The translations under genes and the position numbers were made by a program. Positions 1 through 64,000 of a stretch of DNA of 64,000 bases are shown here, in pieces (position 1 is the stretch's first letter; each line of letters opens with the position of its first letter). Under the pieces are notes generated by a model. It was given only the letters and a program-made list of their open reading frames with translations. It searched no databases and was not told the DNA's origin. The stretch covers positions 43,112 to 107,111 of the forward strand of contig CAZFVR010000003.1 of NCBI GenBank assembly GCA_964522215.1, written 5' to 3'. The stretch is from an uncultured Ruminococcus sp. (lineage in GTDB: Bacteria > Bacillota > Clostridia > Oscillospirales > CAG-272).

Positions 1-739
1 ATGCCGTCTTTATCCTGCGTTTAACAAAGCGAATATCCCCCGGCAGTATCTCGCTTTCATATTTGGCGCGAAGTGCCGCGATATACTCGCCATCACGCTT
101 AAGTCGTATAAAGTATCTTTCGATAACTATCAGCCAGAAAATGCCCATTATAGCAGAAAGCATTATGCCAAGCTCGCGAAAGAGGCCTATAAACTCATAC
201 CAGTCAAACTTTGTTTCATCAAAGCCGCCCGATGTGAGAGATGCAAACTCCGGCAGTACTGCACAAAGGGGCTTGAAGAATAAAAATACACCTGTCACGG
301 CTTTGGCATAGCCGGTAATGGTCACTCTGCCGCGGTGTGAAGCATACGGTGCCATAGCCCCCGTTCTTGTACCGAGATACAAAAGACCGTCAAAAAGACC
401 ATTCCATGCGGGCACCAAAACTATAAGCTCAACAACGGCAAACGCAAACACCGCCAGCAGTATCATAACAGGTCGCTCGTTTTGATTGGCAAGCCCGAAT
501 ATCAAAAACATGGCCACAAGCTTTGCAAGCTCCACTACGCCGGCCACGAAAAAACGCGGACGAGCCGCCTCAATCTGCGGGCAGATATAAGACAGCGACG
601 TGATGCCGAAAGCGATCAAAAAATAACCTATCAGATCCGGTAGGACGTCCACGATCGCCAGATCCGGATTAAAGATCACAAAGGGCGCAATGATAAGCGC
701 CAAAAAGCCCATAGATCCGTTTTTTACTCGATCTGTCAT
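1..739 (-). CDS. hypothetical multi-pass membrane protein, partial (3' end runs off the window start; absent from the supplied ORF track because no stop lies in the window)
   Basis: Manual minus-strand translation from ATG at 739-737 gives MTDRVKNGSMGFLALIIAPFVIFNPDLAIVDVLPDLIGYFLIAFG... and stays open to position 1. AAGGAG lies 7 nt upstream. Several hydrophobic helices are present. It replaces the + strand ORF 63..311. Confidence 0.5.
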   Translation of the reverse strand, partial: MTDRVKNGSMGFLALIIAPFVIFNPDLAIVDVLPDLIGYFLIAFGITSLSYICPQIEAARPRFFVAGVVELAKLVAMFLIFGLANQNERPVMILLAVFAFAVVELIVLVPAWNGLFDGLLYLGTRTGAMAPYASHRGRVTITGYAKAVTGVFLFFKPLCAVLPEFASLTSGGFDETKFDWYEFIGLFRELGIMLSAIMGIFWLIVIERYFIRLKRDGEYIAALRAKYESEILPGDIRFVKRRIKTA

Positions 740-827
740 TTTTATGCTCCTTGATCCTCAAAAAATTATATCATTTCGTCTACACATTCGGGTAAACGGT
801 CGGCTCCACCGCGGGCACCCGGCAGCT

Positions 828-1505
828 TCACTTGCGTTTTTTGCGTTTGCCGCCCGCGCGAGCCGCCTCGCGCTTTCTTTGGCGTTCCTCTATCTCGGCG
901 CGTGTAGTCTCGATGGCACGCGCTTCGCGCCTATCCAGCTCGGCAAAGAATTTATCAATAAACGCTATTCCCGTCTTGCGGCGGGTCACTGTATCCGGCT
1001 CGCCTGCAGGTGCGATATAACGATAACTGCCGTAGATGGCCACAGCAGTGATCACCATAAGCACGTAGAACATCAGCCAATAAAACCCGGGCGGTATCAG
1101 TTGGGTTATACCGAGAACATACGTCACAAACCAGAGAACAGAAATAAACACAGCTGTAAGAGCCGTGGAGCGTTGGCGTTCTATCCCTACCGAGGCATCG
1201 GCAAGGTTAAGCTCCCAGTTTATTATGAGATGAAAGACGAGGACGACGCCAAACCACACCCAGCTCTCTATAGTTTGGACCACACCCGGCAGGTCTGCAT
1301 ATTTTATTATGCCCTCAAAGACGCCGGTCAGAGCAAACAGTGCCGACAATAGACCGACATAAAAGAACCCGCGAAAGTAATCGCAAAGCTTTTTGCAGCC
1401 AACCATCATTACGATACAGCCAAGTATTCGTATAGCCCAGCCGTACATTGTAAGTGTCATGGGGAAAGCTATAAGATAGCCTATAAAAAGCACTCCAAAT
1501 CCCAT
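828..1505 (-). CDS. hypothetical multi-pass membrane protein with a basic/acidic helical C-terminal tail
   Basis: 225 aa ORF with about 6 hydrophobic segments. The C-terminus is ELDRREARAIETTRAEIEERQRKREAARAGGKRKKRK. It lies 22 nt downstream of secA on the same strand. Confidence 0.55.
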   Translation of the reverse strand: MGFGVLFIGYLIAFPMTLTMYGWAIRILGCIVMMVGCKKLCDYFRGFFYVGLLSALFALTGVFEGIIKYADLPGVVQTIESWVWFGVVLVFHLIINWELNLADASVGIERQRSTALTAVFISVLWFVTYVLGITQLIPPGFYWLMFYVLMVITAVAIYGSYRYIAPAGEPDTVTRRKTGIAFIDKFFAELDRREARAIETTRAEIEERQRKREAARAGGKRKKRK

Positions 1506-1527
1506 CAGATGTCACCGCCGGTCATTG

Positions 1528-4305
1528 TCAGTTACTGCCGCCATTGTCGTCAAGGCTTTTTGCGCCACAGCACTTTTTGTATTTTTTGCCGCTGCCGCAG
1601 GGACAGGGCGCGTTGCGATCTATCCGCTCGGCGGGGTGGGTCGGCAGGGGGGATGAGCCTTTGTCTTTTTCCGCACTGCGACCAAGGCGCATGTTTTTTA
1701 TCATCTCCGGGGTGATAACTATGACCTCCGGTATGCGCTCGGTCAGCATCTCGCGTGCAGTCTTATCGCGTATCTCGGTTATAAGATCACCAAACATATT
1801 CGAGCCGAGCAGCTTGTACTCAGTAAGCGGATCCTTGTGTGCGTAGGATTGCAGGCGCACGTTTTGCTTTAGATTTTCCATATCATCGATGTGATCGAGC
1901 CACATCTCGTCCATGTTATGAAGCAGTGTCGTCCGCTCAAAGCGGTGGAAGCGCTCGTATCCCGCATCCGCCTCACGCTTTCTGTAAAGCTCGTCGGCAT
2001 TTTTGCAGAGCAGATCTGTAATATCATCGGGTCTTACTCTCGCCAGTGCCTCATCGGTGAACACAAGATCATCGTCATGGCAGACCCAGCCGAGATATTT
2101 GCGGCGCAGGCCGTCAATATCCCACTCACTGCGGTCAGCGGATGCGGTGGCATCCGCTACCGACTCGGCTATGGTGGAGGAGATCATCTCCTTTATCTTT
2201 GCCGAAAGATCGCCCTCATGGAGTATCTCATCTCTTTGCTGATATATCGATTTACGCTGTTCGTTTAGGATATCGTCATATTCAAGCACGCTCTTACGGA
2301 TCTTAAAGTTGCGGCTCTCTATCCTTTTTTGGGCGCTCTCGATCACGCTTGAGAAGAGCTTTATATTTTGCGACATATCACCGCTCTCATCGGTAAGGTT
2401 TGTTGCAAATGAAGAAAGCTTTTGCAGGCGCGCGGGATCCGCGAAAAGGCGCATAAGATCATCCTGAAGCGAGATAAAGAAGGTAGACTCTCCCGGGTCG
2501 CCTTGACGTCCCGAACGACCGCGCAGCTGGTTATCTATACGGCGGCTCTCATGCCGCTCGGAGCCGATGATATAAAGACCGCCGGATGCCACCACCCTCT
2601 CGCGGTTGGGCTTTATCTCCTCTTTATACTTTTCGTAGTACATTCTGAATGTATTACGTGCATTTTTGATATCCGGATCGCTCGTGGGGGCAGTACCTGT
2701 GGAGAGTGCGATAAGCTCCGGGCGAAGCCCCATGCGGGTCATCTCCTGCTTTGCCATATGCTCCGGGTTGCCGCCAAGCATGATATCGGTACCGCGGCCC
2801 GCCATGTTCGTGGCGATAGTCACGGCACCCGCACGACCGGCTTCGGCTATGATATCAGCCTCACGCTCATGATTTTTTGCATTAAGCACATTATGCTTGA
2901 TGCCACGTGCTTTAAGCATTTTTGAGAGCATTTCGGATTTTTCAACCGATGCCGTACCGACAAGCACCGGCTGCTCGCGCTCGCGGCATTCCTCCACCAG
3001 TTCGATCACCGCGCGGAACTTAGCCGCCTCATCGGTAAAGATACGGTCGGGGTGATCGTTGCGGATCATCGGCTTGTTGGTGGGGACTTCAACAACGTCA
3101 AGCCCGTATATTTCTCTGAATTCTTCCTCCTCGGTCATGGCGGTTCCCGTCATGCCAGAAAGCTTATGGTACATACGGAAATAGTTTTGAATGGTCACTG
3201 TAGCAGTTACCTTCATCTCCGACTGCACGTTCACTCGTTCCTTGGCCTCAAGTGCCTGATGCAGACCGTCCTGATAACGTCTGCCGGGCATGAGACGGCC
3301 GGTAAAGGAGTCAACAATAATTATTTCGCCGTCCTTGACAACATAGTCGATATCCCTCTTTTTTACACCGTACGCGTGGATAGACTGGTTTACATTATGG
3401 GCTATGCTGGCGTTTTCCGGGTCATTGAGGTTCTCAATGCCGAAAAATTCCTCGATCTTTTTAACTCCTCGCGGTGTCAGTACCGCGTTTGAGTGCTTCT
3501 CGTCAACGATGTAATCAAAATTTTCGTCATCTGTCTCAAGCTTTGTATCTATTTCCTTGATGACCTTTTTTGAGAGCTTTCTCACCGCCGCATCGCATCG
3601 CTCATATATATCAGTTGATTTTCCGCTCATACCCGAGATGATGAGAGGCGTGCGAGCCTCATCGATAAGGATGGAGTCTACCTCATCGATGATAGCAAAA
3701 TTGTGTCCGCGCTGCATCTGCCTATCAAGGCTCGTTTGCAGATTATCGCGCAGATAGTCAAAACCAAACTCGTTGTTCGTTCCGTAGGTGATATCTGCAG
3801 CATAGTTGCGGCGCTTTTCATCGGCTGACATATCCTTGGTGATAACACCTGTGCGGAGACCGAGATACTCATATATCCTGCCCATCTCTCCCGCATCGCG
3901 CACGGCCAGGTAATCGTTTACCGTAACGATGTGCACACCGCGACCGGTGAGCGCGTTAAGATACGCCGGCATGGTGGCAACAAGAGTCTTACCCTCGCCC
4001 GTCTTCATTTCGGCTATTCTGCCCTGATGCAGCAATATACCGCCTATGACCTGGACGCGGAAAGGACGTTTGCCAAGCACTCTGTCTGCAGCCTCACGCA
4101 CTGCGGCAAAGGCCTCCGGCAAAAGCCCCTCAAGTGATTCTCCCGCATCAAGTCGAGCGCGAAAAGCGGGTGTTACCGAGCGAAGTTCCTCCTCGCTCAT
4201 GGCACGGTATTTATCCGAGAGAGCATCAACGGCATCCGCCGCGCTCTTGATCTTTTTCAGCTGTCTTTTGCTGTAGTCACCAAACAAAAGTGTTTCTATC
4301 TTCAT
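1528..4305 (-). CDS. secA: preprotein translocase ATPase SecA
   Basis: Motifs AEMKTGEGKTLVATMPAYLNAL, DEVDSILIDEARTPLIISG and TNMAGRGTDI, plus C-terminal zinc motif CPCGSGKKYKKCCG. Start chosen at MKIETLLFG (ATG 4305) behind GGGGAA; the ORF track extends to 4344. Confidence 0.95.
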   Translation of the reverse strand: MKIETLLFGDYSKRQLKKIKSAADAVDALSDKYRAMSEEELRSVTPAFRARLDAGESLEGLLPEAFAAVREAADRVLGKRPFRVQVIGGILLHQGRIAEMKTGEGKTLVATMPAYLNALTGRGVHIVTVNDYLAVRDAGEMGRIYEYLGLRTGVITKDMSADEKRRNYAADITYGTNNEFGFDYLRDNLQTSLDRQMQRGHNFAIIDEVDSILIDEARTPLIISGMSGKSTDIYERCDAAVRKLSKKVIKEIDTKLETDDENFDYIVDEKHSNAVLTPRGVKKIEEFFGIENLNDPENASIAHNVNQSIHAYGVKKRDIDYVVKDGEIIIVDSFTGRLMPGRRYQDGLHQALEAKERVNVQSEMKVTATVTIQNYFRMYHKLSGMTGTAMTEEEEFREIYGLDVVEVPTNKPMIRNDHPDRIFTDEAAKFRAVIELVEECREREQPVLVGTASVEKSEMLSKMLKARGIKHNVLNAKNHEREADIIAEAGRAGAVTIATNMAGRGTDIMLGGNPEHMAKQEMTRMGLRPELIALSTGTAPTSDPDIKNARNTFRMYYEKYKEEIKPNRERVVASGGLYIIGSERHESRRIDNQLRGRSGRQGDPGESTFFISLQDDLMRLFADPARLQKLSSFATNLTDESGDMSQNIKLFSSVIESAQKRIESRNFKIRKSVLEYDDILNEQRKSIYQQRDEILHEGDLSAKIKEMISSTIAESVADATASADRSEWDIDGLRRKYLGWVCHDDDLVFTDEALARVRPDDITDLLCKNADELYRKREADAGYERFHRFERTTLLHNMDEMWLDHIDDMENLKQNVRLQSYAHKDPLTEYKLLGSNMFGDLITEIRDKTAREMLTERIPEVIVITPEMIKNMRLGRSAEKDKGSSPLPTHPAERIDRNAPCPCGSGKKYKKCCGAKSLDDNGGSN

Positions 4306-4460
4306 TGAAAGTTGATTCCCCATTCCGCCGCCGAGAGACGGCAAAAATATTGTTTTAATTACGTCAGAGTAACGGTTATTATAATCTATTCTATTATACT
4401 ATATTCTAAAGATAAAAACCATACTAAAATGTAAATTTTACTCGCAAAGGCCGCTGATAC

Positions 4461-4489
4461 TTGAAAAAAAGACGTTTGTGCGGTATAAT
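4461..4489 (+). promoter_or_regulatory. sigA-type promoter TTGAAA-17-TATAAT upstream of mnmA
   Basis: TTGAAA at 4461..4466, 17 nt spacer, TATAAT at 4484..4489, about 75 nt upstream of the mnmA ATG. Confidence 0.5.
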
Positions 4490-4565
4490 AGGCTGTAAAA
4501 TATATAACTATAAAACCCACGGAGCGCGACCACACGCGACTTTCCGGGGCATGGGACAGAATATC

Positions 4566-5639
4566 ATGAAAACAGTATTGCTCGGCATGAGCGGCGGGGT
4601 GGATAGCACAGTTTCCGCCATGCTGCTTGTACGTGCCGGCTACAGCGTTACCGGCATCACTTTTATTATGACAGATCAAATGCTACCCTCCTGCGGCAGC
4701 GCATCGGCCGCCGCTGCGGCCGCAAAGGTCTCCGCAGAGATAGGCATTCCACACATAACGCTTGATATACGCGACAGATTCAAGCAGCGGGTAATAGATA
4801 ATTTTACAAGTGTGTACCTTGGCGGCGGAACACCAAACCCCTGTGTTGAATGTAACCGCCACATAAAATTCCCGGAGATGCTTGCCTACGCCGACTCGCA
4901 CGGCATTGATATGATCGCCACAGGTCACTATGCATCGATCAGCCATGATTCAAACGGGTATCATCTTATCACCCCCACCGATACAGCAAAGGATCAAACG
5001 TATTTTCTTTACACGCTTGATCAAGCGACCCTCTCGCGGCTCATCTTCCCTCTTGCGGGTCTTAAGAAAAGTGAGGTGCGCGGGCTCGCCGCCTCGGATC
5101 ACTCCTCCGCCGCCGAAAAAAAGGACAGTCAAGATATATGCTTTATACCGGACGGCGACTACAAAGCCTTTGCAGCGCGCGAGGTTGGCACGCTTCCGCC
5201 TCCCGGCGACTTTGTAGATACAGACGGTCGCGTGCTCGGCAGGCACACCGGCATACAAAACTATACGCCCGGACAGCGGCGCGGACTGGGGATATCTGCA
5301 GACCGTCCGCTTTACGTGTGCAGCATAGATGCGGTCGCTAACCGCGTTATACTGTCCGGTGAGGATATGCTTTATCGCTCGTCGATAATGATAAAACAAG
5401 CAACCTTTATTTCAGGCAAGTTACCAACCGAGCCGTTCTGTGCACAGGTCAGCACCCGCTACACAAAACGCCGCTCGCAGGCCACCGTCAGACCGATAGA
5501 CATTGCGGCAGGGATATACAAAATAGACTTTACGCTCCCCGAGCGCGCGCCCGCCCCAGGACAATCTGCCGTCTTTTACAACGACGGAGAGCTTTTGGGC
5601 GGCGGTATTATCATCCGAGATGATGAGATCACGGGCTGA
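4566..5639 (+). CDS. mnmA: tRNA-specific 2-thiouridylase MnmA
   Basis: PP-loop LGMSGGVDSTVSA, ATGHYA and KDQTYFL motifs. Start taken at MKTVLLGMSGG (ATG 4566). Confidence 0.9.
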   Translation: MKTVLLGMSGGVDSTVSAMLLVRAGYSVTGITFIMTDQMLPSCGSASAAAAAAKVSAEIGIPHITLDIRDRFKQRVIDNFTSVYLGGGTPNPCVECNRHIKFPEMLAYADSHGIDMIATGHYASISHDSNGYHLITPTDTAKDQTYFLYTLDQATLSRLIFPLAGLKKSEVRGLAASDHSSAAEKKDSQDICFIPDGDYKAFAAREVGTLPPPGDFVDTDGRVLGRHTGIQNYTPGQRRGLGISADRPLYVCSIDAVANRVILSGEDMLYRSSIMIKQATFISGKLPTEPFCAQVSTRYTKRRSQATVRPIDIAAGIYKIDFTLPERAPAPGQSAVFYNDGELLGGGIIIRDDEITG

Positions 5640-5665
5640 TTACAAATAAAAAATATAATAAAAAC

Positions 5666-5699
5666 TCGATCCGGATGTCGCGCGCGGCATCCGGATCGA
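5666..5699. terminator. bidirectional intrinsic terminator between convergent mnmA and the 5734..6243 gene
   Basis: Stem tcgatccggatg / catccggatcga, with an A-rich tract upstream and a T-rich tract downstream. Confidence 0.65.
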
Positions 5700-5733
5700 T
5701 AATTTTATTATGTTGGATATTTGTCTTTATAGC

Positions 5734-6243
5734 TTACGATACGGGAACGACCTGCTCTTCGGTCACGAGCTTATAAACGACCTTATCACCGTTTGCAACG
5801 GTAAGTGTCAGGGATGTGGCATCCTCCGGCTTTGTGCCGTTGAGAGTCCAATCAAAGTGGGTGTTCTTAAAGGTCTTTGTTTCCTCGTTGCTGGATACGT
5901 TCTCGCTCTTTTGAGCCAGAGTTTCGCCCTCAAAGGTGATGGAGTCAACAGAACCATCGGCAAGAGCCTTATATGTAGCCTCACGAGCGGTTATGAGAGC
6001 AATGAGGGTATCATTGACTGTGCTTCCCGCGTTCACCTGAAGCTCGGTCGCCTTAAGGAAGAGCGCCTCGGCTCCATCACTGTCGGTGTAATACACCTCA
6101 ACGGATACGGTGATCTTATCACCATCATTGCCGGGCTGATCACCATTGTCGCAGGAGATGCAGACCGCCGAGAGGGCGAGGAGCATGAGAGATGCGAGTA
6201 AAAGAGAAATAATTTTTTTAGCTTTCATTTTAAAAAATACCAT
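5734..6243 (-). CDS. secreted protein or lipoprotein, DUF4430-like (tentative)
   Basis: N-terminal signal sequence MKAKKIISLLLASLMLLALSAVCISC. The C-terminal FDWTLNGTKPED...GDKVVYKL resembles the DUF4430 W-x-x-NG ... GD-x-v pattern. An alternative start is ATG 6228. Confidence 0.45.
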   Translation of the reverse strand: MVFFKMKAKKIISLLLASLMLLALSAVCISCDNGDQPGNDGDKITVSVEVYYTDSDGAEALFLKATELQVNAGSTVNDTLIALITAREATYKALADGSVDSITFEGETLAQKSENVSSNEETKTFKNTHFDWTLNGTKPEDATSLTLTVANGDKVVYKLVTEEQVVPVS

Positions 6244-6480
6244 GCCTTTCTTGTCCGCCTTTCAGCGCGGATCAACATGAATAGATTATACAATACAATC
6301 GCGGTTTTGTCAATAGGATTAGTGCAGATTTTATCGTTTTGCTGAAAAATGATGTATCCTTTGCTTGTATCCTCACCTCGTCGACAGCACAAGCCGCTAA
6401 CGCGCTCATGCTGTTGACGTTTTTGAATGGTATGGGACTAACAATGTCTTTTTGGGGCTACCAAAGCTTGCGCACAGTGT

Positions 6481-9120
6481 TTAGGTAAAGTCACCGAAAA
6501 TGCGACGGCGCAGATCAAATATATCATTCTCTCCAAATCCGCCGGGCAGCCACACGAGCGTGGTCGTCTCCGCGGGCTCTGTTACCTCCGGGACGACTAT
6601 GCCCGATCCCGGTCGGTGGTTGGCATCGATTATCCAGGATGTAGCATCGCCATGCTCTGTGCATGCTCTGTTATACGGCATTCCGCTGCCCGAATGCTTA
6701 CCGTAAAATCTGTCGTTACCGGAAAGCGATTGATAATAAGGATAATATGCATTTGAATACGGTACTATGCCCTCTGCATTCTGCACATAGGTATATTGGG
6801 TATCATTTACATATACCTCGATCGGGAAATTACGATCAACGAGCAGCAGCGGCTTTTGAATGAGATTTTCGGTCGGGCACTTATCGCATGCTACGCCGCC
6901 CGTGACATCATCAAATATCACCCACACATGACGGTCACAAGAGGTCGTGGGCTGTGTTCCGCGCAAGAAGTACCCTGTTTCCGCCGAGTTACCGCGCGGG
7001 TCTGCCTCGCAGGCATCAGTCATCAGCTTGCCGGAATACTTGCAGTAGGTGCATTTTACAACATCATCCGATACGGTAAAGGTCTTAAGCTCATCATTAC
7101 CGTCGGCCACCGACTCAAATATCGGTTCGTGTATCTCGGTCATCATGGTGTTCCACACGATACCGGAGGGGTTATCACCGGGTATTGCCTTGGGATACTC
7201 ATATCCATACCACACACCGCAGATATAATACGGTGAATAGCCAATAAACCATCTATCATAGTTATCGCCCGCCGAACCTGTTTTTGCGGCAAGCTCTATC
7301 TTTGAATCAAGCTTAATATATCCGCTGTGCGCCACGACCGTTTGCATGAGCTTTGTCATGATGGATGCGGTAGACTCGCTGAGAGCCACGGTTCCCTTAT
7401 AGTCGTTTTGAAGGATCGTGTTGCCCTCGCTATCCAGCACCTTAAGATAGGAATTTGATTCATTATAAACACCGTTATTGGCAAAAACGGAATATGCCGC
7501 CGTCATCTCGCGCACTGTAAGACCGTAGTTCAGCTGACCGAGTGCCAATGCCGCGTAGCCTTTATCCGTCAGAGTATTGCCGCTTTCAAGCGTCATAGAC
7601 TCTATAAGATTATCAAGTCCCAGTGTATTGCGGCAGAACTTAAAGGAATAGTCAAGCCCCACGAGATCCAACACTTTGAGGGATACGGTATTTAGTGAAT
7701 TCTCTACCGCATACTTGATATTTGTAAGACCGCGGTAGTAATAATCAAAGTTTTTAGGCCAGGCGGTACCCGCCTCTTTATCAAAGGTGAAGGGGGTATC
7801 ATCAAAAACAGATGCGTAGGTGATAAGCCCGCGCTCGATCGCCGGGGCGTACACAGCCAGCGGCTTTATTGACGATCCCGGCGAGCGTTTGGTAGTTGTG
7901 GCGTAGTTTTGTATTCTGTTTGCCGTCTTCTCTCCTCTTGCCCCCACAACACCAAGTATATCACCGGTCTCGGGATCTATCACGATCGCCGAGGACTGCG
8001 CGGGGAGGATGGAATCGCTGTCCGGAAAATTGCCATCATCAAGATAGGTCTCCTCAAGGATCGTTTGGATGCGGTCATCCACCAAAAGATAAATGTTCCA
8101 GCCGCTGTTATACACCTTAAGTGCCGCTATCTCGCGCGAGACCTCATACTGCTTGCTGTAATCTGTAATGATATCCTCTATTGCCATATCGGTATACCAA
8201 GAGTTGATGTTTATCTCTCTCGTGTCATCCCGGACGTTAAGGACCAGCTCCTTGCCGTATGCCTCGTCATACTCGCGCTTATTGATAAGCCCCTGCTCAA
8301 GCATAAGATCAAGCACGGTGTTGCGCCGCTCAAGGTTATCCTCCGGATGAGTAATGGGATTGTACTTTGAGGGGTTTTTGGTAATGGATGCGATGGCGGC
8401 GCACTCGATAAGCGTCAGCTCGCTTACATCCTTATCAAAATACTTATTTGCCGCTGCCTGCACGCCGTAACAGCCGGAGCCGAGATTTATGATGTTAAGA
8501 TACAGCTCCAGTATCTCCTCTTTTTCCATCTTCTTTTCAAGATCGAGCGCCCAAAGGATCTCCTGTATCTTACGCTGTATCTTGTAGGAATCATCTCCGC
8601 TCACGTTTTTTATAAGCTGTTGGGTAAGAGTTGAACCGCCATAGTTTGAGCTGTCAAAGCCGAGAAAAAAGTTTGCGCCCGCCTTGACAGTCCTTAGCCA
8701 GTCCACACCATCATGAGTCATAAAACGCTTATCCTCAACGGCAATGAATGCATTTTGCAGGTTTGCGGGGATCTTATCATACTCTGTAAAGATACTGTTT
8801 TTAGGACCGTACAACCGCTCGCTTTCAAGCTCCACGGCCTCGCCTACGCGATTGGCGCGGTCGGTGAACTCATATCTGTAAACACGAGTGGTAGTGGAAG
8901 TGTTAAAATCAAGCTTGTATTTTGATATATCCACCTCGGTCTCAACATAGTTCTTTATATAGATAGTAAATGCGCAAACGACTATGATACCGGTAAGTGC
9001 GCAAATGATAAGAAAGGTTACAAGCACGTTTAAAAAGCCGCGAAAAAAGATCCCGGCGCCGTGCCAGGCTATCTTGCATGCTTTTTTTATCTCTTCGTAC
9101 CAGTTAATTTTTTTTTGCAT
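6481..9120 (-). CDS. class A penicillin-binding protein (glycosyltransferase plus transpeptidase) with a Cys-containing C-terminal extension
   Basis: GT51 motifs FIAVEDKRFMTHDGVDW and GGSTLTQQL. Transpeptidase motifs SPGSSIKP, SLN and KTGS. N-terminal TM anchor. Start at MQKKINWYEE (ATG 9120) behind AGGAAAGG. Confidence 0.9.
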   Translation of the reverse strand: MQKKINWYEEIKKACKIAWHGAGIFFRGFLNVLVTFLIICALTGIIVVCAFTIYIKNYVETEVDISKYKLDFNTSTTTRVYRYEFTDRANRVGEAVELESERLYGPKNSIFTEYDKIPANLQNAFIAVEDKRFMTHDGVDWLRTVKAGANFFLGFDSSNYGGSTLTQQLIKNVSGDDSYKIQRKIQEILWALDLEKKMEKEEILELYLNIINLGSGCYGVQAAANKYFDKDVSELTLIECAAIASITKNPSKYNPITHPEDNLERRNTVLDLMLEQGLINKREYDEAYGKELVLNVRDDTREININSWYTDMAIEDIITDYSKQYEVSREIAALKVYNSGWNIYLLVDDRIQTILEETYLDDGNFPDSDSILPAQSSAIVIDPETGDILGVVGARGEKTANRIQNYATTTKRSPGSSIKPLAVYAPAIERGLITYASVFDDTPFTFDKEAGTAWPKNFDYYYRGLTNIKYAVENSLNTVSLKVLDLVGLDYSFKFCRNTLGLDNLIESMTLESGNTLTDKGYAALALGQLNYGLTVREMTAAYSVFANNGVYNESNSYLKVLDSEGNTILQNDYKGTVALSESTASIMTKLMQTVVAHSGYIKLDSKIELAAKTGSAGDNYDRWFIGYSPYYICGVWYGYEYPKAIPGDNPSGIVWNTMMTEIHEPIFESVADGNDELKTFTVSDDVVKCTYCKYSGKLMTDACEADPRGNSAETGYFLRGTQPTTSCDRHVWVIFDDVTGGVACDKCPTENLIQKPLLLVDRNFPIEVYVNDTQYTYVQNAEGIVPYSNAYYPYYQSLSGNDRFYGKHSGSGMPYNRACTEHGDATSWIIDANHRPGSGIVVPEVTEPAETTTLVWLPGGFGENDIFDLRRRIFGDFT

Positions 9121-9271
9121 TCTTTGACCTTTCCTGTTTGGTTTTTTATTACCGCGGCTCGCTTGCCGCACGCTTTTGTTTATCGTCTGACTTATTTTAT
9201 CATTATTTTAGCACTCTTATTTGAATACACTATGAATTTAGGACAATAATAATTGAAAAACAAACAAAAGG

Positions 9272-9736
9272 ATGTATGAGAAAATGAAGATCAAGTTATT
9301 GTGGACCGTGACAGCGGCGGCTGTGCTGTCCCTTGCGCTCTCCACCGTCGCCGTGGTCCTGTGTACCAGAGCGTATATAAACGCCGCGAAAGGCACAGGC
9401 GAGCACGCCGTGGGGAGACCGACCGACTCATCCGCCTCCCCCGCCGCAGGTGATAGTCAAACTGCCGCCAGCATCCTCGGGGATAAAGACAGCTACGACT
9501 CCACCGCCGCGGCCGCAGATGTTTTTGCATTTCACGGCAATGATGATGCGATACTTTTGATCTACAACGATGAGGGCGGCGAACTTACTGCCATCGATCG
9601 AACGGGCGGTGTGGTATATTCTGCCCCGTTTGACCTCGGTATACTCAGCGCCGATGAGGCGGAGCTTTTACGGGCGGGAGTGAGCCTTCGGGACTCATCG
9701 GCGCTGGCGGCGGCCATCGAGGATCTTACAAGCTGA
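9272..9736 (+). CDS. hypothetical membrane-anchored protein
   Basis: N-terminal TM KLLWTVTAAAVLSLALSTVAVVL, a Ser/Ala-rich linker and a small C-terminal domain. An alternative start is ATG 9284. Confidence 0.45.
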   Translation: MYEKMKIKLLWTVTAAAVLSLALSTVAVVLCTRAYINAAKGTGEHAVGRPTDSSASPAAGDSQTAASILGDKDSYDSTAAAADVFAFHGNDDAILLIYNDEGGELTAIDRTGGVVYSAPFDLGILSADEAELLRAGVSLRDSSALAAAIEDLTS

Positions 9737-9782
9737 TCCTCTGTCCCCCCGCCGGCGTTGACACGCTCAGCTGTTCAGTCGT

Positions 9783-12700
9783 TCAACGCAGTGCTATATT
9801 TTCATCTCCCGCCAAAAGGCGAAGCTCACGCAAAAGCCCGCTCGCGCTTGATATATCCGCGCCGATGGTGCTGTCCTCGTACTCGGAAACGTCGGAATAA
9901 TAAAACACAGTCCTCAGTGTACCGTCAAATATTCCAATCATGTTAAGGCACTTTTTATACACCGCGCTGTCCTTTGACGGAACACGAATATACAAAACGC
10001 TTGGCTGCTTTTTGGGGGACACTGCAGCGACGGGTCGCGGCGTATCGCGGCGGCTGTCGTTTGCGTTTTCACTCTCTACCGTACCGCGCGCTCTGTCGCG
10101 TGCCGATCTTTCCGCCGTATATCTTTCGTTCGGAACAAGCGGTGCTATGTGATTTAGTATCAGCCTGCATTCAAAGCCGTCTCTGCCGTCTCGCAATGAG
10201 ACAGTTCCGCGGACGTACACCGCCTCGCCCTCTCTTATAATGCCGCTGTATTTATCATAGCTTTTGGCAAAGGCTATGACCTCTATTCTTCCCATGCTGT
10301 CATCAAGCACAAAAAAAGCCATAACATCGCCGTTTTTTGTGGTCTTGCGGGTAACATCGGCTATCATGCCGACGGCAAGTATCTGCTTTTTATCAAACGA
10401 CATAAGATCCGTGCCGTCATCGTGAACACCATCGCCCTCATTCACCATCGCAAGCTCGCCGAGCGAGAGCGGAGACAGTGCCTCAATATTTTTTGAATAT
10501 CCGTCAAGCACATGCCCGGAAAAGCAGATCCCGGTGCTCTCCTTTTCATACTCAAGCAGCTCGCGCAGTGGGTATTCCGGTATTTCGTGATACACGCAAA
10601 GCCCGCCCGAGCTGTTGTCGGATGATACCGAGAACATATCGAGCTGTCCCTCAAGATTCTTTCGGCTCCTGTCCGTCAGCGCGGTTATCGCCGCGGGCAG
10701 TGCTTCGATCATTTGAGAGCGATGCCGCCCAAAGCTGTCAAAGGCGCCGGCCTTTATAAGCGTTTCTATCATTCTGCGATTCAGCTCTCCGTCACTCATG
10801 CGAGTGAGAAAATCATCCATATCGCAAAACCTGCCGCGGCGTTCCCGCTCGCGCACTATCTTTTCGATAAACTGACCGCCAACATTCTTGACACCGAGCA
10901 GACCAAAGCTTATATCATTACCGACAACATGAAAATCCGCATATCCGCAATTAACATCAGGCGGCAGAACGCGTATGCCAAGCTTTGCTGCCTCCCTTAT
11001 ATACTGCGCGGTCTTCACCTGATCGCCGGGGACGGAGCTGAGCAATGCGGCAAGATATTGGCGCGGATAGTGCGCCTTTAGATATGCCGTACGGAAGGAT
11101 ATCTGCGCATATGCCGCCGCGTGACTCTTGTTGAAGGCATAGCCTGCAAATGCGGCCATATCGTCAAACAGCTCCTCGGCTGCCCTCTCCTCCATGCCGC
11201 GCGATACAGCACCGCGCACAAACTCACCGCGCTCCGCCTCAAGTGCCTCCGCTTTTTTCTTTGACATGGCACGCCGCACAACATCGGCACGACCGAGTGT
11301 GTACCCTGCCATGATCCTGAATATGCTCATTACCTGCTCTTGATACACGATACAGCCGTAGGTCTCGGACAGCACCGGACGTAAAAGCTCGGATGGGTAG
11401 CTGACTGATTCCGGAGCGTTTTTGCCCGCGATATACTTAGGGATGGAGTCCATCGGCCCGGGTCTGAAAAGTGCTATCGCCGCTAATATATCATCTATAT
11501 TTTGCGGTCGCAGCTCAGTAAGCATTGAACGCATACCGGGGGATTCAAGCTGAAAAACGCCCAGTGTTTGCCCGCGGGATATCAGCGCATATACGCCGCT
11601 GTCCGAAAGATCCAACCGCTCGATATCAAAATCCGGCTCGCACTCTCGAATGGCACGGACTGCATTTTCAATGATAGTAAGATAGCGAAGTGCCAAAAAG
11701 TCAAACTTCAGGAGACCAAGAGCTGCAACGGTATCCATATCATACTGCGATATCACCGCACCGTTGCTGACGGACAGCGGCAGATACTCGGTTATCGGTT
11801 CCTCTGTTATCACAACGCCCGCCGCATGCACCGAGATATTGCGCGGCATGCCCTCAAGAGCTGTTGCCGTGTCTATAAGCTCACGTATGCGCGGCGACGA
11901 ATCGTATATCTCGCGCAGCTCTCGATCCTCCATGGCCGAGTCAAGTTTTACGCCGATCTCACGCGGCACGAGCTTGGCAACAGCATCTACCTCGGCATAC
12001 GGTATGCCCATAACTCTGCCTACATCTCTAATGACTGCACGCGCGGCCATGGTTCCAAAGGTGATTATCTGCGAGACGTGGTCATCACCGTAGCGTTCCT
12101 TAACGTACTCAAGCACTTCATCGCGCCGTTCGTAGCAAAAATCTATATCGATATCCGGCATGCTGACACGTTCGGGGTTTAAAAATCGCTCAAAAAGCAG
12201 ATCATATCGCAAAGGGTCGATACCGGTTATCCCCGTAAGATAGGCAACAAGACTTCCCGCTCCCGATCCACGCCCCGGACCTACCGGGATACTGCTTTTT
12301 TTGGCGTAGCCTACATAGTCCGAGACAATGAGAAAATAATCGGAGTAGCCCATGTCGGAGATAACGGACAGCTCATATTCAAGCCGTTCTCGATACTCAC
12401 GTGTCTCATGCCCCGGTGATGGCAGGTCGCCGCGCTCTGTAAGTGCCGAAAGTCCGTGCTCGGCAAGCTCACGCAGTTCCCTGTCCGCCGCAACGGATGC
12501 GCTCTTTTTGAGGCTTTTTTCGGTCTCGGATGCTTCGGGATCTGCAGACTCCTCTGCGCACCATGACGAACCGAGCGCCGCCGCAGTTTTTGAATGGTAG
12601 GACGGCAAAAGAATCTTGCCGAATGTAAAATCAAAATTGCAACGCTCGGCTATGCTCACAGTGTTCTCGATAGCTCCCTCGAATGAGCCGAACAGCGCAC

Positions 12701-13454
12701 GCATCTCATCGGTGGATTTATAATAAAACTCATCCGTCTCAAATCCCGCAGGTAGGCCCTCGCTTATGGTACGGTTAGTCTGTATGCACATAAGTATCGC
12801 CTGTGTTGATGCATCTGTGCGATTGATATAATGCACATCGTTTGTCGCTGCCATGCCTATATCACATTCCCGCGCTATACGCGCAAGCGTGGGCAGGATC
12901 TGCCGCTCCTCGGCGATACCGTGATTTTGCAGTTCAATAAAAAAGTTATCCTTACCGAATATTTTTTTATATTTTTCGGCCGAACGGCGTGCACCGTCAA
13001 GGTCGCCGCCAACGATCTTTGCGGGTATCTCCCCCGCAAGACATGCCGAAAGTGCTATAATACCCTCATGATATTGCAAAAGCAGCTCGTCATCCACCCG
13101 CGGGCGCGAATAAAAGCCCTCCGTAAATCCGCGGGACACGAGCTTTATGAGATTTTTATAGCCCTTTTCATTTTCGCACAGCAGCACCATGTGATGAGCG
13201 GCATTATCTCGCCCGGGCAGTTTTTCATATCTGGATCGTGGTGCAACATAGACCTCACAGCCAATGATGGGCTTGATGCCGCTATCGCGGCAGGCACGAT
13301 AAAAGGCCACCGCGCCGTACATGGCGCCGTGATCTGTTAGTGCTACTGCTTTGTGTCCCGCACGCGCTGCGGCCTTTGGGATATCCGCTACGCGACATGC
13401 TCCGTCAAGCAGGCTGTATTCGCTGTGCAGATGCAGGTGAACGAAATCACTCAT
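9783..13454 (-). CDS. dnaE: DNA polymerase III alpha subunit (DnaE type)
   Basis: PHP motif FVHLHLHSEYSLLDGA, plus PDIDIDF, FNKSHAAAY and an OB-fold tail. Start MSDFVHLH (ATG 13454) behind GGAG. Confidence 0.93.
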   Translation of the reverse strand: MSDFVHLHLHSEYSLLDGACRVADIPKAAARAGHKAVALTDHGAMYGAVAFYRACRDSGIKPIIGCEVYVAPRSRYEKLPGRDNAAHHMVLLCENEKGYKNLIKLVSRGFTEGFYSRPRVDDELLLQYHEGIIALSACLAGEIPAKIVGGDLDGARRSAEKYKKIFGKDNFFIELQNHGIAEERQILPTLARIARECDIGMAATNDVHYINRTDASTQAILMCIQTNRTISEGLPAGFETDEFYYKSTDEMRALFGSFEGAIENTVSIAERCNFDFTFGKILLPSYHSKTAAALGSSWCAEESADPEASETEKSLKKSASVAADRELRELAEHGLSALTERGDLPSPGHETREYRERLEYELSVISDMGYSDYFLIVSDYVGYAKKSSIPVGPGRGSGAGSLVAYLTGITGIDPLRYDLLFERFLNPERVSMPDIDIDFCYERRDEVLEYVKERYGDDHVSQIITFGTMAARAVIRDVGRVMGIPYAEVDAVAKLVPREIGVKLDSAMEDRELREIYDSSPRIRELIDTATALEGMPRNISVHAAGVVITEEPITEYLPLSVSNGAVISQYDMDTVAALGLLKFDFLALRYLTIIENAVRAIRECEPDFDIERLDLSDSGVYALISRGQTLGVFQLESPGMRSMLTELRPQNIDDILAAIALFRPGPMDSIPKYIAGKNAPESVSYPSELLRPVLSETYGCIVYQEQVMSIFRIMAGYTLGRADVVRRAMSKKKAEALEAERGEFVRGAVSRGMEERAAEELFDDMAAFAGYAFNKSHAAAYAQISFRTAYLKAHYPRQYLAALLSSVPGDQVKTAQYIREAAKLGIRVLPPDVNCGYADFHVVGNDISFGLLGVKNVGGQFIEKIVRERERRGRFCDMDDFLTRMSDGELNRRMIETLIKAGAFDSFGRHRSQMIEALPAAITALTDRSRKNLEGQLDMFSVSSDNSSGGLCVYHEIPEYPLRELLEYEKESTGICFSGHVLDGYSKNIEALSPLSLGELAMVNEGDGVHDDGTDLMSFDKKQILAVGMIADVTRKTTKNGDVMAFFVLDDSMGRIEVIAFAKSYDKYSGIIREGEAVYVRGTVSLRDGRDGFECRLILNHIAPLVPNERYTAERSARDRARGTVESENANDSRRDTPRPVAAVSPKKQPSVLYIRVPSKDSAVYKKCLNMIGIFDGTLRTVFYYSDVSEYEDSTIGADISSASGLLRELRLLAGDENIALR

Positions 13455-13587
13455 GGTGTTCTCCACATTTTTTATGTTTCGATATATTTCGATCAGCAAC
13501 GGATGATGCATGTTTTCCCATCCGATCTCCCATCAGAAATATAAATATCTTATTATCATGTTTCCCGCCAAAAGGATCGTCACGCGG

Positions 13588-14496
13588 TCATTTTTTGAGC
13601 TTTGCGGCTGCATCGCAGATCCGCCTGAGCCTATGATCCACCCCGGATTTTGATATCCTCTGCGGGTGCTTGGATGCAAGCTCCGCTATCGAGCATTCGG
13701 GTTCGCTCTCTCGGAGCACGGCCGTCTCTCGCAAATCATCCGGGAGCAGATCAAACGCCCCCGCCGCACGAAGCGCGGCTATCGCCTCAAGCTGTACGGC
13801 CGATGCACCGACCGCGCGGCTGATATTTTTGACCTCGCAATTAGATGCCCTGTTTATATTACCGCGAAACTCACGAAGCAGGTCGCCTTGTATCAGCTCC
13901 ATGGCCGCCATCGGCGCACCGGCTGAGGATAATATATCCTGTAACTCCGCGCTCTTTTTAAATATAAGCGAACATTTGCCGGATCGCTCTGAATGCCCGG
14001 GCTTTGAATGATCCTTTGCAAACAGCGCCGTCAACTTTTCGGCGCGCACATGGTCGTTTACATCAAGCTCCATGCGCACCGTCTTTTGCGGATCCGAGCA
14101 ACGCGCCGAGGATAGCAAGACCCCGGCGATGAATGCGTTTTTACAATCATCACATTTTAATTCGGGTATTACAGGCTCGCCGTTCGTATGATCACTCTCG
14201 AACGGCTCCGAGAGGCGGTAAAGATACGACGCCAGTCGGCGCGATTCAAATTCAAATACAGATATATGCCTGCCGTAGCAGACCTCGCCGCGTGCCTGCG
14301 GCTCTCTGCCATACTGTTCTGTGAGCAGTTTTTTTACGATATCTGCAACTGCATCGTTTTTTACGCGACACATGACCACGCCCTCTATCCCACACTCGGC
14401 GTTTATCAGCAAGCCGTGCAGATAGCTGCGCCTACAGCAAGCATGCCTCGGGAGCGCCTCGATAAGCTCCGCTCTTAATATATCCCCAAAGCTCAT
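13588..14496 (-). CDS. whiA: DNA-binding sporulation/cell-division regulator WhiA
   Basis: N-terminus MSFGDILRAELIE...CCRRSYLHGLL (LAGLIDADG-like scaffold) and C-terminal HTH ISKSGVDHRLRRI. Its ATG overlaps the murB stop (ATGA). Confidence 0.85.
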   Translation of the reverse strand: MSFGDILRAELIEALPRHACCRRSYLHGLLINAECGIEGVVMCRVKNDAVADIVKKLLTEQYGREPQARGEVCYGRHISVFEFESRRLASYLYRLSEPFESDHTNGEPVIPELKCDDCKNAFIAGVLLSSARCSDPQKTVRMELDVNDHVRAEKLTALFAKDHSKPGHSERSGKCSLIFKKSAELQDILSSAGAPMAAMELIQGDLLREFRGNINRASNCEVKNISRAVGASAVQLEAIAALRAAGAFDLLPDDLRETAVLRESEPECSIAELASKHPQRISKSGVDHRLRRICDAAAKLKK

Positions 14497-16142
14497 TGCG
14501 ATACCGGTATGCGGCACACCTCGCACTGAAGCGAGATGCCGTAATTTTCAAATATTACTCTTTGAATGTGCGCAATAAGTGCATTGACATCAGCGGATGT
14601 TGCACCGCCGACATTGATTATAAATCCCGCGTGCTTTTCGGATACCTGCGCACCGCCTATCCTGTATCCCTTAAGCCCCGAATCCTCGATGAGCTTGCCT
14701 GTGTAGACCGTCGGCGCACTGCGCTTAAACACGCTGCCAGCGCTTGGATATTCAAGCGGCTGTTTTTCGACACGGCGGGACATGTAATCATTCATTTTTT
14801 CAGATATCTTACTTTGATCACATTGCGTGAGCTTGAACCGCGCGGAGATGACGGTATATCTTTCGCCGTCCATGACTATGCTCTTTCTGTACCCAAACCG
14901 CATCTCGGAGGCAGGCAGGGTCACAGTCGTATCCTCGATGGCATCGTAAAGCGTTACGCTCTCGATGACGTCCGCCATCTCGCCGCCGTAAGCACCTGCG
15001 TTCATACACACAGCACCGCCCACACTGCCGGGAATGCCGTATGCAAACTCAAGCCCGCCAAGTCCCGCATTTCGCGCCTCTATGGCAACCGAAAGCAGCG
15101 TGGCACCGGCGGATGCGGTCAGAATATCACCCTCGATAGACTTTCCCCGCAGTTTCTTTGTAAATATGACCGCACCGCGAAAGCCTGCATCGTCAAATAA
15201 TACGTTTGAACCGTTGCCGAGTACGAGCCGCCGCACACTAAGCTCAGCCGCCGTATGAAGCGCCGCCACAAGCTCCCCGGCGGTCTTCGGAAACACGCCA
15301 ATATCCGCCGCACCGCCTATTTTAAAGCTTGAATGAGCGGACAGCGGCTCGGCGATCTTTAGCTCTATCCCGAGCCCCGCCAATTTTTCGGCATAGGCAG
15401 ATAGATTATTTTCGCTCTCACCGCCACCCGCATCCTTTGACTGAGGCACATACTCGACACCGAGTATACCGTAAAGCTCGCAAAGATCGTGTATAACATA
15501 TGTGGGCTTTATATTATCCGGCAGCGCCTTGTGTGTGGGATCGTACCAGCAGGTATCTATCCCCACACCGATGCCGCCGGCGATATCCGATGTCAGCGAG
15601 TCACCTATCACCAGTGCCGCCGATCTGTCAAAATCGGGGATCGACCGCTCAACATGTTCAAAAAACGCCGCCGACGGCTTTTCGTGCCCCACATCCTCGG
15701 AAATAAAGGAGCGTTCTATATACCTTTGTATCGGGGATGCACTCATTCTTTTGGTCTGTATGCTTTTGATACCGTTAGTTATAACAAACAGACGGAAGCC
15801 CGCTGCCGTAAGATCGCGACAAAGAGCATCGGCGCCGCTGATTATATAAGACTGCTCTGCAAGTCTATCTGTATATTCAACTGCCATTTTGTGTGGGTCT
15901 GCCGGGAGCGAATATTCCTCGGCAAACAATTCAAAGCGGCGGACTCTCAGCGTCTGCTTTTCTATTCCTCCGCGTTCAAGCAGCTTCCAAAGCGAATCGT
16001 TTATTCTGCTGTATCCGGTTATCAGCTCATCCGTGGGTTCGATGGAATATCTTTTGAGTGTCTCGGTAAGTGCTTGCCGCTCCGAGCGCTTAAAATCAAG
16101 CAGTGTATCATCGGCATCAAAAAGAAGATATTTGTATTTCAT
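14493..16142 (-). CDS. murB: fusion protein: N-terminal HAD-IA (YjjG-like nucleotidase) domain plus C-terminal UDP-N-acetylenolpyruvoylglucosamine reductase MurB
   Basis: HAD motifs LLFDADDTLLDF, ITNG and GDSLTSDI in residues 1 to about 230. MurB motifs SSFKIGGAAD, GNGSNVLF, GIPGSVGGAVCMNAGAYG, PSAGSVFKR and SEKHAGFIIN follow. One uninterrupted ORF, ATG 16142 behind GAGAGGA. Confidence 0.85.
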   Translation of the reverse strand: MKYKYLLFDADDTLLDFKRSERQALTETLKRYSIEPTDELITGYSRINDSLWKLLERGGIEKQTLRVRRFELFAEEYSLPADPHKMAVEYTDRLAEQSYIISGADALCRDLTAAGFRLFVITNGIKSIQTKRMSASPIQRYIERSFISEDVGHEKPSAAFFEHVERSIPDFDRSAALVIGDSLTSDIAGGIGVGIDTCWYDPTHKALPDNIKPTYVIHDLCELYGILGVEYVPQSKDAGGGESENNLSAYAEKLAGLGIELKIAEPLSAHSSFKIGGAADIGVFPKTAGELVAALHTAAELSVRRLVLGNGSNVLFDDAGFRGAVIFTKKLRGKSIEGDILTASAGATLLSVAIEARNAGLGGLEFAYGIPGSVGGAVCMNAGAYGGEMADVIESVTLYDAIEDTTVTLPASEMRFGYRKSIVMDGERYTVISARFKLTQCDQSKISEKMNDYMSRRVEKQPLEYPSAGSVFKRSAPTVYTGKLIEDSGLKGYRIGGAQVSEKHAGFIINVGGATSADVNALIAHIQRVIFENYGISLQCEVCRIPVSQ

Positions 16143-16335
16143 CACGGCATCCTCTCAAAAATCGTTATGGTCGTTTCATTCTCTACTATTATACACCAAC
16201 ACGCCATGTTTTTCAACCGTTTTTTGCCTTGTTTTGCGAATAATCGGCGCAAGTATGCATCGGGGTATTGCTTTTTGTCGTACTTTGTAGTATAATATAT
16301 TATATATATTCTTCGATATGTATTTGAGGTATAAA

Positions 16336-16977
16336 ATGACGATAGGAGTGACAGGACCCAGCGGTGCGGGAAAATCTTTTTTTTGCTCACTGCTGGCTGC
16401 GCGCGGCTTTTGCGTGCTTGATTGTGACAAGATATATCACGATATGATATCAGCACCCGGCGACTGCACGCGCGAGCTTGCCGCAAGCTTTGGCAACCGA
16501 GTATTGCTTTCCGGTGGCGGTATCGACAGATCAGCGCTGTCCGATATCGTTTTTTCGGATCCAGCGGCACTGCAAAAGCTGGATCTTATCACGCACAAAT
16601 ATGTAAAAGCGGAGCTCTCGCGGTTGATCGAGCTTTCGGATGCTCCAACGGTGATCGATGCACCACAGCTTTTTGAGGCAGAATGCAACTCGCTATGCGA
16701 GGCAACGATAGGCATTCTGGCCGCAGGAGATGAACGCGCGGCAAGACTTTACGAAAGGGACGGCGCGCGGCGCACCCGCGCACAGCTTGATGCCCGCATA
16801 AATGCCTCGCTGCCCGACAGTTTTTATCTGGAACGCTGTACGCATATTTTTAGAAATGATCATGACGCAGCTGCACTTTGTGCATTTGCCGACAGGATAG
16901 CCGAGCTTTACGGTCCGAATGCGGAGCGGGAATCGTGCCGGACATTGCAAAAAGCAGAGGAGCTGATGAAAAAATGA
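16336..16977 (+). CDS. coaE: dephospho-CoA kinase
   Basis: P-loop IGVTGPSGAGKS at the N-terminus and typical CoaE length. Start MTIGVTG (ATG 16336) behind TGAGGT. Confidence 0.8.
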   Translation: MTIGVTGPSGAGKSFFCSLLAARGFCVLDCDKIYHDMISAPGDCTRELAASFGNRVLLSGGGIDRSALSDIVFSDPAALQKLDLITHKYVKAELSRLIELSDAPTVIDAPQLFEAECNSLCEATIGILAAGDERAARLYERDGARRTRAQLDARINASLPDSFYLERCTHIFRNDHDAAALCAFADRIAELYGPNAERESCRTLQKAEELMKK

Positions 16978-17546
16978 GATCTGCCATCAAGCGAACGCTG
17001 ACTATACTTATCATCGCCGCGCTTTCGATATTTTGCGGCGTGACATACGATCGTATTTGCGACAAAGCCGAGCGGGCCAAATACCCGCGCGAATATACAA
17101 CATCCGTTATGCAGCATTCGGCGGATCTCGGCATTCCCGCAAATATAATATATGCAACGATCAAGGTCGAGAGCGATTTTCGATCCGACCTAAAAACCGA
17201 CACCGACGGAGCATCAAGGATAGGGCTGATGCAGCTTTCCGCCGAGGACTATGAGATCTACGGAGGAAAGCTTGGAATAAACACCGACCCCGGACTGCTT
17301 TACGAGCCGGAGACCAACCTCAGGATAGGCTGTTATCGTATATACTCACTTTATAAGAAATATACCGATTGGAAATGCGTTTTTGCCGCCATGCGAGCAG
17401 GTGAAGGTACGGTCGATGGGTGGCTTTGCGACAGCACTCTCACAGACGACAGCGGCAAGCTTAAGACCATCCCCGATACGACCGTGGCCGAATACGTGGC
17501 AACAATGGAAGCGACAATAGCAGAGTATGATAAGCTTTACGGCTGA
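16974..17546 (+). CDS. lytic transglycosylase (SLT domain), membrane anchored
   Basis: N-terminal TM LTILIIAALSIFCG and SLT motif IIYATIKVESDFRSD...GLMQLS. ATGA overlap with the coaE stop. Confidence 0.75.
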   Translation: MRSAIKRTLTILIIAALSIFCGVTYDRICDKAERAKYPREYTTSVMQHSADLGIPANIIYATIKVESDFRSDLKTDTDGASRIGLMQLSAEDYEIYGGKLGINTDPGLLYEPETNLRIGCYRIYSLYKKYTDWKCVFAAMRAGEGTVDGWLCDSTLTDDSGKLKTIPDTTVAEYVATMEATIAEYDKLYG

Positions 17547-17620
17547 TCCCGGCTTTTTGACAGCGATGACAACAATAACGAAAAAAAGATAAATCGAAAC
17601 CACGAAAGGATAATAATGCT

Positions 17621-19045
17621 ATGATGAACACAAACGAAAAAGAAGTAAACGAGGCTACCCCGAAAACAGCCGCCGAGCAGGCACGTGAGCTTGCTTACAC
17701 CAAAAAAACGGTATATCAGCTCAAGGATGCTGCCGCTGTAGACTCCGCATACGAATATGCACGCGGATATATGAAGTTTCTTGACGATGCAAAGACCGAG
17801 CGCGAGGCGGTAACGGCAGGCATTGAGCTTGCACGTGCCGAGGGTTTTATCCCCTACGAATTCGGAGATAAGATAGAGGTCGGCGGCAAGTATTACTACA
17901 ACAACCGCGGCAAAAATCTTTTCCTGTTTTACATTGGAACAGACGATCTTAAAAACGGCATGCGGATATCGGCCGCGCATATCGATTCCCCGCGCATCGA
18001 CCTCAAGCAGGTCCCGCTTTATGAGGATTCCGGCATGAGCTTCCTCAAGACCCACTACTACGGCGGCATTCGCAAGTACCAGTGGGTAGCAACTCCTTTG
18101 GCACTTCACGGTGTAGTTGTAAAAAAGGACGGCAGTGTTGTGAATGTTACGATCGGCGAGGAGGAGAGCGACCCTGTACTTTACATCAACGATCTTCTTC
18201 CTCACCTCGGCCACGGTGATGATACAAAGCCCCTCGGCTCTGCCATTCCGGGTGAAAAACTAAATCTTCTTGTCGGCAGTCGCCCTATCGACGATGTATC
18301 CGACGGAATAAAGCTCAACGTTTTGCGAATACTCAATGAGAAATTCGGCATTGAGGAAGCTGATCTGCTCTCAGCCGAGCTTTGCGCCGTTCCGCTTGGT
18401 CGTGCACGCGATGCGGGTCTCGACCGCTCGATGATCTGCGGCTACGGTCACGATGACAGAGTTTGCTCCTACCCCGCTCTTACCGCTATGTTTGAGGCCG
18501 TGGGCGGCAAAAACTCACTGCTTTGCATACTCGCCGACAAGGAAGAGGTGGGCAGTGACGGCAACACAGGCATGCAGTGCGAGCTTATGCTTGATCTTAT
18601 CGATGCCATAGCGGCATCCGCAGGTGTATCACCCGCAGTTGTCAGAATGAACTCAAAATGCCTATCCGCCGATGTTTCTGCTGCATTTGACCCCAACTTT
18701 GGCGATGTGTTTGAAAAGCGCAACTCATCACTTCTCTCCTGCGGTGTAGTACTTACCAAGTACACCGGCGCACGCGGAAAAAGCGGCACCAGCGATGCCT
18801 CTGCCGAGTATATCGGCTGGCTGCGCGGGATCATGGAGCGCGATTCGGTAGTTTGGCAGGCGGGCGAGCTTGGTAAGGTCGATGCAGGCGGAGGAGGAAC
18901 TGTTGCAAAGTTCATTGCAAAGCACAACATTGAGGTGGTTGACCTGGGCGTGCCGGTAATTTCAATGCACGCGCCCTACGAGATCATATCCAAGGTCGAT
19001 CTTTACGAGGCGCACCGCGCCTTTGCCGCATTCAACAAATATTGA
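17621..19045 (+). CDS. M18-family aminopeptidase
   Basis: ISAAHIDSPRIDLK, LKTHYYGGIRKYQW, GYGHDDRVCSY and ISMHAPYE, as in clostridial aminopeptidase 1 / M18 enzymes. Confidence 0.8.
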   Translation: MMNTNEKEVNEATPKTAAEQARELAYTKKTVYQLKDAAAVDSAYEYARGYMKFLDDAKTEREAVTAGIELARAEGFIPYEFGDKIEVGGKYYYNNRGKNLFLFYIGTDDLKNGMRISAAHIDSPRIDLKQVPLYEDSGMSFLKTHYYGGIRKYQWVATPLALHGVVVKKDGSVVNVTIGEEESDPVLYINDLLPHLGHGDDTKPLGSAIPGEKLNLLVGSRPIDDVSDGIKLNVLRILNEKFGIEEADLLSAELCAVPLGRARDAGLDRSMICGYGHDDRVCSYPALTAMFEAVGGKNSLLCILADKEEVGSDGNTGMQCELMLDLIDAIAASAGVSPAVVRMNSKCLSADVSAAFDPNFGDVFEKRNSSLLSCGVVLTKYTGARGKSGTSDASAEYIGWLRGIMERDSVVWQAGELGKVDAGGGGTVAKFIAKHNIEVVDLGVPVISMHAPYEIISKVDLYEAHRAFAAFNKY

Positions 19046-19048
19046 TCT

Positions 19049-20146
19049 ATGCCGGATCCGAATGCAATGTTGGGCAGGCTGCGCGAGACGGATAAAAGAT
19101 ACCGCGAGCTTGAGGCCTTGCTTGAGCGCCCCGAGACCTTTGCGGATATACCCCTTTATACGGAAACGATGAAGGAATACCGCTCGCTGACACCTGTTGT
19201 GACCAAGTACCGTGAGTACGAGAGCAACCTTTCGGCACTCGGCGAGGCTGCGGAGCTTTCGCGCATCTCGGATGACCCCGAGATGCGTGCCTTGGCTGCC
19301 GAGGAAGCTGCGGCACTGCGCCCGATATGCGCAGCACTTGAGGAGGAGCTGACCGCAATGCTGCTGACGCGCGACCCGAACGATGACAGAAACGTTGTTG
19401 TTGAGATACGCGCAGGAGCAGGCGGCGAGGAGGCCTGCCTTTTTGCCGCAGTGCTTTACAGAATGTATTCTATGTACTGCGAGCGCGCTGGGTTTCGCTT
19501 ATCTGTTGCCGACTCCAACGAAACAGGGCTGGGCGGTTTTCGCGCTTTGACCTTTACCGTAGAGGGTGACGGAGCATATTCGCGCTTTAAATTTGAATCC
19601 GGCGTGCATCGCGTACAGCGCGTTCCGCTTACCGAATCGCAGGGGCGCATACAGACCTCGACCGTAACGGTGGCTGTACTGCCCGAGGCGGATGAGGTGG
19701 ATATAGAGATATTACCGCAGGACCTTGAATTTGAATCCTGCAAATCAAGCGGCGCGGGAGGTCAGCATATCAACAAGACCGAATCCGCCGTGCGCATAAC
19801 ACACAAGCCATCGGGCATAGTTGTGGAATGCCAAGAGGAGCGCTCTCAATTTAAGAACAAGGACAAGGCGCTAAAGCTCTTGCGCGCCAAGCTTTATGAT
19901 ATAAAGCAACGAGAGCAGAACGAAAGCATTGCCGCCACCCGCCGCTCACAGGTAGGCAGCGGCGACAGGAGCGAAAAGATACGCACCTATAACTATCCGC
20001 AAAACAGGGTAACAGACCACAGAATAGGGCTTACCCTGCACTCACTGGATTCATTTTTGGACGGCGATATAGGCGATATGGTGGATGCGCTCATTGCCGC
20101 GGATACCGCAAAAAAGCTCGCCGGGAGCTCATCCGACGAGCAATAA
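19049..20146 (+). CDS. prfA: peptide chain release factor 1
   Basis: GGQ motif SSGAGGQHINKTESAVRITHKPSG and RF1-type tripeptide region RVQRVPLTESQGRIQTS (P-x-T). Confidence 0.9.
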   Translation: MPDPNAMLGRLRETDKRYRELEALLERPETFADIPLYTETMKEYRSLTPVVTKYREYESNLSALGEAAELSRISDDPEMRALAAEEAAALRPICAALEEELTAMLLTRDPNDDRNVVVEIRAGAGGEEACLFAAVLYRMYSMYCERAGFRLSVADSNETGLGGFRALTFTVEGDGAYSRFKFESGVHRVQRVPLTESQGRIQTSTVTVAVLPEADEVDIEILPQDLEFESCKSSGAGGQHINKTESAVRITHKPSGIVVECQEERSQFKNKDKALKLLRAKLYDIKQREQNESIAATRRSQVGSGDRSEKIRTYNYPQNRVTDHRIGLTLHSLDSFLDGDIGDMVDALIAADTAKKLAGSSSDEQ

Positions 20147-20267
20147 CAGTAGCACCTATAAAAAACTGCTAATGTAAAAGCAAAGGAAACGGACGGCAGG
20201 CAAAACCAAAGGCAATGCCACGGCGGTCATGCAAGCCCAAAAGCTCACCCGCCGCCGTCCCCGATTT

Positions 20268-21359
20268 ATGAAAATGTCAATTTCAACATCCCAAGCACAA
20301 CAAAATATCAACACCACACACATAGATGTGGATCCCGATAATTTTGACCCATCGATACTACTGCCGGCCGCGCAGTCACTGCGCGCCGGCGGACTGGTGA
20401 TATTCCCCACCGAGACGGTATACGGTCTTGGCGGAGATGCCACGAATGAGGGCTCGGCAAAAAAGATATATGCGGCCAAGGGGCGGCCATCGGACAACCC
20501 GCTGATAATCCATATCTCCGACCCCAAAAACGCAGAGCCTTATTGTGTAACAACAAAGCTCTACTACAAGCTGGCGGCAAGCTTTATGCCGGGGCCTTTG
20601 ACCGTCATCATGCAGAAAAAGGATACCATCCCCTCCTGCGTAACGGGTGGGCTTGACTCGGTAGCCGTAAGATGCCCCGCGCACCCGGTTGCAAATGAGC
20701 TGATAAAGCTGGCGGGCATCCCCATTGCCGCGCCAAGCGCAAATCTTTCCGGTCGCCCGTCCCCCACCAAGGCCGAGCACGCCGCGCAGGATCTTGACGG
20801 CCGCGTTGACTTTATAATAGACGGCGGAGAGTGCCGCTACGGCGTTGAATCCACCATAGTTCGCATAGATGACGATGAATCCCTAACACTGCTTCGCCCG
20901 GGGGCTGTCACCTATGATGCACTCCGTTGCGTTGCCAAAAATGTATCGATAGCACCTGCTGTGACGGAAATGCTGGCAGCGAATGAGCGCCCGCTCTCTC
21001 CCGGTATGAAATACCGCCACTACGCGCCGTCAAAACCGCTGATACTTGTGAGGGGCTCGGAGGCCGCAAGGCTCCGCTTTTTCAGAGAAGCTCAGGCAAA
21101 TGAGAACTGCTTGATCATATGCTATGACGAGCAAGCGCCGCTATTGACGGATGCAGACGGCAAGATCATAACGATCGGTGCGGGATATGATCTTGCAACA
21201 CAGATGCACCGAATATTTGCCGCACTGCGCGAATCCGACGAGATAGATGCTGACGTTATATACGCCAACCTGCCTGACACCGACGGGCTCGGCCTTGCGC
21301 TTTACAATCGACTGATACGTGCCGCGGCACATACCGTAATAGATCTTGACAAGGCGTGA
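20268..21359 (+). CDS. L-threonylcarbamoyladenylate synthase (Sua5/YwlC/TsaC type, with Sua5 C-terminal domain)
   Basis: VIFPTETVYGLGGDA, KGRPSDNPLIIH and APSANLSGRPSPT. The ORF track starts at 20229; I prefer ATG 20268. Confidence 0.85.
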   Translation: MKMSISTSQAQQNINTTHIDVDPDNFDPSILLPAAQSLRAGGLVIFPTETVYGLGGDATNEGSAKKIYAAKGRPSDNPLIIHISDPKNAEPYCVTTKLYYKLAASFMPGPLTVIMQKKDTIPSCVTGGLDSVAVRCPAHPVANELIKLAGIPIAAPSANLSGRPSPTKAEHAAQDLDGRVDFIIDGGECRYGVESTIVRIDDDESLTLLRPGAVTYDALRCVAKNVSIAPAVTEMLAANERPLSPGMKYRHYAPSKPLILVRGSEAARLRFFREAQANENCLIICYDEQAPLLTDADGKIITIGAGYDLATQMHRIFAALRESDEIDADVIYANLPDTDGLGLALYNRLIRAAAHTVIDLDKA

Positions 21360-21482
21360 GAGTGTTTTTAGTTCTTAAATCAATAGCTCCCGCCAAATAA
21401 GTGCTAACAGCCATCTACTTTTGTAAGAAGAGATAACAATATAAACAGACATAGTAAAAACAAGGAGAGATCAGATCCCCGA

Positions 21483-23720
21483 ATGGCAAGAAAAAAGAAA
21501 AATGATGCCTCTGAGCTGTTGCCTGCCGCCGAGGCTCCGATAACCGAGCAATATATTACCGAAACGATAGAAAAAAACTATATGCCGTATGTTATGAGCG
21601 TTATAGTTTCACGTGCGATACCCGCCATCGACGGCTTTAAGCCCGCGCACCGTAAGCTGCTTTATACGATGTATAAAATGGGACTTATGAGCGGACCGCG
21701 TTCAAAAAGCGCAAACGTTGTAGGCCAGACCATGCGCCTCAACCCTCACGGAGATGCGGCGATATATGACACGCTTGTAAGACTCACACGCGACAACGCC
21801 ACGCTGCTTCACCCCTTTATAGATTCCAAGGGAGGCTTTGGTAAGCAGTACAGCTCCGGTCCTTACTCTGCGCCGCGTTACACTGAGGTAAGGCTTGAAA
21901 AATTTGCGGCGGAGATATTCTCCGGCATTGAAAAGAATGCCGTGGATATGGTGGACAACTATGACGGCACTATGAAAGAGCCGGCACTTATGCCAACCAC
22001 CTTTCCCAACGTGCTCGTCACCCCCAACATGGGTATTGCGGTCGGTATGGCATCAAATATATGCTCCTTTAACCTCGCCGAGATATGCGACGGCACGATC
22101 GCTCTGCTCCGCAATCCTCGTACCGATACCGAGCGACTGCTTGACATAATAAAAGCACCGGATTTCTCCGGCGGCGGACTTATAGTCTACAATCGCGACA
22201 AGATGCGTGAGATCTTTGAGACCGGCTCCGGCTCGGTCAAGGTACGTTCGCGCTACACCTATGATCCCAAGGCAAACTGCATAGACATCTCGGAGATCCC
22301 CTACTCCACCACCATCGAGCAGATAATAAAGCAGACGACCGACCTCATCAAGGAGGGCAAGCTTAAGGAGATATCGGATATTCGAGACGAGATAGGTCTT
22401 TCCGGCTTTAGACTTACAATAGACATTCGCCGCGGAACGGATCCCGACCAACTCATGGCCAAGCTATTTAAGCTGACATCCCTTGAGGATTCATTTAAAT
22501 GCAACTTCAATATCCTCATCGGCTCCGTACCGCGCCAGATGGGCGTGCGAGAGATACTTGAGGAATGGATAAAATTCCGCTCCGAATGCTACTCACGTGA
22601 GCTGCGCTTTGATCTTGAACGCAAAAAAGAACGACTGCACCTTTTGATCGGTCTTGGGCGCATATTGCTTGACATTGATAAAGCGATAAAGATCATTCGC
22701 GGAACGGAAAAGGATGCGGATGTTATCCCCAATCTTTGCTCAGGCTTTGGTATTGACGTTCCGCAGGCCGAGTTTATTGCGGATATAAAGCTTCGCCACC
22801 TGAACCGCGAGTATATTCTAAATCGCATAAAGGACATTGACGATCTGCAAAAGCAGATAGCCGAGCTGGAAGATATACTCTCCGATGAGCTTAAGCTTAA
22901 AAAACAGATAGCCGCACAGCTGGCGGATATAAAGAAAAAATACGGTCAGCCGAGACGCTCGGAACTGATCGAGGAGAGCGAGATAACGACTGCAGCACCG
23001 GTGGAGAATATTGAAAACTACCCCGCACACTTCTTCCTGACATCCGAGGGCTACTTTAAAAAGATAACAGCGCTATCCCTGCGCGGAAACGATGAGCACA
23101 GGTTTAAGGACGGCGACAGCATGATAGGTGAAGCGGAGGGCGACAACCTGACGGAGCTTTATTTCTTCACCGACCGCGCACAAGTATATCATGCCAGAGC
23201 CTGCGACTTTGAGACCTGCAAAGCATCGGCCATGGGAGAATTTTTGCCCGCAAAGCTCGGGTTTGACTCGGGCGAGAAGCCGATACTCATGAAGGTCGGT
23301 GCAGAATGGAGCGAGGATCGGCGCATGGTATTTATCTTTGAAAACGGCAAGGGAGTGCGCGTACCGCAGGCGGTATATCAGACCAAGGGCAACCGCCGCA
23401 AGCTGACGGGAGCTTACTCGCAGGCCTCCCCAATAGTAGGAATATTTGAGGAGGAGCGGCCGTTTGAGATATTACTGCTGACCAGCAACGATAAGGCGGC
23501 GGTCATATCCTCCTCCCTCATTCCCGAAAAAGCCACAAGGAGCGCCGGCGGCGTTCAGCTGGTAACGCTGAAGGGCGGCGCTACGCTTGCTGCGGCGTTA
23601 GATGACTTTAGTGACAGATTTGAAAGCACCAAGGGTTACAAAAAAATAAAGATCCCTGCCACACCGGTGCTGCTGGTGGAAAAGGATATTGAAAAGATGC
23701 AGATGAAACTTGATCTGTAA
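21483..23720 (+). CDS. type IIA topoisomerase subunit A (ParC/GyrA-like, short 745 aa form)
   Basis: NYMPYVMSVIVSRAIPAIDGFKPAHRKLLY, HPHGD-like NPHGDAAIYD, active-site region SAPRYTEVRL, and a beta-pinwheel-like C-terminus. Confidence 0.8.
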   Translation: MARKKKNDASELLPAAEAPITEQYITETIEKNYMPYVMSVIVSRAIPAIDGFKPAHRKLLYTMYKMGLMSGPRSKSANVVGQTMRLNPHGDAAIYDTLVRLTRDNATLLHPFIDSKGGFGKQYSSGPYSAPRYTEVRLEKFAAEIFSGIEKNAVDMVDNYDGTMKEPALMPTTFPNVLVTPNMGIAVGMASNICSFNLAEICDGTIALLRNPRTDTERLLDIIKAPDFSGGGLIVYNRDKMREIFETGSGSVKVRSRYTYDPKANCIDISEIPYSTTIEQIIKQTTDLIKEGKLKEISDIRDEIGLSGFRLTIDIRRGTDPDQLMAKLFKLTSLEDSFKCNFNILIGSVPRQMGVREILEEWIKFRSECYSRELRFDLERKKERLHLLIGLGRILLDIDKAIKIIRGTEKDADVIPNLCSGFGIDVPQAEFIADIKLRHLNREYILNRIKDIDDLQKQIAELEDILSDELKLKKQIAAQLADIKKKYGQPRRSELIEESEITTAAPVENIENYPAHFFLTSEGYFKKITALSLRGNDEHRFKDGDSMIGEAEGDNLTELYFFTDRAQVYHARACDFETCKASAMGEFLPAKLGFDSGEKPILMKVGAEWSEDRRMVFIFENGKGVRVPQAVYQTKGNRRKLTGAYSQASPIVGIFEEERPFEILLLTSNDKAAVISSSLIPEKATRSAGGVQLVTLKGGATLAAALDDFSDRFESTKGYKKIKIPATPVLLVEKDIEKMQMKLDL

Positions 23721-23765
23721 AGTCAAAATTGCCGCCGCGCCGCGGCGGAACGGAGATCACTACCA

Positions 23766-24752
23766 ATGAAAAAAATACCCGAAAAAATCAAGAAAGTTGC
23801 GGCTCTTTTTATGGCGTTGGCACTCGCCTTTGCCACATCACTGGCCGTGTATGCCTCGCTGGTATACGACAGCGCAGTTGACCCGGTAGTTTCACTTTCA
23901 GGACTTGCGCAGTATGTTGAGGATTATGTATTGTCCCCGCTCTCAAATCGCATTGACGATCTCACCGCCAGAGTCAGCGCACTGGAGCTTGGCGGCGGTG
24001 GCGGCGGTGGCGGAGGAGGCATGAACTCCGAAGCCTATCAAGCAATAATGTCACGTATAGCCGCGCTCGAGGAGCAAGGCAAGTCCAAGGATGCAGAGAT
24101 CGCGGCACTAAAAAACAAGCTGCAATCGCTTGAGAACGATCACGGCTCAAGACTCACCGAGATCGAGTCAAACTACTCGAATATATCAAAGCAGATAGAT
24201 TCAATAAATGACTCGATAACCGGCATAAAGAGCAGTATTGAAACACTTCGCGCCGACAAGAACAGTCTTGAAAAGAACTTTTCCGACCTTTCAAACAAAT
24301 ACCTGAGCGTGACAAAGGAGATGAACTCGCTTCGTGCTTCTATCGACGCGCTGACAGGAGATAGCGGTGCGATCACAGATCTGCGCGCAAAATATGATGC
24401 GCTGAGGGAGACAATAGAGCAGCTCCAAACTAAGGCGGGCGTTATGTACAGACCTGTATTTGTTGATGCGGGACAAACGATACGCGCCAAAAACGCCGAC
24501 GAGGGCGTGCTGGTGATAGTAAGATCCGGCTATGCCGTGATAGAATCCCCCTACAATACCTCCGGCACACTGCAGGGCGTGAACGATCTTACCACCGGCG
24601 AGGAGCTTTACAACGGTGCGGATGCGCCGCTGATGCACAACCTGCTGATCCCGCGCGGCGCAGAGGACGGCCGCGGTATTCGCATTGAGAGCTACGACGG
24701 TGCTTATGTTATGATAGGCGGCGAGTACATAATTGAAGATGCCCATGAATAA
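23766..24752 (+). CDS. hypothetical secreted or membrane-anchored coiled-coil protein with a poly-Gly hinge
   Basis: Signal/anchor VAALFMALALAFATSLAVYA, a run of 10 Gly, about 150 aa of heptad-like sequence (LENDHGSRLTEIESNYSNISKQIDSINDSITGIKSSIETL...), and a beta-rich C-terminal domain of about 95 aa. Confidence 0.5.
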   Translation: MKKIPEKIKKVAALFMALALAFATSLAVYASLVYDSAVDPVVSLSGLAQYVEDYVLSPLSNRIDDLTARVSALELGGGGGGGGGGMNSEAYQAIMSRIAALEEQGKSKDAEIAALKNKLQSLENDHGSRLTEIESNYSNISKQIDSINDSITGIKSSIETLRADKNSLEKNFSDLSNKYLSVTKEMNSLRASIDALTGDSGAITDLRAKYDALRETIEQLQTKAGVMYRPVFVDAGQTIRAKNADEGVLVIVRSGYAVIESPYNTSGTLQGVNDLTTGEELYNGADAPLMHNLLIPRGAEDGRGIRIESYDGAYVMIGGEYIIEDAHE

Positions 24753-26772
24753 ACGCAATAAAAGCGCAATAAGCTTAGACAGTGCGGGCACAGTAAAAAG
24801 AGGGGCCAAAGCAAACGGCAGGCGTTCCCTTTGCGGGGTACTGCTTGCAGCGCTTGTTGCTGCCATGCTGCTCAGCGGAGTCACACTGGTGATAAACGCA
24901 TCGGCGGATGCCTCGGCACTCTCATCCTACACGATAAAATCGAACGTCAAGACCAGCCCCATGTATCTTGCCATTGGGCTAAGATACGGCGTTGACGCGC
25001 CGTTTTCCTGCTCTATGCTCTCCCCATACGGCTTTGTTGTGGGTGAGACCGAGATCACAAGAACGGACAGGAACTTTAAGCCTCTCTTTAAGCTCAACTC
25101 CGCCACAGTTCATGCCGTGTGCGACACGAACCTCAAGATCGGATACAACTCCTGCTCACAGGCCACGGAGGATAATGCCGACATAGGCGGATACCACGTT
25201 GAGATCGCCAATGCGGCCGATATCTGGGCGGATTTTGCATCCTACTCGGATCTTTTTGAAGCGATGTACGAGCAGTGCTTCCCTGCCTATATCAACGGCG
25301 AAAAGTGCATCCGCATAGGTGCCTTCCCCACCTATACAGCGGCGGGAGAGGCCGCGGCGACGATATCCTCGATCATGACCAACCGCACGGTGCGCATCGC
25401 ATCGCCGTCCGCCACCGGTGTTTCGGTCCTCGACGACACGATGGAGAGCATACTTTTTGAATACGAGGGCGGCGACCATTTTTATCTCGGTTTTTCGGCA
25501 TATCAACAGCCGGGGCGCGACCACGCATATATACAGGACGTTGCAACATCAACACTCTATGACGGACTGTTTTGCTTTAGGCATTTTATAGGGTCTGAAT
25601 GTAACGGGCTTTTGCAAATAAACGTGGTCGAGCTCAACACATATGTTGAGGGCGTTCTCCCCAACGAGATATACACCAGTTGGGATATCGAAACGCAAAA
25701 AGCCTTTGCCATCACCGTAAGATCCTATTCGGTAAAGTGCGTGGGCAAGCATTATTCCTCCTACGGCTTTGATATGTGCAGTCTTTCGCACTGCGAAAAC
25801 TACCGCGGGCGCAAGCTTATAACCTCACGCGTGACACAAGCAGTAAACGAAACACGCGACCAGATACTGACCTTCGGCTCGACCATAGTTGAGGGACTTT
25901 ACTCCTCAAGCATCGGTGGCTGGTCGGTGGATCCCAAGTATGTTTGGGGCGGCACAACGGACAGCTACCTGCGAACACAGGCCACACCTTGGGAAAAATA
26001 CTCGGAGTATGCATCAGGGCTTTGGTTTAACGAGGTTACGGCGGCGCAGCTCAAGACCGCCTGCCGCGAATACGGCGAGACACAGATCAATTCAAACATC
26101 TCACGTGTTGAGACCACCACGACCGGCGACTCCTCCCCTTATGTTTACAGCATAAAGCTTACAGATTCAAACGGAAACACCGCATCCGCTACCCGCTGTT
26201 CCGGCGTGCGCAGCCTGCTTTCCGGCTATGTTTGGTCGGCAAACATCAAAATAGGGCGCGGGTCCGTTGACTACACATATGAGGATGTTATATCCACAAG
26301 AATAATAAACCTCATGGGATCGAGCGCGGGGTCCGTCAGCGTAAAGACAAAAAACGGTGTTATTGTATCAGATGCCGCAGGATTTAACTTTTTGACCGAT
26401 CTCGGTACTGCCATAAAGGACGGCTCATCGACCCTACATATCTATACAGGCAACGGAATAGCGCAGATAATAGGCGGAGATATAGACATCCCCATGTCTA
26501 CCGAGCCTGATGCCAACGGCAACTACACTGTTGTATCAAACTACGGCACATTCCTGATCGTAAACCAGCTGAAGCAGGTCAAAAAGACGCACTACGCCTC
26601 CTCGTCCTCCGCCTTTGCCATCGTTGGCAAGGGTATGGGCCACGGCGTTGGAATGAGCCAGTTTGGCGCCTCCGATCTCGGTGAGGCGGGAGCTACAGCA
26701 TCGCAGATCCTGCTTGCATACTTCCCCGGCACGACCGTGAGCAACTATTTTGACTTTTTAAAGGGTAATTGA
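24733..26772 (+). CDS. SpoIID/LytB-domain protein (large, 679 aa)
   Basis: SpoIID motifs YVEGVLPNEIYTSWDIETQKAFAITVRSY, LYSSSIGGWS and GHGVGMSQFGA. N-terminal TM anchor. SPOR-like segment CIRIGAFPTYTAAGEAA. The start is ambiguous (TTG 24733, ATG 24739 or ATG 24745). Confidence 0.8.
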   Translation: MKMPMNKRNKSAISLDSAGTVKRGAKANGRRSLCGVLLAALVAAMLLSGVTLVINASADASALSSYTIKSNVKTSPMYLAIGLRYGVDAPFSCSMLSPYGFVVGETEITRTDRNFKPLFKLNSATVHAVCDTNLKIGYNSCSQATEDNADIGGYHVEIANAADIWADFASYSDLFEAMYEQCFPAYINGEKCIRIGAFPTYTAAGEAAATISSIMTNRTVRIASPSATGVSVLDDTMESILFEYEGGDHFYLGFSAYQQPGRDHAYIQDVATSTLYDGLFCFRHFIGSECNGLLQINVVELNTYVEGVLPNEIYTSWDIETQKAFAITVRSYSVKCVGKHYSSYGFDMCSLSHCENYRGRKLITSRVTQAVNETRDQILTFGSTIVEGLYSSSIGGWSVDPKYVWGGTTDSYLRTQATPWEKYSEYASGLWFNEVTAAQLKTACREYGETQINSNISRVETTTTGDSSPYVYSIKLTDSNGNTASATRCSGVRSLLSGYVWSANIKIGRGSVDYTYEDVISTRIINLMGSSAGSVSVKTKNGVIVSDAAGFNFLTDLGTAIKDGSSTLHIYTGNGIAQIIGGDIDIPMSTEPDANGNYTVVSNYGTFLIVNQLKQVKKTHYASSSSAFAIVGKGMGHGVGMSQFGASDLGEAGATASQILLAYFPGTTVSNYFDFLKGN

Positions 26773-26820
26773 CGGTCGGCAACCGATCGGTTTATTCATT
26801 GACCCACAAAAACAATACTG

Positions 26821-26859
26821 CCCCGAGGCGGAAGTCGCTAAAAACTTCCCGCCTCGGGG
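26821..26859. terminator. bidirectional intrinsic terminator between convergent genes
   Basis: Stem ccccgaggcgg(aagt) / (actt)cccgcctcgggg. Confidence 0.65.
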
Positions 26860-26892
26860 CATGTTAGTTTATATTTTAACGGTTTGAGATGG

Positions 26893-27846
26893 TCATCTTA
26901 CGAATTCCATAACATCGGCCTCGTTTATATCGCAAAGCTCAGTAATGCGATCCGCCATGCGGATCTTATCCAGCCCAGCCAGCGAATGTGCATCTGTACC
27001 AAAGGTAAACTTGCACCCCGCCGCTTTTGCCAGCTTCATTACGCGTATCATAGGCTCATCAACAAAATCATTTTCCGAGAACTTAAATGCACCGGTGTTT
27101 ATCTCAATCCCCGCCCCCATTTTGGCGGCGATCGAGAAGCATTCAAGATACCTTTCATCGCTGACGGACTCTATCATACGCTTTTGCAGATCCTTCGAGA
27201 AGCCGCAGGGGGAGAATGTGTGCGCCACGATGGTGGGAGTGGTGCGCGTAAGCTTTTTAAACTCCGAGTTTGACATAAGGCTTAAAAAGCTGTGGTACAT
27301 AAATTCGGCATTATACGCTACAACTGCATCGGTGCGCTCGCCAAGCATTGCGGCTATCTCCGCCTCGGGTACTGCATCCATAAGCTTGCGTGCGCGTTCC
27401 TCACCCAGCTCCGGCATAAGGGATGCAAGCTTTACCGAAAGTTCTGACCTCTTTGTTCTTATATCGTCCATCTCGGGGATTACAAAGTTCCTCATATGTA
27501 CGTGGGTATGCGGTACCAAAACATAATCAAATTGCTTTGCGGTCTCGGCGAGCATACCAAGGTTATCCGACATTCCGCAATACTCGGTCTCTGTCCCCAC
27601 CATAAGTCTTATACCGGGCAATGTCGGCATGGCGGCACGTGCACCCTCAAGACCGTAATTTATCATTTGCATGTGATACCAATGGCTCGGCCCGGGTACT
27701 TTTTCATCCCACAGGTGATTGGATACACCAAAATTTGTGTGTCCCAGCTCCTTTGCGCGGTGGGCAAAGGCTTCAACGGTTGCCGTAGGATCGTAACAGC
27801 AGAGGGACAGCAGGGTGTGATTGTGAATATCGTGTTTTACTTGCAT
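26893..27846 (-). CDS. PHP-domain metal-dependent phosphoesterase
   Basis: N-terminal HDIHNHT motif, later VPHTHVHM, and C-terminal FGTDAHS, typical of PHP/histidinol-phosphatase-like folds. Confidence 0.65.
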   Translation of the reverse strand: MQVKHDIHNHTLLSLCCYDPTATVEAFAHRAKELGHTNFGVSNHLWDEKVPGPSHWYHMQMINYGLEGARAAMPTLPGIRLMVGTETEYCGMSDNLGMLAETAKQFDYVLVPHTHVHMRNFVIPEMDDIRTKRSELSVKLASLMPELGEERARKLMDAVPEAEIAAMLGERTDAVVAYNAEFMYHSFLSLMSNSEFKKLTRTTPTIVAHTFSPCGFSKDLQKRMIESVSDERYLECFSIAAKMGAGIEINTGAFKFSENDFVDEPMIRVMKLAKAAGCKFTFGTDAHSLAGLDKIRMADRITELCDINEADVMEFVR

Positions 27847-28011
27847 TTTAGGTTACCGGCCTTTCTTTTATCTTTATCACCCTTATTATAGCAGATGTTT
27901 GCACCAATTTCAACGGTTTTAGCATTTTTTACTTGATATTTTTCATCAAATATGATATCATATATACAGTAATTTTCCCAAAGAGACAAAAGATAATGAA
28001 AGGAAACTGAA

Positions 28012-28683
28012 ATGGATAAATACGAAATTTTAAAATATGCAGACCACACGCTCCTTTCCCCCAAGGCCACGGAGGCAGAGATACGCGCGATCTGCGATGA
28101 TGGGCTGAAGTATCATACAGCATCGGTGTGCATTCCCGCATCATATGTCAAATTTGCACACGACTACACCGAGGGGCTCCTCAACATCTGCACTGTGATC
28201 GGCTTCCCGCTCGGTTATGACACCACGGCCGCAAAATGCTTTGAGGCCGAAGATGCCATACGCAACGGCGCAAATGAAATAGACATGGTTATTAACCTCG
28301 GATGGCTCACAGATGGTAAATTTGATGCGGTCGAGGATGAGATCCGCGCGGTCAAGGCCGCCTGCGGCGACCATATCCTTAAGGTCATAATCGAGACCTG
28401 CCTGCTGGATGACGAACAAAAACGCCGCATGTGCCGGATCGTTGGCGCGGCGGGCGCGGATTATATTAAGACCTCAACAGGTTTTTCCACCGGCGGCGCA
28501 ACACGTGAGGATATTGCACTGTTTGCCGAGAATATTCCCGCAGGGCTTAAGATAAAGGCCGCGGGCGGCATACGCTCCTTTGCCGATGCCGAGGACTTTA
28601 TTGCCCTTGGCGCCGAGCGACTTGGCACGAGCTCACTCGTAAAGCTGATCAAAAAAGAAGAGGCAGCGGCGGCCGCAAAATAA
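28012..28683 (+). CDS. deoC: deoxyribose-phosphate aldolase
   Basis: [29 protein letters not shown] (Schiff-base Lys) and KAAGGIR. Confidence 0.9.
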
Positions 28684-28710
28684 TGCCGTCATATGCCGCA
28701 TAACTAAAAA

Positions 28711-28749
28711 CCATCGGCTGTAACGCCCCGCGTTACAGCCGATGGTTTT
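28711..28749. terminator. bidirectional intrinsic terminator (deoC / 5S-like gene)
   Basis: Stem ccatcggctgtaacg / cgttacagccgatgg, flanked by AAAAA and TTTT. Confidence 0.7.
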
Positions 28750-28756
28750 GAATTAA

Positions 28757-29998
28757 TTAAATTATATGTATACCGCAAGACGGTACCGAATTAAGCTCGT
28801 CAATACCATACCTTTCGCATTTGCGGTGCTCAAAAAAAGCAACAGCGGCATCACCCGCCATCGCATAGGTGAGGATATCCTCCGCCTGCTCAAGATACGG
28901 TGCGATCTCGGTACGCAGTGTGTCAAGCTCCGGCTCTAAAAGATCCGCCGGGCGCGTGAGCACCATTGATGCATTGCCGCCCAGGGCCGACATAACATCG
29001 GGAGATGGCGGCATGGGCAGTCTACCGTAAAGCCCGCTGACGAGCGCACGGTAGCCGGCCGAAAGCTCGGGGGTGGCGGCAGCCCCATTACTGTGGTAAA
29101 GCGCCGCGGCGCGCTCAATTATAAGCTCGTCAAGCGGCGCGGCCATAGTTGGCCAGCCCGCCTCACGCCTTGCACGCTCAATATAATCATCGGGTGGAAT
29201 AGAATGCCCATCAGTGGGGGTGGCTTTGTTTGCGAGCGGTAACGCCTTTTTGATCTCGTCCCATGCGCCGCCGAGCAACTCGCGGCCGATCGGGGCAGGA
29301 ATGCCGCAAAGATCGATATCAACTCCCGCCACACGATCGTTGGCAAGTATATCACGCGGCGATAGACACTGCATGTCACCTGCACCGATCACAAGAGGGA
29401 TCGATATCGCGCCGCCGACCACCGAGGTGAGTTCACTAAGCGTTTGGGTGTCAAGCTTTTGCTCCGGGTCGAGGATACAAACACGATCCGCACCAGCTCC
29501 CTCAAGTAGTGAGGCATAGCCGGCAAAAAAAGCAGCGCTGCAAGCGGGCCCCGTGGTGTACACCATTGCAGCCTCAAGGTCAAGATCATACTTTTTTGCG
29601 GCTCTCATCACCGTTTCGATATTGCGCGGATCGTTTAACGCATCGTAAACGCGGATGGCGCCAATACCGTTCTCCGCCGTGCGCGCCACCAGATATTCAA
29701 CAACATCATCGGCATAGATCCCACGTCCCAGCAGTGATTGACCACGCAAAGTAAGGCGCAGACGTGTGTTTTTGACACCATCACGCAACGCACGCAGTTG
29801 CTCCCAAGGATCGATGGCCGAGCGCTCGGTAAGCGACTCACCAAGGAAGCTGTCAGCTCCCCAAAGCTCTGCCGCACAAAGTCCCGCACTATCGATCGCA
29901 GCGAGGAGTGATGAAAGCTTTTCTCGGTCAAGTCCACGCAAAAGATTTGGTGGGACAACGGCGCAGATGCGCTTTTGCGCGCATGGTGCAACATTCAT
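28757..29998 (-). CDS. 5S/OadA-like carboxyltransferase-fold protein lacking a biotinyl domain and the canonical metal ligands (probable pseudoenzyme)
   Basis: Clear similarity to the OadA/PycB/5S TIM barrel: DPWEQLRALR, LRGQSLLGRGIYADDVVEYLV and RVYDALNDPRNIE. The C-terminal PYC_OADA-like region has RPADLLEPELD. ATGA overlap with the upstream small ORF. Confidence 0.7.
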   Translation of the reverse strand: MNVAPCAQKRICAVVPPNLLRGLDREKLSSLLAAIDSAGLCAAELWGADSFLGESLTERSAIDPWEQLRALRDGVKNTRLRLTLRGQSLLGRGIYADDVVEYLVARTAENGIGAIRVYDALNDPRNIETVMRAAKKYDLDLEAAMVYTTGPACSAAFFAGYASLLEGAGADRVCILDPEQKLDTQTLSELTSVVGGAISIPLVIGAGDMQCLSPRDILANDRVAGVDIDLCGIPAPIGRELLGGAWDEIKKALPLANKATPTDGHSIPPDDYIERARREAGWPTMAAPLDELIIERAAALYHSNGAAATPELSAGYRALVSGLYGRLPMPPSPDVMSALGGNASMVLTRPADLLEPELDTLRTEIAPYLEQAEDILTYAMAGDAAVAFFEHRKCERYGIDELNSVPSCGIHII

Positions 29999-30183
29999 CT
30001 TTTCAGACCCGCATCCGTCACTGACGGCTTATCGACAGTTCGCGGCAGGTCGGCGAAAGCGGCGTTAGGTGCATTCTCATTATCGCACACGTCCTCCGCG
30101 GGCAGTTCCTCAACCTCAACGATATAGTCCCGCCCCTCTACCTTTACCTTAAATCTTCTTTTCTTTGTATTATTCTCGCTCAT
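29995..30183 (-). CDS. small protein resembling only the N-terminal beta-hairpin of 1.3S/MmdC/GcdC biotin carriers (no biotinyl domain)
   Basis: RFKVKVEGRDYIVEVEEL matches the KxxVxVNGxxYxVxVE N-terminal signature of decarboxylase/transcarboxylase biotin carriers. There is no (A/V)MKM motif. Start ATG 30183 lies 7 nt after GGAG; the ORF track extends to 30225. Confidence 0.4.
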   Translation of the reverse strand: MSENNTKKRRFKVKVEGRDYIVEVEELPAEDVCDNENAPNAAFADLPRTVDKPSVTDAGLKR

Positions 30184-30212
30184 TTTCATCTCCGTATCTG
30201 CCCGGGCGACTA

Positions 30213-30605
30213 TCATCTGTTCCACGGATGAGCGCCGCCGGAGCGCTTAAATGCAACCACTCTGAATTTAGGCACAGTTTTTTTCTCTGTCTCAGCCTCG
30301 GCATTTATATACGCCGTTACGGCCGCTGTTACTGCGGCAACCAAACGCGCCTCCTCGGCTCGTCTTAACGCCTCGGCGAACATGGCCTCCCGGCGCTCGC
30401 GTTCAAGCTCCGCCGCGATGCGTGCTCTTTCTTTTTCTGCCGCCGCTTCCGCCAAGCGCCGTTCGGCTTCAAGGCGTTCTGCCGCCGCGCGTTCGGCTTT
30501 TTTCTTTTTATTTAAAAACATGAGTAATATGACAGCTACCGATACAACTACCGCCACTACGATGGCAGCAATGATGATAGGCCGCAGATCCATTCCGGCG
30601 TTCAT
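30213..30605 (-). CDS. OadG-family-like membrane anchor subunit with an inserted charged coiled-coil
   Basis: N-terminal TM IIIAAIVVAVVVSVAVILLMFL. C-terminal LVAAVTAAVTAYI...FRVVAFKR...W resembles the clostridial OadG/MmdD-type ending. ATGA overlap with the carboxyltransferase stop. Confidence 0.55.
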   Translation of the reverse strand: MNAGMDLRPIIIAAIVVAVVVSVAVILLMFLNKKKKAERAAAERLEAERRLAEAAAEKERARIAAELERERREAMFAEALRRAEEARLVAAVTAAVTAYINAEAETEKKTVPKFRVVAFKRSGGAHPWNR

Positions 30606-32134
30606 CGTTGTCTGCGCCCCTCTCTGCCACCCGGCCGCGTGTGCACACGCGACTTTGCTGCCAGCATCATGACAGCCGAGGTTATCCTTGCGCGCAGCTC
30701 CTGCGGCTCGATAATATCATCGATCTGCCCGCGCATGGCGGCATCTGCAGGGGATGCAAGCTCGCTTTGCCACTTTGCCTCAAGCTCCTCGCGGCTCACC
30801 GTAACATCATTGGCGCAGATGCGGTCATTCCAAACAAATGCCACAGACGCCTCCGGCGACATCGGGCTGATGCACGCCTCAGGGAGCGCCAAAGCAATAT
30901 CGCCGCCAACCGACCGTGATGCCATAAGCGTAAAACCAATACCATAGGCATGACCGAGTATCACGCTGATCTTTGCATTTTCGGATACTGCCATTGCGCG
31001 GTACAGCTCGGATAGCGCCTCGGCATATGCCGCCGCATCAGGTTCTTCCCTGTCCGCGCCATCGCTGGCAACAAGTGTGATCAGCGGTATACCAAAGCTA
31101 TCGCAAAAGCATATTATATGCGCCAGTCTTCGGCAAACATCACGGGTGATAACACCGCCGCGGACTGTCGGCTCGTTTGCCGCAAGACAACACACAACGC
31201 CACCGATATATGCCAGCCCTACCGAAAGCTCCGGTGTGTTGCCGCCAAGGAATATCACATTATCATCATCAGACAGTGCGGTTATAAGACGTCTGCCGCT
31301 CGGCATGCCGGTACCGTCCTTTTGCGCGACCTGTCCCAATGCATATAACAGCTCCGGCGGCAGCGGGCGATCGAGCACCTGCATGTCGGATACGCGAGAG
31401 CCCTCGTTGCAGTTGGACGGCAGATATGAAAGCAGCTCGCGGGTGCGTAGATAAAGCTCATCCTCGTCATCCACAACTATATCGCAGATATCCTCCAGTG
31501 GGTCGACTGCAGGCTTCGCGTCGCCCCCTATAAACGGAGGGACAACATAAAATTCACCCTGCCCTCTCACGGCCAGTTTTATATCAAAGGATGCGGCAAG
31601 CGTTGCCATGCCACCGCCGCATATACCCGGAACGAGAGCAACGGTCGGCAGAATACCGCGGGCGGCCTCAAACTGCCGCATGACCTCACCATATGCTGCC
31701 AGTACACGCGAGCCCTCATAGATCGATGCACCGTGTGAATCAAATATTCCCACTATCGGTGCACCGTTGCGAATTGCAAGGCGTATAAGCTCTGTTATCT
31801 TGCCCGCCGCCACGCTGTCAAACGCTCCGCACATGCGGGCATTATCCTGCACAAAGGCGTAAACAAGTCTGCCCCCAACCGCTCCGTAGCCTGTTATAAC
31901 GGATGAAAAGACCGCGCCCGGTTCATCCTCGACATCACTGCGTGCTATGTACGCGCCTGTTTCCGCGAATGTGCCCATATCAAACAAAGCCGTGATACGC
32001 GCGCGAGCGTTATATCCGCCATTCGCTTCTTTTATTGAGCTAATGTCGATATTTTTCAGCATTTCGCTGAGCTTGCTTGCGGCAATCGCCCCAAGCACAC
32101 TTTTTTTGCGCTCACTGCGATCGGTATTTTCCAT
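30602..32134 (-). CDS. carboxyltransferase (12S / MmdA / PccB family), divergent
   Basis: Aligns by eye along its length with the 12S/PccB family: ARARITALFDMGTFAE, ITGYGAVGGRLVYAFVQD, DSHGASIYEG, PGICGGGMATLA, CDSFGIPLITLV and RGQIDDIIEPQELR. Confidence 0.75.
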   Translation of the reverse strand: MENTDRSERKKSVLGAIAASKLSEMLKNIDISSIKEANGGYNARARITALFDMGTFAETGAYIARSDVEDEPGAVFSSVITGYGAVGGRLVYAFVQDNARMCGAFDSVAAGKITELIRLAIRNGAPIVGIFDSHGASIYEGSRVLAAYGEVMRQFEAARGILPTVALVPGICGGGMATLAASFDIKLAVRGQGEFYVVPPFIGGDAKPAVDPLEDICDIVVDDEDELYLRTRELLSYLPSNCNEGSRVSDMQVLDRPLPPELLYALGQVAQKDGTGMPSGRRLITALSDDDNVIFLGGNTPELSVGLAYIGGVVCCLAANEPTVRGGVITRDVCRRLAHIICFCDSFGIPLITLVASDGADREEPDAAAYAEALSELYRAMAVSENAKISVILGHAYGIGFTLMASRSVGGDIALALPEACISPMSPEASVAFVWNDRICANDVTVSREELEAKWQSELASPADAAMRGQIDDIIEPQELRARITSAVMMLAAKSRVHTRPGGREGRRQR

Positions 32135-32388
32135 AGTAGATCCGTTCCGCCACCACTCGGGCGGCTGTTTTTTCTTGATAGATGTTTATTTACAAGACCG
32201 TATAACTGATTATTATTGTAACGACGATCCTTCCGACCTCGCTGTGCTCGGCCACCGACCTTTACACAAGAGAGGCGTGGGGATAGTGCTAGCATTGCAT
32301 GAGAACATAAAACAACAGCAGAAATTTAATAATAATCCAATTTCTATATTTCTTTAAAATAAAGACCGAACTCTTGCCAAGCTGCTTA

Positions 32389-33567
32389 TTATTTCAGTGC
32401 CTTTGTAAAGGCCTCGATGCGGCACAGTGCCTCGTCAATATGCTTGACGGAATAGGCATAGGAGATCCTGGCAAAGCCCTCGCCCGAACGGCCAAATGCC
32501 GTACCGGGAACTATTGCACATTTATGCTCGTAAAGCAGGCGGTTACAAAATTCATCGCTTGAGAGCCCGAATTTACCTATCTCGGGATAGATATAAAACG
32601 CTCCCTCCGGCTCAAATGACTCGATACCGATATCGGCGAGCCCGCGGTGGATGTATCTGCGCCGCTGATCATACTGCTCTGCCATATATTCAATGTCCGC
32701 ATCCCCATTCTTCATAGCCTCAATGGCCGCCAGCTGACTTGTTGTCGGTGCGCACATGATGGCATATTGGTGAAGCTTTAGTATCTGATCTGCTATCGGT
32801 TGCGGTGCGCACACATAACCCAAACGCCAGCCTGTCATGGCGTAAGCCTTGGAAAAACCGGAGGCCAGCACCGTGCGCTCGCGCATCCCGGGGATGGAAG
32901 CGATGGATGTATGCCTAAAGCCAAAGGTCAGCTCGGCATATATCTCGTCCGAAAGTATTGCCATGTTAGTTGGTCTTATGACCTCGGCAATACGCTCAAG
33001 ATCCTCACGCGTCATGACCGCTCCCGTCGGGTTGTTGGGATATGCAAGCACCAAAAGCTTTGTGCGCGGGGTGATTGCCGCCGCAAGCTTTTCGGGTGTA
33101 AGTTTAAATTTATCGGCGGCGCAGGTATCAACTATAACAGGCACACCGCCCGCCATCCTTACCAGCGGCTCATAGCACACAAAGCAGGGCTCGGGTATTA
33201 TGACCTCATCCCCGGGTTCAACAAGTGCGCGAATGGTCATATCTATCGCTTCACTGCCGCCAACGGTAACTATCATCTCACCGCGCGGCTCGTATTCAAG
33301 CCCGAAACGGCGGGAAAGATATGCAGCTATCTCACGGCGAAGCTCGATAGTTCCCGCGTTTGATGTATAATATGTTTTGCCTTTTTCAAGGCTTTGTATT
33401 CCCGCCTCGCGAATGTGCCAAGGAGTAACAAAGTCAGGCTGACCAACGGTGAGGGAGACCACATCATCCATCTCCTCAAGCAGGTCAAAAAATTTACGTA
33501 TTCCAGATTTTTTCAGGGAGCGTACAGTTGGCGAGAGTAATTTATCGTAATCAAACATTAGTTGCAA
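32389..33567 (-). CDS. class I/II PLP-dependent aminotransferase (AspB-like)
   Basis: YTSNAGTIELRREIA, NPTGAV and PLP-Lys motif SGFSKAYAMTGWRLGY. Confidence 0.88.
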   Translation of the reverse strand: MQLMFDYDKLLSPTVRSLKKSGIRKFFDLLEEMDDVVSLTVGQPDFVTPWHIREAGIQSLEKGKTYYTSNAGTIELRREIAAYLSRRFGLEYEPRGEMIVTVGGSEAIDMTIRALVEPGDEVIIPEPCFVCYEPLVRMAGGVPVIVDTCAADKFKLTPEKLAAAITPRTKLLVLAYPNNPTGAVMTREDLERIAEVIRPTNMAILSDEIYAELTFGFRHTSIASIPGMRERTVLASGFSKAYAMTGWRLGYVCAPQPIADQILKLHQYAIMCAPTTSQLAAIEAMKNGDADIEYMAEQYDQRRRYIHRGLADIGIESFEPEGAFYIYPEIGKFGLSSDEFCNRLLYEHKCAIVPGTAFGRSGEGFARISYAYSVKHIDEALCRIEAFTKALK

Positions 33568-34043
33568 TTCCCTCTCTCGTCCTGCTCCTGCAGGCCGTAC
33601 ACAACACCTTTATCCTTGTATTTTTTAAGGACGAAATGCGTTGCTGTAGACATAACATATTCAATTGGCGCAAGCTTTTGCGCCACAAAGAACGCAACCT
33701 CGCGCATCGTCTTGCCCTCGATTATAAGTGCAAGATCAAAGCCGCCGGACATAAGATAAACGCTCTTTACCTCGGGGTAGCTGTATATCTTTTCCGCCGC
33801 CTTATCAAAGCCGAGGTCGCGCATTGGGGTTATCTTGACCTCTATAAATGCGGTCACATATTCGCGGTCGGTCTTATCCCAGTCAACAAGCGCCTGATAG
33901 CCGAGTATCGTGCCGTCCGCCTCGTAGCCCTCTATTGCGGCCTTTATATCACCCGTCTCCTTGCCAAGCATCACTGCCAGCTGTTCGGGAGTAAGCTTTG
34001 CATCGTTTTCAAGCAATGTAAGGATCTTATCCATTTTTGTCAC
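33558..34043 (-). CDS. Lrp/AsnC-family transcriptional regulator
   Basis: N-terminal HTH ILTLLENDAKLTPEQLAVMLG and a C-terminal RAM domain. Overlaps the aminotransferase start by 10 nt. Confidence 0.85.
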   Translation of the reverse strand: MTKMDKILTLLENDAKLTPEQLAVMLGKETGDIKAAIEGYEADGTILGYQALVDWDKTDREYVTAFIEVKITPMRDLGFDKAAEKIYSYPEVKSVYLMSGGFDLALIIEGKTMREVAFFVAQKLAPIEYVMSTATHFVLKKYKDKGVVYGLQEQDERGNCN

Positions 34044-34069
34044 CTTCGTTTTTATAAAATTTTTTTTGT

Positions 34070-35680
34070 TTATTTGTTTGAGCGGCCCTTAACCTTTTTT
34101 TCGATCGAATCAAAGGAGAGGCCGTATTTTTCGGCAATATCGCGTGCGTAGCTCTTACCATCCGGCTTGGCTCTTGTTATCTTAAAGGAGCGCTGCCCCT
34201 CCTCAATGCCCGCAACAAGGGTATCTATCTTCGCTCCGCTCGGGCTTGTGCGGTCGTTTATATCATCGATCATACCGGCAAGCTCATGCAGGTGAGTGGA
34301 AAAGAGCACGCGACAACCGATAAGCGAGAAGCCGGCCAAAACCTCGGCCGCGATATACGATGCCTCAAACGCACCGGTTGAGGAGAGCGATTCATCCAAA
34401 AGTACCAATGAGCGACTGCTGACCGAGTCAATTATCGAGTCAAGCCTTGCGCATTCCTCACCGAGCCTGCCCTTGTCTATCGTATCATCTGCACCAGTGG
34501 GAAAATGCGTGAATATGGCATCGACCGGCGACACCACTGCGCGTTGAGCCGGAAAGAACATGCCCAGCTGCAGCATGGCCTGCGATATGCCGAGTGCGCA
34601 GGTGATGACGGATTTACCTCCTCGGTTAGGACCGGAAAGAACATATATCGTCGCGTTATCGTCAAATATGAGGTCGTTTGGAACCACATCCCCCTCTATC
34701 TTCAGGGCAACGGCGGGGTTGTAGAGTCCCCACGCGCTGTATGCGCGTTCGTCGGCCGGTGCGATCGTCGGCAGGCAGAGCGGACACCCCTTTGCGCGCA
34801 GGCGCGCAAGCATCCTTGTTCCCTTTACCAAGAACTCTATCTCAGGCATCAGATCCAAAAGGAAATCGGTATTTTCCAAAACATATTGCTGAACGATCTT
34901 CTTCCATGATCTGAGCGAGGAGCTGTAAACATCGTTAATGGCGGTATTAAAGGCGATGGAGAGTGCGGTCTTTTGGTTTTCGGTTTGATTTTTATTAAAC
35001 GGAACGAGCTTTGCAATGCAGGTATATTCATCATCGCGGAAATTTAGGCGAAGTATCTTTTCTATAACATCACCCGAACGGAATTGCTCCGGGTTGATGG
35101 AAAGCACTCCCGCCTCGCGAGGGCGCAGTTGAGCATCAAGATTCACACCGACGGTAACGCTCTTTATCTCTCTTACACGCTTTGTAAGCTCACAGAGCTT
35201 TTCGTTGAGCTCGCTGTAATAGTCGCTCTCCGCAAGCTCGTTTATACGGTCGCAGAGCGTGCGGAAGGCGCGACTGCGCAGCTTGTCGGATGCGGCGTTA
35301 AGCCCGTCATTGAGGGTATCAACGCTTGATATATAAAGCTCTATCTCGGTTATGCTGGCAAGATAATCGGTCGTGTCTCCGTTATCCGATTCAAGACGGC
35401 GAAGCTCCAGTATATCCCCAAGTATCGGCATTACGGAGTTCAGCGTATCGATAAGCTCGGGGTTATCAAGCAGGTCCGAAAAAGTCTCGTTACGGTATGC
35501 AATGACATCCGGATCGGAGGTAAAAAAGTCGGAAAGTGAGCCGTTTTTAAGCTCCAGGATATCGCCAAGCCCCAGCTCCCCAACTACGTATGGGCTGATA
35601 TCGGGACGATCCTCCGAGCGAAGGTGACGCTCCTTTGATTCCTCGCCGGGATATATGAGAGAAAAATTTTTAAGATCCAT
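34070..35680 (-). CDS. MutS-related ATPase (domain V only; no mismatch-binding or Smr domain)
   Basis: Walker A LSGPNRGGKSVITCALG, Walker B LVLLDESLSSTG and STHLHELA. The N-terminal 300 aa are helical and match no domain I recognise. Confidence 0.75.
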   Translation of the reverse strand: MDLKNFSLIYPGEESKERHLRSEDRPDISPYVVGELGLGDILELKNGSLSDFFTSDPDVIAYRNETFSDLLDNPELIDTLNSVMPILGDILELRRLESDNGDTTDYLASITEIELYISSVDTLNDGLNAASDKLRSRAFRTLCDRINELAESDYYSELNEKLCELTKRVREIKSVTVGVNLDAQLRPREAGVLSINPEQFRSGDVIEKILRLNFRDDEYTCIAKLVPFNKNQTENQKTALSIAFNTAINDVYSSSLRSWKKIVQQYVLENTDFLLDLMPEIEFLVKGTRMLARLRAKGCPLCLPTIAPADERAYSAWGLYNPAVALKIEGDVVPNDLIFDDNATIYVLSGPNRGGKSVITCALGISQAMLQLGMFFPAQRAVVSPVDAIFTHFPTGADDTIDKGRLGEECARLDSIIDSVSSRSLVLLDESLSSTGAFEASYIAAEVLAGFSLIGCRVLFSTHLHELAGMIDDINDRTSPSGAKIDTLVAGIEEGQRSFKITRAKPDGKSYARDIAEKYGLSFDSIEKKVKGRSNK

Positions 35681-35719
35681 TTTTGTTTCTATACCTTTGT
35701 TTTTTTATCTTTATCTTTT

Positions 35720-36829
35720 TTATTTATCGGTTATTCTATTCTCCGTTGGGGGAGCGTCACTACGAACGTTATCGCTCGCGGCACCATCGGCAGTGGTGTG
35801 TCCGACTCCCACCGCGCGCCGTACTTCTCCGCCAAGCGGATTTTGACCCATCGCGCGTTCAACATCGCTGTCCGCAACATGCGTGTATATCTGCGTGGTG
35901 TTGAGCTGCTCGTGGCCGAGTATCTCTTTCAGCACTCTTACATCCACCCCGCCCTCACGGTACATGAGCGTTGCAGCCGTATGCCGCAGCTTATGGACGG
36001 AATAGTTTGCCGAGCCGAGTCCCGACATATCAAGATATTTATCCACCATGTTCTCGACCGCCCGAGGACCCATCCTGCGACCGAGTCGACTTATAAAGAG
36101 CGCCGCGGCATCTGCCGGCGTTTGAGACTTGATCTTGCCGCTCGTGCGCTCGGCCATATGATCCGCAAGTGCGGCCTTGGTGGCCTCATTGAAATAAATT
36201 ATACGTTCTTTGTTGCCCTTACCGACCACCCTTGCCGAGCGCAGGTATCTGTCAACATCGGAAATATTCATTCCGCACAGCTCTGAGAGACGTATTCCAC
36301 AGTTTAAAAAGATCGTAATGATCGCAAAATCACGCACTCGCTGGCTTGATCCGACATCTCCGAGGACGGTATCCAGCAAAAGCCTTGATTCATCAAGCGT
36401 GAGGTATTTCGGCAGTGTTTTGCGCTTATTCGGCGCATCTATGGCAATGGTGGGGTCGATATCGACCAGCTGCCGCTTTGATGTGAGGTATTTATAAAGA
36501 CCCTTTATGGCAACAAGCTTACGCGCGCGTGCAGCGGCTCCGTTTTGCCGCTCGCTGTTGATGTAAAACAAAAAATCATATATTTCAGTAGATTTTACAC
36601 TGCGCAAAAACTCGAGATCCACATTTTTTATATCGATGGATCTGAACTCCTCACTGTCCGGAGGCGGAACCGCCCCCTGCCTTTTTGATATCAAAAAACG
36701 AAAGAAGGTCCTGAGATCCAGCATATATTCATTTACAGTGCGCGCCGAGCGCCCCTGTATTACAAGCTTATAGCCCGCAAATTCACGCAGGACGGGAGAA
36801 TAATCATCCGGATCGTATTGTGTTGCCAT
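35720..36829 (-). CDS. tyrosine site-specific recombinase (XerC/XerD-like)
   Basis: SAM-like N-domain (TVNEYMLDLRTFFRF). Catalytic residues are in GIRLSELCG, HKLRHTAAT, LGHEQLNTTQIYTHV. A C-terminal extension of about 45 aa follows. Confidence 0.85.
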   Translation of the reverse strand: MATQYDPDDYSPVLREFAGYKLVIQGRSARTVNEYMLDLRTFFRFLISKRQGAVPPPDSEEFRSIDIKNVDLEFLRSVKSTEIYDFLFYINSERQNGAAARARKLVAIKGLYKYLTSKRQLVDIDPTIAIDAPNKRKTLPKYLTLDESRLLLDTVLGDVGSSQRVRDFAIITIFLNCGIRLSELCGMNISDVDRYLRSARVVGKGNKERIIYFNEATKAALADHMAERTSGKIKSQTPADAAALFISRLGRRMGPRAVENMVDKYLDMSGLGSANYSVHKLRHTAATLMYREGGVDVRVLKEILGHEQLNTTQIYTHVADSDVERAMGQNPLGGEVRRAVGVGHTTADGAASDNVRSDAPPTENRITDK

Positions 36830-36956
36830 TTACCAACCTCATATTTTTGCGGTATTCACCCTATCCTCCGCGGGCTAAAGCATGGACGGTCTATCCTCTG
36901 TTATGTAATATGATGACCGTTTTGGTGGATAAAGTGTAAATTTTCGGGCTTGGATA

Positions 36957-36985
36957 TTGCATTTTTTCGCCCGAGACTATATAAT
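36957..36985 (+). promoter_or_regulatory. sigA-type promoter TTGCAT-17-TATAAT upstream of the 37041 gene
   Basis: TTGCAT at 36957..36962 and TATAAT at 36980..36985. Confidence 0.5.
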
Positions 36986-37040
36986 AAGTATATAAAATTC
37001 AGATCTAACGGCGTCATCGCCGTGAAAGGAAATTCATGCT

Positions 37041-37637
37041 ATGGACTTTTTTAAGAAAAATTCCTACACGATCGTCAAGCTGTTTATAAATCAGCTGGCG
37101 ATATCTATCTTTGGCAACGTGCTTGCAATTGCCTGCGGCATGGCGGATAACCAAACGCTTAAGCTCGTTACAAGCATTTTTGCCATTTTGTTTTTTGTGT
37201 TTTTAAACTATTCGGTCCTCTGGGAGATCGGATACAAGAACCTCCCCGCGATCGATGCCGGCCGCATGCCGCGCCGCCCGTTGACCGGTCTTTATATGGC
37301 GCTGTGGGCATCGGTTCCCAATTTTGTATTTGCAATCATTATAATGCTGGCACAGCTGTTTTGCGATATTGAGTTCTTCTCCACACTCGGCGGTATCACC
37401 TCAATGATCGCTATATGGGTACAGGGCATGTACACTGGTCTGCTCTCTTACATCAAAATAGGCGCACAGCCGGCTAACGCCTACTGGATCTCATACTTTT
37501 TGATAATAATTCCCGGGCTGCTTGCGGGGCTTTTCGGTTACTGGTTTGGTATACTCAACCTCCACCTCACGCGGATCAACATTGCCGAAACACCGGAGGA
37601 GGCCGAAAAAAAACGTAACGCAAAGCTGGATAAATAA
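37041..37637 (+). CDS. hypothetical multi-pass membrane protein
   Basis: 198 aa with 5-6 hydrophobic helices. GAAAGGAAA lies 9 nt upstream. No family recognised. Confidence 0.5.
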   Translation: MDFFKKNSYTIVKLFINQLAISIFGNVLAIACGMADNQTLKLVTSIFAILFFVFLNYSVLWEIGYKNLPAIDAGRMPRRPLTGLYMALWASVPNFVFAIIIMLAQLFCDIEFFSTLGGITSMIAIWVQGMYTGLLSYIKIGAQPANAYWISYFLIIIPGLLAGLFGYWFGILNLHLTRINIAETPEEAEKKRNAKLDK

Positions 37638-37718
37638 CAAACATATTCCGTGCATTGCAAAAAGCTGACGCACGAGCACGAATCAAACAGATAAGTTCAA
37701 ATGAGGAAAGAATGTACT

Positions 37719-38342
37719 ATGCTTGGAAAATACGATAATATAATTTATGATTTTGACGGAACGATAGCCGATTCCTATCCCTTTTTTACTCGCGCACTCC
37801 ATGAAACACTTAATAATTTTGGAATACACGACAGCTATGAGGCGGTACTTGGGCACCTAAAGATCTCCGTACGCCATTCACTGAGCTTTTATGTGCCTGA
37901 TCGCCGACCGGAAGCCAAAAAGATGATGTACTCGATATATCAGAGGCTGGCGCTGGAGGAGGGGCATCCCGTCCCCGGAGTGCCGGAGGCGCTTGAGTAC
38001 GCAATAGCTCACGGAAAGCGCAACTTTTTATACACTCACTCGGACAAGTTCCCTTCCATACTGCTTGAGCGTTGGGGGCTGCTTGATAAGTTTGAATTTA
38101 TCATCGACAGCACTATGAAGTTTCCACCCAAGCCTGCGCCGGATGCCATTAACTTCCTTTGCGAGCATTACTCGCTTGACAAGGATCGCACCCTGATGGT
38201 CGGTGACAGAAATATTGACGTGTTGGCAGGTATCAATGCCGGCGTACACGGCTGCCTGTTTGATGACGGTCATTTTTACGATGATTTTAAATGCGAGCAC
38301 ATAATACACGATATGCATGATATGATATCGATAATAGGCTGA
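37719..38342 (+). CDS. HAD-family hydrolase (phosphoglycolate-phosphatase-like)
   Basis: Motif I IIYDFDGTIADS and motif IV VGDRNIDVLAG. Start at MLGKYDN (ATG 37719). Confidence 0.7.
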   Translation: MLGKYDNIIYDFDGTIADSYPFFTRALHETLNNFGIHDSYEAVLGHLKISVRHSLSFYVPDRRPEAKKMMYSIYQRLALEEGHPVPGVPEALEYAIAHGKRNFLYTHSDKFPSILLERWGLLDKFEFIIDSTMKFPPKPAPDAINFLCEHYSLDKDRTLMVGDRNIDVLAGINAGVHGCLFDDGHFYDDFKCEHIIHDMHDMISIIG

Positions 38343-38367
38343 CAACAATTAAAATAAACATTCACTC

Positions 38368-38401
38368 GCTGCTGCCGCAACAAATGCGGCAGCAGCTTTT
38401 T
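38368..38401 (+). terminator. intrinsic terminator after the HAD gene
   Basis: Stem gctgctgccgca / tgcggcagcagc followed by TTTTT. Confidence 0.7.
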
Positions 38402-38465
38402 CTTTATGATACGGCCGTCGCTTTACTTTTGCGTGCGGCGTATCTTAAGGATGCATCGTATGGCC

Positions 38466-39860
38466 TTACTTTTTTGCGGCGGCATATGTCTCGGATATGA
38501 ATTTTTCAAACGCGGGCAGCACCAGCTTGTGTCCTTCGAGATTGAGGTGGCTGACGTCAGTGGGCTTCATTGAATATTTCGCTCTGAAACTGTCGCTCGT
38601 CATATCCACACCGGACAGCGCGGGATCGTCTGCGCTAAAGCAAGGCACGCCCTTGAGTGCGCATATCTCACGCATGGCATCGGCATAATCGCCTACGGTG
38701 TTGCCGATATCATTGGTACCCGAGACCTTCCAAGGCGTTACACCCATGATCACTGCGTTGGGGTATTTTTTGATCAGACCATCAATAAGGACGTTAAGCG
38801 CACCCTTAAATGTCTTGGTATCGGTTGAATCGTTGGCGCCGATCGGGGCGAGCTTGTTATAGTCGTTTCTGCCGCCCTCAAAGATGACAATATCGGGATC
38901 GTTGCTTGCCATCGTTTTGTAGCGCACGCACATGGGGTTCTTATCCGTCACGTAATTAGATACGGTCGAGCCGTTTTTGCCGTAATTCGTGCCCTTCATA
39001 TCGTAAATGGTAGTGATAAGAGACGGCCAAACGTGGTTGGGATCAAGTCCGTTGCCCGCAAAATAGCTATCCCCGATAAAGTTGATGGTAAGTCCTTTTA
39101 GATTCGGATATTTGATATTCCCCTTTGCATTGGCGATATATGCATCAAAGGCCTCTTGTTCACGGTTGGATGCGCTGATGGTTCCCGCCTCGCCGGTAAA
39201 CTCGGCGTATACATTCGGGAATTTTGCCGGGGTGAAAGACGTCTTTTGCCCCGAGCGGAAGCAAAGCCTAATATTTTCGTTATCCTTTGACGTGGTGTAA
39301 ACATATGTTACACTGCCATCGGCATTGGCGACCGATATATCACTTGCCGCGTTACCGCTGCCGCGATAATTTGCGCCGTCAAGATCGATGACCCAATCGT
39401 TGTCGACCCACTTCCAGGAGGATATTACATAAGCCGCGGCTGATGCGAAATTAATATCGCCATTTGAATTGGTGTTATCATCGGTAAAGTAGATCTTTGT
39501 TCCTGCTTTTGAGATGGTTATAACGTCGGAATAGGAGTAAGACCCACCGTTCTCCTTTATCTTGTTGACATAGTTCTGCGCGTTCTGGTCGGAGCCGACA
39601 TATCCGCAGTTCCATTTTACCTCAACCATCACAGGCTCGGCGGGAGCGGGAGCTGTGGTCTCGGGGAGTGTGGTGGCGGCTTCTGTCTGTGCGGCGGCAG
39701 TAGTCTCAAGCTCTGAAGCACTTGAATTCGGCGCAGGCTCAGCAGTGGTGGATGGTGGATCGGCAGTGGTGACCTCCCCGTTACCGCCGCTCTTGCATGC
39801 GCACATTAGTGACATTAGCATCATCAGCATCAAGGCACAAAACAAAACAGACTTTTTCAC
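38466..39860 (-). CDS. lipoprotein with C-terminal SGNH/GDSL hydrolase domain
   Basis: Lipobox LMSLMCAC. Thr/Ala/Pro linker. Unassigned beta-rich domain of about 200 aa. SGNH blocks FIGDSY, GKNGST, GGRNDY and DVSHLNLEGH. Confidence 0.65.
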   Translation of the reverse strand: MKKSVLFCALMLMMLMSLMCACKSGGNGEVTTADPPSTTAEPAPNSSASELETTAAAQTEAATTLPETTAPAPAEPVMVEVKWNCGYVGSDQNAQNYVNKIKENGGSYSYSDVITISKAGTKIYFTDDNTNSNGDINFASAAAYVISSWKWVDNDWVIDLDGANYRGSGNAASDISVANADGSVTYVYTTSKDNENIRLCFRSGQKTSFTPAKFPNVYAEFTGEAGTISASNREQEAFDAYIANAKGNIKYPNLKGLTINFIGDSYFAGNGLDPNHVWPSLITTIYDMKGTNYGKNGSTVSNYVTDKNPMCVRYKTMASNDPDIVIFEGGRNDYNKLAPIGANDSTDTKTFKGALNVLIDGLIKKYPNAVIMGVTPWKVSGTNDIGNTVGDYADAMREICALKGVPCFSADDPALSGVDMTSDSFRAKYSMKPTDVSHLNLEGHKLVLPAFEKFISETYAAAKK

Positions 39861-39944
39861 TTTAATATCTCCTTTGGATCACTTGGTTGGATACAGTTGT
39901 CAAATTATAAATACCTTTTTTGTATTCAGTTTTGCGCGAAGCTG

Positions 39945-40574
39945 TCAGCACATTTTTTCGCGATAAACATCGGCGATCGCTCGCGCCGAGCCATCGATAC
40001 CCAAAAAAGAGCTGTCAAGCATCATGTTATAGTTATCGGGATTGCCCCATTTTCTGCCTGTGTAGTAGTTATAGTAGTTGATCCTGCGTTTATCGGTGCG
40101 GGATATAAGGTCACGTGCCTCTTTCTCTGTTTTTGCAGCCCCGCGTTCTATCACTCTTTGTATACGCGCCTCAAGCGGTGCATAGATAAAGACCGAAAAA
40201 CGCGCCGGGTTATTGCGCAGTACATAGTCGGAGCATCTGCCTATCACTATGCAGGGCTCGGATGCCGCAAGATCGCGAATTATCTGCGACTGTGTGATAA
40301 AAAGCTTATCATTGATCGGGACATCTGTACCGATCGATGCAGCTCCGTAGTAAGACGATCCGAGCGCCAGCGTGTAGAGCAGGCTGTTTGTAGCCTTTTC
40401 ATCGGCATGGTCGAGTATCTCGCTGGACATTCCGCTTTTTTGCGCCGCCATCGTTATAAGCTCACGGTCATACGCCTTGATACCGAGCAGCTCTGCAAGA
40501 TGAACTCCGACCTCACGCCCTCCGCTTCCGTATTGACGAGCAATGGTGATAACATAGTTGTTGTTTTCTGACAT
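39945..40574 (-). CDS. cytidylate-kinase-like family protein
   Basis: ITIARQYGSGGREVG...LGIKAYDRELI, typical of the cytidylate_kin2 family. Confidence 0.65.
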   Translation of the reverse strand: MSENNNYVITIARQYGSGGREVGVHLAELLGIKAYDRELITMAAQKSGMSSEILDHADEKATNSLLYTLALGSSYYGAASIGTDVPINDKLFITQSQIIRDLAASEPCIVIGRCSDYVLRNNPARFSVFIYAPLEARIQRVIERGAAKTEKEARDLISRTDKRRINYYNYYTGRKWGNPDNYNMMLDSSFLGIDGSARAIADVYREKMC

Positions 40575-40714
40575 GATTCGGTACCTCCTTGTATTTTAGC
40601 GGCTGTGATACACTGCCGCCGCAAAAAAATTTCTACAAATACATTATACCACACATGCACTTTTTTTGCAATAGCGAATATTGCATCATCCCAAAAGTTA
40701 TTTTATTATCATTC

Positions 40715-40743
40715 TTGACCGCGGCCGCTTTTGGTGGTATACT
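40715..40743 (+). promoter_or_regulatory. sigA-type promoter TTGACC-17-TATACT upstream of polA
   Basis: TTGACC at 40715..40720 and TATACT at 40738..40743. Confidence 0.45.
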
Positions 40744-40813
40744 ATAAAAAGTGATACCGATGACATCGATAACAGAAAGGCCCCTCGCCGCCGCGAGGGA
40801 AAATGGTAAACAT

Positions 40814-43402
40814 ATGAAAAGGATCCTTGCCGTTGACGGCAACAGCATATTAAATCGCGCTTTTTACGGAATAAGGCCGCTATCCACTCACGACGGACTC
40901 CCCACAAACGCTCTTTACGGCATGGCGAACATGCTGATGCGTCAGCTCGCGACCCTATCCCCCACCAATTGTGCTGTGGCATTTGACCTGAAGGCTCCGA
41001 CATTCAGGCATAAAAAGTATGATGCCTACAAGGCGGGCAGAAAGCCGATGCCGGAAGAACTGGCACTCCAGCTCCCGTGGGCACATGAGCTTTGCCGTGC
41101 TCTCGGCTTTACCGTGATAGAAACAGAGGGCTATGAGGCGGACGACATTTTGGGTACGATCGCCGCTAAGTGCGACACCGACAGCGACCCTGACACCCGA
41201 TGTTTTATATTTACCGGTGACCGCGATTCGCTTCAGCTTATAAGCGATCGCACCACCGTCCTGCTCGCGACCAACAAGGAGAATATAAGCTTCGACCGTG
41301 AGAGATTTTTTGTTGAGTACGGAATAGATCCCGAGGCTTTTATCGACATGAAAGCGATCATGGGTGACACATCCGACAACATCCCCGGCATTCCCGGCAT
41401 TGGCGAGAAGGGTGCGCAAAAGCTTATAGCTGAATTCGGCTCGCTTGACGGCGTATATGCGGGTTATGCATCATCGCCCGGCATCAAGCCCGCCATGGCC
41501 GCAAAGCTCGCCGCGGGGCGTGAGTCAGCATATCTTTCACGCGAGCTTGCGACGATATACCGCGCTGTTCCTACCGTACCGGATATTGCAGAGCTTGCCT
41601 GCGGTCGCCCCGATCCCACAGAGGCACGCCGCATACTTACAAGGCTTGAATTTGGGCGGTTGCTTGAAAAGCTCGATCTTCCGCCGGAGAAAGCAAGCCC
41701 CCACATTGTATCCTCCCCCACAGAGAGCATCAAGCTTGGCGACAGGGCGATGCTTTTGGCAATACTCAACCGCATGAGTACCAAAACAATGCCGCAAGAC
41801 GCAACAAGCGAAGAGAAAGACAGCGCTGAATGCACAGCAGTTGCGGTAAACGAGGATGAGATATCTTTATTTGACGGCCAAACGCTTGCCAGCGCTCCTA
41901 TTGACGAGGAATGCATAGCGGCACTTTGCCACGCACGCGGTATATCCTGCTATGACTGCAAGGCTGTGCGCGAGCTGATACACAGATCAAGCAGCGGACG
42001 GCTTGAGTTCAGCACCGATGCCGACATATACGATGTGATGCTTGCGGCATACGTGCTTGATCCGCAGGGGCATTTTGAACTTCCGGCCCTTTGCGAGAAA
42101 TATCTCGGAACATCCGAAGGCATGAGCGATGCCGAGCGTGTGTACCGACTGCGCCGAGCGCTTGACGAAAAGCTTGATGATGAAGCTTCGGTAAGGCTGT
42201 TCCGACAAATGGAGATGCCGCTGGCGGGCGTTTTGGCGGACATGGAGGAGGCGGGCTTTTTAATAGACCGCGCGGGACTGGAAGAGTACGGCAAAGAACT
42301 TTCGGCGCGTGCCGACTCGCTTGCCGCAGAGGTGATGCGCGAGGCGGGTATGGAGTTTAACATCAACTCCCCCAAACAGCTTGGTGAGGTACTTTTTGAG
42401 CGTTTGGAGTTTCCGCACGCAAAAAAGACAAAAAGCGGGTATTCAACGAACGCCGATATACTTGAAAAGCTTGCCCCCGACCACAAGATAGTGCAGGATG
42501 TGCTTGAATACAGAAAGCTCTCAAAGCTATACAGCACATATATTGTCGGTCTTTTAAAGGTAGCGGATGAACACGGCAGAGTACACACGTCCTTTAAGCA
42601 AACGGGTACGGCAACAGGCAGGCTTTCATCCGCCGAGCCGAATCTGCAAAATATTCCGATACGGACAGACGAGGGGCGCGAGCTGAGAAAGTATTTTCTT
42701 GCCGCGCCGGGGCGCGTTCTTGTTGATGCCGACTACTCACAGATAGAGCTGCGGCTGTTGGCACATATATCAGGTGACAGTACGATGATAGAGGCCTTCC
42801 GCAGTGGTGCGGATATCCACACCTCTACCGCCGCCGCGGTGTTTGGTATCTCACAGGCGGAGGTAACGTCGGAACAGCGCAAACGCGCCAAGGCTGTAAA
42901 CTTCGGCATCGTTTACGGCATCAGCGATTTCTCGCTGGCCGGGGATCTCAGCATTCCGGTAAAGCAAGCGCGGGCATATATCGCAAATTATCTTGCATCC
43001 TACCCCGAGGTAAACGCGTATCTTAAGGATATAGTCGCCGAGGCACGGCAAAACGGATATGTAACCACTCTTTTCGGCAGACGCAGGTATATTCCCGAGA
43101 TCAGCGGACACAACGCCGTAGCTCGCAAGTTCGGTGAGCGCGTGGCCATGAACAGCCCGATCCAAGGTAGTGCAGCAGATATAGTCAAGCTTGCCATGCT
43201 GAATGTAAGCCGCAGGATAGAAAAGGAGGGGCTTGATGCAAAGCTGATCCTCCAAGTACATGACGAGCTGATAGTTGAGGCTGCGCAGAGCGACGCAGAG
43301 CGTGCCGCGCTGATACTGCGCGAGGAGATGGAGGGTGCGGCCGCCCTCTCGGTACCGCTGACGGTAGACCTCAGCACCGGTCGCCGCTGGTTTGAGATGT
43401 GA
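40814..43402 (+). CDS. polA: DNA polymerase I
   Basis: 5' nuclease LAVDGNSILNRAFYG and GIPGIGEKGA. Polymerase motifs DYSQIELRLLAH (A), RKRAKAVNFGIVYG (B) and QVHDELIVE (C). Start MKRILAVDG (ATG 40814). Confidence 0.93.
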   Translation: MKRILAVDGNSILNRAFYGIRPLSTHDGLPTNALYGMANMLMRQLATLSPTNCAVAFDLKAPTFRHKKYDAYKAGRKPMPEELALQLPWAHELCRALGFTVIETEGYEADDILGTIAAKCDTDSDPDTRCFIFTGDRDSLQLISDRTTVLLATNKENISFDRERFFVEYGIDPEAFIDMKAIMGDTSDNIPGIPGIGEKGAQKLIAEFGSLDGVYAGYASSPGIKPAMAAKLAAGRESAYLSRELATIYRAVPTVPDIAELACGRPDPTEARRILTRLEFGRLLEKLDLPPEKASPHIVSSPTESIKLGDRAMLLAILNRMSTKTMPQDATSEEKDSAECTAVAVNEDEISLFDGQTLASAPIDEECIAALCHARGISCYDCKAVRELIHRSSSGRLEFSTDADIYDVMLAAYVLDPQGHFELPALCEKYLGTSEGMSDAERVYRLRRALDEKLDDEASVRLFRQMEMPLAGVLADMEEAGFLIDRAGLEEYGKELSARADSLAAEVMREAGMEFNINSPKQLGEVLFERLEFPHAKKTKSGYSTNADILEKLAPDHKIVQDVLEYRKLSKLYSTYIVGLLKVADEHGRVHTSFKQTGTATGRLSSAEPNLQNIPIRTDEGRELRKYFLAAPGRVLVDADYSQIELRLLAHISGDSTMIEAFRSGADIHTSTAAAVFGISQAEVTSEQRKRAKAVNFGIVYGISDFSLAGDLSIPVKQARAYIANYLASYPEVNAYLKDIVAEARQNGYVTTLFGRRRYIPEISGHNAVARKFGERVAMNSPIQGSAADIVKLAMLNVSRRIEKEGLDAKLILQVHDELIVEAAQSDAERAALILREEMEGAAALSVPLTVDLSTGRRWFEM

Positions 43403-43420
43403 TGACACGATAAAAAGCAA

Positions 43421-43469
43421 AAAACGATCAGCCGCCCGATGTCCTTGACATCGGGCGGCTGATCGTTTT
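43421..43469. terminator. bidirectional intrinsic terminator (polA / M29 aminopeptidase)
   Basis: 23-nt arms aaaacgatcagccgcccgatgtc / gacatcgggcggctgatcgtttt. Confidence 0.8.
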
Positions 43470-43528
43470 GTATTATTTGATCAATTATGTTTCAATACAG
43501 CCAAATATTAATATAAAAACTGTGAGGA

Positions 43529-44755
43529 TCAGAATGCCCAGTTGCCGTTTTCAAACACCTTTACACTGCGGCCGTCACGTGTATGAGCGATTATCTCAAG
43601 ATCCGCCGAGCCTATCATAAAGTCAACATGGATCATTGAATCGTTGATGCCCATCTCATGACATTCCTCGATGCTGTAATTTGCATAATCCTTAACACAC
43701 TCGGGGAAGCCGCGACCAAGTGCGAGATGGCAGCAGGCATTTTCATCGAAAAGTGTGTTATAGAACACAAGCCCTGAGTTTTGGATGGGAGAATCATATG
43801 GCACAAGCGCGCATTCGCCAAGGTATGCTGCGCCCTCGTCCATAGATATCATCTGGCGCAAAAGCTCCTCATTCTTCTCGGCATGGACCTCAACGGCGCG
43901 ACCACCCTCAAATCTCACCGAAAAGTTCTCTATCAGCTGTCCCTGATAGGAAAGCGGGCGGGTGGCAACGACCACACCCTCCGCACAGCCGCGCATGGGA
44001 GAGGTAAAGACCTCCTCTGTGGGCATGTTGGGATTGTAGCGAACGCCGCCGAGCGTATTTTCGGCACCGCCGAGGAAGTTGACGTTTTTAATGAGTCCGA
44101 CCTTAAAATCGGTGCCATTGGATGAGTGATATTCAAGCTCCGCAATATCAAGCTCGTTGAGATAGCGGCTCCTTGCCGCCATATCATCGTTGTGAGCCTG
44201 CCAATCGGCAATGGGATCCTCTCCGTCCGCACGCGCGGCGCTGAGTATCGCCTCCCAAAGCTTTTCAACTGCGCGGTTGCGGGTAAGCTCCGGGAACATC
44301 TTTTTTGCCCAACGCTCACCCGGCACGGCCGCAATCACCCACTGATACTTGTTATCCATCTTATCGCGGTAAGGCTTTATGATGGGATATGTCGCCTGGC
44401 TGGTCTTTGCCATCTTTTGAAGGTTGATCCCTGCCAATCCGTCCGGATCTTCTGATTCAAGATATATCATAGCAGGCAGAGCCTCAACGCGATGCTCCCA
44501 ACGCTCGATCTCCCATTTTTCAAGAGTAGTGAGAGTTTTAAGAGTACGATAACGGTAATTTGTTTTAACAAGTGGCTGATAGCTCCACTCGACCATAACC
44601 TTTTTTGCGCCGCACTTGTAGCATTCCTCAACGACCATATGGGCAAATTCCGCTGTCTCGACAGAAGAGTATACCATTACCTCCTGCCCCTTTTGCACAT
44701 TTGCGCCGGTCTTGGCAATAAGCTGTGCGTACTTTTTCATTACTGTCTTTTTCAT
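43529..44755 (-). CDS. M29-family aminopeptidase (AmpS/PepS-like)
   Basis: N-terminus YAQLIAKTGANVQKGQEV and C-terminus CHLALG...MIHVDFMIG, typical of M29. Confidence 0.8.
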   Translation of the reverse strand: MKKTVMKKYAQLIAKTGANVQKGQEVMVYSSVETAEFAHMVVEECYKCGAKKVMVEWSYQPLVKTNYRYRTLKTLTTLEKWEIERWEHRVEALPAMIYLESEDPDGLAGINLQKMAKTSQATYPIIKPYRDKMDNKYQWVIAAVPGERWAKKMFPELTRNRAVEKLWEAILSAARADGEDPIADWQAHNDDMAARSRYLNELDIAELEYHSSNGTDFKVGLIKNVNFLGGAENTLGGVRYNPNMPTEEVFTSPMRGCAEGVVVATRPLSYQGQLIENFSVRFEGGRAVEVHAEKNEELLRQMISMDEGAAYLGECALVPYDSPIQNSGLVFYNTLFDENACCHLALGRGFPECVKDYANYSIEECHEMGINDSMIHVDFMIGSADLEIIAHTRDGRSVKVFENGNWAF

Positions 44756-44824
44756 GCAATTAGCCTTTCTGCGATCTGATATGTTAAGTTCAATTTCTCT
44801 TGTTCGTCATGCCTACGATCGGGT

Positions 44825-46183
44825 TTAGTTCTTGAGGCTGTGGATCGGCGCGGGTATCCTTCCTCCGCGGGCGATAAAACGCGCGGGGGAGCGACGATTT
44901 ATCGGCATGACGGGGGCTGTACCGAGGAGTCCGCCAAAGGAGACCTCGTCCCCGACCGTTTTGCCGACCGCGGGGATAACGCGCACGGCGGTGGTCTTGG
45001 TATTGGCTACCCCGATGGATATCTCATCGGCGATAAGACCGCAAATGACATCCGCCTCGGTATCACCCGGGATAGCTATCATATCAAGACCGACCGAGCA
45101 AACTGCCGTCATCGCCTCAAGCTTTTCAAGGGTGAGCGCACCCGATCTTGCCGCGGCTATCATGCCCGCATCCTCGGATACCGGGATAAATGCGCCCGAA
45201 AGTCCGCCAACATGCGATGATGCCATAACGCCGCCCTTTTTAACGGCATCGTTGAGGAGCGCCAGCGCCGCAGTAGTGCCGGGGCCGCCGCACTGCTCAA
45301 GACCCATCTCCTCAAGAATATACGCCACCGAATCACCGACAGCGGGTGTGGGGGCCAATGAAAGATCGACGATGCCAAACGGCACATCCAATCTGCGGGA
45401 TGCCTCGGCGGCAACGAGCTGACCCACGCGCGTGATCTTAAAGGCGGTGCGCTTTACCGTTTCGGCAAGCTCAGAGAGATCGCAATCCCCCGCCCTTGCT
45501 ATTGCGGATGCAACCGTACCCGGCCCTGATACGCCAACGTTTATTACCGCTTCCGGCTCACTGACACCGTGGAACGCGCCTGCCATAAAGGGGTTATCCT
45601 CCGGCACGTTTGCAAACACGACAAGCTTTGCGCAACCGATCGAATCACGGTCGGCCGTAAGCTCGGCAGTCTTTTTTATTATTCCGCCCATGACACGGAT
45701 GGCCTCCATGTTGATGCCGGCCTTTGTGGATGCGACATTAACTGAGGAGCAGACCTTTTGAGTTTCGTTCAGTGCGTAGGGGATCGATTCTATCAGTTGC
45801 CTCTCGCCGGGTGTGCTTCCCTTTTGCACCAGCGCACCGTAGCCGCCGATAAAGTTAATGCCCAGTGTGTCCGCGGCGCGGTCAAGCGTTTTTGCGATCT
45901 TTACATAATCCTCGGAGGAAAAACTGCCGCCTACGAGTGAGATGGGGGTAACAGAGACACGGCGGTTAACGATCGGGATACCGTATTCCTTTTCGATATC
46001 GTCGGCGACCGAGCAAAGTTTGCCCGCGCGCGTGGTGATCTTATCGTATATCCTATCGCACACGCGGGAGATATCGTCCCCTGCGCAGTCGATAAGAGAT
46101 ATACCCATGGTGACTGTTCTGATATCGAGCTTTTCCTCGTGTATCATATTTATTGTTTCGATAATATCGGTTACATTAAGCAT
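44825..46183 (-). CDS. UPF0210 / DUF711 family protein
   Basis: N-terminus [30 protein letters not shown] and about 450 aa length. It has the canonical partnership with an upstream UPF0237 ACT protein. Start ATG 46183. Confidence 0.8.
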
Positions 46184-46250
46184 TTTTGAGTGTTTGGCGC
46201 TCCTTTGGCATCGATTTTTGCTGTTTGCGGTGTGATCTGTCTGCCCGTCA

Positions 46251-46520
46251 TCATATATGATGCATGGTGTTGAATATATCCTCATGCATGGTGGAAACAA
46301 CAAGCCCTGCATCATCGCCAAGCTTTTTCATTTTGTCCACGAACTCGCCGAACGGCAGAGTGATGCCGTCAATATCAACGAGCATTATCATTGCAAAATA
46401 TTCGCGAAGAACGCTTTGAGAGATATCTACGATATTTACGCCATCTGCGGCGCATTCCTGTGCAACGCGCGCTATTATTCCAACGCTGTCGCGACCTGTT
46501 ACTGTTATAACTGCTTTCAT
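46251..46520 (-). CDS. ACT-domain protein (UPF0237)
   Basis: [19 protein letters not shown]..., 89 aa, immediately upstream of the UPF0210 gene. Confidence 0.8.
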
Positions 46521-46572
46521 TGATCCATGTCCTTTTTTTGCAGATTTAAGACTTTATATTTGATACTTAATA

Positions 46573-46601
46573 ATTATATAATCAAACGCGCCGATTGTCA
46601 A
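46573..46601 (-). promoter_or_regulatory. exact consensus sigA promoter TTGACA-17-TATAAT for the ACT-UPF0210 operon
   Basis: On the minus strand, TTGACA is at 46601..46596 and TATAAT at 46578..46573. Confidence 0.6.
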
Positions 46602-46734
46602 GGTGATTTTGACCTTTAGGCGTTAAATTGGGCAAAAAAGCTCAAAGCACCCCGCACTTGGCACCCCTGTGGCGGGATGCAGATCGCCGCAGACAATGTG
46701 CGGAGCGAAATATTTATTTTTTATATAAAAAATA

Positions 46735-46763
46735 TTGCAAACGAGAGCGATATGTGATATAAT
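46735..46763 (+). promoter_or_regulatory. sigA-type promoter TTGCAA-17-TATAAT for the divergent ACT gene
   Basis: TTGCAA at 46735..46740 and TATAAT at 46758..46763. Confidence 0.55.
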
Positions 46764-46846
46764 AGAATGCAATAAAAATGTAATTGCAAAACGTCCGCGC
46801 CGCATGCTCGGCAAAAGGATACGGGCGTTATCGGAAAGGTCAAAAA

Positions 46847-47269
46847 ATGTCGGTACAACAACTATCCGTTTTTATTGAAAATCGCCGCGGCACTCTTTTG
46901 GAGATAACCGAAGTGCTGGCTGCCGCAAAAATAGATATTCGCGCCCTCTCCCTGACCGAAACCGAGGAGTACGGTATTTTGCGCCTTATAGTAAGCGACA
47001 CCGAAAACGCTTATAATGCCATCCGCGGCGCCGGCAAAACGGTATCGATCAATGATGTTCTCTGCATCGAGATACCCGATGATCCCGGCGGACTTATGAC
47101 AGCACTGTGCGTGCTCAACAACAACGATTTAGATGTTGAATACATGTACACCTTCGTAGGCTGTGGCGCAGGCTCACGCGCCAATGTTGCCATACGTGTA
47201 GCAGACAATGCGCTTGGTGCTCGTCTGCTCTCTGAGGCAGGATACACGCTGATCTCAAGCATAAGCTGA
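46847..47269 (+). CDS. tandem ACT-domain amino-acid-binding protein
   Basis: LSVFIENRRGTLLEITEVLAAAKIDIRALS, then a second ACT-like half IPDDPGGLMTALCVL. Start ATG 46847. Confidence 0.7.
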   Translation: MSVQQLSVFIENRRGTLLEITEVLAAAKIDIRALSLTETEEYGILRLIVSDTENAYNAIRGAGKTVSINDVLCIEIPDDPGGLMTALCVLNNNDLDVEYMYTFVGCGAGSRANVAIRVADNALGARLLSEAGYTLISSIS

Positions 47270-47322
47270 CACTGCGCGAGCTAATACACCGCTGCATATT
47301 GAATTAAACTATAATACATCGA

Positions 47323-47354
47323 GAGGCTGTCGCACGCGACAGCCTCCGTTTTTT
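47323..47354 (+). terminator. intrinsic terminator after the ACT gene
   Basis: Stem gaggctgtcgc / gcgacagcctc followed by cgTTTTTT. Confidence 0.7.
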
Positions 47355-47377
47355 ATTCATGCAGCCCGGTCAGCGGA

Positions 47378-48280
47378 TCAGATGCTGACATCGGCATAGA
47401 CCATACAATGGTCGGAGGCGTCAAGCACCTCCTGCCGCGTTTCGATGCTGTGTACCCAAACATTCACCTGCGGGGAGACAAATATATGGTCGATGGGTGA
47501 GCGACGGTTATCCGGCAGCTGACCTATTATCGGATGGAAGGAAAACTGCCCCATGGATGCACTGACGGTGGCAGCATATTTTGCATTCTTCATACCGGAG
47601 GAGGTAATTATGCTGTAAAGCTCCTCCTCTTCCCCTGCATTGAAATCTCCGGTAAAAAAGAACGGGATATCTCCGTATTTTTCAACGAGCACCGCCTGCT
47701 CGGCAAGCATCTGCCTTGCGTTATCCGCACGCCATTTGGCACCATCGACCGCATCCGTCATCCCCTCAAGCTTATATGAGCTCAAAAGTATGGCTGCATG
47801 CGTGTTTATGTGGCCAAGCAATGCGCCGGTAGTCTTATCTCTGAGTATTGCCGCGGTAAGTCCCTTTGTATAAGTAAATGTGGAGGTGTACATGAGCATA
47901 TATGACTCGACCTCCTCAAAGCGGTCGGCAAGGTATGCTATCGGATAGTAGTTTTGCTTGGGGTACTTGGCCGAAAGGGAGGCAAGCTCACTCTCCCGCC
48001 TTTTGTCGGGATCGGGCTGAGCCGTTACAAAGCGGTAACCGATCGCCTCAAGCTTTGGCCTGAAGCTTTCATGATAAAATGCGTTGATCTCCTGAAAGCC
48101 TACGATATCCGGCCTGTAATAGGCGAGATTTTCAAGTATCTTGCCCTCGCGCTCCGGGGCTGTGGCATCAAAGAGCAGATTTGCCGTCATTATTCGCAAA
48201 TTTGCTTTTTCGCACTTTTGTGATCGTTCCATTTTTCGCTCCGTTCCGCCGCTGCTGCGGCTTTTTTCAGTGTTTTTCAA
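47378..48280 (-). CDS. endonuclease/exonuclease/phosphatase (EEP) family protein
   Basis: LRIMTANLLF, IVGFQEIN, FFTGDFN, DHIFVS and SDHCMVYADV. Confidence 0.7.
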   Translation of the reverse strand: MKNTEKSRSSGGTERKMERSQKCEKANLRIMTANLLFDATAPEREGKILENLAYYRPDIVGFQEINAFYHESFRPKLEAIGYRFVTAQPDPDKRRESELASLSAKYPKQNYYPIAYLADRFEEVESYMLMYTSTFTYTKGLTAAILRDKTTGALLGHINTHAAILLSSYKLEGMTDAVDGAKWRADNARQMLAEQAVLVEKYGDIPFFFTGDFNAGEEEELYSIITSSGMKNAKYAATVSASMGQFSFHPIIGQLPDNRRSPIDHIFVSPQVNVWVHSIETRQEVLDASDHCMVYADVSI

Positions 48281-48327
48281 TTCAGCTGTTTACGATCTTG
48301 TGGATCGGCTATGATATTTTTTTGCTG

Positions 48328-49611
48328 TCAAAGGTTGAATGCTACCTCTATCTCACGTATCTCATCGTCGCCGATCGGGACGATACTGCCGCCCATCGAT
48401 GCTATATCGCAAAGCGATTCCGCGCCGAACTCAAGCACTTCAAGACGGTCATAGGCATTGAGCGGTGAGGTTCCCGCAACTATCACCATATCACTGTCGA
48501 TAATGGCTATGGGCGTGTGCATGGATATCTTCTCTGCGATCTTGGCTGGTGCATCCTCAAGTGTACCAAGGGGATAACGCAGTGTGTTGCGCAGGCAGAT
48601 ATAGCCCTCCGGGATCATATGGGAGTTAAACTCGCTGCCAGTTACGGCAAAGCCCATTATGTATGGCGGACGCGCCATTGCTATGCTCTCGATATCCGGG
48701 TGCGCATCAAAGATACGTCTTACAAGGCCGGCAAAGCGAGAGGGCGTTTTGTTCTTCTCACATCTTGTATCCTCAACGTAAACAAGATCCTCCGCATCGA
48801 TCAGCCCCGCATCCTCACCCTCCGGGGTTATCAAAAAGCCTCGTCCCGCGCGGGAGGCAAAAATACCGCAGGCGGCGGTAAAGAGTTTGTTTTTATATGA
48901 GCGACGGCATTTATCGATAATATCCGCGCGCACGGGCGAAAAATCTGCCGCGACTATAGAATCGCTAAAGGCAAGCTCACGCACGGGGGATGACTTTTTT
49001 GCAAGCTCCTCGGGCGTGAGGACATGCCCCGGGCAGCGGAGCATTGATGCCGCCACTCCCGTCCTTGCGGTAAAATCCAACGCCTCAAACATCATATAGG
49101 CGCGCTCAAGGCTTTCGGCTCCGAGGACCACGCCATGATTTTCAAGCAAAACAGTATCACATCCCTTGGCAAACTCCGCAGATATATATCCGCCAAGCTT
49201 TTCGCTGCCCGGCAGTGCGTATTTGGCAATGGCTATTCTGCCGCAAAGTGCGGACACACCCGGAATGAGATCCATTTGCGGCAGCTGTCGCTCCAAGCTG
49301 TAGGCTACAAGTGCTGCGGGATGTGCATGCAACACGGCGTGCAGATCCGGTCTTGACCGAAGTACCGCAAGATGAAAGGGGTACTCGGTCGATGGGCGGT
49401 GCTTGCCATGTACAACGCCGTCAGGCGTGACCCACATGATATCCTCTGCCGTAAGATGTGCTTTATCCACACCGGACGGTGAGATCCAAAGGGTACCGTC
49501 ATCATCCATTATTGAAAGATTACCGCCGGAGGTGGTGGTAAGCTTGTTATCATACAGGCGGGTCATATAAAAGGCTATTTTTTCAGCCGGTGACATATTG
49601 AGTTTTTTCAT
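48328..49611 (-). CDS. tandem class II aldolase/adducin-domain protein (intact N-domain, ligand-less C-domain)
   Basis: N-domain: TSGGNLSI, PSTEYPFHLAV, AVLHAHP and LLENHGVV. The C-domain is homologous, but the corresponding positions read PSRFAGLV, IAMARP and IIDSDMVIV. Confidence 0.75.
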   Translation of the reverse strand: MKKLNMSPAEKIAFYMTRLYDNKLTTTSGGNLSIMDDDGTLWISPSGVDKAHLTAEDIMWVTPDGVVHGKHRPSTEYPFHLAVLRSRPDLHAVLHAHPAALVAYSLERQLPQMDLIPGVSALCGRIAIAKYALPGSEKLGGYISAEFAKGCDTVLLENHGVVLGAESLERAYMMFEALDFTARTGVAASMLRCPGHVLTPEELAKKSSPVRELAFSDSIVAADFSPVRADIIDKCRRSYKNKLFTAACGIFASRAGRGFLITPEGEDAGLIDAEDLVYVEDTRCEKNKTPSRFAGLVRRIFDAHPDIESIAMARPPYIMGFAVTGSEFNSHMIPEGYICLRNTLRYPLGTLEDAPAKIAEKISMHTPIAIIDSDMVIVAGTSPLNAYDRLEVLEFGAESLCDIASMGGSIVPIGDDEIREIEVAFNL

Positions 49612-49714
49612 TATTTAAGACTCCTATCGGCACACATGCCGATCTGTTAATTAATGGCTGGGCGAATCTTTAGGCACACATAGGTGCATGATGCGCCGCG
49701 CCCATCCTTAAAAT

Positions 49715-49743
49715 ATTATATCCTTAAATTGCCACGGAGTCAA
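49715..49743 (-). promoter_or_regulatory. sigA-type promoter TTGACT-17-TATAAT for the aldolase gene
   Basis: On the minus strand, TTGACT is at 49743..49738 and TATAAT at 49720..49715. A leader of about 100 nt runs to ATG 49611. Confidence 0.55.
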
Positions 49744-49813
49744 TACTTTTATTAAAATTTGAACGATCGAGTGCAAAACGAAATAATTATTCGTTGCGGC
49801 TTGGGTGGGCGCA

Positions 49814-50860
49814 TCAGTTTGCGGGCGCGGGCACGGGTGCGGAATAACGTTCGCCAAGGCTATCTATCACTGCGCGAACTGACTCGGCAGAACGGCGCAG
49901 CTGTTCAAGTTCGCCCGCATCAAGCGGGATCTGGAGCACCTTTTCTATCCCGCCGCGACCTACGATGCACGGCAGACCTATACAAACATCGCTGATGCCG
50001 TAATGCCCGCCCGCCAAAGTTGAGACTGGCAGTATGGTATGCTCATCCCGCACTATTGCCACGGCTATCCGCCGCACTGCCTCGGCGATCGCATAATAGG
50101 TCGCGCCCTTGGCGGCAATGATCCTGTATGCGGCATCCCTTACATCCAAAAAGATATCCTCAAAACTCCGTGGATCACAGCCGCAGGCGCACTCACTGCA
50201 AAAGCGGGAAAGATCCACCCCGGAAACATTTGCACTGCTGAACACCGCCACCTCGCTGTCTCCATGCTCGCCTATTATAAATGTATGCACATTGCGGCTG
50301 TCCACCCCTAAGCGCTCGCCCACCAACTGCTTTAACCGCGCCGTATCGAGCACCGTTCCCGAGCCGATCACACGACAGGCAGGCAGACCTGATCTTACAA
50401 GGGTGAGATATGTGAGGATATCGACCGGATTTGACACCACCAAAATGATACCGCGCGGGTCGATGGCGGATATTTTATCCACGATATCGGCAAATATCTG
50501 CTCGTTCTTATGGATGAGATCCATCCTGCTCTCACCTTCTTTTTGCGGCGCTCCCGCGGTGATGATAACGAGCGCCGCATCGGCGATATCCTTGTAGTCA
50601 CCGCTGTATATCGCCATTGGCGAATGGAACGGCAGGCCGTGTGCAATATCCTCCGCCTCGCCCTGCGCCTTGTCGGGGTCTATATCTATCAGCACCAGCT
50701 CACTGAACAGCTCGCTCTGCATCAGCGTGTAGGCAATGGTCGCGCCTACATTTCCGCACCCGATAACGGCGCATTTTCTGACATCGGCTTTTATTATATC
50801 TGTATCCGATCGTATATCAGACTGTTTGGATGTTGTTTTCTCGCTTGTTATTTTGCTCAT
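49814..50860 (-). CDS. ldh: L-lactate dehydrogenase
   Basis: Rossmann motif KCAVIGCGNVGAT, plus ITAGAPQKEGESRMDL and IIGEHGDSEV. There is an N-terminal extension of about 25 aa relative to typical LDH. Confidence 0.85.
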   Translation of the reverse strand: MSKITSEKTTSKQSDIRSDTDIIKADVRKCAVIGCGNVGATIAYTLMQSELFSELVLIDIDPDKAQGEAEDIAHGLPFHSPMAIYSGDYKDIADAALVIITAGAPQKEGESRMDLIHKNEQIFADIVDKISAIDPRGIILVVSNPVDILTYLTLVRSGLPACRVIGSGTVLDTARLKQLVGERLGVDSRNVHTFIIGEHGDSEVAVFSSANVSGVDLSRFCSECACGCDPRSFEDIFLDVRDAAYRIIAAKGATYYAIAEAVRRIAVAIVRDEHTILPVSTLAGGHYGISDVCIGLPCIVGRGGIEKVLQIPLDAGELEQLRRSAESVRAVIDSLGERYSAPVPAPAN

Positions 50861-50912
50861 TTCCTGCTCGATCTCCCCAAAAGCTTATTCTCGATTCAAT
50901 AAAAATGCGTAT

Positions 50913-50937
50913 GCGATCGGCATATGATGCCGACCGC
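50913..50937 (-). terminator. probable intrinsic terminator after glpK
   Basis: Minus-strand stem gcggtcggcat / atgccgatcgc (one wobble pair), followed after 7 nt by TTTTT. Confidence 0.45.
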
Positions 50938-50999
50938 ATATATTATTTACCGTTTTTGATCCATTGATTCGGGCAGACCCCAAATGCCGCAGGCAAGCC

Positions 51000-52487
51000 T
51001 TATTTTGTAAGTACTCTGCCCACTGCCTCGCGCCATCCTGCCAGCTTTACCGCTCGCTCATCAGCGGAGATGGTGGGTACAAAGGTCCTGTCAGCGTTCC
51101 AGTTTTCCGCGATCTCGTCAAGTGTGGCAAAAGCACCCGTGGCCAGTCCCGCAAGATTTGCGGCACCGAGTGCCGTGGTCTCAATGCACTGCGGGCGGAT
51201 TATTGGCGTACCGAGCAGATCCGCCTGTATCTCAAGCAAAAGATCATTTGCTGACGCGCCGCCATCTACCTTAAGGGAGGACATATCAGCTCCAGCCTCT
51301 CGCTTCATAAGATCAAGCACATCGGCGGTCTGATAAGCCATGGACTCAAGCACCGCACGCACCACATGTGCACGCGTTGTCCCGCGTGTGATGCCCAGCA
51401 GTGCGCCGCGCGCGTAAGGATCCCAATAAGGTGCGCCAAGTCCCACAAATGCGGGTACGAACCACACTCCGCCACTGCTTTGGACAGTACGCGCCACACC
51501 CTCAGTCTCTGCTGCACTCGCCACAAGGCCGAGTCCGTCACGCAGCCATTGCACGGCAGCACCGCAAACGAACACCGAGCCCTCAAGCGCGTATGTAACA
51601 GGTGCATCGCCTATCCCCCACGCTATGGTGGTGAGAAGTCCACCCTCCGATGTTACCGGGCGTGCGCCTGTGTTCATAAGCATGAATCCGCCTGTGCCGT
51701 ATGTATTCTTTGCATCGCCGTTTTTAAAACAGCACTGACCGAAGAGCGCGGCCTGCTGATCTCCGGCCACACCCGCCACCGGGATAGGTGCTCCAAAAAG
51801 TACGGGGTCGGTCTCACCGAATATCCCGGAAGAGGGACGGACCTCCGGCAGCATACAGCGTGGGATATTAAAGAGGCGCAAAAGCTCGTCATCCCACTCA
51901 AGCGTATGGATATTAAAGAGCATCGTGCGGGAGGCGTTTGAAAGATCTGTGGCGTGAACACGACCACCGGTAAGGTTATAGATCAGCCAGCTGTCGACCG
52001 TTCCAAAGCAAAGCTCGCCGCGTTCCGCCCTATCGCGTGCACCCGGAATATTATCAAGTATCCATTTGAGCTTTGTTGCCGAAAAATAGGCATCTATCAA
52101 AAGCCCAGTGCGGCGGCGGATATCCTCACAAAGCTCACCGCTCTTTATATAGTCGCAATACTCTGCCGTGCGGCGGCATTGCCACACGATCGCATTGCAT
52201 ATCGGACGCCCGCTGTTGCGCTCCCAAACGATAGTTGTTTCGCGCTGATTAGTGATACCGATGCCGTAAACATCGCAGGCACCGATACCCGCGCGGGCAA
52301 GTGCTTCACGCGCGACCTCAAGTTGTGTATTCCATATATCCATGGGGTCATGCTCGACCCACCCTCGGTGTGGGAAATGCTGCGGAAATTCCTTTTGTGA
52401 GGATGCAATTATCCTGCCCCCGCGATCGAATACTATAGAGCGGGAGCTGGTGGTTCCCTGATCAAGTGCTAAAAGATATTTGGGCAT
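51000..52487 (-). CDS. glpK: glycerol kinase
   Basis: [43 protein letters not shown] and VDGGASAN. Confidence 0.95.
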
Positions 52488-52650
52488 GGCAATACCTCCG
52501 TCGTTTTTTCGGCTCGATCTTTATGTCAGCTCGATTTTTTCCATGATATCATTATACACATTATACAGCATAACCGGGTGCATTTCAATATTCAAGAAAA
52601 TAATTTCTTAATCTTTTTTCTTTTTTTCACTCGGTCGGATATGTCAAATA

Positions 52651-53544
52651 TCAAATATTATTATTATTTTTCCCGTTATCGCTATCATCAGCCGTCGGCA
52701 CGGCATCAAGCCCGCTGTCCGAGCGCACGGCACGTATCGACGCCACGGCCGCCGAGAGTGCCGCAGCAGCACGCTTGGGGTAAATGAGCACGGAGCGACC
52801 TCCGCCGAGCGGATCGGCAGTTGTTGTATAGTTATCATCCTCGACAGCGTCATCGATCCCCAGTGCCGCAGATGCGCCGCCAAGCGCCGAGGATATCGCC
52901 GACAATGAGACGGACAGTGCGCGCATGGCGCGATGAAGCTCGGCCGAGAGCCGCTCGGCGATCATGGCACTGCGGCGCACAGCCTCTGACATTTTGAGAT
53001 ACTCCTCGCTGTCATCTCGCATGCCGACCAAACGCGCGGCATGTGATGCATACTTAAACTCGGTCGCCAGCATAAGCGCCGAGGATGCACACTCGCGCAG
53101 GCGCGTTGCCGTCGCGGCAGAGGAGCCGGATACCGCCGACATCTCGCGTGTTGCCGCACCCAGCCGCGAGCAGAGCGAGATGAAGCTCTCGACCGCATAT
53201 CGGCGCTCGCCCTCAGAATAGGAAAAGACAAAATCGCGCAAAAGTCCGTGCGCGCCCCATTCATCCATCTGACTTTCAAGCAGAGTGAGCGCGCCGCTTA
53301 TCGCTTCTGCGGCGTGAATATAGGAGCGCTCAGCTTCATCAGCAACCGGATCGATGGCAAGATCCTGCTCCCTCATGCGTTCCATAAGCCGTGCTGTCTC
53401 CCTGCCTGCAGCTCTATCACCTTGACGGCTGTCATAGTCATTTATATACTTTTCAATGAAAGCCAGCGCCTCGCCGTCATCCGGGCGCAGGCTGATATTT
53501 TCATCCGCCAAACGCCTAAAAAGCTCAGTTCTTGTCATCGTCAC
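52651..53544 (-). CDS. hypothetical soluble alpha-helical, Ala/Ser-rich protein
   Basis: 297 aa ORF with GGAGAGG directly upstream of its ATG and coding-like GC3. No TM segment and no recognised motif. Confidence 0.4.
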   Translation of the reverse strand: MTMTRTELFRRLADENISLRPDDGEALAFIEKYINDYDSRQGDRAAGRETARLMERMREQDLAIDPVADEAERSYIHAAEAISGALTLLESQMDEWGAHGLLRDFVFSYSEGERRYAVESFISLCSRLGAATREMSAVSGSSAATATRLRECASSALMLATEFKYASHAARLVGMRDDSEEYLKMSEAVRRSAMIAERLSAELHRAMRALSVSLSAISSALGGASAALGIDDAVEDDNYTTTADPLGGGRSVLIYPKRAAAALSAAVASIRAVRSDSGLDAVPTADDSDNGKNNNNI

Positions 53545-53626
53545 CTCTCCGTTCGGGATAACAGAGATCCCACAGTGCAGTCTTAAATTATGTTTTGATT
53601 TTTAAAATTTTAATTTTAAAACAACA

Positions 53627-53648
53627 ATGCGGATCGCCTTATCCGCAT
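53627..53648 (-). terminator. intrinsic terminator after khpA
   Basis: Stem atgcggat / atccgcat, followed on the minus strand by UGUUGUUUU. Confidence 0.6.
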
Positions 53649-53704
53649 AAAAAAGACGGTGGGCTGACGCGCCGAAAGCACGACAATCCCACCATGGTCT
53701 TGGA

Positions 53705-53944
53705 TCATTTTATCTCAACCGTGACTTTTTTGCCGGAGCCGGCCGATGCGGCCTTGACTACGGTACGGATGGCCTTGGCTATCTTGCCGTGTCTGCCGAT
53801 GACCATGCCGGTCTCATCGGGAGCAACGGTAAGCAAAAGCTCAACGCTTGCGTCACTTTCGTTGTCGGTGCGGGTCACGGTAACAGCATCCGGCGTATCG
53901 ACTATGGCTTTTGCCACGTCTTCAACGAGTTTTTCGAGCTCCAT
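53705..53944 (-). CDS. khpA: KH-domain RNA-binding protein (YlqC/KhpA)
   Basis: GMVIGRHGKIAKAIRTV (GxxG KH loop), 79 aa, immediately downstream of rpsP. Confidence 0.8.
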   Translation of the reverse strand: MELEKLVEDVAKAIVDTPDAVTVTRTDNESDASVELLLTVAPDETGMVIGRHGKIAKAIRTVVKAASAGSGKKVTVEIK

Positions 53945-53959
53945 ATCAGTTACCGACTA

Positions 53960-54202
53960 TCAGTCAATAACGCCGGCTTTTTTAAGCAGGACCTTGACGG
54001 TTTCGGTGGGCTGGGCGCCGTTCTTTATCCACTCGCGAGCCTTGTCAGCATCGATCTTTACGGTTGCGGGCTCGGTGAGGGGATTGTAGTAGCCAACCTC
54101 CTCGATGAATCTGCCGTTGCGGGGAGAACGCTCGTCAGCAACGATCACGCGGTAGAAGGGCTGCTTCTTTGCACCCATTCTTCTAAGTCTCATTTTTACC
54201 AT
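53960..54202 (-). CDS. rpsP: 30S ribosomal protein S16
   Basis: [41 protein letters not shown]. Confidence 0.95.
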
Positions 54203-54249
54203 TGTTTTTTCCTCCGAAAATGTTGAATTAAATTTATTTTTGAAAATCC

Positions 54250-55590
54250 TTAAAACGGAAATTTCATTCCTTTTTTACCGCGCCCGCGGCGCTTGCCCTG
54301 CGATGAAAATTGCTTCATCAGCTTTTTTGTCTGCTCAAATTGCTTTAGCAGTCTGTTTACATCCTCAATGGATGTTCCGCTGCCCGCGGCGATGCGGCGC
54401 TTGCGGGAGGAGTTGAGTATCTCCGGCTTTACTCGCTCACGCGGAGTCATGGATCTTATTATCGCCTCGGTATGTGCGATGGCTTTTTCATCTATCTTGA
54501 CGTCCTTGAGCGCCGATGCGTTAACACCGGGCATCATACCAAGCAGCTGCTCCATAGAGCCCATGTTCTTTATCTGCGCAAACTGGTCAAGATAATCATC
54601 AAGAGTGAAGGTCTGCTCGCGCAGCTTACGCTCAAGCTCCTCGGCCTGCTTTTCGTCATACGCTGCCTCTGCCTTTTCTATCAAAGACAGCACGTCTCCC
54701 ATGCCAAGTATACGACCGGCCATACGATCCGGATAAAACGGCTCGATGGCATCTATCTTTTCACCGACACCGACGAATTTTATCGGCTTACCTGTCACAT
54801 AACGGACAGAGAGCGCCGCGCCGCCGCGCGTATCACCGTCAAGCTTTGTAAGGATAACGCCGGAGATATCCAGCATCTCGTTAAACTTTTCGGCAACATT
54901 TACGGCATCCTGACCTATCATTGAATCGATGGTGAGCAATATCTCGGTCGGAGAGGTCTCCGCCTTTATCGACTGAAGCTCACCCATGAGGGTCTCGTCT
55001 ATATGAAGTCGACCCGCAGTATCGATGAAGACCATATCACAAAAGTTCTTTTTTGCGTACGCAAGGCCGTTTTTGGCAATGGTGACCGGGGAGACATCTA
55101 TCCCCTCCGAATACACAGGAACACCGATCTGCTCGCCGAGTATTTGAAGCTGCTTTACAGCCGCGGGACGATAGACATCACATGCCACCAAAAGCGGACG
55201 TTTGCCCTGCTTTTTGTACATTGCCGCAAGCTTTGCGGCGTGTGTGGTCTTACCCGCGCCTTGAAGACCTACCATCATTATAACAGTTGGCGGGTTTGAG
55301 GCGATGGTGAGCTTTGCCTGCGTGCCACCCATGAGAGCGGTAAGCTCCTCGTTTACTATTTTTATTATCTGCTGTGCCGGCAAAAGTGACTCAAGCACAT
55401 CCGAACCGACTGCACGCTCTGTTACCGTTTTGGTGAATTCCTTGACCACCTTGAAGTTTACATCCGCTTCAAGCAGGGCCATTTTGACCTCACGCATGCC
55501 GGCGCGAACATCAGCCTCGGTAAGCTTGCCTTTGCTTTTGAACTTTTTAAAAGCCTCTGTGAGCTTTTCGCTCAAGCTTGAAAAGACCAC
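54250..55590 (-). CDS. ffh: signal recognition particle protein Ffh
   Basis: NG domain motifs [15 protein letters not shown] and TKLDGD. Met-rich M domain ([13 protein letters not shown]). Confidence 0.95.
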
Positions 55591-55674
55591 TTGTACCCTC
55601 CCCTCGTTCGTTTTATAGTGAGTTATCGTTATATATCGTTATTTTGTCGTTGTCTTATCTTGTTTGAAGATCCG

Positions 55675-56004
55675 TCAGCCGACGGTCTCTGCGATCCTGT
55701 CTATGACCGCGCGAAGATGATCATCATCACCCCGACCTATCAGCGCGCGCGCATCATCCGCCAAGCTCTCGATATCGCGAAAGCGGCGTGCAAGCCCCAG
55801 CTTTTCCTCATAAAACATAAGCTCATCGCCCGCTTTTTTTATAAGATCGCGCACTCCCTGCCGCGTGATGCCAAGGACAGCGGCGATCTCGGCCAAGGAC
55901 ATATCATCGTTATAATAACAATTCATCGCCTCTCGGCGGTGGTCGCTTAAAAGCTCACCGTAAAAATCCAAAAGATAGCCAAGCTCAAGATTTTTTTCAA
56001 ACAA
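55675..56004 (-). CDS. ylxM: YlxM/UPF0122 putative DNA-binding protein
   Basis: LLDFYGELLSDHRREAMNCYYNDDMSLAEIAAVLGITRQGVRDLIKKA. I place the start at TTG 56004 behind GAAAGGGTGG, giving the typical 110 aa. The ORF-track start at 56106 is probably too long. Confidence 0.75.
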   Translation of the reverse strand: MFEKNLELGYLLDFYGELLSDHRREAMNCYYNDDMSLAEIAAVLGITRQGVRDLIKKAGDELMFYEEKLGLARRFRDIESLADDARALIGRGDDDHLRAVIDRIAETVG

Positions 56005-56165
56005 AAGACCCGACCACCCTTTCAAAACTCCTGTTTTTATCGCATTCCGGACTTTCCCGCAAGCGTTTTTTGCGTGTAAAGCTTTTTGCTTTACATAGTA
56101 TAGCACAGATCCGACGATATGTCAATAGGTAAATTTGATTTTGTTGAGTTTTTCGCCGCACTCGG

Positions 56166-56194
56166 TTGACAAACATATACAAGCACGTTATAAT
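56166..56194 (+). promoter_or_regulatory. exact consensus sigA promoter TTGACA-17-TATAAT upstream of the AAA ATPase gene
   Basis: TTGACA at 56166..56171 and TATAAT at 56189..56194. Confidence 0.6.
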
Positions 56195-56239
56195 AAATAT
56201 AATCAAAATTAGGATACCCAAGCAAAGATAAAGGAACGT

Positions 56240-57163
56240 GTGATCTTGAAGTACATAGACAGCTTTACAGTCGCCTCCGACACGCAAGAGGTAGATTACT
56301 TTTTAAGCGATCGCCTGCAAAAATATGACATGCAGTGCTTCTCACAGACGAGCTTATATCCGTTTGGGATATTTCCCAAGCGGGGGCTGCACCGCATTAC
56401 GTTTGATAACATAACTCTGATATGTGGCGGCAACGGCTCGGGAAAGTCAACTCTTTTGAATATAATAGCCAAAAAACTGCATCTGCGCCGCCGCGCACCC
56501 TTTAATTTCACTCCATATTATGAAGAATACCTTGGCATGTGTGATGCAGAGCTGACATTTGGCAGCACGCCACCCTCCGAAAGCAAGATAATTACGAGCG
56601 ACGACGTTTTTGACTATCTGCTTGATATAAGATCGCTGAACACAGGGGTGGACAAAAGGCGGACCGAGCTTTTTCTTGAATACGAGCAAAAAAGAGAGCA
56701 CAGCGGCGAATATCGCCTTGGCAGCCTTGAAGAATATGATGAATTGAAACGGCGCAACGATGCGCGGCGGATGACGAGATCCTCATTCGTGAGTCGGGAT
56801 CTGCCGCGAGATCTCGCAACACATTCAAACGGCGAGAGCGGATACACCTATTTTACACAGGAGATAGACAGCGGTGCGCTTTATCTTTTGGATGAGCCCG
56901 AGAACAGCCTTTCCGCCACACTGCAAAAAAAGCTTGCCGATTTTATAGTCGATTCGGCTCGCTTCTACGATTGCCAGTTTATCATCTCCACCCACTCACC
57001 GTTTTTGATGGCTATGCGGGATGCCGTGGTGTATGACCTTGACACCACCCCTGTGAGCCAAGTGCCGTGGTATGACACCGCAAGCGTGCGTCTTTGGAAT
57101 GATTTCTTTCTTGAGCATTATGACGAGATGCGTGAGGCGCGCGGCGCGGCGCGGGAGAGCTGA
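56240..57163 (+). CDS. stand-alone ABC-type (AAA_21-like) ATPase
   Basis: Walker A CGGNGSGKSTLLN, signature-like SNGESG, Walker B LYLLDEPENSLS and H-loop STHSPFLM. Start is GTG 56240 or TTG 56246, behind AAGGAA. Confidence 0.7.
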   Translation: MILKYIDSFTVASDTQEVDYFLSDRLQKYDMQCFSQTSLYPFGIFPKRGLHRITFDNITLICGGNGSGKSTLLNIIAKKLHLRRRAPFNFTPYYEEYLGMCDAELTFGSTPPSESKIITSDDVFDYLLDIRSLNTGVDKRRTELFLEYEQKREHSGEYRLGSLEEYDELKRRNDARRMTRSSFVSRDLPRDLATHSNGESGYTYFTQEIDSGALYLLDEPENSLSATLQKKLADFIVDSARFYDCQFIISTHSPFLMAMRDAVVYDLDTTPVSQVPWYDTASVRLWNDFFLEHYDEMREARGAARES

Positions 57164-57238
57164 ACCAAGCTTTTGACATCGATATTCGTGCTTCAGCGGA
57201 GAATGACGGTAATTTTAAGCTTAAATTGCAAAAAACAC

Positions 57239-57267
57239 TTGACAGAACGGCCGCAATTTAATATAAT
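57239..57267 (+). promoter_or_regulatory. exact consensus sigA promoter TTGACA-17-TATAAT upstream of mscL
   Basis: TTGACA at 57239..57244 and TATAAT at 57262..57267. A leader of about 120 nt runs to ATG 57394. Confidence 0.6.
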
Positions 57268-57393
57268 TTAATTATCATCACAGGATCGTTGCGGAGCGGG
57301 AGCTCGGCGGCATCGTACCGGCAGGATCCCGATGCTCCAAAACGGGAAAATTACATTTTTATGCCGCCCGCGGCGGCAAAACGGAGGATCATT

Positions 57394-57939
57394 ATGGCAA
57401 AAAAAGAAAAAAAGAAATCCGGCTTTTGGTCAGATTTTCGTAAATTCGTAATGCGCGGCAACGTCCTTGACCTTGCAGTAGCGGTGGTCGTCGGCGGCGC
57501 GTTCAACAAGATCGTATCCGGTCTTGTCTCCTACATCATCAACCCCTTTATCGGCATCTTTATGAAAGAGGGCAGTCTTGACACCATCAAGACGGTTATC
57601 ACCCCCGCAGTGCTTGCAGATGACGGCGTTACCGTTGTAACACCCGAGGTCGCTATCCTTTGGGGCACATGGCTTCAGACGATACTTGACTTTCTTATCA
57701 TCGCGCTGGTCATATTCACCATCGTTCGTGTACTGACCAAGGCCGAGAACACTCTTCACGCCCGTCAGATCGCCGAGAAGGCTGAGGCTGACAAAAAGGC
57801 CGCCGAAAAGGCAGAGGCCGAAAAGAAAGCCGCCGAGGAAGCAGCTGCCGCTCTCGAGGCTGAGAACAAGAGACTTCGCGAGTCCCTGCTCAACCAGGAA
57901 AAGCTGCTTGCCGACATCCTTGCCGCTGTTAAAAAGTAA
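57394..57939 (+). CDS. mscL: large-conductance mechanosensitive channel MscL with an extended A/E/K-rich C-terminus
   Basis: FRKFVMRGNVLDLAVAVVVGGAFNKIVSGLVSYIINPFIG. Start MAKKEKKK (ATG 57394) behind GGAGGA. Confidence 0.85.
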   Translation: MAKKEKKKSGFWSDFRKFVMRGNVLDLAVAVVVGGAFNKIVSGLVSYIINPFIGIFMKEGSLDTIKTVITPAVLADDGVTVVTPEVAILWGTWLQTILDFLIIALVIFTIVRVLTKAENTLHARQIAEKAEADKKAAEKAEAEKKAAEEAAAALEAENKRLRESLLNQEKLLADILAAVKK

Positions 57940-57985
57940 TACGGCGGGTATCACGGCAACCGATAAAATATTACCGTAAAAGCAT

Positions 57986-58027
57986 AAAGATCGATGTGTT
58001 AGCCATTGGCGGCGCATCGATCTTTTT
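57986..58027 (+). terminator. intrinsic terminator after mscL
   Basis: Arms aaagatcgatg / catcgatcttt followed by TTTT. Confidence 0.55.
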
Positions 58028-58055
58028 TGCTTTTTTAGTCATATCGGACATGTAA

Positions 58056-59033
58056 TTATTTATTTGTCATATGCCGCAGGTAGACGAGCATAGCACCGAT
58101 ATTGGGGGCTATACGTGCAACATCCCCCTCCACCTCTGTTGCGGGTATACCGTATATGCGGAACAGCTCCAAGAGCAACTCGCGCAGAGGGGACGAGCCG
58201 CCGACATAGAACGGTGCTTGTCCCTGCAAGGCAGACACGATGCGCATATCCCCCTCAAGTATCGCGCCCATCATAAAGTTTGCGGCATCATCCGAGTCAT
58301 GCGAGAGGCGCGGCATGACCCAGACCTTTGAAAGCGCCGGGGAGAGACCCCATTTCGCGGCAAATTCCGCGCCCCATTTCAGCATATCCGGGCGTATCTC
58401 GCGTATGGCGGGATGCGGCACAACACGGCGAAGCAATGTGTTTTCGGATACCGCGGCCGTCAGCTCGCCACACATGGAGGAGTAGATACCGTCGATCCGC
58501 CCATCTCCATCCACGGTGATGATCTTGTTATATGAGCCGGGGAGCAGTAATGTAAACGCGCCCTCAATAGCGCAAAGCGCGGCAATGCCGTAAAGTTCGC
58601 ACTCCTCGCCGCTCATCACCTCGGTGCGCATTATATCACCCTTGCCCTTTGTGCCCGGGATGAACAGGATGGGAACATCCGCAACCTTTGGCATGTGCAC
58701 AAGCTCGGAGGCCGCGGCGGTATCGGCGATAGATGCCGGAGTGATGACGTGATGTATGTGGTGTATGCCTATGTGAGAGGAAAGAGTGCCGGAGCAGATA
58801 ACGGCATCGACCACGGAGGTATCGATCCCCGCGCCGCCGCAGATCTCGCGTATGCCGCGCCCCAAGGAGGAGGAAAGTATTTCGGAGGAGCTTTCACGCA
58901 CGCCGTCACGTGCGCCGATCCGGTATTTTATCTCATCAAGCGGGCGAAGCCCTACCGCCTCGCGTGCATCTTTTGGTGTTGGATAGAGCCGCAGTCGCAT
59001 ATTTGTAGTTCCGCAATCAACAAGGATAAGCAT
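58056..59033 (-). CDS. 2-dehydro-3-deoxygalactonokinase (DgoK) family protein, tentative
   Basis: ILVDCGTTNMRLRLY versus DgoK IDWGSTNLRAWLY. IPGTKG...DIMRTEVMSGEECELYG, LLPGSYNKI and CGELTAAVSENTLL parallel E. coli DgoK blocks recalled from memory. Start ATG 59033 behind AAAGGTGA. Confidence 0.55.
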   Translation of the reverse strand: MLILVDCGTTNMRLRLYPTPKDAREAVGLRPLDEIKYRIGARDGVRESSSEILSSSLGRGIREICGGAGIDTSVVDAVICSGTLSSHIGIHHIHHVITPASIADTAAASELVHMPKVADVPILFIPGTKGKGDIMRTEVMSGEECELYGIAALCAIEGAFTLLLPGSYNKIITVDGDGRIDGIYSSMCGELTAAVSENTLLRRVVPHPAIREIRPDMLKWGAEFAAKWGLSPALSKVWVMPRLSHDSDDAANFMMGAILEGDMRIVSALQGQAPFYVGGSSPLRELLLELFRIYGIPATEVEGDVARIAPNIGAMLVYLRHMTNK

Positions 59034-59238
59034 GTTTATCACCTTTACTTTGACTTTTATAGTTTTGAATGAATAATCTCGTTTATTTATTTTGGCGAGA
59101 GCATTATCGTCGGGATAATTATACATCAAAATTTGCCGATTGTCCATATACCTGCGGCTTTTTTGTTGACATTTCGACATTTGGCTGATATAATAATAAT
59201 GTTAATTTACAGAATGACATCACCCCGGAGGTCTATAC

Positions 59239-60747
59239 ATGCTCAAGGATGGAAAGATACTTATAGGCATTGGCGACGAGCCCGCCGCCATACTGCCATC
59301 GATGGCAAACAGGCACGGTCTTATAGCGGGCGCAACAGGCACCGGCAAAACGATAACACTAAAGGTCATGGCGGAGTCCTTCTCCGACCTTGGTGTACCG
59401 GTTTTTTTGGCGGATATCAAGGGCGACCTTGGCGGATGCGTCAAGGCAGGGGCTGCCAATGCATCGATAGACAAACGCCTGGTCGGCATGGGTATGGATC
59501 CTGCCGAATTTAAATACCAAAGCTACCCCGTACGATTTTGGGATGTTTACGGCGAGGGCGGTCACCCTGTAAGGACCACCGTCAGTGAGATGGGCGCCTC
59601 CCTGCTCTCCCGCCTTTTGGGACTTACCGATGTGCAAGCGGGCGTGCTCTCGATAGTTTTTCGCGTAGCCGACGACAAGGGCTGGCTGCTGATAGATCTT
59701 AAGGATCTGCGCTCGATGGTGGCATATGTTGCAGATCACGCCTCCGAGCTTTTAAATCAATACGGCAACGTCTCACGCCAGTCGGCAGGAGCGATACAGC
59801 GCGCACTTTTGCGGCTTGAGGATGAGGGCGGGGCGCTGTTTTTCGGTGAACCCGACATAAAGCTTTCCGACTGGATGCAAACGGATGAGTCGGGGCGCGG
59901 GTATATAAATATCCTGCACTGCGCCAAGCTCTCCTCCTCCCCACTGCTGTATTCCACATTCATGCTGTGGCTGCTTGCCGAGCTGTTTGAGGAGCTGCCT
60001 GAGGCAGGAGACCTTGAAAAACCAAAACTCGTTTTCTTCTTTGACGAAGCTCACATGCTCTTTAACGATGCCCCAAAGGCACTACGCGACAAGGTGGAGC
60101 AGGTGGTTAAGCTTATAAGATCAAAAGGCATTGGCGTATACTTTATTACCCAACAGCCATCGGATATTCCCGACCCGATACTTGCCCAGCTCGGTAACAG
60201 AGTTCAGCATGCCCTGCGAGCCTACACGCCCGCCGAGCAAAAGGCGATACGCGCCGCGGCGGATTCCTTTAGGACCAACCCGAAATTTGAAACCAAGACG
60301 GTGCTGACAGAGCTTGGAACAGGCGAGGCACTGGTGAGCTTTCTTGATGAAAAGGGGCGCCCCTCCATCGTCGAACGCGCAACTATACTGCCGCCGCAAT
60401 CCTCCATGGGTGCAATTGACGACGAGCGCCGCCGCGCCGAGATACACGCGGACGATCTTTTTGGCAAGTATGAGGTTGCGGTAGACAATGAATCCGCCTA
60501 CGAACTGATAGAAGCGGAACGTCGGGCCGATGAAGAGGAGGCGATCGAGAGCGCCGAGCGCGAGGCCAAGGAAAAGGAAAAAGAGAAGGAAAAGAAAGAG
60601 AAAGAAAAGGCAAAAAGCAAGAAAAAGTCAAGCACTAAAAAGTCAGCCATTTCCAAGGCAGCAGATTCGGCACTCAACAGTGTCGGACGCGAGCTTGGTC
60701 GCCAAATAGGCCGCGGGCTTTTCGGTACCATCAAAAAGCTTTTTTAA
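59239..60747 (+). CDS. HerA-like / DUF853 (YjgR-type) P-loop ATPase
   Basis: MANRHGLIAGATGTGKTITLKVMAE, Walker B LVFFFDEAHMLF and GVYFITQQPSDIP. Lys/Glu-rich C-terminal tail. Confidence 0.75.
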   Translation: MLKDGKILIGIGDEPAAILPSMANRHGLIAGATGTGKTITLKVMAESFSDLGVPVFLADIKGDLGGCVKAGAANASIDKRLVGMGMDPAEFKYQSYPVRFWDVYGEGGHPVRTTVSEMGASLLSRLLGLTDVQAGVLSIVFRVADDKGWLLIDLKDLRSMVAYVADHASELLNQYGNVSRQSAGAIQRALLRLEDEGGALFFGEPDIKLSDWMQTDESGRGYINILHCAKLSSSPLLYSTFMLWLLAELFEELPEAGDLEKPKLVFFFDEAHMLFNDAPKALRDKVEQVVKLIRSKGIGVYFITQQPSDIPDPILAQLGNRVQHALRAYTPAEQKAIRAAADSFRTNPKFETKTVLTELGTGEALVSFLDEKGRPSIVERATILPPQSSMGAIDDERRRAEIHADDLFGKYEVAVDNESAYELIEAERRADEEEAIESAEREAKEKEKEKEKKEKEKAKSKKKSSTKKSAISKAADSALNSVGRELGRQIGRGLFGTIKKLF

Positions 60748-60771
60748 CCGCTGTCTTAAACCAAAATACAA

Positions 60772-60811
60772 AATATCGGCTCGATCCTCACATTGAGATC
60801 GAGCCGATATT
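60772..60811 (+). terminator. intrinsic terminator after the DUF853 ATPase gene
   Basis: Stem aatatcggctcgatc / gatcgagccgatatt. Confidence 0.6.
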
Positions 60812-60852
60812 GATTCCCGATAATATATTGATATTATTATTAACATTTTCTC

Positions 60853-60882
60853 TTTACAATACACGACAGAATATGATATAAT
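60853..60882 (+). promoter_or_regulatory. sigA-type promoter TTTACA-18-TATAAT upstream of the P-type ATPase
   Basis: TTTACA at 60853..60858 and TATAAT at 60877..60882. Confidence 0.45.
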
Positions 60883-61011
60883 AATATGTAAGATCATCTT
60901 TTTCGAGCGGACGATCGGATAAGATCATACAGCATACTTCATCCATCATTAGTCTTCCGCCATTCCCATGACACGAAAGACAGCCCGCGCGGCTGTTGAA
61001 AGGACAGCTAT

Positions 61012-63534
61012 ATGAAGCCAAAGCAAAAGGAACAAAAAAAGGACGGACGGACGGCGCCCCTCTCCTTTTTGAAAAAGAGCGGCAAAATGAGCGCCAGCGC
61101 GCAGGAACGCGCCAAAAGATACACGCCGGATCCCGACCGCGGCCTCAGCCCGGAGGAGGTGGCCGAGCGTACCGAGGCAGGGCTTTGCAATGTTTCGGTA
61201 GACAAGACCGGTAAATCCACAACGCAGATAATCCTATCCAATGTTTTTACCTACTTTAATATGATCTTTTTCATTCTGGCGGCGATATTGCTGGTGGAAG
61301 GGTCATACAACAACCTGACGTTCCTTTGCGTTGTGTTTGTAAACACGATCATAGGGACGATACAGGAGATAAAAGCCAAGCGCACGCTTGAGCGGCTGTC
61401 ACTGATCTCCGCACCTGTCAGCAAGGTGATAAGGAACGGTAAGACCGAGGAGATAAGCAGTGATTCCCTGGTGCTTGACGATATAGTAATATTTGAGGCG
61501 GGCAATCAGATATGCGCCGATGCGATAGTTTGTGACGGCACGCTGACCGTTAACGAGTCACTGGTAACAGGTGAATCGGATGAGATAAAAAAAGTTGCGG
61601 GCAACACCCTGCTCTCCGGCAGTTTTGTGGTATCCGGTCGTTGCCGCGCACGTCTTGACCGCGTGGGGCATGAATCCTTTGCCGCAAAGCTTACCCTTGA
61701 TGCAAAAAAGATCAAAAAAAGACAGCAGCCCGGCATGATGCGCTCGCTGACCTTGCTGATCAAGGTGATAGGCGTTATAATAATCCCGGTCGCCATATTT
61801 ATGTTTATAAATCAAAAGAACGTAATAGGCATGACCACCAAGGAGAATATAGAGAGCACTGCGGCATCGATCATAGGCATGATACCCGAGGGGCTTTATC
61901 TTTTGACGAGCGTTGCTCTTGCGGTAAGCGTTATGCGGCTTGCCAAAAAGAAGACCCTGGTGCATGACATGAAGTGCATTGAAACGTTGGCGCGTGTTGA
62001 TGTCATCTGCGTTGATAAGACCGGTACGGTAACAGAGCCAGAGATGCATGTAAAGCAGGTAATTCCCCTTGAGGATGACAGCCAAAGCGCCGCGGCAAGA
62101 TGCCACTCGCTTATTCGCGACATGGTGCTAAATCAATCCCCCGACAATGCGACCATGCGCTCACTGCAGGAATTTTTTGATGACAAAAAGGACTACAGGC
62201 GCGCAGTTAGTGTAAAAAGCTTTTCATCCGAAACAAAATACAGTGCCGTAGCGTTTAGAGACACGGCATATCTGCTCGGCGCGCCGGAATTTATACTGCG
62301 CGATGAATATGATGAATTTCGCGAGGCGATAGAGGCGCATTCATCTGTCGGTGAGCGCGTTTTGCTGTTTGCCGAATACAGCTATGAGCGCGGCGGTGAT
62401 GAGGATATATTCGCTGACGGCACACTGCGCGGAATAGTGATCCCGGAGGCGCTGATAACACTTGAAAACAGAGTTCGTCCGGAGGCGCGCGAGACATTTG
62501 AGTATTTTGCCAAGCAGGGAGTGGCGATAAAGGTCATATCGGGTGACAACCCCGTGACAGTATCACGCGCGGCTATGACAGCGGGCATTCCCGATTCGGA
62601 TAAGTTTATTGATGCCGGAATGCTTGATACGCCGGAAAAGATAGAGCGCGGCATACTTGAATACAATGTTTTTGGTCGTGTTACGCCGGAGCAAAAGCGG
62701 GCGTTCGTTCGTGCGCTTAAAAAGAACGGTCACACGGTTGCCATGACCGGTGACGGTGTTAATGATGTGCTGGCGCTGAAGGATGCCGATTGCAGTATAG
62801 CAATGGCCTCCGGCAGTGATGCGGCTGCAAATGTTTCCGACCTTGTTTTGCTTGATTCAAACTTCTCCTCAATGCCCTCGGTAGTGGCGGAGGGGCGGCG
62901 TGTTATAAACAATATAGAGCGCTCGGCATCGTTGTTTTTGGTGAAAAATATTTTTTCCTTTATACTTACCATGCTGGCGCTGATAAGCTCCTCGATGTAT
63001 CCCTTTAAGCCCGCACAGCTCTCGCTGGTATCTGCGGTGATGATAGGTGTCCCCTCCTTTGTGCTTGCGCTTGAGCCAAACACCGATATCGTGCGCGGCA
63101 GATTTTTGCGGAACGTGCTTTTCCGCTCCTTCCCTGCCGCGCTTACCGCCGTAATACTGGTGGCGTGGTCACTGCTGTTTTCGACCGCGTTTGATATTTC
63201 CGGCGAGCTTACATCGACCGTTGCGTTTTATCTTTACTCCTTTGTAGCATACATGATGCTCTACAAGGTCTGCCGACCGATGAACCTCCTGCACAAGCTG
63301 CTGTTCGGCTCGATGGGTGTGCTCTTCCTGCTTGCTGTGATAATAATTCCCGGCTGGTTTGACCTGGTCACACCAGACCGTGGTTGCGCGCTGATACTTG
63401 CGGCACTCGGGCTGCTTGCATTCCCGATAAATCGTGTGATAAGCAATATATTTGCAAACTTTGAGGGCTGGATCAGAATCATCAAGGATTTTATAAAGCG
63501 AGACATGGAGCGCACTGCGGAGAGCGACCGATAA
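61012..63534 (+). CDS. cation-translocating P-type ATPase (P2-like, PEGL motif)
   Basis: TGES, IPEGL (TM4), phosphorylation site ICVDKTGTVTE, MTGDGVNDVLALKDAD, and about 10 TM segments. Confidence 0.88.
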   Translation: MKPKQKEQKKDGRTAPLSFLKKSGKMSASAQERAKRYTPDPDRGLSPEEVAERTEAGLCNVSVDKTGKSTTQIILSNVFTYFNMIFFILAAILLVEGSYNNLTFLCVVFVNTIIGTIQEIKAKRTLERLSLISAPVSKVIRNGKTEEISSDSLVLDDIVIFEAGNQICADAIVCDGTLTVNESLVTGESDEIKKVAGNTLLSGSFVVSGRCRARLDRVGHESFAAKLTLDAKKIKKRQQPGMMRSLTLLIKVIGVIIIPVAIFMFINQKNVIGMTTKENIESTAASIIGMIPEGLYLLTSVALAVSVMRLAKKKTLVHDMKCIETLARVDVICVDKTGTVTEPEMHVKQVIPLEDDSQSAAARCHSLIRDMVLNQSPDNATMRSLQEFFDDKKDYRRAVSVKSFSSETKYSAVAFRDTAYLLGAPEFILRDEYDEFREAIEAHSSVGERVLLFAEYSYERGGDEDIFADGTLRGIVIPEALITLENRVRPEARETFEYFAKQGVAIKVISGDNPVTVSRAAMTAGIPDSDKFIDAGMLDTPEKIERGILEYNVFGRVTPEQKRAFVRALKKNGHTVAMTGDGVNDVLALKDADCSIAMASGSDAAANVSDLVLLDSNFSSMPSVVAEGRRVINNIERSASLFLVKNIFSFILTMLALISSSMYPFKPAQLSLVSAVMIGVPSFVLALEPNTDIVRGRFLRNVLFRSFPAALTAVILVAWSLLFSTAFDISGELTSTVAFYLYSFVAYMMLYKVCRPMNLLHKLLFGSMGVLFLLAVIIIPGWFDLVTPDRGCALILAALGLLAFPINRVISNIFANFEGWIRIIKDFIKRDMERTAESDR

Positions 63535-63585
63535 CGGCCGGCGCAAAGTCTATTGCACATAAGACGCCCAATTAGCAAATACGAA

Positions 63586-63623
63586 CCCAACGCCCCCACC
63601 GTGTGAACGGTGGGGGCGTTGGG
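63586..63623. terminator. bidirectional intrinsic terminator (P-type ATPase / flotillin-like gene)
   Basis: 16-nt arms cccaacgcccccaccg / cggtgggggcgttggg. Confidence 0.75.
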
Positions 63624-63665
63624 CCTCTTATTATTTAGACTTTAGACTTGTTTATGTTTGTGATC

Positions 63666-64000
63666 TTATTCTTTATCCAACGCATCGGATGCATTGTCTG
63701 CTGCAGCCTTCGAGGCACTGTCCCGGGCGGTACCAAGGTACTCCGGCAGCTTCATGCCCGCCATATCAAAAAGATCCGTCAGCGGAGGGACCGATCTGTA
63801 AAGACCGGAGATAAAGCCTGCTGTACTGCTCTTGCCGTCACCGCCCGACTGGCCGTTATCCCATACGGTGACCTTATCGATCTTAAGGTTGCTGATCGCA
63901 TCTACCTGGATGCGGGTGAGTTCCTCAAGCTTATCGGTTACCATAAGCCTTATAGCCGCGTTGGCATCGCCGCCGGCGGCGTTTATGATCCGGGAAAGAC
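63666..64000 (-). CDS. flotillin / SPFH-family protein, C-terminal part (5' end beyond the window)
   Basis: The frame stays open upstream of the track's ATG (63944) to the window edge. It reads ...LSRIINAAGGDANAAIRLMVTDKLEELTRIQVDAISNLKIDKVTVWD, which resembles flotillin C-termini. Confidence 0.55.
   Translation of the reverse strand, partial: LSRIINAAGGDANAAIRLMVTDKLEELTRIQVDAISNLKIDKVTVWDNGQSGGDGKSSTAGFISGLYRSVPPLTDLFDMAGMKLPEYLGTARDSASKAAADNASDALDKE

Follow-up and report, generated by a model that had tools for sequence, protein, structure and literature searches.

Four minus-strand genes, encoding a 12S/MmdA-type carboxyltransferase (CT), a membrane anchor, a carrier-hairpin stub, and an OadA-like protein in that order, were found to form a conserved module that lacks the biotin and pump parts of its relatives. 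Most likely, the CT is the sole live enzyme, with the dead parts forming a tethered scaffold that holds it. The reading that we favor, tentatively and with somewhat less than even confidence, is that the module is a selected, reduced five-gene operon whose products assemble as in the parent, with the CT as the sole catalyst using a biotin carrier encoded elsewhere. The complex itself can neither pump Na+ nor use oxaloacetate.

The module lies in a 64-kb stretch of DNA, referred to here as the window, and its four ORFs are intact with coupled starts. The CT gene (510 aa) occupies 30602..32134, the anchor gene (130 aa) 30213..30605, the stub gene (62 aa) 29995..30183, and the OadA/5S-like gene (413 aa) 28757..29998, all on the minus strand. 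Direct reading revealed an ATGA start/stop overlap, caacgATGAacgcc, at 30602-30605, where the anchor start lies on the CT stop, and a second one, aaaagATGAatgtt, at 29995-29998; such overlaps occur at two of the three gene junctions. The ORFs and this direct reading confirm the minus-strand, four-gene, carboxylase-like operon with ATGA overlaps that was described in the first-pass annotation. The intergenic leader 5' of the CT gene (254 nt, 32135..32388, minus strand) presumably carries the operon promoter, an assignment that is of low confidence. Its single weak sigma-70-like match (32358-32329) is no commoner than chance, and promoter and terminator scans gave scores that were not above those of shuffles. 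No Rfam matches were found in the leader (E <= 0.1), and a regulatory RNA there was set aside. Metabolic context was dropped as a clue to the module since the window genes are housekeeping genes: SecA, DnaE, PBP1, WhiA, MurB, RF1, Sua5, ParC/GyrA-like, SpoIID, DeoC, PolA, Ffh, and LDH.

A check of how widely the exact four-gene arrangement is spread found about 25 loci, including 14 GTDB species-representative gut metagenome assemblies (MAGs). These loci form two sequence groups, A (the window type) and B (the L014 type), in two genomic contexts, and the module is conserved down to 36-45% identity. An aminotransferase/AsnC pair adjoins the module, with synteny in group A only. The dN/dS values across all four genes were 0.075-0.34, indicating purifying selection: 0.075-0.10 for the CT, the most constrained gene of the module, 0.15-0.19 for the anchor, 0.17-0.22 for the OadA-like protein, and 0.28-0.34 for the stub. 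Since the module recurs in this many loci and all four genes are under purifying selection, it is not decaying. The earlier description of the assembly as repurposed is reasonable because the module is conserved and selected. Every example is a metagenome assembly (from human, horse, sheep, goat, and cattle samples), as might be expected of an assembly or frameshift artefact or a decaying pseudogene cluster. That explanation is extremely improbable, however, and is effectively refuted by the repetition of the architecture in about 25 independent assemblies from several host species, the intact ORFs with coupled starts, dN/dS values well under 1, and a lost domain that has neither room nor a tblastn trace.

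Canonical five-gene Clostridial operons (L009-11, L015, L016, and L023-27), which their depositors labelled as oxaloacetate decarboxylase, carry PF00364 and PF03977 and are ordered CT, gamma, biotin carrier, OAD_beta pump, OadA, which is the order kept in the reduced module. The carrier hairpin and the gamma C-terminal motifs are common to both kinds of operon. The reduced module derives from such an operon, and deletion of the pump gene and of the biotinyl domain was shown. What is left of the carrier is the stub, which consists of the N-terminal docking hairpin (~20 residues) of an MmdC/GcdC/1.3S-type carrier and a variable charged tail, with no Ala/Pro linker and no biotinyl domain. Its weak NCBIfam matches cover just the N-terminal ~35-45 residues of the BCCP/MmdC models (PRK06549, E 5e-4; MmdC, E 0.03), and alignment A4 identified it as the hairpin MRKFxVxVxGxxYxVEVEE of full-length carriers from canonical operons. 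The stub ORF spans 29995-30225, and translation likely starts at the ATG at 30183 rather than the GTG at 30225; a GGAG lies 6 nt 5' of this ATG and is kept in L017 and L018.

The claimed absence of a biotinyl domain and a beta pump held up. Pfam gave no biotinyl (PF00364) match in the module and no OAD_beta domain among the scanned window ORFs. Searches by tblastn with canonical BCCP and with canonical OadB (PF03977) found nothing in the window or within 10 kb on either side of 20+ reduced loci; as a positive control, the OadB query detected OAD_beta in every five-gene canonical locus covering that position. No biotin carrier, BirA, or pump gene was present in the window or in any of the 10-kb flanks. 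The (A/V)MKM biotinylation motif is likewise absent from all four products, as first noted. An EMKM does occur where the stub ORF extends 5' of the likely start, outside any biotinyl fold, but it was taken as chance because it is poorly placed and unconserved (EIKM in L017). Since the anchor stop and the OadA-like start are only 215 nt apart, no hidden biotinyl domain is possible there, and a frameshift concealing one was ruled out by this gap and the empty tblastn. An ordinary Na+-pumping decarboxylase with oadB, a full BCCP, and a live OadA encoded elsewhere would be in keeping with the lone OadA of L012 and L013 and with L034, a CT-gamma-BCCP-OadA locus without beta. We consider this most doubtful, since a split operon would not need its own dead OadA-like protein and its own truncated carrier, both conserved across 36-45% identity, and since the beta and BCCP genes are absent from the 64 kb.

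The OadA-like protein is, judged from alignments A1 and A.aln, a catalytically dead pseudoenzyme in which every alignable catalytic determinant has been lost. The metal ligands (Asp, carbamyl-Lys, and His-x-His) are replaced or deleted, with Lys184 of 5S aligning with Leu176. Also gone is a segment of ~55-80 aa with the GTSQP and QVPGGM motifs, and with it the catalytic-Thr loop; canonical OadA (465 aa), in contrast, has both the metal ligands and this active-site segment. The earlier claim of a dead 5S/OadA-like subunit is therefore borne out by the loss of all four metal ligands and this loop. Pfam gave PF02436 as its sole match and no PF00682 match. The protein still has a barrel-type fold and the C-terminal PYC_OADA domain: the AlphaFold model has eight strands (pLDDT 87, pTM 0.88), and Foldseek placed it at a TM of ~0.8 to 5ks8, 1rqb, and 2nx9. 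Only 45% of the canonical invariant columns remain. A retained predicted fold, lost catalytic residues, and purifying selection, the marks of a pseudoenzyme, are all found in this protein.

The anchor gave no direct Pfam match to PF04277. Instead, hhalign against canonical PF04277 gamma subunits matched its C-terminal 50 aa (probability 99.4%, E 1e-21), which, together with the TM helix visible in alignment A5, identifies it as a single-helix anchor of the OadG/MmdD/GcdD type. The profile check suggested at first pass thus succeeded directly for PF01039 and PF02436 and only by way of hhalign for PF04277. After the N-terminal TM helix come KKKK, an E/R/K/A-rich helix of ~60 aa, and a conserved C-terminal segment (AAVTAAVTAY...FRVVAFKR...PWNR). 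Membrane tethering, as first proposed, holds for most members of the module but not for the relative L018, where the helix has been lost. The parts retained, namely the anchor, the carrier N-terminus, and both CT folds, are the assembly parts, as was previously recognized.

The CT matched PF01039 (E 7e-53), and its best PDB sequence matches were 1x0u, 1vrg, and 1on3 (E 1e-47 to 1e-52); its score against TIGR01117 (mmdA) was below the cut-off (218 bits, cut-off 999). Both oxyanion-hole motifs (Gly182 and Gly419 in PccB residue numbering) are present in the form seen in biotin-using canonical sisters, and the GG motif of the N-domain is unaltered. In the C-domain, canonical L024 and reduced L028 have an identical YG[IVMP]GF motif, and degeneracy argued from an odd YGIGF motif was ruled out, since biotin-using canonical sisters have YG[PA]GF or YGAAY. 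The window CT keeps 90% of the columns invariant in eight canonical relatives. With the OadA-like partner as an internal control, the CT keeps 90-92% of invariant canonical columns compared to 43-45% for the partner. For both half-domains, CT identity was 0.50-0.64 between reduced and canonical groups and 0.43-0.52 among canonical groups; by this comparison neither half-domain appears relaxed, identity to canonical CTs being no lower than that among them. The CT appears to be catalytically intact, and its conservation is as strict as that of relatives that use biotin. The first-pass view that the chemistry-bearing parts are missing or mutated is thus right for the biotinyl domain, the pump, and the OadA-like site but wrong for the CT, with its oxyanion motifs, its conserved invariant columns, and its lack of relaxation.

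The first-pass annotation had suggested a possibly non-catalytic, membrane-tethered assembly. Such an assembly would be a scaffold or a sensor that binds acyl-CoA, and its CT would have no turnover either. The loss of the cofactor- and energy-bearing parts, the presence of one pseudoenzyme subunit, a genomic context that is housekeeping rather than metabolic, and the long E/R/K-rich spacer helix gained by group A anchors are consistent with this. Strong conservation of the CT could also stem from the structural constraint of a scaffold. Nevertheless, fewer than half of the invariant positions survive in the dead subunit, whereas the CT has kept 90-92% of its own along with the oxyanion motifs at a dN/dS of 0.075-0.10. 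Because the CT was conserved while its dead partner in the same complex diverged, its pattern is that of a working enzyme. A wholly non-catalytic module is unlikely, and a module with a live CT is the more probable of the two, because the CT motifs and invariant columns are kept and the half-domains are unrelaxed.

Another possible explanation is that the CT is a biotin-independent decarboxylase, whose thioester oxyanion hole decarboxylates methylmalonyl- or malonyl-CoA directly, with the dead OadA-like protein, hairpin, and anchor stabilizing and placing it. The CT-fold MdcD-MdcE, which accepts malonyl-CoA in vitro (PMC5534430), is a precedent. The intact GG motif and the absence of a carrier gene nearby fit this explanation, as does a change in the group A CTs, including that of the window, where Asn or Ala replaces the otherwise invariant Asp of VD.PG in the C-domain; this could be an altered biotin half-site. 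However, the biotin-side C-domain is conserved equally to the N-domain, and three selected accessory genes would be needless for a lone decarboxylase. Also, no convergent active-site remodelling is common to groups A and B, which share just two changes, both conservative (F->Y and K->R), across the 112 columns that do not vary in seven canonical CTs. We regard direct decarboxylation as improbable to a similar degree as a fully inert complex.

Under the favored reading of a live CT with a carrier in trans, homology and hairpin conservation suggest that the four products would assemble as in the parent complex. A 12S-like CT oligomer would bear the dead OadA-like subunits, with the hairpin peptide as glue, and the gamma-like anchor would keep the assembly near the membrane. 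The CT would most likely transfer carboxyl between a methylmalonyl-/malonyl-type acyl-CoA and biotin, since both half-sites are conserved, and the biotin may sit on a carrier whose gene lies at another place in the genome. Against this, the window and the 10-kb flanks hold no such gene, and it would be odd to lose a tethered carrier and then rely on a foreign one. Neighbor-joining and quartet counts gave gene trees that conflict on one versus two origins of the reduction. It is conceivable, if rather doubtful, that groups A and B independently lost the pump, the biotinyl domain, and the OadA active site while keeping the CT, anchor, hairpin, and OadA shell. Two independent reductions would imply positive selection for a new function of the biotin-less shell. 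Candidates are acyl-CoA decarboxylation without biotin and a role as a membrane-tethered scaffold that binds acyl-CoA or is regulatory.

The textbook picture of biotin-dependent decarboxylases and transcarboxylases is that of a swinging-arm machine. The module is a natural, conserved machine minus its arm, its pump, and half of its active sites, and the docking peptide persists as a free micro-protein. Neither a pseudoenzyme OadA nor a biotin-less Mmd/Oad complex came up in our searches of the literature. With an active CT, the module would represent either carrier borrowing in trans by a carboxyltransferase or, for the CT fold, a second way of decarboxylating without biotin. With an inactive one, it would be a rare pseudoenzyme at the level of the whole complex. 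With any outcome, it is a natural dissection of the parts required for complex assembly, and calling loci of this kind in gut Clostridia an oxaloacetate decarboxylase or a carboxylase is unwarranted.

Among known systems, Propionibacterium transcarboxylase resembles the module in its 12S-like CT, its 5S-like subunit (the predicted OadA-like fold has a TM of ~0.8 to 5S, 1rqb), and its 1.3S-like N-terminus. The N-terminal peptide of 1.3S holds 12S and 5S together. Unlike the transcarboxylase, which has a 5S metal centre and a biotinylated 1.3S carrier, the window encodes a 5S-like protein without the metal site, no biotinyl domain, and a membrane anchor. Mdc (MdcD-MdcE) is similar in having a CT-fold protein that works without biotin (PMC5534430). 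Its split beta/alpha subunits, dedicated ACP (MdcC), and transferase (MdcA) have no counterpart in the window; no MdcC or MdcA was found among the window ORFs scanned with Pfam, and the sole similarity is an N-domain match of the CT to the MdcD model that is below threshold (47.8 bits, cut-off 228).

Mmd (MmdA, D, E, C, B) and Gcd (GcdA-D) share with the module an MmdA-type CT, a single-helix delta/gamma anchor, and a carrier N-terminus, but the module lacks their beta pump and biotin and has an extra OadA-like subunit. Mmd is not known to have an OadA-like subunit. The Gcd subunits given in PMC7145394 do not include one either; that paper describes the N-terminal ~30 aa of GcdC as what anchors it to the remaining subunits, and GcdD/OadG as a linker. 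Measured against the Oad/Mmd/Gcd class as a whole, the biotinyl-lysine domain and OAD_beta are missing, and a PF01039-type CT with both oxyanion motifs is present, as is a small single-helix anchor of the gamma/delta type. The five-gene Clostridial operons differ from the module in having OAD_beta and a carrier with an Ala/Pro linker and biotinyl domain. They have the same gene order, their CTs are 42-48% identical to that of the window, and they share with it the carrier hairpin, the gamma FRVVxFxR motif, and the OadA C-terminal domain.

The four minus-strand ORFs claimed in the first-pass annotation were present as described: a carboxyltransferase of the MmdA/12S type (CT; 30602-32134, 510 aa), an anchor of the OadG/MmdD type (30213-30605, 130 aa), a stub (29995-30225, 76 aa counted from GTG), and an OadA-like protein (28757-29998, 413 aa). 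The ATGA stop/start overlaps at 30602-30605 and 29995-29998 can both be read directly in the sequence. For the stub, the most probable start is the ATG at 30183, giving 62 aa: a GGAG precedes it by 6 nt, and the two closest relatives keep this start but not the upstream extension. An 'EMKM' in the 5' extension of this ORF (30183-30195) was rejected as a biotinylation motif; it reads EIKM in the related locus L017, lies outside any biotinyl fold, and is probably due to chance.

The nearest canonical relatives of the CT and the OadA-like protein are found in Clostridial five-gene operons with the same gene order as the module. These encode the CT (455-504 aa), OAD_gamma, a Biotin_lipoyl carrier with EAMKME (120-142 aa), OAD_beta (392-404 aa), and OadA with HMGL-like and PYC_OADA domains (465-471 aa). 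Compared with them, the window module has no beta gene, its carrier has lost the linker and biotinyl domain, and the active site of its OadA-like protein is destroyed. A transcarboxylase-like intermediate architecture is seen at L034:3868-7481, where the operon lacks OAD_beta but encodes a CT together with a gamma-like TM protein, a complete biotin carrier (EAMKIQ), and a live OadA.

The CT matched PF01039 (E 7e-53), and its closest solved structures are MmdA-like, PCC-beta, and 12S chains; the mmdA model gave 218 bits, far under the cut-off of 999. The anchor had no match in Pfam; a profile built from it together with its orthologues matched the canonical gamma subunits that bear PF04277 (probability 99.4%, E 1e-21). 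In the anchor, an N-terminal hydrophobic helix precedes KKKK. In the anchors of group A (the window type of locus), the position of the canonical Ala/Pro linker is taken by a ~60-residue E/R/K/A-rich segment (KKKKAERAAAERLEAERRLAEAAAEKERARIAAELERERRE...; residues ~33-95 of the product of 30213-30605), which resembles a rigid spacer formed by a single alpha-helix or a coiled coil. In a 65%-identity relative (L018:9488-9781), the OadG-like protein (97 aa) has no transmembrane helix, apparently through in-frame loss, and the other parts of its module are intact. Some lineages may be able to do without the membrane tether. The stub matches BCCP/MmdC models over the first 35-45 positions only. It lines up position by position with the N-terminal docking hairpin of full-length carriers (MRKFxVxVNGxxYxVEIEE) and ends where their Ala/Pro linker begins.

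PF02436 was the sole Pfam match of the OadA-like protein, and PF00682 was not matched in this search. All canonical OadA sequences carry ITETxLRDxHQS, ICIKDM, LHTHxTSG, and the GTSQP...YQVPGGMLSNL segment, and all of these are replaced or deleted in the window protein and every orthologue. When aligned with the solved 5S structure, the protein has Leu176 opposite the carbamylated Lys184 of 5S. The confidently predicted fold (pLDDT 87, pTM 0.88) has eight strands and superposes at TM about 0.8 on two-subunit pyruvate carboxylase beta, 5S, and V. cholerae OadA. The protein is a pseudoenzyme. P0100, a metagenomic protein of 510 aa that has Pfam domains of PTS EIIA/EIIB, shares 51% identity over 46% of the OadA-like query; its ORF may be chimeric or wrongly called.

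The earlier claim that the chemistry-bearing parts are missing or mutated held for the OadA-like motifs, the biotinyl domain, and the beta subunit, but not for the CT. Columns invariant in eight canonical CTs are 90-92% kept in CTs of the reduced groups; as an internal control, the OadA-like proteins of the same operons keep 43-45% of theirs. CT identity is 0.50-0.64 between reduced and canonical operons and 0.43-0.52 between the two canonical groups, and in neither half-domain, N (acyl-CoA) or C (biotin), is reduced-CT identity below the inter-canonical level. The C-domain motif GHAYGIGFTLM, compared with RKAYGGAY in PCC-beta-type enzymes, was rejected as a lesion because canonical operons with biotin and pump have the same form (GKAYGPGFVYM in canonical L024 vs GRAYGPGFVYM in reduced L028; GSAYGAAYTLM in canonical L009). 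The oxyanion glycines were named by PccB residue numbering. The one notable change is in the C-domain VD.PG motif. Its Asp, invariant both in group B (the L014 type) and in the eight canonical CTs, gives way to Asn in most CTs of group A and to Ala in the window (A356, about 31067-31069). By these comparisons, the CT is not degenerate. A fully non-catalytic scaffold or sensor, in line with the non-catalytic assembly that the first-pass annotation raised as a possibility, would suit the dead OadA-like subunit and is unlikely.

The four-gene module was found at L001-L008 and L014 by protein look-ups and in 14 of 20 species-representative genomes by a pattern scan (L017-22, L028-33, L035-36). All of these loci come from MAGs of uncultured Clostridia in gut or faecal samples of human, horse, sheep, goat, and cattle. 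Against relatives of 85% and 65% OadA-like identity, dN/dS was 0.075-0.10 for the CT, 0.15-0.19 for the anchor, 0.28-0.34 for the stub, and 0.17-0.22 for the OadA-like protein. This recurrence and the values of all four genes rule out a decaying cluster, and we give an artefact almost no credence. This is a narrow family: only about five clusters at 50% identity outscored canonical OadA (432-674 vs <=333 bits) in a library with 1.84 billion representatives. No beta subunit or biotinyl domain was matched within +-10 kb of any module locus or in the 64-kb window. An ordinary pump with dispersed genes would place these parts farther away, and we consider it improbable.

Group A loci share the order XerC-like, MutS-domain protein, AsnC, aminotransferase, module, DeoC, PHP, SpoIID. 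A gene for a 328-aa coiled-coil protein with a hydrophobic N-terminal helix and a run of nine glycines (23766-24752) overlaps the SpoIID gene start and is syntenic in L001 and L004. Elsewhere in the window, a single 550-aa ORF (14493-16145) encodes MurB (FAD_binding_4 plus MurB_C) with a HAD-type hydrolase domain fused to its N-terminus. Group B has another neighbourhood and stubs of 41-46 aa. Its three-gene variant (L029:9673-9969 and L005:1303-1620) has no stub ORF, and the anchor there lacks the AAITAA helix, has FRPVVF in place of FRVVAF, and carries a long acidic C-terminal tail.

Phylogenies were examined with bootstrapped NJ trees and quartet site counts. In the CT tree, group B fell with the canonical group C2 (L023-27) to the exclusion of group A (200/200; seven quartet sites vs two), and B and C2 CTs have in common a 3-4-aa insertion and an LHMLLGK ending. 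Stub and anchor motifs concur, with group B (L014, L028-32, L036) closest to C2. The OadA-like tree, in which both branches are long, instead united A and B (200/200; four sites vs none). Because the trees conflict, the module was reduced either twice in parallel or once with later recombination.

The gene content, losses, conservation, and descent of the module are established; its working is proposed by analogy. In transcarboxylase, 12S and 5S are held together by the 1.3S N-terminus, as the older biochemical literature describes. In Gcd, the carrier attaches to the complex through its ~30 N-terminal residues, and the soluble head is connected with the membrane by the small delta/gamma subunit (PMC7145394). 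The module keeps exactly these assembly pieces, which suggests a CT oligomer that would bear dead OadA-like subunits, with the hairpin peptide as glue between them and the anchor tethering the complex. The CT could act as a decarboxylase without biotin, as the CT-fold MdcD-MdcE pair does (PMC5534430), a reading that we doubt. We tentatively favor a CT that still swaps a carboxyl group with carrier-bound biotin, the carrier gene lying elsewhere, since the CT evolves like an active enzyme that uses biotin.

No account of a module lacking the pump, the biotinyl carrier, and the 5S metal centre turned up in literature searches. The features that define the known machines are absent: it differs from Oad/Mmd/Gcd in having no beta pump, from these and transcarboxylase in having no biotinyl carrier, and from transcarboxylase in having no 5S metal centre. 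The module is a descendant of the Oad/Mmd/Gcd and transcarboxylase machines and would work along similar lines.

Follow-up and report, generated by a model that had tools for sequence, protein, structure and literature searches.

Biotin-dependent carboxyltransferase (CT) complexes are the textbook example of swinging-arm catalysis. In the transcarboxylase of P. shermanii (12S-5S-1.3S) the 12S and 5S subunits are joined through the N-terminal residues of 1.3S. Work on pyruvate carboxylase has assigned substrate-binding or catalytic roles to the arginine and glutamine of the RDAHQS motif, the arginine of LRGQN and the threonine of GTSQP. The oxyanion-hole motifs of the CT subunits act through backbone amides. 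The MdcD and MdcE subunits of malonate decarboxylase also have the CT fold, and decarboxylate a malonyl thioester without biotin.

The passage of PMC10604320 that cites Hall 2004 gives the metal ligands of 5S as a carbamylated lysine, an aspartate and two histidines. In oxaloacetate decarboxylase (OAD) the C-terminal tail of the gamma subunit binds the association domain of alpha, forming a PT-like structure, i.e. one resembling the tetramerization domain of pyruvate carboxylase (PMC7274780). The decarboxylase of E. faecalis is a split enzyme (OadA/B/D/H) in which alpha and the carrier are encoded separately (PMC6193673). In plants the BADC proteins, which are homologous to BCCP but carry no biotin, act as inhibitors of heteromeric ACCase (PMC12706156; 10.1101/634550). 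They are regulated separately from the enzyme that they inhibit, which is otherwise active (PMC12706156). A search of the literature found no paper on OadA/5S proteins without metal ligands or on biotin-less decarboxylase operons.

The cassette described here was found in a window of 64 kb, the whole stretch of DNA that was analysed. Like the P. shermanii transcarboxylase it has 12S and 5S homologues, together with a match to the N-terminal segment of a 1.3S-type carrier. Unlike it, the cassette lacks the biotinyl domain, so that there is no carboxyl carrier, it lacks the active site of 5S, and it has an extra OadG-like membrane subunit. When compared with the Na+-translocating decarboxylases (OAD, methylmalonyl-CoA and glutaconyl-CoA), the order CT-OadG-(carrier)-...-OadA matches that of the OadB-bearing clostridial cluster, but there is no beta pump in cis, the carrier is a stub and alpha is apparently dead. 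Alpha and carrier are separate genes, as in the split E. faecalis enzyme.

Organization of the cassette

The cassette comprises genes for a 12S-like CT, an OadG-like anchor, a 73-aa stub and a 5S/OadA-like subunit (hereafter the cassette OadA), in that order, joined by three ATGA overlaps. The same four genes, with the same order and neighbourhood, are present in L001-L005, L007, L009, L011 and L091-L093, and the genes still abut or overlap end to end in at least 10 cassette loci. A scan of GTDB species genomes gave one locus of this type, L011 (an uncultured Eubacteriales MAG), among the 80 matches listed.

The first gene (30602..32134, minus strand) encodes a 12S/MmdA/PccB-like CT of 510 aa (Pfam Carboxyl_trans, 7.4e-53), with PDB matches to 1x0u (1.3e-51) and 1on3, the 12S subunit (1.6e-46). 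As in a transcarboxylase, a 12S-type CT is encoded together with a 5S homologue, here in one operon. Its oxyanion-hole motifs (CGGG; AYG-I/M/V-GF) differ from the canonical forms, and these motifs vary in intact clusters too. Upstream of the CT gene is a 254-nt intergenic leader (32135..32388, minus strand), in which consensus matching alone gives a weak sigma-70-like match (32358-32329); a GC hairpin (32164-32147) adjoins the start codon. Rfam found nothing over the whole window, and there is no clue to a riboswitch in the leader. The leader is not universal, because the corresponding spacer is 26 nt in L001.

The OadG-like subunit (30213..30605, minus strand; 130 aa) begins with a transmembrane helix, continues as a Glu/Arg/Ala-rich helix and ends in a conserved tail (LVAAVTAAVTAY...KFRVVAFKRSGGAHPWNR). 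There is no direct match of the protein to Pfam OAD_gamma. The tail is homologous to the Pfam-positive OadG proteins of canonical clusters on alignment with hhalign (96.9%, E = 1.8e-10), and with the membrane helix this gives the protein the sequence features of a gamma/delta anchor. The helix is kept in most lineages, for which there would be no evident reason if a membrane partner is lacking.

The third ORF (29995..30216, minus strand; 73 aa) has ATGA overlaps at both ends. It retains only the conserved N-terminal hairpin of a 1.3S-type carrier (KRRFKVKVEGRDYIVEVEEL), after which it continues as a variable acidic tail. The alignment with canonical BCCPs (hhalign probability 94.6%, E = 6.6e-8) spans 22 columns and is confined to the BCCP N-terminus; Pfam gave no match to the stub, including none to Biotin_lipoyl. 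No biotinyl domain, and hence no carrier with the (A/V)MKM lysine, is present in the 64-kb window, nor was an OadB beta subunit found there using phmmer with two clostridial OadB seeds.

The 3′ end of the cassette is followed by a hairpin (28701..28755) with a perfect 20-bp stem, flanked by runs of A and T and located between the convergent genes for the cassette OadA and deoC. Its calculated folding energy is -36.7 kcal/mol (z = -8.3, with 0 of 200 shuffles as good), and it is likely to act as an intrinsic terminator in both directions, closing the operon. A defence role for the cassette was also considered and dropped; the only PADLOC matches among the four proteins were two weak low-complexity matches to the anchor.

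The metal site and catalytic residues of the cassette OadA

The last ORF (28757..29998, minus strand, with an ATG start) encodes 413 aa and is clearly a 5S/OadA/PycB homologue, with a similarity far beyond chance. The best PDB matches with phmmer are 5ks8_C (5e-47), 1rqb (5S; 6.5e-36) and 2nx9 (V. cholerae OadA; 1.4e-32), and a profile of the cassette OadA family matches PDB entries with E values from 1e-85 to 8e-75. In an AF2 model (pLDDT 86.3, pTM 0.88) the barrel is predicted to be complete with all eight strands, and Foldseek superimposes the model on 5ks8, 1rqb and 2nx9 with TMq of 0.79-0.82 (0.79 for 2nx9). The protein has the two-domain fold of OadA/5S/PycB, a (beta/alpha)8 TIM barrel with a C-terminal PYC_OADA domain, the same as that of V. 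cholerae OadA. The match to Pfam PYC_OADA scores 37.7 bits against a cut-off of 27, while HMGL-like (PF00682) gave no match at E <= 0.1. The NCBIfam oadA, pycB and 5S models score 130-203 bits (the highest being 202.5 bits against a cut-off of 718), below their curated cut-offs of 718-954.

What had been proposed in a sequence-only reading of this ORF is confirmed. The blocks that it took as fold-defining are retained, i.e. DPWEQLRALR at 63-72, LRGQSLLGRGIYADDVVEYLV at 84-104 and RVYDALNDPRNIE at 116-128. The 413-aa ORF is intact and translationally coupled as it had said, the ATGA overlapping the stop codon of the upstream ORF at 29995-29998. It had also noted that a C-terminal biotinyl domain is missing. 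The domain is indeed absent, but this alone is no mark of degeneration, because canonical clostridial OadA is a protein of 465 aa with a separate BCCP gene. The clostridial OadA has 30-35% identity with the cassette OadA, and both are the last gene of their cluster.

The central claim of that reading was that all four metal ligands have been lost, and this is borne out by an alignment of 244 homologues in which the D, K, H and H are each absent from the window protein. Starting at the N-terminus (RICAVVPPNLLRGLD), the RDAHQS motif is gone; the canonical LRDAH segment, carrying the Asp ligand and the substrate Arg, corresponds to a five-residue gap after Val15, at the Val15-Pro16 junction (29951..29956, minus strand). 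Neither phmmer nor the family profile aligned anything in the PDB before residue 25-30. The sequence CILDPEQ (174-180) is aligned with CIKDM, ALKDM or AIKDM, placing Leu176 (codon 29471..29473, minus strand) at the position of the carbamylated lysine, which we take to be Lys184 in the numbering of 5S. PLVIGAG (201-207) is aligned with PIHLHAH or PVQLHTH, so that Val203 and Gly205 occupy the positions of the His-x-His pair (Val203-Ile204-Gly205; 29384..29392, minus strand). Alignments based upon sequence, profile and structure place no Asp, Lys, His and His at the ligand positions.

Residues of the substrate site are missing too. Approximately 56 residues are deleted after strand 8 of the barrel, among them the Thr motif GTSQP and the block YQVPGGM. 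The RDAHQ segment and the GTSQP Thr loop are both deleted. Compared with canonical OadA the protein is thus ∼56 aa shorter, and is without the metal site, RDAHQS and the Thr loop. The window protein retains Arg85 of the LRGQ motif, at a position that is R, A, G, C or S across the family. The full canonical set R-D-Q-R-K-H-H-T is found in 127 of the 244 aligned homologues. OadA/5S homologues without the ligands are recurrent in the database scan from which this alignment comes, and the phenomenon is therefore broader than the window locus.

Selection on the cassette and its origin

Comparison of the cassette OadA with an orthologue of 85% identity gave a dN/dS ratio (omega) of 0.21 (bootstrap 95% interval 0.155-0.29, dS 0.39), and two other pairs gave 0.20. 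The protein is thus under purifying selection. The baseline for canonical OadA is 0.023-0.054, so that by dN/dS the constraint on the cassette OadA is 5-9 times weaker. It is unevenly distributed along the chain. The tightest segments are residues 61-130 (omega 0.05-0.10) and 331-413 (0.05-0.07), and the loosest are residues 2-60 and 201-268 (0.3-0.7); indels fall in the 201-268 region. Omega peaks around strands 1, 7 and 8, and the former active-site strands are nearly free. For the cassette CT omega is 0.075-0.11, compared with 0.07-0.18 for the CTs of canonical clusters. Between deeper orthologue pairs dS is saturated, with values >1 between lineages.

The orthologues carry no frameshifts or stop codons; intact ORFs of 349-413 aa are found in the same cassette and neighbourhood at 10 or more loci. 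The sequence-only reading had preferred a maintained pseudoenzyme to a decaying gene, and the ligand alignment, the intact orthologues and the omega of 0.21 all favour that choice. The absence of catalytic residues, the purifying selection and the conserved orthologues together support classification of the cassette OadA as a putative pseudoenzyme.

Identities are 63% for the CT, 51% for the anchor, 31% for the stub and 45% for the cassette OadA, compared with 85-91% for the neighbouring housekeeping proteins. Sequence change is much more rapid in the cassette than in the genes around it, from which it follows that the constraint on its function is weak or shifting. The family is small, accounting for about five clusters (50% identity) in a set of 1.84 billion representatives, and the clade is taxonomically narrow and fast-evolving, and not ancient.

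The canonical relatives have the gene order CT-BCCP-OadA, as in the intact trio of Bittarella, or CT-OadG-BCCP-OadB-OadA. In one canonical cluster (L016) Pfam identifies OAD_gamma (4e-20), Biotin_lipoyl (5e-23) and OAD_beta (1e-156). Judged by gene order and homology, the cassette derives from the clostridial CT-OadG-BCCP-OadB-OadA arrangement, minus OadB and the biotinyl domain. The D-K-H-H ligands and the MK motif are kept in 62 of the 62 canonical loci that have a full BCCP. The homologues next in closeness to the cassette OadA are OadA-like and full-length, and have lost part of the ligand set. In their clusters the biotinyl lysine of the BCCP is lost, being replaced by Glu or Asp (EAMEI in L094, KVMDI in L095), and those complexes therefore do not use biotin. 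The cassette OadA is a single component of a loss of biotin chemistry that runs through the whole operon, and that the sequence-only reading had missed.

Possible roles of the cassette

The interpretation that we favour, and consider reasonably probable, is that the cassette OadA is a catalytically dead descendant of the 465-aa clostridial OadA/5S that has been kept as a non-catalytic structural subunit or scaffold. The beta subunit, the biotinyl domain and the active site of OadA have been lost, and therefore there should be no biotin carboxyl transfer and no oxaloacetate or pyruvate chemistry in the cassette. The elements that are retained would be those of assembly. They comprise the barrel core of OadA and its C-terminal domain, which ends in a G(I/V)H(I/V)(I/V) strand, the hairpin by which a biotin carrier would be tethered to its partners, and the C-terminal tail of OadG. 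We infer that OadA, the stub hairpin and the OadG tail continue to bind one another, and keep the dead subunit attached as dimers to the CT oligomer, with the OadG helix tethering the complex to the membrane in most lineages. The CT would be the functional core, given a constraint equal to that on the CTs of intact clusters. Points that weigh against this interpretation are the fast evolution of the cassette, the small size of the clade and the membrane helix kept in most lineages.

The most speculative step is that the CT may have dispensed with biotin and could be, for example, a plain decarboxylase of the (methyl)malonyl-CoA type. Its dead partners might then have been retained because the CT had come to rely on them for its assembly or stability. 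The full proposal, that in a gut clostridial lineage a 12S-type CT has become biotin-independent (e.g. a direct acyl-CoA decarboxylase) while locked in a fossil Na+-pump or transcarboxylase architecture, is tentative and on the doubtful side. MdcD and MdcE would be the obvious comparison, but the window CT matches the beta subunit models only weakly (1e-12 and 2e-11), far below the cut-offs, and it is a single 510-aa chain of the MmdA/PccB type. Moreover, the surroundings of the cassette contain neither a gene for an acyl carrier protein nor Mdc accessory genes. If the proposal is true, the full-length degenerate clusters would be earlier stages of the same transition, and would provide a naturally staged series of a biotin enzyme complex shedding its cofactor.

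It is also conceivable, if rather unlikely, that the CT uses a carrier and beta pump (or an intact OadA/5S) encoded elsewhere, with the cassette OadA acting as an adaptor. This would account for the CT being as constrained as those of intact clusters and for the OadG-like membrane helix kept in most lineages, and the genome of the window was viewed over 64 kb only. However, a real carrier would require the docking hairpin, which is already taken up by the stub, and the related clusters keep a carrier domain in which the biotinyl lysine is Glu or Asp. In addition, neither OadB nor a biotinyl domain is present within 10 kb in the nine other loci of this type that were screened (L001, L004-L007, L011 and L091-L093). 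In L091 and L092 the membrane helix of the OadG-like protein has been lost by in-frame deletion with all else kept, which argues against dependence on a membrane beta subunit.

A regulatory role is improbable. The cassette OadA, stub and anchor would then down-regulate a paralogous CT, decarboxylase or transcarboxylase by competing with its active subunits, or would sense a metabolite. The BADC proteins are a precedent for such a decoy (PMC12706156; 10.1101/634550), since there too a biotin-enzyme subunit is maintained without its biotin-bearing function; the BCCPs of L094 and L095, with the lysine replaced, are exactly the BADC situation. The conserved elements are protein-binding elements, and fast evolution is typical of regulators, both consistent with a decoy. 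The difference is that every biotin-linked part of the cassette is disabled at once and the genes are co-translated with their own CT, in what appears to be a fixed 1:1:1:1 operon with no separate expression. Nor was a paralogous active system seen. Metabolite sensing is opposed by the former substrate pocket being the least constrained part of the protein, and by the variation of Arg85 in the family.

It is very improbable that the cassette OadA is still an enzyme, whether by migration of its catalytic residues or because the barrel has gained a metal-independent activity. The barrel is predicted to be complete, and the DPWE, GQxLLG and YDALNDPRN sequences are invariant in the family, near the old funnel. 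Yet every invariant residue is ancestral and common to the canonical enzymes, and no new family-specific polar motif appears in the alignments. The substitutes at the ligand positions differ freely from one family member to another (L/I/F/C; G/S/E/T; G/C/V), omega is highest around strands 1, 7 and 8, and the substrate Arg, Thr loop and RDAHQ segment are gone. A relocated active site is rejected on these patterns of omega and conservation.

Plain pseudogenization, the operon being a neutral relic that is so far undisrupted, would fit the 5-9-fold relaxed constraint, the indels in the 201-268 region and the narrow distribution, but it is rejected as scarcely credible on the patterns of omega and conservation, with an upper bootstrap bound of 0.29, two segments at omega 0.05-0.10, and four intact ORFs with their order, neighbourhood and gene ends kept at no fewer than 10 loci despite dS >1 between lineages.

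This system has lost the swinging arm, the pump and the second of its active sites, yet the four remaining proteins are kept by selection. If the cassette OadA is indeed a structural subunit, the cassette would be a natural dissection of which parts of OadA/5S, the carrier and OadG serve assembly rather than catalysis. It may also show how acyl-CoA decarboxylation could pass from dependence on biotin to independence of it. Annotation based upon similarity would be expected to label such genes as oxaloacetate decarboxylase or pyruvate carboxylase subunit B, and metabolic reconstructions that used these labels would falsely credit gut Clostridia with Na+-pump or anaplerotic capacity.

Organization of the cassette

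The ORF at 28757..29998 of the minus strand, picked out in the sequence-only reading, is borne out as a gene of 413 aa. It encodes a ligand-less OadA/5S homologue (termed the dead OadA) and closes the cassette, a run of four minus-strand ORFs joined by ATGA stop/start overlaps at 30602–30605, 30213–30216 and 29995–29998. The last of these is the overlap with the preceding ORF, in keeping with the translational coupling that had been proposed. The operon ends with a perfect 20-bp hairpin (−36.7 kcal/mol, z −8.3). The first gene encodes a 12S/MmdA/PccB-type carboxyltransferase (CT) of 510 aa (Pfam Carboxyl_trans, 7e-53), which matches 1x0u (1e-51) and the 12S structure 1on3 (1.6e-46) in the PDB. 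Upstream lies a 254-nt leader (32135–32388, minus strand), with no match in Rfam. The 3′ arm (GGCGG) of a GC hairpin in the leader (32164–32147) is ∼10 nt ahead of the CT start codon, and the hairpin could mask the ribosome-binding site; the spacer at this position in the homologous locus L001 is just 26 nt.

The second gene encodes an OadG-like anchor of 130 aa, with a membrane helix at its N-terminus, a helix rich in Glu and Arg, and the tail LVAAVTAAVTAY...KFRVVAFKRSGGAHPWNR. By hhalign this tail is a homologue of OadG proteins recognized by Pfam (96.9%, E 1.8e-10). Between this gene and the dead OadA is a stub of 73 aa (29995–30216, minus strand). Its sole conserved part, KRRFKVKVEGRDYIVEVEEL, corresponds to the first 22 residues of 1.3S-type carriers (hhalign 94.6%, E 6.6e-8), and its tail is acidic and poorly conserved. 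The comparison with 1.3S-type biotin carriers by hhalign gave no stub counterpart of the biotinyl domain. Judged by this alignment, all that the stub retains of a 1.3S-type biotin carrier is the N-terminal docking hairpin, the biotinyl domain being lost in its entirety.

The dead OadA is unambiguously a homologue of the pyruvate/oxaloacetate carboxyltransferase of transcarboxylase 5S, OadA and two-subunit pyruvate carboxylase. Its matches among PDB sequences (phmmer) are 5ks8_C (5e-47), 1rqb (5S; 6.5e-36) and 2nx9 (Vibrio cholerae OadA; 1.4e-32), rising to 1e-85 to 8e-75 with the family profile. The AlphaFold2 model (pLDDT 86.3, pTM 0.88) has eight barrel strands and a helical C-terminal domain, and superposes on 5ks8, 1rqb and 2nx9 with TM 0.79–0.82. 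The sole Pfam match is the C-terminal PYC_OADA domain, with none to the HMGL-like barrel, and scores against the curated NCBIfam models stay below the cut-off (top score 202 bits, cut-off 718). While the fold is common to OadA and 5S, the defining catalytic features are absent, so annotation as a subunit of oxaloacetate decarboxylase or pyruvate carboxylase would be inappropriate.

The former active site and the constraint upon it

The metal ligands of 5S are listed, in the part of PMC10604320 that cites Hall et al. 2004, as a carbamylated Lys, one Asp and two His. In the alignment CILDPEQ (residues 174–180) lies opposite ALKDM/CIKDM, placing Leu176 at the position of the carbamylated Lys, and PLVIGAG (residues 201–207) lies opposite PIHLHAH/PVQLHTH, placing Val203 and Gly205 at those of the His pair. 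The canonical LRDAH segment falls in a five-residue gap after Val15, and residues 1–25 could not be aligned with RDAHQS by any method used. A further ∼56 residues after strand 8 are absent, including the GTSQP threonine loop. The full R-D-Q-R-K-H-H-T set is present in 127 of 244 aligned homologues; in the same alignment the window's protein has none of D/K/H/H, and the replacing residues vary freely inside the short dead-OadA family. The suggested loss of all four metal ligands is confirmed and was if anything understated, and on this alignment catalytic metal binding in the ancestral way would not be possible. The C-terminal biotinyl domain is missing as stated, but this is not unusual since it is normal for clostridial OadA, a protein of 465 aa whose carrier is encoded by a separate gene.

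Against an 85%-identical orthologue (Nei–Gojobori, dS 0.39) omega is 0.21 for the dead OadA (bootstrap 95% interval 0.155–0.29), 0.075 for the CT, 0.13 for the anchor and 0.19 for the stub, with 0.006–0.045 for neighbouring genes; the dead OadA again gives 0.20 in two deeper pairs. Canonical OadA pairs give 0.023–0.054; for the CT genes in these intact clusters the range is 0.07–0.18. By this baseline the dead OadA has lost most, not all, of its constraint and the CT none. The dead OadA is under purifying selection together with its three co-translated partners; being intact elsewhere as well, it is maintained and not decaying, as had been surmised. Omega is 0.05–0.10 in residues 61–130 (DPWE...NDPRN) and 331–413 (C-terminal helices and terminal strand), and 0.3–0.7 in residues 2–60 and 201–268 (former ligand-bearing strands and deletion junction).

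Related clusters and the origin of the cassette

Intact orthologues of 349–413 aa occur in the same four-gene cassette at L001–L005, L007, L009, L011 and L091–L093. Contig permitting, these share an AsnC-type regulator and aminotransferase upstream, and deoC, a PHP-domain gene and spoIID downstream. The clade evolves fast and is taxonomically narrow. Neighbouring genes are 85–91% identical between the window and L001, compared with 63% for the CT, 51% for the anchor, 31% for the stub and 45% for the dead OadA. When 1.84 billion representatives were searched exhaustively with the profile, only ∼5 clusters of the short form (50% identity) ranked ahead of the full-length homologues, and in a neighbour-joining tree the short family is a single clade (100% bootstrap) with long branches. 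P0100, a 510-aa metagenomic protein with PTS EIIA/EIIB Pfam domains, matches 46% of the dead OadA query at 51% identity; it lies on a 2.9-kb contig and could reflect misassembly or chimeric gene calling.

Canonical clostridial relatives, taken from species genomes, have two architectures among the matches listed: CT-BCCP-OadA465 (e.g. Bittarella massiliensis), where BCCP is the biotin carrier, and CT-OadG-BCCP-OadB-OadA465, with the Na+-pumping beta subunit OadB. Pfam confirms the parts in L016 (OAD_gamma 4e-20, Biotin_lipoyl 5e-23, OAD_beta 1e-156). The cassette follows the second gene order, with OadB and the biotinyl domain missing. Neither was detected in the 64-kb window or ≤10 kb from the dead gene at nine other loci, and the dead OadA is thus without a biotin partner in cis. 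The remaining window genes are ordinary housekeeping genes (SecA, DnaE, MurB, RF1, PolA, Ffh). MurB is complete (FAD_binding_4 and MurB_C) in an unusual 550-aa fusion to an N-terminal HAD-type hydrolase domain (14493–16145, minus strand). A protein of 328 aa (23766–24752, plus strand), with an N-terminus resembling a signal or anchor sequence, ten glycines in a row and coiled-coil heptads, gave only faint Pfam matches; its ORF and the SpoIID-domain gene overlap at the start of the latter, and the protein is conserved at that place in all related loci. Rfam gave no family at gathering score over 1–64000, and no tRNA, rRNA or riboswitch.

The next-best family-profile matches are full-length (466–467 aa) OadA-like proteins that have partly lost the canonical D-K-H-H set: P0126 (L095; N-K-Q-H; CT-BCCP-OadA′; carrier KVMDI, Lys to Asp), P0128 (L094; G-Q-S-H; CT-OadG-BCCP-OadA′; carrier EAMEI, Lys to Glu) and P0131 (L096; D-Q-H-H; CT-OadG-BCCP-OadA′; carrier EAMKV, Lys kept). 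OadB is absent from all three clusters. The Lys-less carriers (L094 1408–1764, L095 6059–6421; canonical motif EAMKM) are full-size and adjoin the degenerate genes. Among the matches listed, D-K-H-H and the MK motif occur together in 62/62 canonical loci with a complete carrier. Loss of the biotin attachment site thus goes with loss of the OadA metal site. The three clusters have the appearance of forerunners or parallels of the most reduced form, found in the window. Some or all metal ligands are also absent from the OadA/5S/PycB homologues P0139, P0147, P0167, P0178, P0182–P0185, P0194, P0197, P0199, P0203 and P0204, some of ∼600 aa with a fused carrier, the column assignments of the most divergent being provisional. 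Ligand loss thus appears recurrent in the superfamily.

Assembly and function

A carrier and pump encoded elsewhere in the genome, beyond the 64 kb covered, are conceivable but disfavoured, since the stub already occupies the docking hairpin and related clusters have Lys-less carriers. Also disfavoured, given how tightly the genes are co-translated with their CT, is a BADC-like decoy that would regulate some paralogous enzyme (PMC12706156; 10.1101/634550). A shift of the active site elsewhere in the dead OadA fits poorly, since ancestral residues are the only invariant ones and constraint is weakest in the old pocket. Omega and the ORFs, which stay intact across saturated dS, lead to the rejection of neutral decay; a check of orthologue integrity had been proposed.

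The cassette is rated here as a probable pseudoenzyme remnant of a biotin enzyme complex. What is retained across it are elements serving assembly in related enzymes. In transcarboxylase 12S and 5S are held together by N-terminal residues of the 1.3S carrier. In OAD the tail at the gamma C-terminus attaches to the association domain of alpha and is proposed to build a structure resembling the pyruvate carboxylase tetramerization domain (PMC7274780). The OadA C-terminal strand, stub hairpin and FRVVAFKR strand would still dock, placing dead-subunit dimers on a CT oligomer that would be membrane-tethered in most lineages. At L091 (9488–9781) and L092 (9485–9784) an in-frame deletion of ∼24 residues has removed the N-terminal membrane helix of the OadG-like protein; its C-terminal tail is kept, as is everything else in the cassette, which argues that the complex needs no membrane beta partner.

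The CT, with its constraint unchanged, is likely the functional core, and its dead partners may persist through its dependence on them for assembly or stability. In biotin-independent malonate decarboxylase, carboxyltransferase-fold subunits decarboxylate directly; by analogy it is conjectured that the CT may now act without biotin, one possibility being a direct acyl-CoA decarboxylase. In gene order and in its set of parts the cassette is like a transcarboxylase or Na+-decarboxylase, but it is without the carrier lysine, beta pump and second active site, and no description of such a system was found in the searchable literature.
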